This document shows positions 1 to 64,000 of a stretch of 64,000 bases of DNA, piece after piece. The stretch spans positions 98,580,001 through 98,644,000 of the forward strand of contig OX597818.1 in NCBI GenBank assembly GCA_951406725.2. The letters are read 5' to 3'. The position numbers and the translations under genes are program-made. Every line of letters starts with the position of its first letter. Position 1 is the first letter of the stretch. Origin of the DNA: Octopus vulgaris (taxonomy: Eukaryota). Below the pieces are notes generated by a model that worked only from the letters and a program-made list of their open reading frames with translations, searched no databases and was not told where the DNA came from.

Positions 1-594
1 TGTAACCTCCTCATTCTTTATAAACACAAAGTATCAATTTGATTCGCTGTGTGAGCGTATGTGCGCCAAACCATGCGTGTGAGCATGCCTATACCTTTGT
101 GTAAGTTTGTTCAAGCGAGTGTACGTGCGGCATACAATCTAAGCGAGGGCGCTTATACATCCATTTGTGCTAAAGATTATATTTAATACTTTTTTTGCTG
201 TATTGTGTATTTATTTCTTTTTGAATCTGATTTTTATTGATCTTGTATAATAATGAAGCTGTATGCCTTAATATGCTCCTATTGTATGCACATAGCGAGA
301 AGAAAACTTGCGGAAAAGACGTTATTTTAACGAAATACATCTTGTAATCACTCTCGAAGAGACACATCTACACCGACGAATACTTCTAAACCAGTTGTCC
401 AGCTACCTACCAGGGAGGGATCGATGCTAGATCGGTCGAAACAATTGTAGTGATAAATAAACATTCTCGTATCTCCCGTCTCTCTCATATATATATATGT
501 GTGTATGTGTGTGAGAGTGTGCGCGCGCGCGCGTAATTATAATAGTTTCTTAATTAACCAGAAGATGGATTTAATATTAATCTTTATTTTGTAC

Positions 595-1420
595 AACGGT
601 CATTTTGACCCATCCTGCTACTGACCCATCTTCTGTGGCATGGTGCAGAGTCCTATTGCCGGACATAAGGTATTACAGTAGCCACCTTCTTGACCCAGGG
701 CAGCACCATCTCCTGCAGGCACTTGATGTAGGCCTCCGTGTTGAGTCTGAGGCCGTGTGGGAAGATGAATGGAGGCATAACATTGCCATCACTAGTGATC
801 ACCCCAAACACTATGATGTTGACTGGATCTTAGATGTTTATCACCCTCGGTTCATGTTTTGAGGACGCGGCTAGCCAACAGTTGTTTTGTGTGTTCACCA
901 TCTGATCCTTGCAGAAATTTTTCTCGTCTAAGAAAAACTAAAGCATGTTCAGTTGGAGGGGAATTGCTTGAGTTTGTTCAAAAGATTCGTAGCACGGTCT
1001 TTCCTCTTGTCATTGATGGCTTGGGATAAAAATTGGCCCTTTCACATCTTGTATGAGGAATACCGAATGTCTTCATTCACTACTTGCCCGATAAGAAACT
1101 CAGAAACTCCCATGTCCCTGGCGATGAACCTGATTGACTTGGAGGGACAGTTTTCAATCATGGCCTGGATCTCACCAACAAATTCAGGTGTTCTTTTCTC
1201 ATCAGTACGATCAGAATGAGTTTTCCAGCTGTTGTACCTTCGTAATCACCATTAGACTCATCCAACTCTTTCCGAATCCTCTGCACGATTGACACCCAAA
1301 ACACTGAAATGTTCGTATTGAAGCTTCCAGCGCGAAAGCCAAGCAGTACAGCATGTCGTTTCCAAATCTCTGGCAGAATCAATTGCGTTATGGTGCTGTT
1401 TTTCTCACAGACGGTTCCCA
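595..1420 (-). mobile_element. Decayed Tc1/mariner-superfamily transposase, maT/DD37D-like
   Basis: Manual minus-strand translation gives FLDEKNF...NTQNN...IVFGVITSDGNVMPPFIFPHGLRLNTEAYIKCL..VLPWVKKVA...YVRQ*DSAPCH, with stops and frameshifts. Confidence 0.8.
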
Positions 1421-1438
1421 ACTGACTCTAATATATTG

Positions 1439-1845
1439 TGTACTCTTTTACTTGTTTCAGTTATTTGTCTGCGGCCATACTGGAGCACCGCCTTTAGCCG
1501 AGCAAATCGACCCCAGGACTTATTCTTTGTAAGCCTAGTACTTATTTTATCGGTCTCTTTTGCCGAACTGCTACGTTACGGGGACGTAAACACACCAGCA
1601 TCGGTTGTAAAGCGATGTTGGGGGACAAACACAGACACAAACATATACACACACATACATATGTATACATATACATATATGCGACGGACTTCTTTCAGTT
1701 TCCGTCTACCAAATCCACTTACAAGGATTTGGTCGGCCGGAGGCTATAGTAGAAGACACTCGACCAAGGTGTTACGCAGTGGGACTGAACCCGGAACCAT
1801 GTTGTTGGTAAGCAAGCTACTTACCACACAGCCACTCCTACGACT
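1439..1845 (-). mobile_element. tRNA-derived SINE family S1 (head GGCGCAGGAGTGGCTGTGTGGTAAG..., internal microsatellite, CR1-like tail)
   Basis: A-box-like TGGCTGTGTGG and B-box-like GGTTCAGTCCC; similar copies at ~11138-11985, 34580-35053, 36895-37298, 38270-38650, 43890-44953, 63206-63613. Confidence 0.85.
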
Positions 1846-2028
1846 ATAGTCAACAAAATCAAAATCAAGCAATGCGCTTGCGCAAAATAAAAAAAAGTAA
1901 AATGGTGACAATTTACCCATTACACGCTGTGTGTCTGTGTGTTTATATATAATTAATGTGAGTAATGTCTGTGTGTTTGCATATGTCCCTAGGTACCTAT
2001 GTGCATATGTATCTATATATGTATGCAT

Positions 2029-2084
2029 TATGTATGTATGTATGTATGTATGTATGTATGTATGTATGTATGTATGTATGTATG

Positions 2085-2118
<34 letters not shown>

Positions 2119-2232
2119 TGTATGTATGTATGTATGTATGTATGTATATATGCATGTATGTATGTATGTATGTATGTATGTATGTATGTATGTATGTATG
2201 TATGTATGTATGTATGTATGTATGTATGTATG
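2029..2232. repeat. (TATG)n microsatellite, representative of many (TA)n, (CA)n, (TATG)n, (AAT)n, (ACT)n and (GA)n tracts in the window
   Basis: Directly visible; explains the HTYI/MYVC-type ORFs. Confidence 0.98.
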
Positions 2233-2509
2233 AATTTCCCTTATATCTTGTATCACAAGTTGAGTTTTTCCCTATTTTTCTTTCGCTGAATAAACTTTTA
2301 TCGGAATCTGAAATAAATCATAATTTATATAAACATTTTCAGTGCACTTTCAGTGAAAAATGCTTCATTAAGACTAATTTATCTTTTTACCCTACGGAAT
2401 ATATGTGTGTCATGTTACCAATTGTATAAGTGTGTATATACTTATGTATACACATACTTTTATACATAAAATACTTATATACGTGTGTGAGTGTGTGTGT
2501 GTCTGTATG

Positions 2510-2533
<24 letters not shown>

Positions 2534-2558
<25 letters not shown>

Positions 2559-2804
2559 TTAGGGAATAAATCCAAACTTACAGGGTTTAAACCTCGCTAA
2601 GATAAATATTTAAACCACCTGATGAATGACTGTAACTTGAAAATTTAAAGAAATTAACAGCCATGAAACGATCGTAGTGATATATTAATTATATTTTTTA
2701 ATAATTTTGTTATATATTTAAATAATATAAATTAAATAATCTTATGTATTGGCTTAAATTTTTCATTGTATGATTTGCCTAATAGTGGTTTTGTCTCTAA
2801 TTTA

Positions 2805-2810
<6 letters not shown>
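2534..2810 (+). mobile_element. HHR-bearing short repeat, family B (Penelope-like pLTR-type remnant) in (TA)n
   Basis: Shares sequence with 17622-17824; 2534-2585 is an inverted copy of the family 3' end (compare 17790-17824). Confidence 0.7.
2616..2679 (+). ncRNA. Type I hammerhead ribozyme motif (family B)
   Basis: cac-CTGATGA-atgactgt...acagccat-GAAA-cgatcg-TA-gtg: intact core, stem II with one mismatch, palindromic stem III, short stem I. Confidence 0.75.
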
Positions 2811-2848
<38 letters not shown>

Positions 2849-2853
<5 letters not shown>

Positions 2854-3056
2854 CTCCCACTTCGGTCATAACTGACTGTGGGATTGCACTTAGAAAGTTA
2901 TCCTCCCAGGTACAAGTCTGGGCAAGGTTGTTTATGGAAGACCAGCAGTCGCCCATGCATACCGGCCTCCCCTCTCCACGCCACCAGTGTTATCCAAGGG
3001 AAAGGCAAAGGCCGATATAGCTTGGCACCTGTGACGTTGCAACTCATTTCTACAGC
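2849..3056 (-). mobile_element. Unclassified SINE/retroposon fragment
   Basis: GC-richer non-coding block between (TA)n tracts; class is a guess. Confidence 0.35.
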
Positions 3057-3384
3057 CGTATATATATCGAAATTGCGAGGATGATCCGGTTCTTGACTGA
3101 AGATTAGAGGCTTCGAATGACCCGTCCGTTTTTTGTGTCGTCTATTTGAGTGTTTTGCGTTCTTGTCCCATTTTATTTTTCTATATATATTTTTTATACA
3201 TATATATATATATATATATATAATTTCAACAATTGAGGGTACAAACTTTCGTGAGTTGAGTTGAGCAAACACTATATGAGAGAGATTTTCTTTAAGTATT
3301 AGAAATAGTTTTAAAAAAGTTTTTTAGCTGCTATTTCTAATGAGTTCAGTATGCGGCAAAGTAATTTATTTTACTAAGCCCTTT

Positions 3385-3455
<71 letters not shown>

Positions 3456-3479
3456 TGTATGTATGTATGTATGTATGTG

Positions 3480-3530
<51 letters not shown>

Positions 3531-3670
3531 TATACATATACACACATATAAATATATATAGAAACACATGCACGCACGCGCTTGCACACTTAACTACGCG
3601 TCTTTGTTTGCCCACACCCGCGTCTAAATATAAATTTAATAATACATACACGTGGAAACGTGCACACACA

Positions 3671-3722
<52 letters not shown>

Positions 3723-3919
3723 GATACAAAAATACACGCATGCACATACACCCACACCCACACCCACGCATGCATATATATACACATCCGTGAGAGAAAT
3801 TAGAACCAGTCTAACAAGGAGGCAGAACAACATCCAATGTGACTAATTTTCTATTTACTTGAATATTTCATTAGAATTTTGTTTACGAAAGAAAAACTGT
3901 ACAACATTGTTGCTGCTGC

Positions 3920-3968
<49 letters not shown>

Positions 3969-4089
3969 ATTCTTCTTCTGTTCATTGTTATTATTATTAT
4001 ACAAGTAAACACCCGCACTTTGTCTTTGTATTGACCCTCTCACCCTTCGCCATTGTGGCAAATAAATGAAATCATCATCAACATTATTA

Positions 4090-4141
<52 letters not shown>

Positions 4142-4304
4142 TTAATGGCGTATTTTATCAGTACACACACACACATTCCTCTGCAATGTGTAACGCATTA
4201 AAATATATATATATATATATATATATATTTGCTTCTATTTCTTTCTCCTGATTGATTGCTTGTTATTGTAAGAGTATCAATGTCTATACGTAAATGATAT
4301 ACAT

Positions 4305-4337
<33 letters not shown>

Positions 4338-4392
4338 TATATATTCATTTATATGTGCATATATATATACAAATATATTAGCACACATACGT

Positions 4393-4431
<39 letters not shown>

Positions 4432-4604
4432 AACATATAGACACACACACATTACATATTAACGGCTGTTTTTATGTTAAGTTATAATAAAAACAGTTAA
4501 GTTTTTATCATGTTAAGTCATAATAAAAGCAGCTTTAGATTAAAACACAATATTTTTAGTAGAGCAATATTAATTTATTATTCTTTAATAAGAATATCAT
4601 TGAT

Positions 4605-4646
4605 AGTGACTTCGAAGTTTCGGCTTGCTGAGTTATCATCAGGTTC
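4605..4646 (-). ncRNA. Degenerate hammerhead motif
   Basis: Minus strand CTGATGA-taactcagcaagcc-GAAA-cttcgaag-TC with palindromic stem III; stem I and II are damaged; a second CTGATGA lies on + at 4648-4654. Confidence 0.5.
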
Positions 4647-4884
4647 TCTGATGAACGCTTATCATAGCCGTGTAGAGCTTATTGTTTAAAAGCGGGCAGA
4701 GATTTGATTTACCCGAAATTGTACACAGAGAAAAATACGTGTATGAATTTCTATTAAAGTATCTTATCAGTCGACCATATAGAGCTATCAAATCGCACAA
4801 TATGCTCCTTAAAAGAAATATCTTATACGTAACTCAGCTGCAAAGATATCAGTTATTATTTGGTCACCCAAGGTTGCTGGCTGG

Positions 4885-5105
4885 CTGGCTGGCTAGCAGA
4901 ATCGTTAGCCCACCGGGTAAACGCCTTCGCTGGCATTTCGTCCGTCTTTACGTTTTGAGTTCAAATTCCGCCGAGGTCGAATTTTCCTTTCATCCTTTCG
5001 GGTTCAATAAATTAAGTACTAGTGAAACACTGGGATCGATGTAATCGACCTTTCCTCTCCCCCACCAAATGGCTGCCCCTGAGGCCAAATTTGAAACAAT
5101 TATTA
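4885..5105 (+). mobile_element. tRNA-derived SINE family S2 (GGCGGCGAGCTGGCAGAA...GAGTTCAAATTCCGCCGAGGTCGAC...CATCCTTTCGGGGTCGATAAA)
   Basis: A/B-box-like motifs; many copies (~5485, 7436, 10308, 10770, 22305, 28380, 28830, 37870, 41500, 42034, 43378, 46300, 51990, 56610); central block resembles the Meta/MESC-type SINE domain (from memory). Confidence 0.85.
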
Positions 5106-5307
5106 CTCTTATTCCATATTTGACTTTTGTACAAGTTGGCTCCAAGTCTCACCCAGAGACCTCAAGAGACAACAGGTTGGAAGTTCATGTTGTTATGCCT
5201 AGTGTGCCATATATTTGGTTTTGTATTTAGTGTTGTACTAGTGAATGTCTAAAAAACCATACGAAAATTATGTTTGTTTTAAAACTTGAGATTACATAGA
5301 CTCTCAA

Positions 5308-5387
<80 letters not shown>

Positions 5388-5699
5388 CATACACATAACA
5401 GATTTCACTGTTGTTTATGTACCTTAAAAGAAATATCTTATACGTTTCTTAGCTGCATAGACATCGGTTATTACTTGGTCAACCAAGGCAGCTAGCTGGT
5501 AGAATCGTTAGCACGCCCGACAATATACTGTGCGGCATTACTTCAGGCTTTACGTTTCGGTTTCAAATTCTGCCGAGATTGATTTTACCTTTCATCCTTT
5601 CGAGGTTGATAAGTTCCAGTTGAGCACTGGGATCAATGCAAACGACAAGAACCTCCCCCCAAATTCCAGGCCGTGTGCTTATTGTAGAAAGAATTATTT

Positions 5700-6040
<341 letters not shown>

Positions 6041-6733
6041 GCATATGGCGTAGTGGTGAATTATTTGGTCAACATTTTTATCAACGGAAATATTGGCATA
6101 CTTTGGTATATTATTTAGTATTGCTATACTGCTTATTCACGTTTGACCCGTTCAAATCCTTAATCGTATCTTCATTCATCTGCCGCCTTAGAATGAGTGC
6201 TCTGCAGAGCACGTTGAAGCAGGATTGGTTGTTAAAATGGCTACAGTTTTGTTGAAGATTGGCAATATACTTCATGAAGTTAGTCCGTGACAGATTTTGT
6301 GTAAGATTGTCCCTTTTTTTAATAATTTGCGGAGCCAAGCTAAATTGGGTGTGTTGCTTAAAACGTTCTAAATAACACACCCAACCTAAATTGTTACAGA
6401 CACCGCTCCTGTCACTAATAGCTAATTTATTCGTAGCCCACAGGCATTCCGTGAAATCACTGGTTGTTTGGCCATACTACATCGATTCGACTGAGTTTCG
6501 TTCTGGCATTAAGTATAAGGCTGGCTATCGCTGATGATCTCCAACTAAGAGTGAAATCATGTGATACGGTGGTGCCATCTACCGGTTCAGACGATCATTT
6601 CGACAGCCAATATAGTCGGTGCTTAATTAGCACGTGTCGTCAACACCAGATGGCGTCCCTGGACGTTTACAGCATTTTAAGGCGTTCTAAATAACATCTA
6701 ACTTAGATTGGATGTGCCAATTATTATTTATTA

Positions 6734-7246
6734 CTAGCAGTATCGCCTGGCGTTGCTCGGGTATGTAAGGGAAATAACTATATAAGCATTTTTAGAGAGT
6801 TACTTCCCTTATAGATGCCAATTCGGGCTTTCTTAGCCATTTCTGTTTTGGTGTCTTCAAGCCATGAAGTCGTTGTTCTAAAAGAACGCTGGTCTCCTTG
6901 ACAACGCTTTACGACGTTGATTTCCTTACACTCCCTTCCCCACAGCTTCACGAGGGAGGGAAGAAGGGAGAGAAGCAAACAGGTGCAAGTGTGACCATGG
7001 ACGCCAACTCCGCCGCCATCGACACACGAAAAATTATGCATTAAAATGGAATAAAAAATGATGTTAAATTATTTTTAAAATCGTAGACTCATCGTAGACG
7101 CGCGCTAATACTCAGACGGGCTCGATATGAATCACGACTATAAGATACCTGAATTTGGTTAAACTGCACCGCAAAATGTGGGAGTAGTTAGGAATCTAAA
7201 TCGAAGGGGACAGACACTCACACAACTACAGTTTTATATATATAGA
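6734..7246 (-). mobile_element. Non-autonomous Helitron
   Basis: Minus strand starts TCTATATATATAAAA and ends in a GC-rich hairpin-like cccgagcaacgccaggc followed by CTAG; inserted between A and T with no TSD. Confidence 0.75.
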
Positions 7247-7435
7247 TAAACACTGCGCCTTTCGTTAAATAGCTAATTTATTAGCATTTCTGCTTTTCGA
7301 GATCGCAACGAGATTTAAGTTACTTTACAGAATGCACAAAGTGTGTATTTGTCAATAGCATTAAATTGTGATTGAATCTCCACAATAATCATATCCCGAG
7401 ATTAGCCTGAAATCATACAAAATATACTGTGATCC

Positions 7436-7670
7436 AGGCGGCGAGCTGGCAGAAACGTTAGCACACCGGGCGAAATACTTAGCGGTATTTCGTCTGCCGG
7501 TACGTTCTGAGTTCAAATTCCGCCGAGGTCGACTTTGCCGTTCATCCTTTCGGGTTCGATAAATTAAGTACCAGTTACGCACTGGGGTCGATGTAATCGA
7601 TTTAATCCCTTTGTCTGTCCTTGTTTGTCCCCTCTATGTTTAGCCCCTTGTGGGTAATAAAAAAAATAAG
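7436..7670 (+). mobile_element. SINE S2 full-length monomer
   Basis: ggcggcgagctggcagaaacgttagc... to ...gccccttgtgggtaataaa. Confidence 0.85.
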
Positions 7671-8275
7671 ATATACAGTGATCCAGTTTGATCATGTAGT
7701 ACCTCTGATATTGATCTACCAACAAGGACTTGCAATCAAATTGTAGAGATGCCATTTTTCTCAGTAAAACTCTTGATTCCTTGAATAAGAATCAATCGTA
7801 TGCCTTGGATAATGTCTTTCATAGTTCCAACTAATGTTTCGGTGTATTTCCAAACTTTTTCAACAAACTGATAGAACTTGAAGCTTACTAGAACTTGAAG
7901 CTTACTAGCTTCAAGTTCTAGTAAGCTATTCTCTTCTCGCTACCTACTTACCCCTACCAGTACGTTCCCAACATTTCATTCCCACGGCAAGACCCCTTTG
8001 AATGGACAGCACATGGAATTTATGTCTCCACACTATCCATTTGTAATAACAAAATGTGAACTATCAGAATGTACATGCCACGGTCAAGAAGCATTTCTGC
8101 CCGTTCTACACAGCACTTTCATTGGATAAGGGAACTGCAACCGTAACATCTTACATGTATTTTTACTTTTATTTTTATTCCCTTATTTCCCTTTATACTT
8201 CCTAGATCCACCCTTTTCCAAAATAATTCCTTTTATAGAACTCTACTATTTCCCTCTAGTTAACTCTCTCATATC

Positions 8276-8323
8276 GTCTTTAATGAAGGGATATCCTTAA
8301 TATCCCAGAAACAGCTGTCAGAC
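8276..8323 (+). ncRNA. Degenerate hammerhead motif (family C)
   Basis: gtct-ttaatga-agggata..tatccca-GAAA-cagctg-TC-agac; core mutated, stems I-III retained. Confidence 0.55.
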
Positions 8324-8448
8324 TACCTTTCTCTTTATAAATATCCTATAAATTCAACACAGCATTGGCTTTGCTGTCTCACTTTATTTAACACACACAC
8401 ATACACGCACACACACACTCACACACACACACGCACACACACACACAA

Positions 8449-8479
<31 letters not shown>

Positions 8480-9443
8480 CATACATACGTACATACGCAC
8501 ATATATATATGTATGTATATGTGTGTACATATACATATATATATATATATATATATGTACACACATATACATACATATATACATACATATATATATACAT
8601 ACACACACACACGCACACACACACACATAAATATCGTTGCTATTATGCAAAAGTATTGTAAGTCCGAAACATTGCTTTTTCAGAAAACGAAAAAACAGTT
8701 TCACCATTCCTTTTCTTTTTATATTAGCAACAAATTTGGCTTAACAATAATACTTTGTTTGGTACATAAAATCGTCACTCCATGCTTGTATATTTTGAGC
8801 CAGAAATATTTTTGCAAAACTGTCGTATGTGGGACTTACTACATTTTTGGAAAATGTTAAACCGCTGTTCTATACTTTTGACAATTTTCATATTTTAGCA
8901 TCTGAAACAGCTGGAGATATGACAGTTTGACCAAAAGAACTGGCTATTGCAAGTAATATACATACATACATACATACATACATACATACATACATACATA
9001 CATACATACATACATACATGCATGCATACATACATACATACATACATGCATACATGTTTGTGTCCATCTTTGACATCCCAACCCAGGCTTGACCCCCCTC
9101 CCAGTGTTAGTTTGTTCACGTTCTAGTTATTAGCTATTCAGCAAGAGAGAACGATCGAAAATGTACCAGATTAAAATAAGATTTTAAAAAATAAGAAGTA
9201 TTGGCGCCGATTTTTTCAACTAAAACGCTTCAGCACGTTGCCACAGCGTGGCCGCAATCCAACGGCTGAAACAAGTAAACACTACTACTACTACTACAAC
9301 TACTACTACCACCACCACCACTACTACTACCACCACCGCCACCATACCGCTACTACTACTACTATAACCACCACCATACCAACACTACTATTACTACTAC
9401 TACTACTATTACTACTAAAGCCACTACCACCACCACCACCACC

Positions 9444-9512
<69 letters not shown>

Positions 9513-10187
9513 AGTGGTTTTAGTACTGGGCCGCATTTTTCAACTGTAGTGTTATCAATAACAATCCCGTTTTCCGTTTAACTGACATAAATAAAGTTGT
9601 GTGTAACTTTAAAAAGAGAAGAATTTATAGTCGGTAAAAGTTGAAAACATGTTTACTTGGCGCCGATGGTATAAAGACTTGATGGCGTGAGAATAGAAGT
9701 CACCTAATGAACAATGTGCTTAGGAGTGTAGCAAAGGAAAAAAAATACAAAAGCATTGTCTTTAGAAATGTAAATATATTAAATACAGTCATAATTATTA
9801 ATACCACAGATTATAATGAAGCTTTTAAATTACTTATACATTAGAATACAAGGCAAACTTCGTTTCCACTTAATAAGAATTTTTCTAAGAATTGTTGTAT
9901 AAGACCACTCCTTATTTGAGGTTAAGCTCTGAGGTTAAGCTCATCATATATTCGAACTTATATAAGTTTACTTATTTATTATGCTATATATATTGTAATA
10001 AAATTATTAGCCAAACCCACTAAAATATGACATACGTACATACATGCAATATATATATATATATATATATATACATATGCATTAAACATACATTCATGCA
10101 TGCCTACACGCACTCTCACACATATATACTCATACATGCATACACATATACATAAAACACACATACACGCACGCGCATGCACTCACT

Positions 10188-10220
<33 letters not shown>

Positions 10221-10307
10221 GAAGCCTGTCCAAGAAGGACTTGTAATCTTAAGTGGAGCGCCAGCATGTCGGCGCACCGTGCCCACGACTGCGATACAGT
10301 ATAATGA

Positions 10308-10725
10308 AAGTGGTGAGCTGGCAGAATTGTTAGCACGCCGGTCGGAATGCTTAGTGGTATTTCGGCTGCCGCTACGTTCTGAGTTCAAATTCCGCCGAGG
10401 TCGACTTTGCCTTTCATCCTTTCGGGGTCGTTAAATTAAATACCAGTTACGCACTGGGGTCAATGTAATCGACTTAATCCGTTTGTCTGTCCTTGTTTGG
10501 CCTCTCTGTGTTTAGCCCCTTGTGGGTAGTAAAGAAATAGGTATTTTGTCTGCCGCTACGTTCTGAGTTCAAATTCGGCCGAGGTCAACTTTGCCTTTCA
10601 TCCTTTCGCGGTCGATAAATTAAGTACCAGTTACGCACTGGGGTCGATGTAATCGTCTTAATCCCCATGTTTGTCCTTGTTTGTCCCCTCTATGTTTAGC
10701 CCCTTGTGGGCAATAAAGAAATAAG
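10308..10725 (+). mobile_element. SINE S2 tandem dimer
   Basis: Second headless unit starts at ~10541 after junction aaagaaataggtattt. Confidence 0.85.
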
Positions 10726-11376
10726 ATACAGTATAAGGGTGATCTTGATATTTACTCGAGTAATAGTCCCTCCTACTATAGAAACGAGGCCTTATATTAG
10801 GGGTAGAAGAATGTCGATTACATTGACCTCCAGTATTTAACTGGTACTTACTTTATCGATCCCGAAAGGTTGCAGAGCAAAACCGAACTCACCAAATTTT
10901 GAACTCAGAAAGTGAAAATAGACGAAATGCCTCAGCATTTTGCCAGGCGTGCTAACGATGCTGCCAGATCACCGCCTTCATATTTGCTCTAGTAATTATA
11001 TTATGCCATTTATTTAATTATCAATTTATACGGTTTAGAGTGAATACCTGTTTCGCACCCTTGGCTAAGTTGTAGCAACTTGAACAGCAATTCGCGTGAA
11101 ATTTGGTTTTGTTACAAATTCGGAAAATTTTTCAAGAAGTGGCCGTGTGGTAAAGTGTTTGCTTTCCAACCACATGGTTCCGGGTCCAATCCAGCTGCGT
11201 GGCACATTGGGCAAATGTCTTCTACTATAGTCCTGCGCCAACCCAAGCTCTGTGAGTGGATTAGGTAGACGAAAACTGAAACAGATCCGTATATATATAT
11301 ATATTTTTTTCCTCCACCTCACTCTCTATTTTATATCTTATCTAAATTAACTATTTCTTAACTATCCTCTCGCATC

Positions 11377-11420
11377 GTCTCCAATGAAGGGATATAATAT
11401 CCTGGAAAGAGCTGTAAGAC
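11377..11420 (+). ncRNA. Degenerate hammerhead motif (family C), inserted in the (TA)n of an S1 SINE
   Basis: gtct-ccaatga-agggatataatatcctg-GAAA-gagctg-TA-agac; flanks 11305-11495 match 15893-16090. Confidence 0.6.
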
Positions 11421-11636
11421 CTTCTATCCATAAATGTTCTAATATCTACACAGCCTTGGCTTTTTTTTTATCTCATTACGCAAAAAATTCTTATATACAC
11501 ACGCTGATATATGACCAACGTTAAACCCCTTATTCGCATAATCACCGAACCTGGAACTTAACTACGGTCTATCCATATCACTTATTCAGCATTACCTGAC
11601 ACCTTTGGGTCTCAATGACACCATTACCTCTCATAA

Positions 11637-11696
<60 letters not shown>

Positions 11697-12844
11697 GTGT
11701 GTGTGTGAGAGTGTGTGTGTGAGCGTGTGTGTGTGAGCATGTGCGCGCACTCGCGTGTGTGTGTGCACTTTTGTGTCTGAGTTTGTCTCCCACCAACGCT
11801 TGACAATTTGTGCTCGTATGTTTACGTCCCCGTAACTTAGCAGTTCGACCGATAGATTAAGTACCAGAGTTATAAATAAATATGCACCAAGGCTGATTCA
11901 TCTGACTAACAATTTCAGCAAAGCGGTGCCTCAGTGTGACCACAATTTAATGACTGAAACAAGTAAAAGATAAAAAGATAGAAGATAGGAGACTAAAAGA
12001 TAACTTCATATAACATCTATTATACACTGGAGCATTATGATATTAACTATGTATATTACTTAGAGATACAGTAATGCTTTACAATCAATTTTGAACGTAA
12101 GATTTGTGAGCCAGTCGATAAATATTTTATGCATTCTAATCCGTTTGTCTGCCAGATCAGCTATTATATTTCTCTCATAATTATGATTTAACACACACAC
12201 ATACACATGTCAACCCGTCATTTTTGTAATGTATGATCGGAATGCTAAATCGAAAGAATATTGTCGTAAATTTTCAGACACCATCGTAAAACTAACCGAC
12301 GTAGGAAGACTGATTATATTTTCAAAACAAAAGCTAAAATATTTGACATTTGAGCTTAGCAATTTCAATAATATGTTCCTAATGTAGCAACGATAACCAA
12401 AGACAACTTCGATTGGCTAAGTTTGCTGTCCGTGGAATGTCCGTAGATTGTCAAAATGACGCCACTCTACATGATACAACGCTGACACTCTTCGCCAACA
12501 ACAAGCGCTTCATTCTTTACATTCTTCATATTATTCAATGAAAGTCTATGGTATTCATTTACTACAGGTAGCAAGCAAAACATGACTTAACATGCCAAGC
12601 ACTCACACAGACATATACTTTACAAGCATGCGTTTATGTATGTATGTATGTATGTATGTATGTATGTATGTATGTATGTATGTATGTATGCCTGCATGCA
12701 TTCATGGAAGGATGGCTGGATGTATATATGTATGTCTGTATGAATATAAGGATATATGTGTATTTGTGCATATTTACCTCTCTCTCTCTCTCTCTCTCCC
12801 ACTTTATATGTATGTATGAATGCAAATGTATGTACGTATGTGTG

Positions 12845-12908
<64 letters not shown>

Positions 12909-13097
12909 CATATATATATATATGTATATATATATATGGGTGGGTGTATGTGTGGGTGTGTATGATCCTATTTTATATTATTGAGTGTAGTTGACATGAA
13001 TGATAAACCTAACATATTTGGTGTATGTGCGTGAGCTGCGCTCATAACATTCAGAATATTCGCTACTACAACATTATCCGGAGTCCTGTTTATGGGT

Positions 13098-15640
<2,543 letters not shown>

Positions 15641-15965
15641 AAATACAAACCTTTTGACTCTGCAACACTGTATATAAATTCTCTATTTGGAATGACCAAG
15701 TTTAAAAATCTGCTGGATCTCACTCATAAGGGAATCTTACATTGCGTATAAACTCTATATTTGGAAGAACCCATTTTAAACTCTGTTGGACTTTTGGACT
15801 TTACTCATAGGATATTGGAATATTGCATATATACCATTATGCCAAAAAAAATGGATTTACAACTTCAATACCCATACATATCTTGCATCTATTTTCTTTC
15901 CTCCACCTCACTCTCTATTTTGTATCACATCTAAACTAACAATGACTTAACTATCCTCTCACACC

Positions 15966-16017
15966 GTCACCGATGAAGGGATATTATTAATAAATATCCT
16001 AGAAACAGCTGTAAGAC
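15966..16017 (+). ncRNA. Hammerhead motif (family C, best copy; CCGATGA core variant)
   Basis: gtca-CCGATGA-agggatatt..aatatccta-GAAA-cagctg-TA-agac. Confidence 0.7.
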
Positions 16018-16133
16018 CTTCTATCTATAAATGCTGTAATATCTACACAGCCTTGGTTTTTTGTCTTATTACGCAAAAAATTCTTGTATATATATATACG
16101 CATTCGTGCATATGCACCCGTACACGCGCTTCG

Positions 16134-16173
<40 letters not shown>

Positions 16174-16899
16174 TGTTATTGTTATTACCTGACCTATCCT
16201 AACAGCTGTCGTTATTGCTTGGGTCAATGCAAACTATCACTGTTGCTGCTTCTGTCACCAACGACAACTGACATTCACTACCACAACTATGGTAGTCAAC
16301 AGCCCCGCTAAATAGTGTATTATACCCTGCTGTGCTACCTCCGTAAACTTATCTTACTGAGTCTAGATCTTACAATAATTTATAGCTCTACAGCTGTGGG
16401 TTTCAACTCTGTGGTATAAAATTTTGTTGTTAAAATTTATGTGTAAAGAAATTAGTAGTACGCAAAATATTCTAACAATTTTTTAATGCTATTCTTAATG
16501 ATTTTTAATTTATAAAAGCATTTGATAATGCCAGCGAGGCATTAGTGAAATATGACTCAAAGGGGTTCATCGGTGAAAAATGGTGGTGAACCGATGTTCT
16601 ATAGCCATGATACGACACTGGTGCTTATGTGGTTGTTTTATCTGCTAGAAATAATTGGGGAAAAATTTCTTCAAACTTAAACTCCTGTCTAACATAAGAG
16701 AAATTATATACGACTATGTAGGTATCTGTATGTGTGTGTAGATAAGTGTGTGTGTGTGTGTGTGTATGTTTGTGTATCTCTGTGTGTATGTGTGCATGTG
16801 CGTATATATACGTTATATACAAGCTTGTTAATAGATGGAAGGAAGCCATAGATAATCAGGGAAAGTACACTGACGATTAAATTTCAATTAAATATAACA

Positions 16900-16955
16900 T
16901 TTGATCACTTGTTTTCTTTATTCAAAATTCGGATAGAACTTATGGGATGACCTGA
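16900..16955 (+). mobile_element. Isolated mariner terminal fragment with TIR
   Basis: gaacttatgggatgacctgata matches the TIR at 19941-19965. Confidence 0.65.
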
Positions 16956-16975
16956 TATATATGTATGTATGTATG

Positions 16976-17033
<58 letters not shown>

Positions 17034-17078
17034 TATGTAAGAAATATTGAATTTCTAAATCTCTCGTATGTCTGCTAC

Positions 17079-17124
17079 TCTAGGCCGATGAAGGACAATG
17101 ATCCTGAAACACGGTGTCCCTAGA
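17079..17124 (+). ncRNA. Compact type I hammerhead ribozyme (family D; CCGATGA core variant)
   Basis: tctagg-CCGATGA-agga(caatga)tcct-GAAA-cacggtg-TC-cctaga: perfect 6-bp stem I, 4-bp stem II, GUC triplet; lies in a ~260-bp block between (TA)n tracts. Confidence 0.8.
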
Positions 17125-17359
17125 TGCAGTTCCGGCAGCCGGGGGTGTTTGTCTCCCCTTCGTATATCTATATAAGGACACAGGGAAAAAATGTGTCAAA
17201 GCTATCAGGAGGCGTTCGATGCTTCCTAGGGCTATACAGCAGTGGTGTACCCCCTACTGTCACGTTCTTGTTAGATTGACAGTATACAACCATTCTATAT
17301 ATATATATTTATATATATATGTATATATGTATATGTATATATTTGTATATGTATATATG

Positions 17360-17409
<50 letters not shown>

Positions 17410-17455
17410 CACATATATATGTATATATACATATCGATATATATATATATATATA

Positions 17456-17749
17456 TATATTATAATAAATTAGAGACAAAACCACTATTATGCAAATCAA
17501 ACAAAGAAAGACTTAAGCCAATACATAAAATATAAAATAATTTATATAAATTAAAATTTAACAAATGAATAACCACTACGATCTTAGACATTAGAAAGTC
17601 TAAGATGTGCTGACACGAAACGATCGTAGTGGTTATTCATTTGTTAAATTTTAATTTATATAAATTATTTTATATTTTATGTATTGGCTTAAGTCTTTCT
17701 TTGTTTGATTTGCATAATAGTGGTTTTGTCTCTAATTTATTATAATATA
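17456..17749. repeat. ~128-bp inverted repeat (family B element) with the HHR 3' half at the arm boundary
   Basis: 17456-17583 is the reverse complement of 17622-17749; GAAA-cgatcg-TA-gtgg at 17617-17632. Confidence 0.9.
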
Positions 17750-17969
17750 ATATTTTATTATAAAATTGGATTCAATCTTAAATCTGATTTTTCCTTGTAA
17801 ATTTGGATTTATTCCCTAATATTTATTATTATATATATGTGTATATATATGCATATATATATGTATATATCTATATACATATGTATATACATGTATGTAT
17901 ATATATGTATATATCTATATACATATGTATATACATGTATGTATATATATATGTACATGTATATATACA

Positions 17970-18015
<46 letters not shown>

Positions 18016-18052
18016 TATAGGTATATATATTTGTATATATATGTATATGTAT

Positions 18053-19235
18053 ATCCGTGGAAAACCTCTACACTGGATTGAGTATTTCCTGGTGAACAGA
18101 ACGCAGCAGGTTGGGGTCGATGGAATCCACTTAAGCCCAGCAAATGTCACCAGCGGTGTCCCTCAGGAGACTGTCTTGGGCCCGCTCCACTTTATAGTCT
18201 ATATAAACGACCTTTCCAGCATCATAAAATACAGCAAAGCGAAAATATTTGCTGATGACTCTAAGCTCCAGAAAATTATCAATGAAGAAGACCGAACTCA
18301 ACGCCAGTCTGATCTATATGCTGTGAATCAATGGACAGGCAAAAACCAAATGCAACTAAACGAGGGAAATTTTGAGCTGATTAATTTTGAAAAAAAAAAA
18401 GACTATGCTAAAACAGCCATACATTATTTACATTTGACGGATATTTGTCCTCATCTTGTTTGTTGTTAACACAACGTTTCGGCTGATATACCCTCCAGTC
18501 AATATCAGCCGAAACGTTGTGTTAACAATAAACAAGATGAGGACAATTATCTGTCAAATGTAAATAATGTAAATAATGTCAAATGTAAATAATGTAAATA
18601 ATGTACATAATTCCTTATCTCTTAAATATAGAACTGTAAAACAGCCATACTATTTTCTTCCAGATGAATCTCTCACGGCATCTAATAATATCAGAGACCT
18701 AGGAGTAATGGTTGATAACAATCTCAGTTGGAGTACCCACATTGACAATAAGGTCGATATAGCTCGCAGGATGCGCTCTTGGATCCTAAGAACCTTCCAG
18801 TCTAGAGAACAAGGTGTCATCATTCCACTTTTCTCGTCCTTTGTACGGCCACACCTCGAATATTATTGCCCCTCCCCCGTGGTCTCTCCATACAGAGCAA
18901 AACATCTCTAAAATTGAATCATCCCAGAGGTCATTCACTAAAAGAATTAAAGGCATGACTGCTCTTGATTACTGGAACCGCCTTAAAGCATTGAAACTCT
19001 ATTCTCTCCAGCGCCGCCGTGAGCGATACATCATTTGCTCGATGTGGAGAATATACCACCAGCATTACCCAAACGACCTCAACATTAGCTTCAAAAGTCA
19101 TCCAAGGCTTAGATCACGAGCCTTACGAACCCTATCCAATTCAGGATCACAACACTTAAATACACTGCAACACAATTTCTTTTCCTCAACAGGCCCTGTC
19201 CTATTTCACATAGTTCCGAAACAGATCAAAGAGAA
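18053..19235 (+). mobile_element. CR1-like LINE reverse-transcriptase fragment (decayed, interrupted)
   Basis: [21 protein letters not shown]...FADDSKL...RDLGVMVDNNLSW...FVRPHLEY...LYSLQRRRERY. Confidence 0.9.
18423..18636. mobile_element. Inverted pair of family A (HHR-SINE) 3' halves inserted in CR1 with a 14-bp TSD
   Basis: TAAAACAGCCATAC at 18409-18422 and 18637-18650; minus arm ~18421-18499, plus arm ~18502-18636. Confidence 0.85.
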
Positions 19236-19963
19236 GAACCTTTTTTCCATGAAGTTCCCTTCTGGGTTGTGGTTGAGCTTTTTCCCTTTTACCAAGCCAC
19301 TGTTTACGACGTTTAACATTTCGATGGAAGATCCATTTTTCGTCAGCAGCCACAGGTTTATCCAAAAAAGGTGAAACGAGTTCGCGAGAATGGCGAAAGA
19401 GCATTCTTTCTCCATTTGCGGTTGCTTTCGAACAATTCATGCGGCACCCATTTTCCAAGTTTAGAAACCTTTCCAAGTTGTTGAAGATGACGATGAACAG
19501 TTGTATGGTTTGAACTAAGCTTTATTGCCAATTCTTCAACTGATAACGCTGGATTTTCTTCAAGTAATGCCTCAAACTCAACTGGACGTCCTGTTCAATC
19601 TTCATCTTCAAGGATGAAATCTCCACTTCTGAATTTTGCAAACCATCTTCTGCAAATTCTTTCATTCAAGTATTCTTTCCCATAAACTGAGTGTATGTTT
19701 CGAGTCGCTTCGGCTGCAGAGTTTCCTTTTTTATACTCATAAAGCATTATGTGCTTCAAATGCTCTTTGGATACTTCCATGTTAGAAAGGGTTTCAATCA
19801 AAAAATTTTAATTATATTATTCTGTAAAATAATATTTAATTAGTTTAAATGTACACAAATGCATAAAAATAATTTTTAATCCCATTAGACATTCCAAAAT
19901 ATTATTAAATTTCATTCAATTTTAAAAAAGGTAAAATCGGACAGAATTTATGGGATGACCTGA
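19236..19963 (-). mobile_element. 3'-truncated mariner element
   Basis: 5' TIR (tatcaggtcatcccataaattctgtcc on minus), HTH MEVSKEHLKHIMLYEYKKGNSAAEATRNI..RWFAKFRSGDF, and DEKWI motif. Confidence 0.9.
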
Positions 19964-20035
19964 TATATATATATATATATATTTCTAAATTCGGTATGTG
20001 GTAAGGCAATTCGTTGCCAAACCCTTTATTGCTTA

Positions 20036-20092
<57 letters not shown>

Positions 20093-20130
20093 CATATACA
20101 TACATACATACACACACATATATATAAATA

Positions 20131-20162
<32 letters not shown>

Positions 20163-20750
20163 CATATATATATATATAAATATATATATATACATATACA
20201 TATACATACATACATACACACACACATATATATAAATATACATACATACATACATACATACATACATACATACATACATACATACATACATACATACATA
20301 CATACAGTCTGGATTGTCACAGCTGGAATATCGTTGATAAGTTGTTTCCTCGATAAGTATTGACCTGGAGTCAAACAGCAGCAACTGCGGCACCACCACC
20401 ACCACCACCACCACCACCACCACCATCAGCAACAACAGCAGCAGCAACAACGACATCAACAAGTGCAACAATAGCCTATTGCTTACCATCATCATCATCA
20501 TCATCAACATCATTATCATCACCACAACAACCACCGCCACCGCCACCATCACCACTTCAGCACTAAACGCCCCCAACCCTCCAAACCACACAACATCCCC
20601 CAAACCTCACGATTCTCTCACCTTTTATCAGTTCAAAAAGTAAACTGAAGGACAGCTAGAAAGAAGTGGGACAACCGATATCCGGTTATAAGAAAATCTC
20701 TACAAATACCGGCATTCCACGCTATTATCTTGCAATGATTCATTGCATTC

Positions 20751-20822
<72 letters not shown>

Positions 20823-21134
20823 ATACACGCATATGAATATATATGCGCACACTTATACACACATATGCAGTCACATACCTTCGCAGATGCACAATCATAT
20901 GCATTCATGTCAAATTCAAACGTAAGCACACTGACTCACTCGCACACTAACCAACACACACACACACACACACATTACATGTAGAGCAACATAAGTAACT
21001 GATGGGTCCACATTTTCTTGCCAGAACACTTATCAAACTTTGATGTTAAACCCTAGGCACATGAGTTACATATACACCTTCACAGCAAAGAAATGAAGGA
21101 CTATGTATAGTCCTTCATTTATCAAACATGTATG

Positions 21135-21168
<34 letters not shown>

Positions 21169-21264
21169 TGTATGTATGTATGTATGTATGTATGTATGTA
21201 TGTATGTATGTATATGTGTGTCTATGTATGTATGTATGTATGTATGTATATGTATATGCATATG

Positions 21265-21312
<48 letters not shown>

Positions 21313-21316
<4 letters not shown>

Positions 21317-21388
21317 GTCATCCCATAAATTCTGTCTGATTTTACCTTTTTTAAAATTGAATGAAATTTAATAGCATTTTGGAATGTC
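21313..21388 (+). mobile_element. 5' terminal fragment of the same mariner family
   Basis: ttaggtcatcccataaattctgtctgattttacc matches the reverse complement of ~19890-19963. Confidence 0.8.
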
Positions 21389-21865
21389 GGCGACTAAACT
21401 GGCAACCCCACCAAGCTTGCTTGGTGAGGAGGGCGTTTATTGGACACCCTGCGGGATGAAAAACAAAGCCCGTCAAAGGGCAGAGAAACTCTTGAGAGTC
21501 AGCGGCCATCCAATAAATTCCTCAAGGCTTTATCATGCGCGGGGACATAATCGGACTGAATACCCGATCGCGCGGTTAAACCATTGGGAGTGAAGGGCCC
21601 CTAGCCTTTGTTAAGGCATCCTTCTAGGAGGAGGTAACTCAGGTAACTGAGATAACTCCGACATAAAACCTGCGGCTCAGTGGTTACCGATGATGTTGAC
21701 TTGTTCTTCTTTTCGGATTATGGCTGCTGTTGCTTACTGAGTGGGATTGACTCAGTGCACAGCCTTTCCTCACTTTAAAAAAAATCTTCTTGCACAGGCA
21801 TTGCACGATAACAACTTTAGTTAAGTTTCGTGCAATGGCCATACTCGATAACGAGGGGGCAACCA
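21385..21865 (+). mobile_element. Unclassified retroposon block, possibly an RTE 5' region
   Basis: Begins ggcgactaaactggcaacccc; GC-richer non-coding block; class from memory only. Confidence 0.35.
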
Positions 21866-22304
21866 CCATGTATGTATGTATGAATTCATGTATGTATTCT
21901 CGGTTGTCAAGCGGTGGTGGGGAGGGCATTAGTATTTATGCTTTTTGCTATCAAAATAATTGCGAATGTCACTAAAAGTGACTAGGGTGTTAGGAAATAC
22001 CTACATTGCTGCTGTTGTTAACGAACATGAATGAAAACATACATTAACATTTAGTAACATTTGTAATTCTTATTTTTGGCGAAACATTGCAAAATGCTGT
22101 TTATATTAATTTTATAAATAGACAATAACGAATCGCTAGATGATCCATTTATTCGGATTCCTGTTGTAAAGTGGGTTCCCCTCATTGGTGATATGTGTGA
22201 CTGCCGTTGTACTGTAGTTGCTGTTTTACACTAGTAGCCACAATAGTTACTAGTAATCTGATACCGTTGTATCTCTCCGTACCGGAATAGTAATACACTC
22301 CCTT

Positions 22305-22896
22305 CTTATTTCTTTATTGCCCACAAGGGGCTAAACATAGAGGGGACAGACAAACGGATCAAGTCGATTACATCGACCCCAGTGCGTAACTGGTACTTAT
22401 TTAATCGACCCCGAAAGGATGAAAGGCAAAGTCGACCTCGGCGGAATTTGAACTCAGAATGTAGCAGCAGACGAAATACCTGTTTCTTTACTACCCACAA
22501 GGGGCTAAACACAGAGAGGACAAACCAGGACAGACAAACGGATCAAGTCGATTACATCGACCCCAGTGCATAACTAGTATTTATTTAATCGATCCCAAAA
22601 GGATGAAAGGCAACGTCGACCTCGGCGGAATTTGAACTCAGAAAGTAGCGGCAGACGAAATACCTATTTCTTTACTACCCACAGGGGCTAAACACAGAGA
22701 GGACAAACAAGGACAGACAAACGGATTAAGTCGATTATATCGATCCCTGTGCGTAACTGATACTTAATTTATCGACCCCGAAAGGATGAAAGGCAAAGTC
22801 GACCTCGGCGGAATTTGAACTCAGAACGTAACGGCAGACGAAATACGGCTACGCATTTCGCCCGGCGCGCTAACGATTCTGCCAGCTCGCCGCCTT
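22305..22896 (-). mobile_element. SINE S2 tandem trimer
   Basis: One head (~22850-22896) followed by three ~180-bp units. Confidence 0.88.
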
Positions 22897-23208
22897 AATA
22901 CACTAACTTCTGTCTTAATATCGCTGATAGCTCCACAAGACACCGACTAGAACTGTCGACTCTCAATGCTTCGCCTCTCGCCCTAATTTGCCGACTGGAT
23001 ACTGGTCTATTTATAATGGCTGCTTTTACCGCTTTTTACCGGTAGGGGTATACAGTTTCACTATGAAGCAATGACGAAAACATAAATACTAATGGCGAAG
23101 CGAGTCCGGAAAGAGCTGAACAATCGAGCGGGCGTAACCGATAAGGTAACGGAAATTGCCTAAACTGACGTGTCAGCACTAAGAATTCTAGATCGGTACT
23201 TTACGGGT

Positions 23209-23390
23209 GATTATGGTTCCTGTTAGGGTATATGTTTTCATTCATGTGCGTTAACTACAGTATTAGAGGGATTTAGCTCTTATTTCTAGCAATGTAGGCG
23301 TTGTATATTGCTAGAAATAAGAGCTAAACGCTCTGATGGTGTAGTTAACGCACATGAATGAAAACATACACACTAACAGGGACCATAATC
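23209..23390. mobile_element. Palindromic MITE-like element (~85-90-bp arms)
   Basis: gattatggttcctgttag...tatttctagcaat / attgctagaaata...ctaacagggaccataatc; arm fragment also near 22017-22050. Confidence 0.7.
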
Positions 23391-23627
23391 CCACGGGCAT
23401 ATGGCGTAGTCGTTAAGAGCGCGGGCTACTAACCCCAAGATTCTGAGTTCGATTCCAGGCAGTGGCCTGAATAATAATAATAATAATAATAACAACAGCA
23501 TCGAAAAATACATTAGGAATGAGAGTCCATGTTCTAAATTTCCCCAAGACACCTGATGAAGGCTGGAGGGTATATGAGCCGAAACAAACAAGATGAGGAC
23601 TAATATCCGTCAAATATAAATAATGTA
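23391..23627 (+). mobile_element. tRNA-headed SINE with hammerhead motif (family A), head intact
   Basis: A-box TGGCGTAGTCG (23402), B-box GTTCGATTCC (23447), (AAT)n, gacac-CTGATGA-aggctg..gagcc-GAAAC (23548-23585); cleavage-site segment deleted in this copy. Confidence 0.85.
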
Positions 23628-23657
23628 GATGTTGCCTAATATCCTAGTCACATTTAG

Positions 23658-23708
<51 letters not shown>

Positions 23709-23717
23709 CGTGTGTGC

Positions 23718-23786
<69 letters not shown>

Positions 23787-23839
23787 CGTATATATATATA
23801 TATATACATACATACACACACATATATGTAACTGGTACT

Positions 23840-24051
23840 GCTTGTAGAATTAACGCGTAAGTGGTTGAGTACTCCACAGACACGCACACCCAGGGAGGTT
23901 CAGTATGACACAGAATGTGACAAGGCTGATTTTGTCTGTTGGATGAACTGCAACAAAGTGGAATAAAGTGTCTTGCTCAAGTACACAACGTGAATCGAAC
24001 TCACGACCTTACAATCGCGAGCCGAATAAGCTAACTACTAAGTCACGCCCC
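23840..24051 (-). mobile_element. tRNA-derived SINE (fourth family, degraded)
   Basis: Minus strand ggcgtgacttagtagttagc...gagttcgattc...ttgagcaagacacttta. Confidence 0.65.
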
Positions 24052-24263
24052 ATCACTATATATATATATATATATGTGACCTCGTGAAGACCACTTGCAA
24101 TTTTTTTTCCCTCTGTCCTCCCACCTCGGGATCTTTCTTTCTCCTATGTTTCCGACGAAGAAACGCCATACCCTCCTTCTTCCCTTCTTTCCTGAGCGCC
24201 CAATAATACTTTATTTGTTCCACATCTTCGCGTTCTTGTCTTTTTGTTTTCTTGTTTGGATTA

Positions 24264-24315
<52 letters not shown>

Positions 24316-24705
24316 CACGACAATCACGATATAATTAATGCTCAAAATTTCTCATGGCTCTTATATGCATTCCACACCGATGCTGCTGATAGAGAAGACG
24401 AATCCTTTGATATTCTCAACTCTTTTCACAAACTTTTGTACCCGCCTTCCAAACCGACACACAGATACTCCAAACGCCCTGACCTTTTTATCTCTCCAAA
24501 ACCTAAATTCTGCCACGGAAGAACCTACTGCTGAATACTGAAATTGCAAGTACGGAGGCGCCTGAAGATAAAAGAAATTTAAAAAATTAAAAAATTAAAA
24601 AAATTAAAAAAAGGACATATAAAAAAATGCTTTTGTGATTTGAAAATCAAAAGCTTGAGTGACAATATCAACCTTCACGCAATGGTTTGTTTCGTGCTTT
24701 TGTGA

Positions 24706-24805
24706 NNNNNNNNNNNNNNNNNNNNNNNNNNNNNNNNNNNNNNNNNNNNNNNNNNNNNNNNNNNNNNNNNNNNNNNNNNNNNNNNNNNNNNNNNNNNNNN
24801 NNNNN
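24706..24805. other. Assembly gap (100 N)
   Basis: Direct. Confidence 1.
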
Positions 24806-24827
24806 CCACACTTTATTGTTATTATAA

Positions 24828-25703
24828 TTATTCAGGCCTTGTGCCTATTGTAGAAAATATTATTTTGAATATTGTGCCCCTTTCCCCAAAATATTTCAGG
24901 CCTTGTGCCTATTGTAGAAAAGATTATTTTGAATATTGTGCCCCTTTCCCCAAAAAATTTCAGGCCTTGTGCCTATTGTAGAAAAGATTATTTTGAATAT
25001 TGTGCCCTTTCCCCAAAATATTCAGGCCTTGTGCCTATTATGGAAGAGATTATTTTGAGTATTGTGCCCCTTTCCCCCAAAAATTTCAGGCCTAGTGCCT
25101 ATTGTAGAAAAGATTATTTTGAATATTGTGCCCCTTTCTCCCAAAAATTTCAGGCCTTGTGCCTATTGTAGAAAAGATTATTTTGAATATTGTGCCCCTT
25201 TCCCCAAAAAATTTCAGGCCTTGTGCCTATTGTAGAAAAGATTATTTTAAATATTGTGCCCCTTTCCCCAAAAAATTTCAGGCCTTGTGCCTATTGTAGA
25301 AAAGATTATTTTAAATATTGTGTCCCTTTCACCCCCCCCAAATAATTTCAGGCCTTGTGCCTATTGTAGTGAAGATTATTTTGAATATTGTGCCCCTATC
25401 CCCAAAATATTTCAGGCCTTGTGCCTATTGTAGAAAAGATTATTTTAAATATTGTGCCCCTTTCCCCCCACCCCAAATTTCAGGCCTTGTGCCTATTGTA
25501 GAAAAGATTATTTTAAATATTGTGCCCCTTTCCCCCCAAAAAATTTCAGGCCTTGTGCCTATTGTAGAAAAGATTATTTTGAATATTGTGCCCCTTTCCC
25601 CAAAAAATTTCAGGCCTTGTGCCTATTGTAGAAAAGATTATTTTGAATATTGTGCCCCTTTCCACCCCCAAATTTCAGGCCTTGTGCCTATTGTAGAAAA
25701 TTA
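24828..25703 (+). repeat. ~64-bp minisatellite, about 14 copies, built from a SINE S2-type tail
   Basis: Unit aaatttcaggccttgtgcctattgtagaaaagattattttgaatattgtgcccctttcccc; compare SINE tail at 5655-5697. Confidence 0.92.
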
Positions 25704-25760
25704 TTATTATTATTATTATTATTATCATCATTATTATTATTACTACTACTACTACTGCTG

Positions 25761-25823
<63 letters not shown>

Positions 25824-27019
25824 TTACTACTACTACTACAGATCGACCCCAGGATTTATTTATATTTATTATATATAAATTATTTATATTTATTCTATAT
25901 ATATATTCTTAATATTTATTCTATCGGTCTGTTTTGCCGAACCACTAAATTACGGGGACGTATACACACCAGCATCGGTTGTGAAGCGATGTTGTGGGTC
26001 AAGTACAGGCATAAAGATATACCTACACACACACACAAACACATGTGTGTGTATGTGTATGTATATCTATATTTATGTGTGTGTGTAAACACTTGTGTGT
26101 AACAGTTAATGTATGCTTGTTCGAGATAGATAGATAGAAACATATCTACATACAAATATATATGCACACATGTGTGTATGTGTGTGTGTGTGTACGTACG
26201 CGCGCGTGTATAGGTACACATACATTTAATCATATGTATACGTGTATACATATTGTTAAAGGGTATAATCAAAAGCAGGCACAAAGATTAAAAATTTATG
26301 AATACACATGTGAACATGTAGCATATGCATATCTGTGCTTGTGTGTATATGTGTGTGTGTCTACGAGTGCGCGTGTGTATGTGTTCTTATGTGTATGTGT
26401 TCTTATGTGTTCGTGTGAGTCTGTATGAGTTCGTATGTATTCGTGTGTGTTTGTGTGCGTTCGTATGTGCTTGTACATGTGTGTGTTGATCTATATATTG
26501 TTTCGGTTTGCTTTGATAATACAAAAACACAAAGGCGACCCATAATCCCATTTATTAAAAGTTTGTCAACTGCATTGTATTTATGTGAAATATAGATAAT
26601 ACTAGACCCATACAACTAACCTTGTGTTACCGACTGTACTTTTTCCTGAGGTCAAGTACGTTTGATCAAGTGTCAGGAGGAAGGGACAATATTAATGTTC
26701 ACTAGAAAGAATCTGGGATTGTAGTGTCAGGTTGGTATTAAATAAGTTGTTTTGTTTAAAATTTAGGTTGTGGTATCAAGTAAAGTGAAGATGTTTATCT
26801 GCAATGTCTGCTTTCTGTCATTTGATCCCTTCTCGAACGTTAGTACTTTGTCCAGAAATGTCCGCGTAATGGGTTTTGTTTTGTGGTCTATTTCGCGAAG
26901 GTTACGCTGGCTCCTAAGTAGCAGGGAGGCATTGTCTCGATATAATGTTAAAGTGAATATTTTGATAATTTTTTTCACATCGGTTGGCTGTAATAATAAT
27001 AATAATAATGAATTTAAAC

Positions 27020-27870
27020 AAGAAATGAACAACAAAAATGGAAAAGCATAGAAGGTAAAAAATCTACGGTTAGTTTGAAAGAGATGTGATAATCCATGGC
27101 TAAAGATGAGGAGGAGTGACCTGAAGAAAGAGACAGAAGCACACATATGCGCAGCTCAGGAACAAGCGTTAAGGACCAATTATATGAAGTGCAAGATTGA
27201 TAGCACTACTGATAGCAACAAATGCAGAATGTGTGGTGAGAGGGGTGAAAAGGTAAGGCACATATCGTTAGCGAATGCCCTAATTTGGCACAACGCGAAT
27301 GTAAACGACACCATAACAATGTGACAAGAATGATCCTTTGGGAGCTCTGTGGAAATCATGGCCTACAAAGACCAAAAACGTGATATGAACAAAACCCCAG
27401 AAGGAGTCACCGAAAACGAGAACTGCAAAATCCTTCGGGATGTAACGATCCAGTGCTATCATCTTATCAGACATAGGAAACTGGACATTGTTGTGGTGTA
27501 TAAAAAATAGAAAAACATGTATGAATATCGATACATCATGCCTCCGTGACAACGGGATCAATGTGAACGAAGGAGACAAAATAAACAACTACAACGATTT
27601 AAAGTGGGAAATACGAAGGTTGTGGTCAATGAAGAGAGTAGACGTGATACCAATAATAATTGGTGCACTTGGAAGTATCAGCGCTCAAATACCACAATGG
27701 CTGAAAAAGATCGGTGCAAGTATAAAGGTAGAACACCAACGAAAACCGTGCAAGAATTCTTCACGGGGTTCTTGAAGCATGACCAGTAAACAAGTGTCAC
27801 CTTAGTCTCCTGGCTGTAGATTGCTGACACTTTCTATCATACCCAGCAAAATAAGATGTGAGTTTTCATA
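27020..27870 (+). mobile_element. R4/Dong-clade LINE 3' portion (CCHC finger plus restriction-like endonuclease), flanked by (AAT)n
   Basis: AAQEQALRTN...CRMC...HI..EC...RKLDIVVV...DKINNYNDLKWEIRRLWSM...IPIIIGALG. Confidence 0.9.
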
Positions 27871-27879
27871 TAATAATAA

Positions 27880-28337
27880 TGGGCTACAGCAAATATTCTG
27901 CTCAATACTACATATTTGCTTGTCACTTGTTTAATCTTAACCAGTTGAGCATATCCTTTAATGGCTGACGATGTGCATCTCTGATCACGAGCAGAAGTAG
28001 TGGTGGAGCATCATAGCCATGTGTTGAGAGGAATTTGGGGTGGGGTTTGAATAATTCACCTCTAGAAACATGGGTATTCTGTTCATCATCCTTAAAACAA
28101 ACCTTATTCGGGGACCTCTTGAGTGGAATGGACTACTCGACCTGGGTCCCATCTAACTGGGTCCCATCTGCAAAGTCATCTGCTGTTTATCTCGATATGA
28201 AATCAACATGTCGCCCACATATGGCTATGATGCATGTACCTGGTGTACCCTTAAACGAGTTGTCATGATGGGTATATTAGGCTTCGTATATTCGTATTCC
28301 AGTGTCACTTTGATGGCATGTGCTGCTGTCTCACTCA
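27880..28337. mobile_element. Unclassified ~460-540-bp non-coding repeat next to (AAT)n; second copy at 62215-62746
   Basis: Colinear high similarity between the two copies. Confidence 0.75.
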
Positions 28338-28743
28338 ATAATAACAACAACAACAACAACGACAACAATAATAATAATAATTTCTTTTTTAGGCACAAGG
28401 CCTGAAATTTGCGGTGAGTGGCTAAGTCGATTACATCGACCCCAGTATTTGATTTGTACTTAATTTATCGACCTCGAAAAGATATAAAGACAAAGTCGAC
28501 CTCGGCGGAATTTGAACCCAGAACGATGCGACGGGCGAAATACCTACTTCTTTACTACCTACAAGGGGCTAAACACAGAGGGAACAAACAAGGACAGACA
28601 AACGAATTAAGTCGATTATTTCGACCCCGAAAGGATGAAAGGCAAAGTCGACCTCGGCGGAATTTGAACTCAGAACGTAGCGGCAGCCGTAATACCGCAA
28701 AGCATTTCGCCCGGCGTGCTAACGTTTCTGCCAGCTCGCCACC

Positions 28744-28826
<83 letters not shown>

Positions 28827-29049
28827 CCTTTCTAATAAAGGAACAAAGCCTGAAATTCGCCCAGCGCTCAACTGGTACTTATTTTATCGATTCCGAAGGA
28901 TGAAAGACGAAGTCTACTCGACAGAATTTGAACTCTGAGCGTAACGAGGGACGAAATGCCTAGAATTTTGCCCGGCGTGCTAACGATTCTGCCAGTTCGC
29001 CGCTTTCTTGATAATAATGAGCGTGACGGAGTCTGAGACTAGCAAAATC

Positions 29050-29235
29050 CGGCAAGGGCACAAACCGCAGAGTGCGGCGGAGTCGGAGACTAGCAACATT
29101 CTTTGGGATTTCCCAATCCAAACAGAGCAAGTGCTATAGCATAGCAGACCGGACCTAGTGGTGGTCGACAAAATGCACCACATGTGCTATATAAGCTGAT
29201 GTTTCATGACCCACGAATAGTCAAGAAGGGAAGCG
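29050..29235 (+). mobile_element. R4/Dong RLE fragment
   Basis: ILWDFPIQTEQVL*HSRPDLVVVDK. Confidence 0.65.
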
Positions 29236-29678
29236 AAAAAATAGATGACTCCACAAGTCAGCAATACTCGGACACTGCAGGATGCCTAACTGTGTTTCCG
29301 TGCCTGTAAAGTTTATCTCGAACAGACAGTGTTTCTCGGTAGCACTGCTAGGCCAAATATTTCTGGAAGTTATCCATGGTAATACCGGACCCAAAAGTCG
29401 TCCGAAACAGTCCATCCTCGTCGACGCCTAGAGTTTCCCCGAGAACGTCAACGCTCTTTCTCGCTACTACATTTCTATATATTGCTGCCGTAGAAAAAAT
29501 CCACCGACCGTATTGCTCGACAGATAGAGAGCAGTGAGCGCCTGACGACATTCCAGATACCAAGCGCCTAATTTTGGTTTTCTTAACCCGGGATTACAGC
29601 TCCGTCAAAAGATGAGCAGCGGAAAAGAGTGCCTTACAAAAGAAAAACATACCGGCTTACCGGGGTACTAGCTATGTA

Positions 29679-30970
29679 CGAGGGGCGTTCAATAAGTAAT
29701 GCCCCTGACCCACATCCCATAGCAGTAGAGCAACAAAACTTGGCACAGTTATTAGTCTTTTTCTACATAGGAACCACTCAGAGTTACACATTTTCCCCAT
29801 CGTTTGATGCAGCTCTGGAGACCGATTTTTTAGAAGACCCCAGCTTGGTCCTCCAACCACGACGTAACTTCAGAAATCAAGGCTGCATCATCTGGGAAAC
29901 GCTTTCCTTTCAAAAATAACTTCATGGCTGGGGAGAGATGAAAATCAGAGGGTGCAAGGTCAGAAGAGTAGGGGGATGGGGGAGGGATTCATAGCCGCAC
30001 GCCTGTGCTTCTGATCTGGCGACACGCGAGTTATGGACCAGAGCGTTGTCCTGCAGGAGGGGAATGCCTTTGCTGATCTTGCCCCACCTCTTGATTTTGA
30101 TAGCTTCTCTTAATTTCCTCAAAAGTGAAGCATAATAGGCTCCTGTAATTGTGGTACCCTTTGCCAGGAAATCTGTCATCACTACTCCGTCCTAGTCCTA
30201 GAAGACTGTGAGCATGACCTTGCCAGCGGAGGGCTGCACTCTTGCTTTCTTTGGAGGAGGTGAGTCACGGTGCTTCCACTGCATTGACTGGGCTTTGCTC
30301 TCTGGATCATAGTGATGGACCCAGGTTTCATCCTGTGTAATCAGTCTTTTGAAAAATTTTGACTCATCTTCTTGGCATATCTCCAAATTCATCCTCGAGC
30401 ACTCGACGCGTTCTTGCTTCTGGAAAGGTGTGAGCAACCTGGGAATCCATCTGGCAGACACCTTTTGCATATGCAAATGGTCATGAATGATAGTTTCCAC
30501 AGACCCAGTACTAATCTTGACCTCATGGACTATTTGGCGAATAGTTATGCGTCGATCTTCCAAAATGGCAGCCTCAACTTGACGGACAGATGCCTCATCA
30601 ATGGCAGAAGGGGGGCGACCAGATCTGGGAGCTGTTTCCACAGAGTTCCGACCATGTTTGAATTTACGATAACAGCGTTTTACAAGGTCATATGATGGGG
30701 CATCACCACCATAAGTTACTTTCATTTCATCAAAAGTCTCCCGTGGTGTGCGTCCTTTCAAATACAAAAACCGGATCACTGCTCGTCATTCAACAGGCTC
30801 CATTTCACACTTGACTCAGTTCAAACACCTGTAAATCAGAAACCACAATTAGTTCAGAGCTGTAATTTGCCACTTAATCTATAGAGATATAAATAATTGC
30901 ACATGCAAAATCTTAGCTAGATCAAACAAATGCAAGTGGATCAGAGGCATTACTTATTGAACGTCCCTCG
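29679..30970 (-). mobile_element. Full-length (~1.29 kb) mariner transposon with inactivated transposase
   Basis: TIRs cgaggggcgttcaataagtaatgcc / ggcattacttattgaacgtccctcg flanked by TA; motifs WIPRLL, ITQDETW, QDNA; ATG at 30803, in-frame stops and a frameshift. Confidence 0.95.
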
Positions 30971-30972
30971 TA

Positions 30973-32200
30973 TATAACTCACATTTAGAGCCACCAACTT
31001 ACCTGCCGGAACCAAGATCGTCTGTATCTCTAAACATAATTCTTTCTGAAAAAGTTCAACAACTTCATTACCTGTCCATGTCAGACCAGAAGATGTGTAT
31101 GTCTTGTCGTCAAACATTGTGCTAAGTGCGTGTTTCCCAGAAATTCCTGTTTCAGTAATGGTTACCGCATCTACATCAAGTGATCTGAGGTTGTTGAACA
31201 AGTGACCTTGCTTCCACGCTGACCACAGACCACGCTATTCGATACATCCTACTCTGAGTGTCACCATATTTAATGGAGAAAATGAAAGGGCAGGTCACTG
31301 ACCTTTGTTATTTCGGGCGGCGAATGGTCTGTGTTCTTTTAATGTAGGTGCTCCTTGAAAGGCCCTCCTAATAACGTTTTATTTACTAATTTTCTGAAAA
31401 TTCCCACACTCCCTGTGGCCAATTTGACTTGATGTTTTTATTAAGAGTCTCTCTATAGTGTTTTGGGGGTGAATTATTTGTTTTTATTACGTTTTTGTGA
31501 TGGTTTCCTGTGCAGTCCATTAACTCCATATTGTTTTTGCTTATCGTGGTGAAATTCGCTTTTTTTGTATTTGAGTGTTTCATTCTTTCTTTTGGTAGAT
31601 TTGTTGTTGTTGTGTTTGTGTTTTCTTGTTGTAGTGCTCGTGTATGTTCTTGTTAATGAAGAGGAACCGTGGGAGGCTTGGTTGTTATAGTGACGTTGTT
31701 TTGCTGTTTAGCGTTTCAGTTGTTCTTGGTATTACTTCGGTGCATGTGCTAGTGTGACAGTTTCGGATGTTTTGGGGAGTATTGTTTACGTTTGAGGATT
31801 TTGTTGTAGAGTTATGACCGTTTGGTTTCTATTTTTGGGCCTTTCTGGTGACCACTTACCACTCTCTGGGTTCTACCGTTTTCCTTTTTTCGTTATTTAA
31901 GGATAATTCTGCAGGAAAGAAAGAAACTGCTTTCTAATTGTGTGCTTTTGTCTGAAGTTCCTCATGCTGATGCTTGCTGGAGTTGTTGATGTTTCTGTGG
32001 TATGAGTAGTAAAGAATTTTAGTTGTTTACTTTTTTGCGTGGAGACAGAAAGCCTTCTGGTGATCTGTGCCTCCACATGACTAAAACCTGGACTTTCTAC
32101 CTTTTACTACGCTCCAAGTTAATGAGCTCGAGGATTTTTTGTAAATTTCTGGAGTGAACCGCAATTCGGCTCACTTTTTGTGCTGGGTAGCTCTCATATT
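30973..32200 (-). mobile_element. Decayed L1/Tx1-like LINE (ORF1 end plus APE N-terminus)
   Basis: MVTLRVGCI..RGL..KQGHLFNNLRSLDVDAVTITET...GKLVALNV. Confidence 0.6.
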
Positions 32201-32835
32201 CATAACCTTCCCTCACACCCCCAAGTTCAATCTAAAGTAACTGAGGTTTATTTCGGGGGACTCGTTATTTAGTGTTAGCTTACATAAAAGTTTTCCTAAA
32301 TAGGACATTCCTTCAGATTGACATTCTTTTCTTGCAGAATTAGCCGTTGTTTTGCTTGCTAGCAGGCTAGTAGTGGAACGAGATTAATCCTAAACTATTA
32401 CTATTACTACATTACTCAGAAGGGATTTGGCCATGTTGGCAAATGCTTAAACGTTTGAAAGAAAAAATAGAGATTGAATGAATTTGGAATAGGTATATAA
32501 ACTCATTCCGTACTTAAAGTGTAAAGGTGCGTATTTCTGCGGATGCTCTGTTACTTTCGGTAGACAAGTCTAACCATTTTATAAGAATCTCTCGGAAAAG
32601 TAGAGGAAAATAAAGTGAAAACTCGCCAGCATAAAATCAGCATGGTTTTCACGTGTGTAGTCATTTTTTTCTCTAGTATAAATCATTTCTACTAGAAGCA
32701 CAAGGGCTGAAAGTTTGGGAGAGTGGCAAGTCAATTATATCAGCTATAGTGCTCAGCTGGTACTTAATTCATCGTCTCCTACTTTCTGGGCCAATGAAAG
32801 GTGAAGTTGATCTCTGCGAAATTTGAAGTCAGAAC

Positions 32836-33070
32836 TTAAAAATCTGGTTGTTCTACCCCTGTCGGAGCATAAACAACCACCAGTCTGAAAGCACAGACGT
32901 CGCTATTGTTTACATCCAGAACCACCAATTTACTCCTGGGTTCAGAAAGATAATCCTTATCTTGAGATCCAGTCCTCTTTGGAACGACACCGAAATTACA
33001 GGGTGATCTGGTGTTACAGAGATGAAATGTCCTTGGTAACTGGCAGCCACACTTATTCACGCTTAAGGAA
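32836..33070 (-). mobile_element. L1/Tx1 APE fragment
   Basis: KLVVLDVNNSDVCAFRLVVVYAPTGVEQPDF, overlapping by homology the region near 13460-13500. Confidence 0.65.
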
Positions 33071-33758
33071 TTGCTGGAGATGTGGTAATCTTAGCGTCAT
33101 ACCTGCGCATCATTTGCTACAACATGCTCAGTCCTCCAAGCAGCGGATGTTGACAGCAAATGCAGCACCTGACCAGTGGAATGTACCCCTTCAACAATAC
33201 GTGGAAGAGGTGGATCGTACTGCAGTAAGCAGCGAGAAAACAGTACTAACAGATGTTATAACATACAGACTGGATTGCATTTCTTTAATGGATGCGTGTT
33301 TTGAGGAAAATATATACACCACTGTGTTGTATAATGAAACTTGTTGAAGATACGATATAATACATTAACCTATATGAACTAGGTGATACGGACAAACATC
33401 TGTGACTAAAGGATCTACTTACATTATCTTCAAACAACCACAATCGTAAGTGTTTCCCCGACAATATCATTGCTCTTCCATTACAGTAAATATTGAACGA
33501 ATCATGAATAATGAATGAAATGAACCGCTGATATATTACATTCGAATGCCTTGACTACAAAGATGCCGATTTGAGACGGTCCATTGAACGTATTAGTAGA
33601 GAGTAAACTTCAAACGATACAACAGCCCGCCATTACACGTGCACGAGCACACACTCACGCACACACACATGTACTCGTATGTAATTGGCTACGGGTGTGT
33701 GTATATATACATACATGCATATATAGTACATACATGCAAGCACACACACACACACATA

Positions 33759-33850
<92 letters not shown>

Positions 33851-34174
33851 CAGGCACACACACAGAGAAACAAGTCTACACACATACACACACACTCACA
33901 CAAGATTTTCGATATAGCCCTTACAGATTTCTTAATTTGTAGGCTGCTCGTAAGCGGATAATTACCCATCGCTCTCTTGCCCATGACAGGAATACAGATA
34001 TGCTGAGTGAATATGCATATTTTACATATGTCCGTCTCTGTTGGGCCAGGGATATAAAAACAAGACAACACGGGATGGACAAGTTTCAGGAAATGCTGTA
34101 TTTGACGATTAAGGAGGAATCTTAACGTTTCGGACGCTACCTACCTACATACCTACCTACCTGTCCATCTACCC

Positions 34175-34260
<86 letters not shown>

Positions 34261-34950
34261 GCACACACACATACATACGCACATACATACATACATACAT
34301 ACACACGCACGTTCCTTTTATTCTTTTCAGCTATGCAGTCATACTTGAGCGCCACCGGGATTTTGTGCCTTTTCCACAGCTTTCCCATTCGGCTGAGTTC
34401 TCAGAATGGTGGGATTTCACCCCTCTTTCATGTGCTTTACCTTAATTGTTGGCTCATTAGACGTATGAACGAGTTTGACATTGCTGCCCCCGTCTTTACA
34501 TCAGACCAGGGCATCGTTTCGTTTAGTATCGTGGAAAGGAGAATGTCCAATTCTATTTTCAAGACACCCACAACTACCTCTTTTACTCTCTCTTACTCTT
34601 TTCACTTGTTTCAGTCATTTGACTGTGGCCATGCTGGAGCACCGCCTTTAAGTAGAGCAATTCGACCCCATGACTTATTCGTTGTAAGCCTAGTACTTAT
34701 TCTATCGGTCTCTATTGCCGAATCGCTAAGTTACGGGTAGGTAAACACACCAGCATTAGTTTTCAAGCGACGTTGGGGGAGACAAACACAAACACAGAAA
34801 CACACACACACATATATATACATATATACAGGGAAAGTTTACGAAAAAAACGAAAGACGAAGACAAGTGGTGTACAAAACAAACAGATTTATTAGTATAA
34901 CGCTCAGGAATAGAAAAAGTCTTTTACGTTCCGAGCCTACGCTCTTCTAC

Positions 34951-35031
<81 letters not shown>

Positions 35032-35053
35032 TATTTACGACGGGCTTCTTTCA

Positions 35054-36745
35054 CTTTTTGTGAATTTTTTAAATAATTGTGAGAATTGCTGTTTTGAGGA
35101 AGTGTCTTTGCCTCCGAGGATTGAACGGCTTGTATACCAGTTTTTGTGTAAGTTGTCTCCCAGTTGTGGCGTTCTGGGTTCGACCTTGGTCGGGAGTACC
35201 TAGTGGCCGGAAGATTTGATGTGTTTTTGAACTATTGACTTTCTTTCCTCTCAAGTTTTTTTGACTTTCGTTTTTCGTGAATTGTTTTATTTTTTCCTTC
35301 CATTTTATTGTGACTTTCTTTTGATTTCTTTCTTTTTAAGTTTTATTTTGAAATATTTTCGAACTGTTATTACAAAAAGAAAAATGGCAATGAAAAAAGA
35401 CAATGTTTTGGAGTGGGAAATTATACCACCCAGTGGTTGAAATACCTTGAAGAGAGGATGGGACTTACTCCAAGTCGCTCGACACCATCAAATACGCAAC
35501 GATGTGGTTGCTATTTTACACACCTGAAGAGGCTCGCAAATTTGTGAGCCAGCCCTTGGAGGGCAAAGAAATTTTGTTTCTTCCCACGTATTGTGGGAAG
35601 AGGTTGACAAGAGCTTGGGTTTGCGGGTTGCCACCAGGGATAAAACCCGAGTGAATAGAGGAGCCTATCCGCCCGGGTCTGGGTGGCAGCGGAGCCAAGC
35701 TCCTTAATGTGAAAGTTTTTCCTGCGGCTGATTGGGTTGGGTCAAAAGCGGTTTTAACCCTGTGGACCCAATCAGCCAATCTGGTTTTCCAGATATTTTG
35801 AAATGGCCGGGTGCAGTTACCCGGTGATTCTTGAGGGTCACCCCGTTTCCAGGTGTATAAAGAAAAACTGTCCCCAGGAACAAAATAAGGTCATGGAGCA
35901 GTTGGTTGAGACCTCTATAGAAGAGGGAACGAAGGCGGCCGAGAAGGCGGAGGACTCCTCAAAGAAGGTCCGCAAGAGGAAGAAGGATCCTAGGGATGAG
36001 GGAGGGTAGGCGAATCTCTCGGTCACGGAGGAGACGCACCCTCCCTCAGGTGAGAAGAAAAAAGAGGAAGAGAAACGGGACATTGCCTGCAGTCGGTGAC
36101 ATAATACCGGAATGTCCCGGAACCTCGTCGGTGGGGGTTGTGCCACTGGCAGGGGAAGAGATACTGTCGGTGGGAATTGTGCCGCCGACAGTAGAAGTGA
36201 CTACCTCGTCCCCGGAGGAAGACGAATTATTGGTCTTCTTCTGCAGAGGCGAAGAGGTGGAGAAGGTGTTGGAAAAGCACCGTAAGGGAATACCTTTAGC
36301 CTGCACACGGGATCTCGAATGGCCTCTGCAGATAGCTGTGGAGGTCATAACGTTGCTCGTGTCGCGTAGGTTGGAGGAACTCAATGAGGGATATCGCTTG
36401 TGGCCGGGTGACGCCGACACGGCACCCGCTTTGTGCTTGAATGAGGCGTGATGATGGTGGAGGATGGGGTCACAAGTGATGTTGGGGAGGAATATGGATA
36501 AGAGTTTGAAAAGCCTCAGTGTTATTGAAAGTTCCTTGTCTAGAAAAAAAGGTAAGAGGCTTAGTTATTGACTATTGGGAATAATATAAGAGATCAATGT
36601 TCTCGGGAAAGAACGATTGGCGGGCGTCGCTTTTTTCCCCATTAATCATAATTTTCATTTTTCATTTCATATAACATTATGTCTGTGTCAAGCCCGCAGC
36701 TTCCTTTCTCTATGTAAGGCCTTTATGGCCATTATAATGAAATGA
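35054..36745 (+). mobile_element. L1/Tx1-like ORF1-only (internally deleted) element
   Basis: 5' UTR, decayed ORF1-like FYTPEEARKFVSQPLEGKEILFLPTY..GLPPGIKPE..YPVILEG, 3' end tgtaaggcctttatggccattataatgaaa resembling the Tx1-like end at ~57470-57498. Confidence 0.55.
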
Positions 36746-37299
36746 AGAAGCTTGCTTCCCAACCACAGGGTTCAGGGTTCAGTCCCACTGCTGGATACCT
36801 TGGGCAAGTGTCTTCTTCTATAGCCTCGGGCCAACCAAAGCTTTGTGAATGGATTTGGTTCACGGAAACTGAAAGAAGCCCTTCTTTCGTTTTTCTTTTT
36901 ACATGTTTCAGCGATTTGACTGCGGCCATGCTGGAGTACCGCATTAAAAGGTGTTAGTCGGACAAATCAACTCCTTATTCTCTGTAAGCCAAGTACTTAT
37001 TCTATCGGTGATTTTGTCGAACCGCACAGATACGGGGACGTAAACACACAAACGTCGATTTCAAACAACGGTGTGGGGAACAAACACAAACACACACAAA
37101 TACAAACACACACAAACATATATACAACGGGCTTCTTCCAGTTTCCGTTTACCAAATCCACTCACAAGGCATAGGGAGATTGTTCGGCTCGAGGATATAG
37201 CAGAAGACACTTGCCCAAGGTGCCACGCAGTGGGACTATATTCGGAACCATGTAGTTAGGAAGCAAGCGACTTACCACACAGCCACGACTGCGCCTATG

Positions 37300-37371
<72 letters not shown>

Positions 37372-37375
37372 GATA

Positions 37376-37437
<62 letters not shown>

Positions 37438-37440
37438 GAA

Positions 37441-37521
<81 letters not shown>

Positions 37522-39099
37522 AGAGGGAAAGATATGCATGTATGTATGTATATGCATATGTATATGAATATATACATATACGCACATATATGTATACATG
37601 CATTCTGTATGTGAATGTATGTGTATTTTTTTGTATTTATCCTTTAGAGTACCCGCATTTTATCTAGTGATTAGACATCAATTGGTTACTTTCAGTACCC
37701 AGTTTCTGCCTGGTTAAACATCATCACTACATCAGCACCGCCGAAGATCATAGTGAAACGCCTGAAAACCAGAGGTCTTCTTACTTGTTTGCAACAAGAC
37801 CACATAAGCTGTGACTACCACAACGACGACGACCACATCGACAACGACGACGACAATGAAAACTATGATGAATCTTTTCTGTTACAGATACAAATCTGAA
37901 ATTTTGGGTTAGCGGGATAGTCGACTGCATCGACCCCAGTGCATGACTGGTACTTATTTCATATTTGAAATTCGATCCCCAAAGGATGAAAGGCAAATAG
38001 ACCGCAGAGAGGAATTTGAACTCAAGCGTAGAGACGGACGAAATGCCGCTAGTCGTTTTGTCCGGCGTGCTAACTCATCAGCTAGCTCGCCGCCTTGAAA
38101 TAAAGTTGACTTCGGTGGGATTTGAACGTAGAACGTAAAGCTACAAGACTTAACTACCATAATGTATCATTCCCTTCTCTATACCAGTTCAATTATCGAC
38201 CACTTTAACAACAACAACAACAACAACAACAACAATTTCTACATTTTTCACCAAAAGAAATATTACCTGACCCGTGGCAGTGTATTAAAAAGCTTGCATT
38301 CCAGCCATATGGTTCCGGGTTCAGTCTTTGTGAGTGGCACCTTGGGCAAGTGTCTTCTATTATGGCGTCGGGTCGACCAAAGCTTTGTGAGTGGATTTGT
38401 CAGACGGAAACTGAAAGACGCCCGTCGTATATACGTATGTATGTGTGTGTGTATGTGCACCTGTGTTTGTCCCCCCCCCCCCAGTAACGTCTGGTGTTGG
38501 TGTGTTTACATCCTCCGTAACTTATCAATTCGGCAAAGACGACGGATAGAATATGTAGCAGGTTTAACTAAAAAACAACTACTGGGATTGATCGATTTGA
38601 CTAAAAATTGTTTAAGGTGGTGCCCCAACATGGCTGCAGTCTAATGATTATAATAAATAAATAATCAAAAAGCTAAAATAACCACGATGAAAGATGAAAG
38701 ACGATATCATGATTTCATACATAAATACAAAACCACGAAGTTACTAGCCCTCCGAATTATTATTATATGATATGTATGACTTTCTTAAATAGAGCAATTT
38801 CAATAACTTGGCTTTAAACCGATATTTCAATAGAGCATCGCACGCAGTATACCGTGAGTTTATTGCTGTCAGATCGACACCTAAATCTGCTTCTCGAATT
38901 GTAAAGACATCAGATTCGTCGGTGAATTGAATTAGCTTTGCTTGATTATTGAATCTGCTATGGATTTATGTGTTAAGAACCATAATGCACGGTACTTGCT
39001 TTCCTTCTATAGAATAACAATTTATTTAAATGTTTGCTTATTTATTTATGTGCTTCTTTATTTACATATATTGATTCATTTAGCAGAATACTTATATCG

Positions 39100-39145
<46 letters not shown>

Positions 39146-39175
39146 TATATATATGTCTGTCTGTAAGCCTGTATG

Positions 39176-39270
<95 letters not shown>

Positions 39271-39648
39271 TTGTGTGTATATATATATGTATATATACAT
39301 GCGTGCACACACATATATGCATGTATGTATGTGTATGAATATATATAAATGTGTGCATGTTTGCATGTTTGAATGTATGAGAAAAAACCTTAAGTTCTAT
39401 AAGGAGTTCAGGTGACTCCCCCTTTTTTTATGTAACTGCATGACTTATCTCAGATGTGGAAAACACATTGACTTCCTTACGCTCCCACAATCCTGCTCGA
39501 CTCAACATTTCCCTTTTATTTATTTCTCACAGGCGATTGGTTTATTTTTAATTTGAGTTTCTTCTTTATTTGTGCAAGTGTGTTAGTTGTGTTTGTGTTT
39601 GTTATAATTCGAATTACATGGCTGGTTTAAACCGTATCAATAAATGAC

Positions 39649-39750
<102 letters not shown>

Positions 39751-39766
39751 TGTGTGAGTGTGTGTG

Positions 39767-39796
<30 letters not shown>

Positions 39797-39802
<6 letters not shown>

Positions 39803-40058
39803 TAAATAAATGGAGTTGAACGCAGATGCTATTCAAATTCTTTTACTTTCGACATATGTTTCGAAGACAACGTTGGTTTTATTCCAAAGGTTATAATGTT
39901 TTGTTGTTGAGATAGGTTCTCTTTCTTTCCTGACGAGAAGATTGCATTTTTTACACCGTTTATCCCTTTGGAATAAAACCAATGTTGTCTTCGAAACATA
40001 TGTCGTAAGTAAAAGTATTTGAATAGCATCTGCGTTCAACTCCATTTATTTACTTATA
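39797..40058. repeat. ~94-bp inverted repeat overlapping the family E HHR, next to (TA)n
   Basis: 39797-39890 vs 39965-40058, few mismatches. Confidence 0.9.
39925..40009 (+). ncRNA. Type I hammerhead ribozyme motif with long stem II (family E)
   Basis: ctttc-CTGACGA-gaaga...tcttc-GAAA-catatg-TC-gtaag; the inverted copy at 39846-39868 preserves the pairing gaaag. Confidence 0.8.
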
Positions 40059-40182
40059 CTATACAAATTACTGCACATTAACCCGGAGTTTCTTTCATGT
40101 TACTTGCGTAAATTTTGCTGCCCTGGTAACTGTTTATTGAATTTTCCATGTTAACGGTAAACAAAGGATAATTCATTCATCC

Positions 40183-40260
<78 letters not shown>

Positions 40261-40527
40261 ATTTAGTTCGAAGAAATTTAGATCAAATTAATTCAAAATC
40301 TGTTTATCCAAGTTATCAGGAAGGTTATGTCATGTTATTAAGGACATAACGTTACTGGTTCGAATAACACGAAATAGAGAGAAAACATAGATACAAAAAA
40401 AAAAAAAAACTTCTCGATATTTGGATAATTAAGCATATAAAGAAACAGCAATTCTCACAATTATTTTTAAAGTTCACAAAAAGTGAAAGAAGCCCGTCGT
40501 ATATATGTATATATATATATATATATA

Positions 40528-40611
<84 letters not shown>

Positions 40612-40663
40612 CACAGGTATGAGAACGAATACATACACGCAGGTTGTGGTGTGTGTGTGTGTG

Positions 40664-40729
<66 letters not shown>

Positions 40730-42837
40730 GTGTGCAGCGTCCTTAAATGCGCAGAAGTCCTTAAATGGGTTTCGCTGCTGCCAGTATAACAACTAGATTG
40801 TTTAACTCGAGCAATTTTAAGGTTTTGTTCTAAACATCCTTTACAAGATACTGCTCTGATATTGTGTTGTCTCGCGAGGCCATTAAGATTTGCATGTCCA
40901 TGATAGTACCATCAAAGTACATATCGTTAAAAGTTATATGTTATATACCGATAGTCCTTAAGATCCTTCGTTCCAAATAAATGCGGTATCAGGTTGTGTG
41001 CAAGTATTTAACGAACAATTTGGATTGCGCTTTCACCTCGTCCTCTTTTTAAATGATTACACTATAAAGTGCCATATGCCCTCCCTCTACCATTGATGAT
41101 TTCACTTAAAACACTTGCCAGTCTTCCCTGGATGAAACAAGAGATTGCTACATAGCCTTGGTGAAGCAAGGTTGGATCGGATTATATATGATTTTTAGAG
41201 GGACGCGTCTTCCTCAGTTCCAGATTCAAATTCTACCCAGGTCAAATATACTTTTTATTATTTTTTTTTTTATATAGTAGCCAACTCTCAGTGCCTATAT
41301 CATACACAATTATAGGCTGGCGCCTTTCATGTGAACAAAAGTGATGCTAAACTAAAATTTCAGCAAACTTTCCATATTGAAGATTTAACTTGTTTTGTTT
41401 GAAAGCCATTTGTAAAGGATAAGATTTAATTCCCCCATTTTTACGTCTGAATTAATGTGTATATACGCATTGTCGTTGTTGCTATTGATATTTCTACTCG
41501 GCAGAAACGTTAGCGCGCCGGGCGAAATGCGTTGCCGTATTTCATCTGCCGTTACGTTCTGAGTTCAAATTCCGCCGAGGTCGACTTTGCCTTTCATCCT
41601 TCCGGGGTCGATAAATTAAGTACCAGTTACGCACTGGGGTCGATGTAATCGACTTAATCCGTTTGTCTGTCCTTGTTTGTCTCCTCTGCGTTTAGCCCCT
41701 TGGGGGTAGTAAAGAAATATACATATTTAATTTCGATGTTAAAATGTTAGCAACTTGATTTTGTTCCTAGTCACAACGAATGTTTTCGATTGTTTTCCGT
41801 ATATGAAATGCGTTATTTTATATATTTTCAATTTTCTTCCTGTGGATGTGCCATAAAATATATCGTAGTTATTTTAGTACATGAATGACGTAAAGAGAAA
41901 AATCATAGAAAATTAACTTAGTTCAAAAACAGAAACCTAATTTATATTTCCATTTGTTAACCTCTGTAGGGGGAAAACAAACAACCTGAGTACTGATAAT
42001 TTTGATAAAAACTTTATTTTGTCTACCAAACCACCTATTTCTTTACTACCCTCAAGGGGCTAAACACAGAGAGGACAAACAAGGACAGACAAACGGATTA
42101 AGTCGATTATATCGATTCCAGTGCGTAACTGGTACTTATTTAATCGATCCCGAAAGGATGAAAGGCAAAGTTGACCTCGGCGGAATTTGAACTGAGAACG
42201 TATCGGCAGACGAAAATCTACCAAAACACCTACTTCGAAAAGCAAGTTATCGTTAACATTTACTTCGTTGGCAATTACTGATGACGACGACGACGACGAT
42301 GATGCATCAGGGTGAAAGAAAAAGAGAGGGAAATTGATAAATACGAGGATTATCTGAGAAAACTGGCCTTTAAAGGATATAGTTATCAAACAAATTTTGG
42401 CTTCTGTCTCTTAAGGACCAAAAGTAAGGAGCAAAACCTGTACTGCAGCTAGTTCTCTTTCCAGCCTGCTAATGCATTGAAAGGTGGAACGTATTTCACA
42501 ATGTCAATCAAATTACATTTCAAAATTTCGTTTTCTCCCTATAAGAAGAAAATTAACATAATAGATGAATGTGAGAGACAGTAACAATATTAGAATGAAT
42601 ATAAATAAATTTGTTTTTGTAGTTACATCTGATTATTTTACGTATGTGTTGTGTTGGGACCGGCTTTTGCCAAAGGATAGTCAAGTTTTCTCTGCTTGTC
42701 GTAAAAGGCGATTAAAAGGGGTTGATGTAGGGGTTTGTGCTCCAACGTCGAAAAAGCACTCTCACCAGCAACAACTACTCAAACAGACCCACGACACATG
42801 TCCTCCTCCTCCTCCTCCTACTACTACTACTACTACG

Positions 42838-42938
<101 letters not shown>

Positions 42939-44103
42939 CTTTCACATCAAAATTTTACCAGAGATAGCTGTGAATTTTATCTCACCGGGGTTGTTACAGT
43001 CGTTTTTAACCTATGCCAGCTCAGACAGAGCAACTGGAAGGTAAAAGGTATTCTACTTGTGATCAACCCTAATTTGTTAAGGGTATTTATGGAGCTAAAA
43101 TTGTCCAATATCTTCATTTTTTTAAGGCATTAAGATGTAATTTGCAAGAAATTTGGTTAGTATTTTTGCCGTTCGACTAAAGAAGTAGGCACACTTTTGC
43201 TGGTGTTGAGAACATAGGTACCAGTAATATGCAATAGTATATTTAATCAGCCAAGACCCTAGTATTTCCAAATTAATCTTAAAAGATATCACAAAAAGAA
43301 AACAGTGTCGAAAAAAGGTAAACTTAGACTGCGAATTATACACCCGTTTAAAGTTAATTCAAATCACGTACGTTACTAATACCTATTTCTTTATTACCCA
43401 CGAGGGGCTAAACACAGAGGGGACAAACAAGGACAGACAAACGGATTAAGTCGATTATATCGACCCAAGTACGTAACTGGTACTTAATTTATCGACCCCG
43501 AAAGGATGAAAGGCAAAGTCGACCTCGGCGGAATTTGAACTCAGAACGTAACGGCAGAACGTAACAGCATTTCGCCCGGCGTGCAAATGATTCTGCCAGC
43601 TCGCCGCTTTCTACGTTACTAATACCATTTGGAAATGCTTCACTATAAGTGTTTCATTTGCTAAGAATTACAGAAACAGTACCTAGTCACAAAGACCAAA
43701 ATACCGAATATTGCGGTATTCGTCCTGAGAGAAACCTTCATACAGAGGCACAGTGCTAAGAGCACAAGAGAGTGCTGAAAAGTTATTGGCTTTAAAGGCA
43801 TCACGGAAAGGCTTTCCGAGTTCATTTACAGGGCTTAGAAAAACTGAAGAATCGCTGCAATAAGTGTGTAAACCTGAGAGCCGAATATTACTCTCTTTAC
43901 TATTTACTCTTTTACTTGCTTCAGTCATTTGACTGTTGCCATGCTGGAGCACCGCTTTTAGTCGAGCAAACTTATTCTTTGGAAGCCTAGTACTTATTAT
44001 ATCGGTCTCTTGCCGAACCGCTAAGTTACGGGTATGTAAACACACCACCATCGGTTGTCAAGAGATGTTCGGGGAACAAACACATAAACACACACACACA
44101 CAC

Positions 44104-44173
<70 letters not shown>

Positions 44174-44174
44174 G

Positions 44175-44204
<30 letters not shown>

Positions 44205-44207
<3 letters not shown>

Positions 44208-44780
44208 GTCCTCTGGAGGACACTTGTCCTAAGCCACTTTGGCTATTGCTCTCAGCTATGGTCACCATCCAGTGTCAAGTTAATCACAGAACTTGAGGCG
44301 ATCCAACGAAGCTACACGAAGAAGATAGCCTTTGTGCAGCATGCAAGCTATTGGGAAAGACTCAAAAGATTGAGACTCTATTCCTTAGAGCGTAGGCGAG
44401 AAAGATATGCCATAATATACATCTGGAAGATCCTAGAAGGACTTGTCCCAAACTTTGGCATCGAGAGTTACACAAATGCCAGAACTGGGCGCCACTGCAT
44501 AGTGCCAAGGACTCCAAATTTGCCATCAAGATGTAGGACAAGATACTGTGATAGCCTGGGCTTCCGAGGCCTACAGCTCTTCAATATCCTCCCGAAGAAC
44601 CAACTTCACGGCAGGAGGTGCAGATGAGGGCAGCTGCATCGAACTCTCTCATGCACAAAATGGCAATTGCTAAAAAGCATTCGTGAAATAAAATCATGTA
44701 GCAACACCAAATGGCGGTGCCCCAGCATGGCTACAGTTTGTGAGCTAAAACTAGATAAATAAATAAAAATAAAATAAAAA
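44205..44780 (+). mobile_element. CR1-like LINE 3' end nested in the microsatellite of an S1 SINE (43890-44953, minus)
   Basis: LVLSHFGYCSQLWSP..LEAIQRSYTK..YWERLKRLRLYSLERRRERY; ends in (TAAA)n. Confidence 0.88.
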
Positions 44781-45754
44781 AATATATACGACGGGCTTCT
44801 TTCAGTTTCCGTCTACCAAATCCACTCACAAGGCTTTGGTCGGCCCGTGGCTATAGTAGAAGACACTTGCCCAAGGTGCCACGCAGTGGGAATGAACCCA
44901 GAACCTTGTGGTTGGTAAGTAAGTTACTTACCACACAGCCACTCCTGCGCCTATATGTTGAATAGAATCATAATTAACTGTTCCTCCTGTATTTTGTTTT
45001 ACTCTAAGCTAAGAACTTTCCAGCATCCCTTCGTATCGTTAGCAGACAAGATACTAATATTTACATTATTCTAGAACGTCAACGAGAGAGATCAGAATAT
45101 CAAAGAAAGTTACTGACTTATATTATGTTTGTCTCTATTCACCATAGTCGTCATTGCATTTCAAAAACAATGTGGTCGAAAAATGAACAGAAGACAAAGT
45201 CCAGCAACGTAGCCATTTTACAGAACGTGTTAATGTACGTAAAGAAGTTATCTCCCCTGCACTCTATTGATAAAGAGTTGTCTCCCCCAGTAGAGTACAA
45301 AAGCAAGTGAATTATGATGAATTCTTACAAGCACATACTATTATTCTTTTACTTGTTTCAACCGGTGTGCTCCGGCCGTGCTGGGGAACCGCCTTGAGGA
45401 ATTTTGTTCATCAGAACAATCTAATTACTTATTTTTATTCGATAACATGTTTCCGATTCAATTTGCTACACAGCTAAATTTTTTCTTTTCTCTTTTTTAA
45501 ACCTTTTACTCAGCAGGCAATGGCAGTACCATGTAAAGAAGACCAACATTACAGGCCTCCGAAGGTGCTGAAAGGGAGATTAACAATAATTCAGGTATTG
45601 ACACATTTAGACAGATCAGACTGTAGTAGAGAAAATAAAAATGAATGCTTCAACAACTGAGCTCTGACAAAGAGGGGAAATTAGACAAATTACTCCATGC
45701 AGAATTACGAAGGCTTTCCAAGCAAGAAGATGCAACTTTATCGGTACCATTCCC

Positions 45755-45784
<30 letters not shown>

Positions 45785-45786
<2 letters not shown>

Positions 45787-46098
45787 TGCGCCCTTTTCAA
45801 GCCTAGCTAGGCTCATGGGCCCGGTTTCCCGGTTTCTGCGGCGTATGTGTTCCCCACTCCCACCCCAGCTGAACGGGAGGCCAGTCCATCGCAGCGTTAC
45901 CCAAGAAACAGGAAGAAAGAGTGAGAGAAAGTTGGGGCGAAAGAGTACAACGGGGGTCGCCCCCACCCCTGCCGGAGCCTCCTGGAGCTTTAGGTGTTTT
46001 CGCTCAATAAACACACTCAACACTCGGTCTGGGAATCGAAACCGCGATCCTCCTACCGCGAGTCCGCTGCCCTAACCACTGGGCCATTGCGTCTCCAC
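45785..46098 (-). mobile_element. SINE S3 full-length copy
   Basis: tRNA-like head, tail ...gaaaagggcgca(taaa)n. Confidence 0.85.
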
Positions 46099-47611
46099 AC
46101 CCATGCAAGGATTTATTTTTTGTGTGCGACAGGTGTTGCAGAGGAATTAACTGATTATGTAAGTTTTGGAAAATATTTGTAATTTTTTCGACAAGTATAT
46201 ACAGTTCGAGGACAACATGAACACTGATGTATCCAATTAAGTCTTTAATTCATACATTATTGATGTTAATTAGCTGATTGATTAGCTCATGATGCAACAC
46301 AAAAGGCTAGCAATTTCGAGGAAGGGGGCGTGTCAATTAATCAGTGTTCAACTGTTTTATAGACCCCGAAAGGATTAAAGAAAAAGTCAACACCGGCGGC
46401 ATTTGGACTGAGAACGTAAAACTGGAAGAAATGCTTCTGAGCATTTTTTTCCCCTGTGCGATAACGATTCTGCCACATAATATTGGTTTCAAATTTTGGT
46501 ATCGACCCCAGTGCTCAACTGATAATTATTATATGGAGCATGAAAGGATAAAAAGGCAAACTCAACCTCAGCAGAATTTGAACTCAAAGCGTATAGACGG
46601 ACGAAATGCTGCTAAGTATTTTCCTCGGTGTGCTAACCGTTCTGCCAGCTCGTTGCTTTATGATGCTTCAAAATATTAAAGCCATAGTGACACACAAGCA
46701 AAATTATAATACTATGTGATTAAACAAAGTCATTGCTATTTTGTATCAACATTATGAACGTTGAATTCTCGCACCTTTCCAATCTAGCTTCAACTCTTAA
46801 TGAAACAAAGTTCTCTAGGGTAAATCATATATGGATTAAAGGCACTCGAGTGCCAAGTAGTTATGTTCTTCCATATTGTTTATCAAGTATCGTTGAAAAG
46901 GCCGAAGCAATGGTTCAAACTACTTGCCGAAGGAGACTCTCAAAGGTATGGAACCCGGCAATATTGCTGTTCCTCCATTCCTGCCCATAGATTCGACAAA
47001 CAACCATCAGAGGTTATCACATAAAAATAACTATTGCATGGGACTTTTCATTATACGCAGTTTATGAATTTACAAATAAAAACAGTAAAACACATCTTTT
47101 ATGCTACAAAAATATTTTATTGAGCCCGTATTTTACAGTTGTAAATGGCTAAAAAGTAAAATTGTTATTGAATGTCTAAACCGTTCCAGTTATCAATTAC
47201 GTATAACAATGCATTCTGTCTCCATGCTATAAGGAGACATTTGAGCGCTATAATGCTTTCAGTTCCTTCTTTTACAACTGTAGCCTTTTAACTGTATGCA
47301 TCTTGTCTTAAAGTACATAATCCTGTTTTAAGAATTCACTGATATATTCTCTGCACACCTAACAACCTAAGTAATACATTTAGCACAAGTATATTAGTAA
47401 TTTACTAATATTGTTTTATTTATTCAAGTGAGTAATTATAAATAATCTAATTATTTATTCGTGTTAAATGCACAATGAAAATAATATATCCTCAAATACA
47501 TAGCTGTTTCAAATTTGTTTTTTAATGCACAGAGCACGACGTTTTGATATCACTAAGTTGGGTAATGCGTTGAGCGTTACGTAAAACAAGCTTTTTCTGA
47601 AATATATGCAT

Positions 47612-47735
<124 letters not shown>

Positions 47736-48139
47736 CTTATTTAATGGCGTACGCTTAACAGACCAAATAGGAGGAAATATTCTCGTTCAGTTAATATAGT
47801 ATTTATTCATCGGTTTGATCTTTGTTTAAGTAGCCATCGCATAGCTTCAATTTCTTGAAACATAAGCCATCAGTAAATTTCAAGATGGCAATTATAGCTA
47901 TAAAGAGAATCAAGAGACACATTCCAATTGCTGAAGCTGCTATAACTATAACATTGGCGCCGGATTGATCTGGAAGAAATTTGACAAATAAGAAAATTAA
48001 CCAATGCTAGAACAAAATATTGTAATTAGTGTATCAAGAAAAAGAAATTTAAAGGACGATAAAATATGCAACAGAGCAATAATTTGAATGGATTTAAATG
48101 GATGTATACTTGGAGTCTATGAATAAATAAATTGATGAA

Positions 48140-49575
48140 ATAATGTAAAATTTATACTCTCTTATCAAACGACTCAAGAGAAACAAGGCACCTGGCGAGG
48201 ACAACATCTCTGTTAGCATTATTCAGGACGGTGGAGCTCCTATCGTGATGATGCTCACTAATCTGTTTAACAGAAGCTTTGAAAAAGCAAAGTCCCCGAC
48301 AACTGAAAGAACGCACCAGTATCTTACTTTGCAAGGAAGGTGACAAAATGGACTTGAAGAACTACCGTCCTAGCAGCTTCTTGCCTATCATCTACAAGCT
48401 GTTCTCATACATTATGCTAAGGCGGATGCTCGGCACCTCGGATCTCTATCAGCCATAAGAACAAGCTGGCTTTAGAATAGGACTCTCTACTATTGATTAC
48501 ATTCAGGTTGTCAGTCAATTGTAAGAGAAGGCGAACGAATACTACATAGCATTTCTGTTTTGCCTTTATTGATTATGAGAAGGCCTTTGACTCCATAAAA
48601 TTCACATCACTCCTTAGGACATTGAAGAACTAAGGAGTGGATCTCACTGATATTGCAATACTGAAAAATATTCACAGTGGTGCAACTCTTTACAGGCTAC
48701 ACCAACACAGTGATAAGATTAAGCTGGAGAGAGAAGCAAGACAAGGCGATAACATCTCATCGAAGTTATTTACACCATGCCTGCAAGACGCTGTCATCAA
48801 CAAAATCCAATGCGACAAAAAAGGTATCAATATTGACGGAGAACATCTATGCCACATGGACTTTGCAGATGATATCACCATGACAGCACATATCCATACT
48901 ATAAGCCAACCTGTCGGCTTCAATATGAACCTCAGAAAGACTAAGATCATGTTCCATAGGCACGCTATACCAGAGCCCTGTCACCCTAAACAGTAAGACC
49001 ATAGATGAAATAGACAGCTACATTGCCTGGGAAATATGGTGATGAAAGACGTAAATCTTCTCCCGCCCAAACTAGCACTATTCTCCTTAGGTGCATGTAC
49101 TGAGAAGGTGGAAAACCTCGCGAGAAGTCCCAAGGCCTCCATGAAAATAATAAAACTATCTGCAACGAGTACAACCTGCCAGTGATGATTTACGGCAGTG
49201 AGACTTGGGCCTTCGACAGTACCATCATGAATGCCCTCATTGTGCCCAGCCGTAAACGGAACGAATCGTGCTCGGTAACAAATTGTGGGCAGAGAAAAAA
49301 CGCTGGGATACGACAGCATTGGAGTCAACGACACTATAAGAACTATCAAGGAAAATAAATGCAGATCGGCTGACTACATAGCGCGATTGAAGGAGAACGG
49401 ATGGACATCTTAGTGACGGAATGGACAGGAAGGCAATAGACCGGATCAAAAAGCCGACCAAAGACAAGATTGTGAGATGCTCTCATCCGCTACTTGGGGT
49501 CTTTATGATCACGACAGGCTAGAGATGGGCTGGAGATTCTATTCCCGGTGTGATGAAAACCTGGAAGTAAAGTGA
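48140..49575 (+). mobile_element. Decayed RTE-clade LINE RT
   Basis: KAPGED...KNYRP...EQAGFR...FIDYEKAFDS...RQGD..S.KLF...DFADDI. Confidence 0.88.
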
Positions 49576-50149
49576 GGTAAAAATTTATCCATATGTACAC
49601 ACACACACGCACGAGCACACACACATACACACACTCATGTAAAATAATTTTTCTATCGTCTATTTGTTTTTACTGTTTTGTTCTCACTGTCCTGTTCTCA
49701 CTGTCCTGTTCTTTTTACTGTTTTGTTCTCATTGTTCTGTTCTTACTACCTTCATCTTCTTCAGAAAATCCCAAATTTTATTTAATTTGCTTGCGGGAAA
49801 GACGGTTTCAACGAAGTCGCGTCTTGTCCTTGCCTTCGAAAGTGGCGTAGATGAAACAGGGACAACTGAAGAAGGGGAATATTCTTTATGTTGTATGTCT
49901 CGTTTCTCTGTTTGTTTTATTCGTTGTTCGAAAAAAAGTTCGTTTCTATATTTTTGTTTTTATGTTTCCGTTTCTTTTTGTGTTCAACGTTTTTTTTAAT
50001 GTCCTGTACCCATATATGCATGTATATATACACATATATGTAGGTTTGTACATATATGTATGTATATATGTATATATTTATATATTATTTATATTATTAT
50101 ATGTGTGTATGTGTATGTTTTTCTTCTTTTCTTCTTTTATTTGTTTCGG

Positions 50150-50655
50150 TTTTCTCTTCACCCAGTCTCGGTTTTCTCTTCACCCAGAACTGCAGCTCCG
50201 TCAAGGAGACGAGCTGCGGAAAGACGAGCATCACAAACGGAACCCACACACGCTCACTGCCCTGAAAACGTTGCAGGTTGCGTAACCTAAGCACGTGTCC
50301 GCGGATTAGGAGTTACAACATACCTAATCCGAGGATGCTAGCAACAGATTGACCACCTGACCATTGGAACGTATCCCTTCTACAAGAATTTAAATAAGAG
50401 ATGCTCCAACTTGGTCAAGCATTAACCGACACAAGGCACGATGGTCAGGTGATAAATAACAACGGAGTCAATGTAAGCATTCGCAACCTCAGACCGACCT
50501 TTGAAGGACAGCATTCTTTCAGCCCATTTCTGGGTAAGATTGGCCACCATGTTCCCCAGCTCATCTCGGTTCTTATCAATCTATAGGTCGGGACCAAAGC
50601 AGACCCCGAGCACTTTAACTGGTCCGTCGGTCCAGCTTCCGACAACGCTATCCGA
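50150..50655 (-). mobile_element. L1/Tx1 ORF2 post-RT fragment
   Basis: WTDGPVKVLGVCFG...LSFKGRSEVANAYI...LTKLEHLLFKFL...LRLRNLQRF across frames. Confidence 0.65.
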
Positions 50656-50658
50656 AAA

Positions 50659-50735
<77 letters not shown>

Positions 50736-50769
50736 AATAATAATAATAATAATAATAATAACGTTTAAT

Positions 50770-50972
50770 AATAACAACGTATAGAAGGTGGTAGAGGCCT
50801 TATACAGCTGGAAAACTATTATAAAAGAACCACCATAGGATTGCAAAAATATCTACTTCAGAAGGAAGGAAAACTGATACAAATAGCGGCAAAACACGAG
50901 CAAAACTAAAAACTGTTCTCAATATTTAAGGAAGCTGACAAATACAAACAAGAAATCATACCACCTAACAAA

Positions 50973-51003
<31 letters not shown>

Positions 51004-51912
51004 AAGAAGAAGAAGAAGAAGAAGAAGAAGAAGAAGAAGAAGAAGAAGAAGAAGAAGAAGAAACAACAAAAGTTATAAAATAAATGAAATCCAAACTAAA
51101 AATAGAATAGCAACGAACCATGATAAAACGATGGCAAGAAAAGCCCCTTCATGGCAAATACTGGACTAAACTAAATGCAAAAGAAATAGACAAATAAAAA
51201 TCACAGCAATGGTTGAGAAGCTCAGAAAGAAATATAACAAGTAACTGCAGAATATGTGGAGATGGACAAGAAACAATAAATCATATTATCTCTGGCTGCC
51301 CAGTTCTGGCTAAGAAGGAATATATTCACAGACACGACAGAGTTGGGACCTATATACACTGGAAGCTATGCCAACATTATGAAGTAACAACAGAAAAAGA
51401 TGGTATAGGCACACACCAGGAAAGGTCACAGAAAACGAGAAAGCAACCATACTCTGGGATATGCCAATATACACTGATAGAGAAATTAAGGCCAACAGAC
51501 CAGATATAGTTGTCAGAGATCATGAAGAAAAAAATGCTTTCTAATTGATGTATCAATACCAGCAGATGACAACGTGTCTCTAAAAGGAATGGAGAAACTT
51601 TCAAAATACAAAGACCTGGAAATAGTGGTAACCAGAATGTGGAATCTAAAAACGGAAACAATTCCTATCATAATAGGTGCATTAGGCATGATAAAAAAAA
51701 TATTCAGACAAATACATAACAAAAACACCAGGACTTACAAACACATATAACATACAGAAAATTGGACTACTAGGCACTGCACACATCCTAACGCAGAACA
51801 CTTTCCATACAGTAACCATCAGAGCATCACAACAAATCACAGCACATACCCAAGGCACACAGAGCTGCGCTCGGTAGTGAAGTGAAAGCACACTATAAAA
51901 AATATACTACTG
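50770..51912 (+). mobile_element. R4/Dong-clade LINE 3' portion flanked by (AAT)n on both sides
   Basis: CRICGDGQETINHIISGCPVLAKKEYIHRHD...ILWD...NRPDIVV...LIDVSIP..EKLSKYKDLE..IPIIIGALG. Confidence 0.93.
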
Positions 51913-51928
51913 AATAATAATAATAATG

Positions 51929-51994
<66 letters not shown>

Positions 51995-52247
51995 CTTTCT
52001 ACTACAGTTACAAGGCCTGAAATATGTGGGGAGGAGATAAGTCGATCATAATGACCCCAGTACTTAATTTATCGACTCTGAAAGAATGAAAGACAAAGTC
52101 GACCGCGGCGTAATTTGGATACAGAACATAAAAACAGGCGAAATATCGCTAAGCATTTTGCCCGGCGTGCAAACGACTCTACCAATAGTGATAGTAATAA
52201 TTCACAGCATAGCTGTTGAAGTTTTGCATAGACATTTTTATACATAC

Positions 52248-52547
52248 CTTCTTTGGCTATTAAGGTGATCTTCATATGCTTATTTTTCTTACTTATGCAG
52301 AGGACTGTTAATTTACTGATTTCAGTCAAAAACTTGATGGCAATTTCAGAGAATTGATTATTACACGTAACATGGGCTATATAGTATTGCGAGTTAGACT
52401 TGGATGTGTTCCCACAAGTAATCAAAGTATCATTAATTTTCCAGTACTTTAATTCGTCTTCTTTTTCTAAAGGACATTCAACAAGTGTAACTTCATTCAC
52501 AAAAGCTTCCAAATTACCGACGTCAATGTCAACAAAGCCTGCAGATC
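52248..52547 (-). CDS. Ig-like domain exon (300 nt, phase 1-1)
   Basis: tttttcag acceptor, GTATGT donor; NEVTLVECPL..KYWKI..ITC..HVTC..TVLCISK..KITLIAKE. Confidence 0.8.
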
Positions 52548-52677
52548 CTGAAAAATATGCAACAATAAATCATGAAACAGAAAGAGATAGAAGAGAGTGA
52601 AGTCATGACCTACAAATAATAAATTGTCATAAATTGGCAATCTAATCTGACTTCAGGAAATTAAATTAAATACTTAC

Positions 52678-52995
52678 TGAAAACCGTTATATTAACCATG
52701 CTAGCATGTTCGTCTGTTTTGCAAACAATATTAAAACGACCATCAGATGGTTTGACAGGGTAGATAGTCAGAGACGATTTACGTAATTTAAAATTACATG
52801 TACTGTAAATACGCCCTGGAAATTTTGTATGGTCCTTAGTTGAATCAACACAATATACATACGATGCCAGTACTGCGCCGTCTCCATAGTACCATATCAA
52901 AGTGGTGCTTTCGCCTATTTCACAGATCAATCGTAAAGTTGACCCGGCAGGAACAGTGTCGCGGTGATCAAAAATAAAAAGATTTCCAACATCGT
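52678..52995 (-). CDS. Ig V-like domain exon (318 nt, phase 1-1)
   Basis: ttctgttgcag acceptor, GTAAGT donor; GSTLRLICEI..LIWYY..RI..SSLTIYPVKPSDG..IVC..VNITVF. Confidence 0.85.
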
Positions 52996-53529
52996 CTGCA
53001 ACAGAAAATAGTACATTAACATCGAAATAATATTACAGAAATATACTGTTTAGTGATATTCGAGAGAAATGAGACGAAAACAGATGACCGATATCCAGTA
53101 TTATTGTTATGGCAATGGTATGTAATATACATGTTACAGACACTTATATACGATACAGTATGCAGGAATGTACAAATACACAACTACGTAACTTGCTTCT
53201 AAATACTGGAAAGTTACTAACTATATGTTTTCTGAATTATCTTGGGCGGAGGGCAATGAGCTGAAGAATTGACAAAATGTGTTATTTAATTAAATCATAA
53301 AATTATTACATTTTAAGTTCAAATTTTAGATGAATGAATTTAAATTTCATTACAGCCTGATTAATGAAATAAACACTTTACTACAAGACTTCTCACTTCA
53401 TCAGAAGTTCAGAATCACTATTAGCAACATCTTTCATGAAGTATCGCCTTTAAACTTCCTGGATACTAAAGAGGAAGATCAAAAGTTATTATCTGAATCC
53501 GAAAGTTATATGATACATACACACACATT

Positions 53530-53565
<36 letters not shown>

Positions 53566-55978
53566 GATGATGGCTTGCAAATTTATTCATAATATGCTCC
53601 GGCAGATTCGAACGCAAATGTGTTAATCACTGTTGTTTTTGCCACAGGAAAACAGCTTCTCCTTCACAATGACAATGGGTTAATATTGCCCTCGATTCAT
53701 TAATATAAGGGATTCTGGGACACTGTTAATTCAATATATTGAGTCTCGTTGCCAGAAGACCTGAGCCAATGAATGAAACGGAAGCCGATCGCCTTGTTTA
53801 TAATTTCAGTGAGCAGGTTTCAGATTATTACTGATAATAAATCATAAAATGCACGTTGAACGCTGAGATGTGAAGCGATTATTTGCATATTTATTCTTAA
53901 TACGTTCTGCATGTGCAGCAAATTCAAATGCAAATATGCTGTTCACTGTTGTGTTCGTCACAAGGACACAACTTCTGCTTTACGATAACAAAGTGTTCAT
54001 GAAATACTCGAATCTTTAGTTCAAAGGTTCTAGGAAACCGGTGTTGACGAAAACTGCATACAAGCCTGTCAGATGAGTAATACTTTTAATTCTAGCCATG
54101 TCACATTTGTATCACATTGATTCTACTCGATAATTACATTAAGGGGAGAGGATTCTATGGAATATTCGGACATATGAAGTCCATGTCATCTCCGATAGAA
54201 CCTCTATTCATCATATGTAAAGATTATGAAGTCCTCTGATATAAAAAAAGACATCCAATCGTTGCACGATCAACATCAAACAACTAACAATTAAGCAATT
54301 AATTTGGCATAATTTTGTAACTTTTGTGCAAATTAGTTCCTAGTTCTATAAGATATGACATGTACATTGCAAAATTCTAAACCATCTCTATACAAATATT
54401 ATCCATGAGTTAGTACTAGAAGCTCTAGGATTTTGGATCGAAAAATAGTCACGCCGAGTTCAAGATTATTAAAAGATTATTAAAAGAAGTTATATCTGAA
54501 TAATTACGATTGGTGCAGGAAAATAACTACTTTTTTTGGTAACCAATATTACCTTAAAACGAAATTTGTACCAATATTTGTAATGAGATTCCCTGAAGAA
54601 AATATCTCTGCTTTTCTGGAATTGCTTTTGATTAGCATTTCCAAACCTATTTAAAAGGAAACTGTAAAAGATTTCTGGATGATTAACTTTTTTTTTCAGA
54701 AGAAATAGCACCTCGTAAGATTTCTTAAATTCGTAAATTGCATTCGGTTTCCATCTAGTTCACTTGAAAATTAATGAACGGGAACTTCCTTCATTGGAAA
54801 TTTTTGCAATTAAAGAAAATGAAACAGGTACAATCAACCGATGGTTAGACTTTAGATCTTGCTACTCACCCTACATGAAAAGGAATAACCCTTTGAATTT
54901 AGCAGATGCTTATTTTGAAACAAATTACGGGCACAAATGGACGAGAAAAATTAAATATATTTCTTTAGGAACAACAGCACCAAATCATCAAAGTAAATTA
55001 ATACCATAGCCAAAGAAGAAATCTCAATCTCTGTCTTACCGAGAAACCCTCACAATGACGGTGAAGAGAAAAATGCAAATATATACACATTCCACGTGTA
55101 GTTACCCAGCATCCTAGAAACCATGCCATTTTACATTCGGCCAAACGATACATTCCAAGTCTGCACCAATCATCAAATCTCAGAAAAGTGATCAAAGAAT
55201 CGAAAGCCGAAGAAAACCACCAAATCTTAAAAGACTCATAACAGAGACGAAATTCACATAAGAAGAAAAATTAGCAGGTAACAAAAACTGCGGAGACCTT
55301 CATAGTGGTACGTATGAAATAATTGTACAGGTAACGACAAAAAAAAAAAAAGAAAAGAAAATGGAATGAATTGAAGGCCAATGCACATATGAATCGCAAA
55401 CCAAAAAAGATCTTTTTCACTGCATTACATTCCCCAAGAGCAATGAAAATTATATCAATCAAATGTGATCAAAGATAATACATCGAGTTAGAGTACATAG
55501 ACCCAAAAATCAGAGATTCATCTCTTAGAAAATTTTCCATGTATGACATCTTGATATTTGTGCAAATGGAAAATTCAAAGCATTTCCTTTTGTCAAAATA
55601 AAGAAAGAAAATGATCAAATACGAAAGGAAAAAGAAAGTTATTTCATAAGAATTCTAAGTCGAAACTAAACCGGAATTCATCAACACCGCTAATAAAAAC
55701 ATTTATTTCTATATGGGTTAGACCCATCACACGCTAATTTGTAAAAAAAAAAAAAAAGACTGTAAAACTGTAAACAGTGAAAGTGTTTGTACACTGTGAG
55801 AAAATTGCCTTCCAAGAGATCGCTTCATCCTGTTCCTTTTGTTTTATAGTTTTTTTTTATGTAGTTAATTTTTAATTTAAGAAAATCTTTCTTCAAATAT
55901 ATACGCACGCAAACATTATATATGTATATTATATATGTGTATATATGTATAGACAGATAGACAGGCAGACGGAAAACA

Positions 55979-56047
<69 letters not shown>

Positions 56048-56210
56048 GACAGACAGATAGACTGATTGCTTGCCTGCTTGCTTGCTTGATTCATTCATTC
56101 ATTCTTTCTTTCATTCATTTATTCATTCATTCATTCATTCATGACTCCTTCCTAAATCTAAGTCTTGAGTTTATGTGATAAAAATTAAGATTAAATTAAC
56201 CATGACTCAC

Positions 56211-56510
56211 TGTATAAAGGCTGAATCGTGAACATAACATTCTTTTGTTTCTTTGTCAGACAGAAGAAGACCAAAGGCGGTTTTGCAGTTAAAACCGTAA
56301 CTTTTAATGTAGATTCTAGTTTGTGACATGTAACATTTACTACTTTGAACGCTGAGTTTTCCTTGTAATTCACCTTATTACAAGTAGCAACCAAGTCCTT
56401 ATTAGACCATTCCTCAAGAAAATCGCCTGGCTCGAATGGACATGTTAATTTTCCGGTTTCGTATACATTAACAAATACAACTCCGCCGTCTCTATAACTT
56501 ATAGGTTCTA
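56211..56510 (-). CDS. Ig-like domain exon (300 nt, phase 1-1)
   Basis: ttttttcag acceptor, GTGAGT donor, open frame xEPISYRDGGVVFVNVYETGKLTCPF..EEW..ATC..VTC..VFFCLT..FTIQPLY. Confidence 0.75.
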
Positions 56511-56839
56511 CTGAAAAAAGAAAGAGTAGAAATAAGAAATGGATATATTTGTTGAAATATTCAACATTGCTGAAATTCCATAAAATATATTTCATGTTCT
56601 AACATGGATCTCAAATTTTGGCACAATACCAGCAGTTTCGAGGAAGGGTACAAGTCGATAACATCGACCTCAGTGTTCAACTGATACTTATTTTATCGAC
56701 CCCGAAAAGTTGAAAGAGAAAGTCGACCCCGGCAGAATTTGAACTTAACAAAGAGAAGTCGGGAGAAATGCTGCTCTACTTTTTTCCCGGTGGGTAACGT
56801 TTTCGCTAGCTCACCGCATTAATTTCTTGCTTTAATATC

Positions 56840-57498
56840 AAAAGCAAACACATGAAAAACAGGATTTGTACCTTTCAGTACAACACAAGATATTTTATTG
56901 CAACAATAAACACTAAAGGATTGGAGACAAAGACTTTCCTCTCTGGTCAACCTCTCATCAACTTCTTCAAGTACCACTTGAAAAGGAAAGTGATAGTAGA
57001 GATGCAAGTTTTGTCTAGCGAACGTTTTAAAAAAAGATGGGTGAATGTAGCAAGGATGGCACGTATGAATGACGAAGCCACCTTGAGCATAATCCTATAA
57101 ACCCAGAAATTGAAAACAGAGGTTTACCCACTTGCAAACAAATGTGGTAACATATAACAATATTGACCAAGGTTACCGTGGTCTTTTTCGTAGGCTTTTC
57201 TTCCCACGGATAAACCTTACTTGCCTTCCCCTTTACACCGTACATCATGACACTGTGATACACGATCCCTATTGATCGTTTTTTTCCTCTTCCCCTTTTT
57301 TTCCTCTTTTTTTCTTCTTTTTTCATTTTTCTTTTCTTTTGTTCCTTTTCCCTTTTTTCTTTTTTTTGTTCTTTTTTTCCCTTTTACGATCCCTTTTGAT
57401 CGAAAACCTACGCCACCTTTTTTTTTCTTCCCCAAAAGAAAAGCTCTACCTTGTAACTTGTCCCATCTGTGTGCGGCCCTGTGTGGCCAATAAAGAAA
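56840..57498 (+). mobile_element. L1/Tx1 ORF2 C-terminus, pyrimidine-rich 3' UTR and AATAAA
   Basis: KGLETKTFLSGQPLINFFKYHLKRKV...FKKRWVNVARM*; ends gtggccaataaagaaa. Confidence 0.65.
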
Positions 57499-57935
57499 CA
57501 TATATATATATATATATATAATATATATATATATACTACAACTACAAATACTACAACTACTACTACTACTACTACAACTACTACTTCTGCTAATATAGGA
57601 TAAAATATTTTTCCAGAAAAAAAATCATCAAAAGTGGCAGCATATTAAAATACCTTTAAAGGTGAAAATTATAAACAATTTATAAACAAGAGCAAAAGAA
57701 AAAAGCATTTCTATGCCAATATGCTGAGAATTAGACGTTAAATCGTCAATCACTACATTACAATATACATTCACTATAAATACACGTCGTGCTGAAATCG
57801 AGGAAGGCAAGCTAATTTTTTTTAATTCGTTATTTCTATATTGAATCAATTTCTGGATTTATCCTACGGATTTTTCCCTCTTCAGTAAGAAAATACGATA
57901 AGAAATAAATGAAATACTTTGCCCTTGTTTATAAA

Positions 57936-57981
<46 letters not shown>

Positions 57982-58212
57982 CGCATTTGTCGGCGTGTAA
58001 GACGTCATTTGAAGACTCTTATTTTATATGACTATTTTGTTGGAGAAAAAGTTTTGCATTTTATCATACATCGAAATATATTTTAAAGCTGTCTGGAGAG
58101 GAATCTATGATTCTGTTTATGTAAATAATACACTAACCATTAAAAGAAACTGAATTAAATTTTCTATAGTAGAAAAGAAAATAGATTGGTATCGTTGAAT
58201 CTTCTTACATAC

Positions 58213-58239
58213 AGACAACAAGAAATATATTGATAAAAA
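58213..58239 (-). CDS. Candidate 27-nt phase 1-1 hydrophobic microexon (possible leader segment of the Ig gene)
   Basis: ttgttctag|TTTTTATCAATATATTTCTTGTTGTCT|gtatgt gives xFINIFLVV, in frame with the exon at 56510. Confidence 0.3.
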
Positions 58240-58440
58240 CTAGAACAAATCAGCTAAGTACAATAAATGCAAATGGATTCCCAAAGATAATTACAGTATA
58301 TGAGAAAACAAAAATTGCATTGAATATTAGTCCACTCTAAGTATTGGGTAAAACTGAATGTATTCTAACACAAACTGGTACTTCAGCGAACAACACAGGA
58401 TAGAGAATAGAACAAGTAAAAAAAAAGATAAGGGAAGGGC

Positions 58441-58459
58441 TTCTTTAATAATAATAATG

Positions 58460-58552
<93 letters not shown>

Positions 58553-58713
58553 ACAAAAACAACATCGAAGAATACCTTAGGAATGAGCAATCAGGTTCGA
58601 AATTTCCCCAAGACACCTGATGAAGGCTGGAGGGTATATCAACCGAAACGTTGTGTTGACAACAAACAAGATGAGGACAAATATCCGTCAAATGTAAATA
58701 ATGTAAATAATGT
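58441..58713 (+). mobile_element. Family A HHR-SINE copy lacking the tRNA head
   Basis: Microsatellite, body and aatgtaaat tail match 23470-23627. Confidence 0.8.
58612..58657 (+). ncRNA. Minimal hammerhead ribozyme (family A, most intact copy)
   Basis: gacac-CTGATGA-a-ggctg(gagggtatat)caacc-GAAA-cg-TT-gtgtt; helix III reduced to the palindrome AACGTT. Confidence 0.8.
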
Positions 58714-58849
58714 AGATAAAGGCTTATTTAATCAACATAGGTGGGGAAAAGCCTGGAAATCATCAATTTCAAAAGGTAAATCAGCATATTCAAAGTTTGA
58801 AAACTCATTCTCAATTTTTATCCATTTTATGTTCTTAATCTCTGAAATT

Positions 58850-59420
58850 CTCCACAATAGTATCCGGATCATCAATATCTCCTTCAGCAGGAAATAAGCC
58901 TCAGTACCATCAAGGGCATTACTAATGCCACAGCTTCTAAAAATGATTACACAACTATCTCTTCTTTTACACCTTTCCATGAACCCTGTTGCACACTAGT
59001 TTAATAGTAGAACTCTTCTTTCTTTCTATTGGTGTTGCTTCAAAATCTAAAGATTGCATCTGTTACTTGTGTACGAATCCTTTAAACGACTTATTGATTG
59101 GTTAGGTCTCCAGGAATTGCAACTAATTGGGTCTTCGATTCTCCAGTTTTCCTCCTAACAAGCTCAGATCTATGAGCCCAAAAACTGGTCCTTCACCAAT
59201 AAGGCAGGTCTTTTAACAGCCCACCAGAACGCCTAGACCACAGTTTGTCAAGCCACAGTTTCCTTCTTTCATTCGCCCAACATTTTGGATGGAAACGAAC
59301 ATAAACACTATTGGGTATTCTTTCGTTGGGTAATATTTTTCTTTTGTAAATTTAAAAAGGTAGCAGTTTTGCGCCATCAGAGCAGCATTCTAATACAAAC
59401 GTATAGTATTTTCTCAAAGC
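58850..59420 (-). mobile_element. pogo/Tigger-like DDE transposase relic; ~150 bp recurs at 61120-61270
   Basis: WLDKLWSRRSGGLLKRPALLVKDQF..., QLVAIPGDLT..INKSFK, FRSCGISNALDGTE. Confidence 0.75.
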
Positions 59421-59779
59421 CGCATGTTTTAACAATAACAGATTTAGCGTCTTTGGGTTCTACCGTCTTATAAGATGGCGGCTATCAGTGAATGAGTTAC
59501 ATGTTGCTGTCTTCTTCCAATCAGGACTCACGCCATTAGCCACAAAGAATAATCTCTAATTCGAGCCTACTAAGAATGCGTGTAGCATTCCACCCACCAC
59601 ACGCGATAGACTGGTGGTTGCACGGGCGCGAAAGCTACGTTGTTATCCTCATTCCGTAAACGGTGGGTTTTAACGGGTGGAGAGATGAACCATCCTGGGG
59701 TACAGAGGATTCTCAAACTAGACTAGGGTCTGAAAGTTTGCCACACCATAGTAGGTTACACCATGGTTCCTCTGCTTTG

Positions 59780-59978
59780 TGGAAGAAGTAGGAAGAAAGA
59801 GTGAGTGAAAGTTGTGGTGAAAGAGTACAGCGGGGTTCACCATTCCTCCCCAACGGAGCCTCGTGGAACTTCGGTGTTTTTGCTCAATAAACACTCACAA
59901 TGGGCAGTCTGAGAATCGAAACCGCGTTCTTACGACCGCGATTTCGCTGCCCTAACCACTGGGCTATTGTGCCTCCAC
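59780..59978 (-). mobile_element. SINE S3 head and core (tail probably extends to ~59480)
   Basis: Matches 15050-15235 and 45910-46098. Confidence 0.75.
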
Positions 59979-59979
59979 A

Positions 59980-61100
59980 CATGTTGCTGTTGCTACTGCC
60001 GTTACTTTGTTTTTACTGCTGCTGTTATTGCTATTGCAACTGCTGTTTAATTTGCATCTCATGCTTCTGTTTTAATTGTGGTTGTTTTGTTGTTCTTAAA
60101 TTAGTTGATTTCTTTAAGGTGTGGAATCAACAAGAATGTCGGTCGTTTTTATTTTTATATTTCCTTTGTTCTTGAGAAAAAGGTTGCTGGTGCCACCATA
60201 TTTATAACACTTAGTTCTTTTACCTTCTGCTATAACACGCTGCTGGTGTTCGTTTGACAGTTATACGAGATTCAAACTTTTGTATAAGGTTTATGGCTTA
60301 ACTTAATCAAGGACCTCAACCCAATTCCAGACCAGTTCTTCAGGCGGCACATTTCTTGGAGGAAACGCTTTTTCAAAACAGTGTTTGTTACCACCCACCA
60401 GTTTCATAATTCTGACAGCTTACACAAAACTTTTATCATCATCACCCAACTGCCAAGTTATGCCCGAATGAGAGTAAATTCTCGTTCCTGTACATGACAA
60501 TAGAATTTCTCTCTGTAACTGCTTCATTAAAGAAATTTAACTTTGGCAACTACCATATTGTCTGTCTGAGTTATGCAGTTGGTGTATCATACCATCTTCC
60601 TTTCAAGAACTTTTCCACTCGGAGATATGTTGCCATTTCAACTCGTCGGTTATTAATCAATACATAAAGATATACTATGGCTCTAGAGATAATTCTTTTC
60701 CAGAAGATTTGATGATACTGTATCCAAGGTCTCTCTGTTGTCTATGTCAGGAATTTCAGGCGTCTGTCTTAAAATGGCATATTTTCAACTGGTGCTGAAA
60801 TTTTTGGTGGATCCGAGTGGCAAATCTTTACCGAAATCCTCGATTGCGTCCATTATATTTCTCCTTCCCAATATATTGTGACTAACTTATAGGCAGTTGT
60901 GACTCATTTTATTTAAACTTGTACTTTCGCTCCGTCTTTTTTGTTTTCTGAATGTGACGCGTATGTTGTCATACACCGGTCCCCTCTCTTAGCCAGTAAA
61001 AAAAAGAAGTCAGCAGTAAATGTCTCCAACTCTGGAGCTTTGGAAAAGCATAGGTTTTTTACAGTTTTCCATGAACTATGTACCCTGTTGTACACCTGTA
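59980..61100 (-). mobile_element. Highly decayed L1/Tx1 ORF1-like remnant
   Basis: VIAEGKRTKCYKYGGTSN knuckle remnant followed by a Gln/Thr-rich stretch, as at ~14400-15400. Confidence 0.4.
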
Positions 61101-61430
61101 AAATAGTAGAACTCTTTTTTTTTTCTACTGGTGGTACTTCAAAATCTGAAATTTGCATCTGTTACTTGTGAACGAATCCTTTAAACGGCTTATTGATTGG
61201 TTAGGTCTCCGGGAATTGCAACTAATTGGGTCTTCAATTATCCAGTTTTCCTCCTAACAAGCTCAGATCTCTCCCTGTTCGTATGATTATGTAATAGAAT
61301 GTAACCTGCAATTGCCTGTCTCTTAAGCAAATTGTTGCCAAGCTGTAGTTCTTCCGGCAAAATGTTTCTTATCTAAGGTATTCTTATTCCACAGCAGACT
61401 TGCGAATAATACGGTTTAGCTTAGTGTCAG

Positions 61431-61552
61431 CTACACTTTCCTTTGATCAAGCATGAGTGGGTGTTGTTGGTGTTGATGTTGCTTTTCATTTTCTACAATT
61501 TCTGTGATTGTGCATTTATTAATGTCTACGTTTGACACCTTTTTTTTTTTTG
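61431..61552 (-). CDS. Candidate terminal coding exon (AKKKKVSNVD...DQRKV*)
   Basis: cattccctag acceptor, in frame after an 81-nt intron, TAG stop. Confidence 0.55.
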
Positions 61553-61633
61553 CTAGGGAATGATACACAAAAAACGGGAATATATTGTCCATTGTTAGGT
61601 TATACAGTATGGAATACATAAAAGAAAACTGAC

Positions 61634-61687
61634 CTTTTAATGTCACAAACTTTTCCAACGGTTCTTCATCAGGCTCATTTAAAGTCT
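61634..61687 (-). CDS. 54-nt phase 1-1 exon (ETLNEPDEEPLEKFVTLK)
   Basis: ttttacacag acceptor, GTCAGT donor. Confidence 0.65.
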
Positions 61688-61921
61688 CTGTGTAAAAACA
61701 AAAAGAAATGAACTTCAGTTATACTTGAAAACTGCCGAGAAACTTGAAGCACATTTAAAAATTTAAGGCTCGTTAGAACGAGTCAGCAGAAGAAAATACA
61801 ACCACTACCACTACTACTGCTGCTGCCGCTGATGGTGATGATGATTCTTTCTAATATGGGCACAAGGCCTGGAATTGGGTGGAGGGAGAAGTTGATTCAT
61901 AATAATAATAAGAAAACTGAC

Positions 61922-61975
61922 CTGATGATAATGCAAACTTGTGATACGCTTCTTCATAAGGCTCAGTAAATATCC
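61922..61975 (-). CDS. 54-nt phase 1-1 exon (xIFTEPYEEAYHKFALSS)
   Basis: ttttacacag acceptor, GTCAGT donor; paralogous to the next exon. Confidence 0.65.
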
Positions 61976-62809
61976 CTGTGTAAAATGAAAACCAAAATAA
62001 ATGGAAGTTTCTGTCAGCTACAATTGACAACAGTTGAGAACTAACAAGAAATGGTATAAACATCTGCCGAACAAAGTACAAGACGACTACTAGGCGACAA
62101 TCATCTAGGATATGCCTGTTCAAACTGACAAAGAAATAAGAAAAAGCTAATTCCCAAACATAGTAATAAAGGATTACCTGAAACTATCAAATGTCGAATA
62201 ATAATTACAATATAAGGCAGTGACTCTCGTGGCTTCTCATCTTAACTGATTGGAAGTGTTATCATGTACATTGTCTTGGTATAAAAAGATGGGCTACAGC
62301 AAATATTCTGCTCAGTACCACATATTTGCTCGTCATTTGCTTGACTTTAATCAGATGGGCATGTCACTTAGTGGCTGACGATATGTGCATCCCTGATCAC
62401 GAGCAGAAGTAGTGGGGAGCATCATAACCATGTGTAGAGAGGAATTCTTTGAAGTTTGTATAATTCACCTTTGGGAAAATGGGTGTTTTGTTCATCATCC
62501 TTAAACAATCTTTATACAGGGTCCTTTTGAGCGGGATGGGCTACTGGGCACGAAGAAAGTTCTAACTGGGCCCCACCTGCAAGGTCATGCGCTGTTTATC
62601 TTGATATGAGATCACCATGTCGCACACATTTGGTTGTGATGCATGTGCTTCATGTATCCTTATCAGACGGGTAGTCATGATGGGCATACTGCGCTTCGTA
62701 TATTTTGCCCCAGTGTCACTCTGATGGCATGAACTGCTCTCACTCAATAATAATAATAGCAGCGACGACGACGACGATGATGATGGTTATAAACGCCAAG
62801 GCTGCGGGA

Positions 62810-63160
62810 TGGGGTTTCTGTTAAAGTAATCCCAGTAGTTATAGGCGCTCTAGGCACCAAGAAAGTAATATTTACTCCGACAAATATTATATAAAAATGA
62901 TATTTAATATAATATTAATGGCCAAACCCGTAATTATTGGGTATCAGTGATTAAAACCTGCAAATAAAGTAAAAACTGTTCGATGAATAGAACAAAGCGA
63001 AAAATATGCAGACTCGCCGGTTTCATCATTGAGATTGATGTAACTATGTCAATTGCGTTTATACAGAAATCTGTTCTATTAAGAACAGTAAGGATTGTTC
63101 GAAAGATACTTGATATCAAAGGAAATTAGTTGTAACATGGTATCAAGGACGTTTATTCCA
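62810..63160 (+). mobile_element. R4/Dong 3' fragments
   Basis: VKVIPVVIGALG; IQKSVLLRTVRIVRKILDI. Confidence 0.55.
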
Positions 63161-63205
63161 AATGTTACGCATTTGTGAGCATCGTGATATTCATAATATC
63201 ACATA

Positions 63206-63326
63206 GGCGCAGGAGTGGCTGTGTGGTAAGTAGCTTGCATACCAATCACATGGTTCTGGGTTCAGTTCCACTGCGTGGTACCTTTGGCAAGTGTCTTTGG
63301 TAGACGGAAACTGAAAGAAGCCCGTC

Positions 63327-63357
<31 letters not shown>

Positions 63358-63613
63358 CGTGTGTGTGTGTATGTGTGTATGTATATGTTTGTGTGTCTGT
63401 GTTTGTCCCCCCAACATCGCTTGACAACCGATGTTGATGTGTTTACGTCCCCGTAACTTAGCAGTTCGACAAGAGAACCGAGAGACCGATATAATAAGTA
63501 CTAGGCTTACAAAGAATAAGTCCTGGAGTCGATTTGCTCGACTAAAGGCGGTGCTCCAGCATGGCCGCAGTCAAATGACTGATACAAATCAAAGACTAAA
63601 AGAATAAAAGAAT
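63206..63613 (+). mobile_element. SINE S1 near-complete copy
   Basis: Head ggcgcaggagtggctgtgtggtaag, tail ggcggtgctccagcatggccgcag. Confidence 0.88.
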
Positions 63614-63974
63614 AGTGTCTACATAGTATTTCTATAAATTGCCCGTACAATTATTAATTAAAAAAATCTATGTTGTAAAATACAAAGACTGAAAACGTAA
63701 AACATTACTTACAGAGGAATTGGTACAGAAACGTTCCTAAGAGGAATTTCCAATTATTTCTTAACATATCCTGAATATAAACGAGCAAAAGAAGATTCAA
63801 ATGTTTATGTCATGTATTACAGGGAAAAATATGCATCATATTTAAAACAATCTTAGATCAATTCAGTGTCACTAGTTCACATCCAGTTTTCCAGCTGTTA
63901 TTTCAAAGTTAATTGTTTGCGGATATGCAGACAGTATGGTTTCAATTTTTTATTGAAGTCAAGCAGCAGAAACT

Positions 63975-64000
63975 ACGAGGGGTGCTGAAAAGCCTCTGGC
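63975..64000 (+). mobile_element. Probable start of a mariner-type TIR at the window edge
   Basis: TA-cgagggggtgctgaaaag; related gtgctgaaaagtt motif near 43772. Confidence 0.5.

What the first reader, a model, noticed from the sequence alone, without database searches (positions are those of the whole stretch)
18409..18650. Inverted HHR-SINE insertion with a clean 14-bp target-site duplication inside a CR1 RT
Seen: TAAAACAGCCATAC flanks an insertion made of an inverted partial family A 3' half followed by a forward 3' half; both arms break inside HHR stem II. The forward arm shows the apparent true 3' end (...ataattccttatctcttaaatatagaactg) with no poly(A). Established: inverted terminal segments are typical of Penelope insertions. 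Inference: this single event shows family A is mobile and uses PLE-like integration.
Basis: partly seen in the sequence, partly recalled or inferred. Interest (0 to 1): 0.75.

Follow-up and report, generated by a model that had tools for sequence, protein, structure and literature searches.

The report
Back-to-back Penelope ends inside CR1

Summary
The insertion is real: 214 bp between exact 14-mers, arms 96% complementary; 11 of 11 paralogous CR1 copies carry the site once and empty. 'Family A' is not a SINE. It is the terminal repeat (pLTR) of a Penelope/Poseidon-type element encoding RT and endonuclease. The insert is the start of its ORF, and the 'true 3' end' runs on into the ORF in long copies, so it is likely an internal RT start, as in Anolis Poseidon. 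Head-to-head inversions occur in 21 of 30 copies against 0 of 25 for a control SINE; TSDs are 8-16 bp. Corrections: breaks in stem II are not enriched (7 of 44 arms); 5 of the 14 TSD bases also match the element; excision does not restore the CR1 frame. Unusual part: a tRNA-like head follows the stop codon, short copies pile up at its start, and the 2.65-kb unit has no sense-strand TTTT (controls 3-4 per kb), which suggests Pol III transcription. The scan found this family before on other DNA of this genome (e1-8669850).

The parts
18409..18422 (+). Left copy of the 14-bp target duplication (CR1 sequence, codons L-K-Q-P-Y); its last 3 nt also match the inverted arm
18423..18498 (-). Inverted, tail-less arm: ORF nt 45-123 of the Penelope-type element counting the 3-nt overlap with the TSD; 100% identical to the family majority over 79 nt
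18499..18501 (.). 3-nt junction (TCA) matching neither arm
18502..18636 (+). Forward arm: ORF nt 54-154; 3' half of hammerhead stem II, GAAA, cleavage triplet, 9-nt in-frame repeats with a 25-nt tandem duplication (18552-18601), and the 36-nt tail; 95-98% identical to the majority
18601..18636 (+). One-sided 36-nt tail; its end is the likely outer RT start site and continues into the ORF in long copies
18637..18650 (+). Right copy of the target duplication; first 2 nt also equal the element's continuation
18050..18408 (+). Host LINE RT fragment upstream (Pfam RVT_1, E 5.7e-05, under the cut-off; CR1 label recalled from motifs, not tested); frame broken at the A-run 18390-18400
18651..19230 (+). 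Host LINE fragment downstream, colinear with paralogues at the junction, with further frameshifts
23383..23646 (+). Longer solo copy of the same terminal repeat with tRNA-like head
5693..6051 (-). Solo copy of the terminal repeat with a snap-back hairpin at the head
58545..58713 (+). 5'-truncated solo copy with the whole hammerhead, no tail

Best explanation
The insert is a head-to-head pair of 5'-truncated terminal-repeat ends of a protein-coding Penelope/Poseidon-type retroelement, likely made when the element's enzyme nicked both strands of a decayed CR1 9-14 nt apart and primed one cDNA from each nick. Shown: the unit reads RT - endonuclease - stop - tRNA-like head - (AAT)n - ATG - minimal hammerhead - in-frame 9-nt repeats - 36-nt tail - rest of ORF. 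Inferred from the Anolis Poseidon model: RT starts inside the ORF at two sites that bound the tail. The right nick primed at the tail end (2-nt match), the left nick about 36 nt upstream (3-nt match), both cDNAs stopped after 76-135 nt and were joined with 3 extra bases. Because RT starts near the 5' end of the RNA, most products are short, SINE-like solo repeats. The hammerhead played no visible part in this event.
For: Endonuclease end directly followed by the head in 28 of 29 loci chosen on the endonuclease. RT-EN-head-hammerhead colinear in most of 29 longer stretches. Tail abuts the ORF continuation in 16 of 30 loci. The insert's region translates to the ORF N-terminus and aligns with an intact 847-aa homologue from another source (42-44% over about 250 aa, E 1e-64 and 5e-59). 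RT hits PF00078; homologues carrying PF01541 align at 39-42% through the endonuclease. Inversions 21 of 30 vs 0 of 25, P=2e-8. TSDs 8-16 bp, median 12, in 29 of 34. Tail on both arms in only 2 of 36. The tail-less arm reaches further 5' in 13 of 20 pairs, this one included, which copying of the tail-bearing cDNA alone cannot give. Tail end lies 84 nt past the hammerhead cut; Anolis PAc starts RT 85-92 nt past it and cuts and extends both strands (PMC11167929). Solo and ORF-linked repeats share majority and polymorphisms.
Against: No intact ORF found: longest stop-free stretch seen 569 aa, copies about 8% from the majority, so the enzyme is inferred from decayed copies. Pfam GIY-YIG did not hit this family's endonuclease directly. 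Perfect snap-back hairpins at the head (6 events) show that self-priming also happens in this family. Arms of one locus share variants more than random pairs (0 of 2000 permutations), which fits one template copied twice or later gene conversion as well as two nicks. One control SINE only. Loci L112 and L114 share a flank and may be one event.
Confidence: 0.85

Rival explanations
1. A true non-autonomous tRNA SINE with a hammerhead tail, spreading from its own master copies with a Penelope enzyme acting in trans.
For: Most copies are short and many begin at the tRNA-like head (21 of 46 within -6..+5). Solo copies in my sample are slightly closer to the majority (4.9% vs 6.2%), though they were chosen on exact matches.
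Against: No majority difference between 55 solo loci and 78 ORF-linked loci; the core T/A variant is 19 of 73 vs 18 of 75. The body is coding. Solo copies stop at the RT start and lack the ORF stretch behind it that PAc needs (to +172; PMC11167929).
Confidence: 0.08
2. One cDNA folded back at the palindromic stem II and primed its own second strand (self-priming model of PMC3846280).
For: The junction lies in stem II; snap-back hairpins exist at the head; arms of a locus share variants.
Against: Here the tail-less arm holds 9 nt that the tail arm lacks, and the tail arm holds the tail that the other lacks, so neither is a full template for the other. Stem II ends are not enriched. 3 extra bases sit at the junction.
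Confidence: 0.15
3. Post-insertion rearrangement or assembly artefact made the palindrome.
For: Palindromes are assembly-prone; contigs of four other runs did not bridge the site.
Against: Arms differ at 3 of 70 nt; the TSD flanks the whole pair; the same layout holds in 70% of copies and in none of the control SINE.
Confidence: 0.03

Closest known systems
Poseidon_Ac (PAc) of Anolis carolinensis (PMC11167929; parts 1-2 of 4 read)
   Same: Hammerhead overlapping the ORF start, internal RT starts bounding a 30-40 nt tail, about 85-90 nt from ribozyme cut to outer start, both strands cut and extended.
   Different: Here the ATG lies 34 nt upstream of the hammerhead core, in-frame 9-nt repeats sit before the tail, and the repeat opens with a tRNA-like head; none is mentioned for PAc in the parts read.
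Adineta vaga Penelope insertions, e.g. Pen2a/Pen2/Pen3a (PMC3846280; passages read)
   Same: Inverted pLTR, one-sided tail, 8-10 bp TSD, pLTR holding the first codons, palindrome at the pLTR 5' end, insertion into a non-LTR element.
   Different: Those pLTRs have putative TATA/Inr motifs; this one has tRNA-type A/B-box-like motifs; this insert has no ORF body.
Minimal type I hammerheads of metazoan PLEs (PMC4209133; parts 1-2 of 4 read)
   Same: 5-bp helix I, long helix II, unpaired nt 5' of helix II, no helix III stem; opposite-strand pairs 100-700 bp apart already reported.
   Different: Both arms of this insert lack the core; activity untested.
TRIMp3 elements Cassandra, Helenus, Ajax (PMC10886601; passages read)
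   Same: Small-RNA-derived Pol III promoter inside a terminal repeat.
   Different: They are non-coding LTR elements under 1.3 kb; that paper expects autonomous partners to use Pol II. This element is coding, 2.65 kb and Penelope-type.
Animal non-LTR retrozymes (PMC7229834, passages; bioRxiv 10.64898/2026.07.22.740005, parts 1-2 of 5)
   Same: Type I hammerhead, Penelope link, TSDs over 4 bp.
   Different: Retrozymes are non-coding tandem monomers; this repeat is part of a coding unit and is mostly inverted, not tandem.

Membership tests
EN+ Penelope-like element, Penelope/Poseidon type | Single ORF with PLE-type RT | tested here: met
   PF00078 (29.9 bits, cut-off 29.6); 32% to the genome's other GIY-YIG+RT family; 826-855 aa homologues at 40-55%; ORF read from decayed copies
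EN+ Penelope-like element, Penelope/Poseidon type | C-terminal GIY-YIG endonuclease with CCHH motif | tested here: met
   No direct Pfam hit; aligns through the endonuclease with three PF01541-bearing homologues at 39-42% and weakly with the L073 endonuclease (E 3e-04); C-x-C..H..H seen
EN+ Penelope-like element, Penelope/Poseidon type | No CX2-5CxxC linker between RT and EN (present in Neptune/Nematis; PMC8557442) | tested here: met
   Absent; present in the L047/L055-type family
EN+ Penelope-like element, Penelope/Poseidon type | pLTR from partial tandems, holding the ORF start | tested here: met
   EN-head-hammerhead-(tail)-ORF in L244 and L246; repeat at both ends in L206
EN+ Penelope-like element, Penelope/Poseidon type | Adjacent inverted 5'-truncated copy; one-sided 30-40 nt tail; TSD | tested here: met
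   21 of 30; tail on both arms in 2 of 36; TSD in 29 of 34
EN+ Penelope-like element, Penelope/Poseidon type | Minimal hammerhead in the pLTR | tested here: met
   Motif and helices conserved in 87 arms; no Rfam hit at gathering score; cleavage not testable
EN+ Penelope-like element, Penelope/Poseidon type | Placement in the Penelope/Poseidon clade on an RT tree | not tested
   No named reference set was at hand; homologues are unnamed as to clade
tRNA-derived SINE | tRNA-derived head with A and B boxes | tested here: inconclusive
   Aligns to Rfam tRNA positions 8-63 at 12.6 bits, E 3.3, gathering 29; another copy gave no tRNA hit; ARAGORN none; box motifs read by eye from recalled consensus
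tRNA-derived SINE | Non-coding lineage separate from any autonomous element | tested here: not met
tRNA-derived SINE | Insert 3' end equals the RNA 3' end | tested here: not met
   Sequence continues into the ORF
Non-LTR retrozyme | Non-coding head-to-tail repeats, each with a whole hammerhead | tested here: not met
Pol III-transcribed element | Start at the tRNA-like head, no TTTT inside, Pol III occupancy | tested here: inconclusive
   5' pile-up and no T4; occupancy and RNA 5' ends not testable; RNA reads were unstranded
CR1 LINE (host) | CR1-clade RT | not tested
   RT shown; clade label recalled from motifs

The most novel reading that the evidence does not exclude
An autonomous, protein-coding Penelope element that is transcribed over its whole 2.65-kb unit by RNA polymerase III from a tRNA-derived promoter captured in its terminal repeat, has purged Pol III terminators from its ORF, and sheds thousands of SINE-like solo repeats through internal RT initiation.
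Probability: 0.4. Interest if true: 0.75.

Novelty: new variant of a known kind. Interest (0 to 1): 0.4.

Why it matters
The event itself is an ordinary Penelope-type insertion, caught cleanly because paralogous CR1 copies give the empty site. Two points go further. First, a repeat that any pipeline would call a tRNA SINE is the end of a coding element, so some SINE counts in such genomes may be mislabelled Penelope ends. Second, if Pol III reads the whole unit, it breaks the usual split (autonomous = Pol II, SINE = Pol III), raises the question of how an uncapped RNA is translated, and shows a direct route from an autonomous element to SINE-like offspring. The thousands of two-armed insertions also let the in vitro two-start, two-strand model be tested on genome data.

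Tried and rejected
Rfam at gathering score: no hit in the window. ARAGORN: none. First candidate partner, a young family with intact 781-aa RT+GIY-YIG ORFs: no shared terminal repeat in 50 loci, rejected. An early idea that the ATG inside the hammerhead core opens the ORF was wrong; the frame is another and starts 34 nt upstream. RNA: no RNA holder listed on record; three raw RNA runs of a coded organism gave thousands of reads on both strands from unstranded libraries and no place where many molecules begin or end, uninformative on start site or cleavage. Empty sites in other samples: contigs of four runs did not bridge the locus, no verdict. PDB: only weak RT matches. A same-clade control for TTTT avoidance was sought, but all 30 loci fetched were this family. 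The first codon-shuffle test was out of frame and is not used; my continuity regex was faulty (0 of 30) and is replaced by the BLAST layout. The RNA fold of one copy gives stems I and II plus a stem pairing the tail with sequence upstream of it, another copy folds otherwise; not relied on. Repbase and Dfam could not be searched; paper supplements were not read, and the family may be listed there.

Full report
Observation. The 14-mer stands exactly twice, 228 nt apart, around a 214-nt insert whose first 70 nt are 96% complementary to the next arm. The window lies in a 2.8-Gb animal genome. Eleven other copies of the host LINE all carry the site once and empty, 6 exact and 5 with one mismatch. 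So the duplication is host sequence made on insertion. Cutting out the insert restores colinearity but not the frame, because an A-run just upstream is 4 nt too long. The duplication overlaps the element at both ends: after the tail most copies go on with TA (30 and 39 of 43), and the last three bases match the inverted arm. The stagger is therefore 9 to 14 nt.

Family behaviour. One exact 34-mer of the tail has 2,608 copies. In the first 30 of these by position, 21 have a head-to-head inverted copy within 300 nt; for a control tRNA-type SINE of the window (21,787 exact copies) it is 0 of 25, after dropping 5 loci that repeated the same tandem arrays (P=2e-8). Two of the 30 share a flank and may be one event. 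Of 60 loci, 54 could be anchored on a tail, 36 of these had an inverted arm, and only 2 had a tail on both arms. Of the other 34 (this insert included), 29 show a flanking direct repeat against 4% of shuffled flank pairs; lengths are 8-16 nt, median 12, one 26 in a TA run, with one mismatch allowed. Breakpoints are scattered: 7 of 44 arm ends fall in stem II, 9 expected.

What family A is. I first read it as a non-autonomous element; the genome's young 781-aa RT+GIY-YIG family proved unrelated. Upstream of the tRNA-like head in L119 lies an endonuclease-like end. Of 29 further loci chosen on that end, 28 continue into the head. Longer stretches show RT, endonuclease, head, hammerhead in one line. 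On the other side the tail abuts the ORF continuation in 16 of 30 loci chosen on that continuation. The frame opens at an ATG 34 nt before the hammerhead core and runs through the ribozyme, the 9-nt repeats and the tail. It aligns with an intact 847-aa homologue from another source, insert region included. The RT-endonuclease linker lacks the zinc-finger that marks Neptune and Nematis (PMC8557442, passages), so the type is Penelope/Poseidon; no tree was made. Solo and ORF-linked repeats share every majority base and the common variants (55 vs 78 loci). No intact ORF was seen; copies are about 8% from the majority. The insert is younger than most: left arm 100%, right arm 95-98%.

Mechanism. 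In the Anolis element PAc the protein cuts and extends both strands, and RT starts inside the ORF at two sites that bound the tail, 85-92 nt past the ribozyme cut; cleavage is not needed (PMC11167929, parts 1-2 of 4). Here the tail ends 84 nt past the cut. I infer two cDNAs, one from each nick, one starting at the tail end and one about 36 nt upstream, joined head to head. The tail-less arm reaches further 5' in 13 of 20 pairs, the tail arm in 6, equal in 1, so fold-back copying of the tail-bearing strand cannot explain most pairs, this one included. Against a pure two-nick view: perfect snap-back hairpins occur at the head in 6 events, and arms of one locus are more alike than random pairs (8.8% vs 10.1% difference; shared variants 0.96% vs 0.41%; 36 pairs, 0 of 2000 permutations). 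That points to one template lineage per event, or to later conversion. Inverted pLTR, one-sided tail and TSD are described for Adineta (PMC3846280, passages) and PLEs in general; the ribozyme fits the minimal type (PMC4209133, parts 1-2 of 4).

The unusual part. A tRNA-like stretch follows the stop codon. It aligns to tRNA positions 8-63 but only at 12.6 bits. Of 46 arms that include the head, in loci not chosen on the ORF, 21 begin within -6..+5 of the tRNA +1 and 2 extend beyond -30; the filter missed two more that run into the ORF (L117, L119). Genome-wide, exact 27-mers give 890 for the head and 473 just upstream; this raw drop is only 1.9-fold, though the head word holds CpGs that decay fast. 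A hairpin at the same place could also stop RT. The majority of the 2,647-nt unit has no run of four T on the sense strand against 30 runs of four A. Over 768 codons the expectation is 5.3 from third-position composition (P=0.002) but only 2.5 when codon usage is kept (P=0.05); Phe favours TTC 14 to 5 (P=0.03). Real copies hold 0.43 T4 per kb, against 3.8 for the other PLE family and 3.2 for the host LINE. No same-clade control exists in this genome. This suggests Pol III transcription of the whole unit but does not show it; RNA reads were unstranded and uninformative.

Literature. Searches for a Penelope element with a tRNA or Pol III promoter, or a Penelope-mobilised tRNA SINE (listings seen) turned up none. 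Pol III promoters in terminal repeats are known for non-coding LTR elements, where autonomous partners are expected to use Pol II (PMC10886601, passages). The Octopus repeat paper (PMC13282606, passages) has no ribozyme mention in its main text; earlier notes call this genome an octopus, which I did not test. Repbase, Dfam and supplements were not seen and may hold the family.

Verdict. Real insertion, Penelope-type integration confirmed, SINE label rejected. The event is of a known kind. The family is a variant worth following for its likely Pol III promoter, already noted elsewhere in this scan. Interest 0.4.

Noticed in passing
L073-L088 (G000, many contigs): A young family with many intact 781-aa RT+GIY-YIG ORFs and a Cys-rich linker (Neptune-like), long repetitive 3' region, no match to family A.
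   Followed up: partly
window 17422-17753: Another head-to-head palindrome in (TA)n just left of the host LINE, with both arms matching 2706-2848 and a GAAAC motif at its centre; possibly another Penelope-type end.
   Followed up: no
window 18552-18601; L019; L017: The 25-nt duplication in the forward arm recurs in L019 and as a 16-nt form in L017; it may mark slippage at the inner RT start.
   Followed up: no
window 7436-7665, 10300-10726, 22304-22900: Very abundant tRNA-type SINE (21,787 exact 34-mers) that often forms 184-nt head-to-tail tandems (8 of 25 loci) and showed no inversion.
   Followed up: partly
L009, L017, L018, L021, L025, window about 6040: Perfect snap-back hairpins at the 5' end of the tRNA-like head that differ from the templated upstream sequence.
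   Followed up: partly
L238, L244 and four unfetched hits: Several copies end about 390 nt into the ORF continuation; a shared deletion form or a second stop point is possible.
   Followed up: no
window 24824-25717: Tandem array of about 65-nt units at about 91% identity.
   Followed up: no
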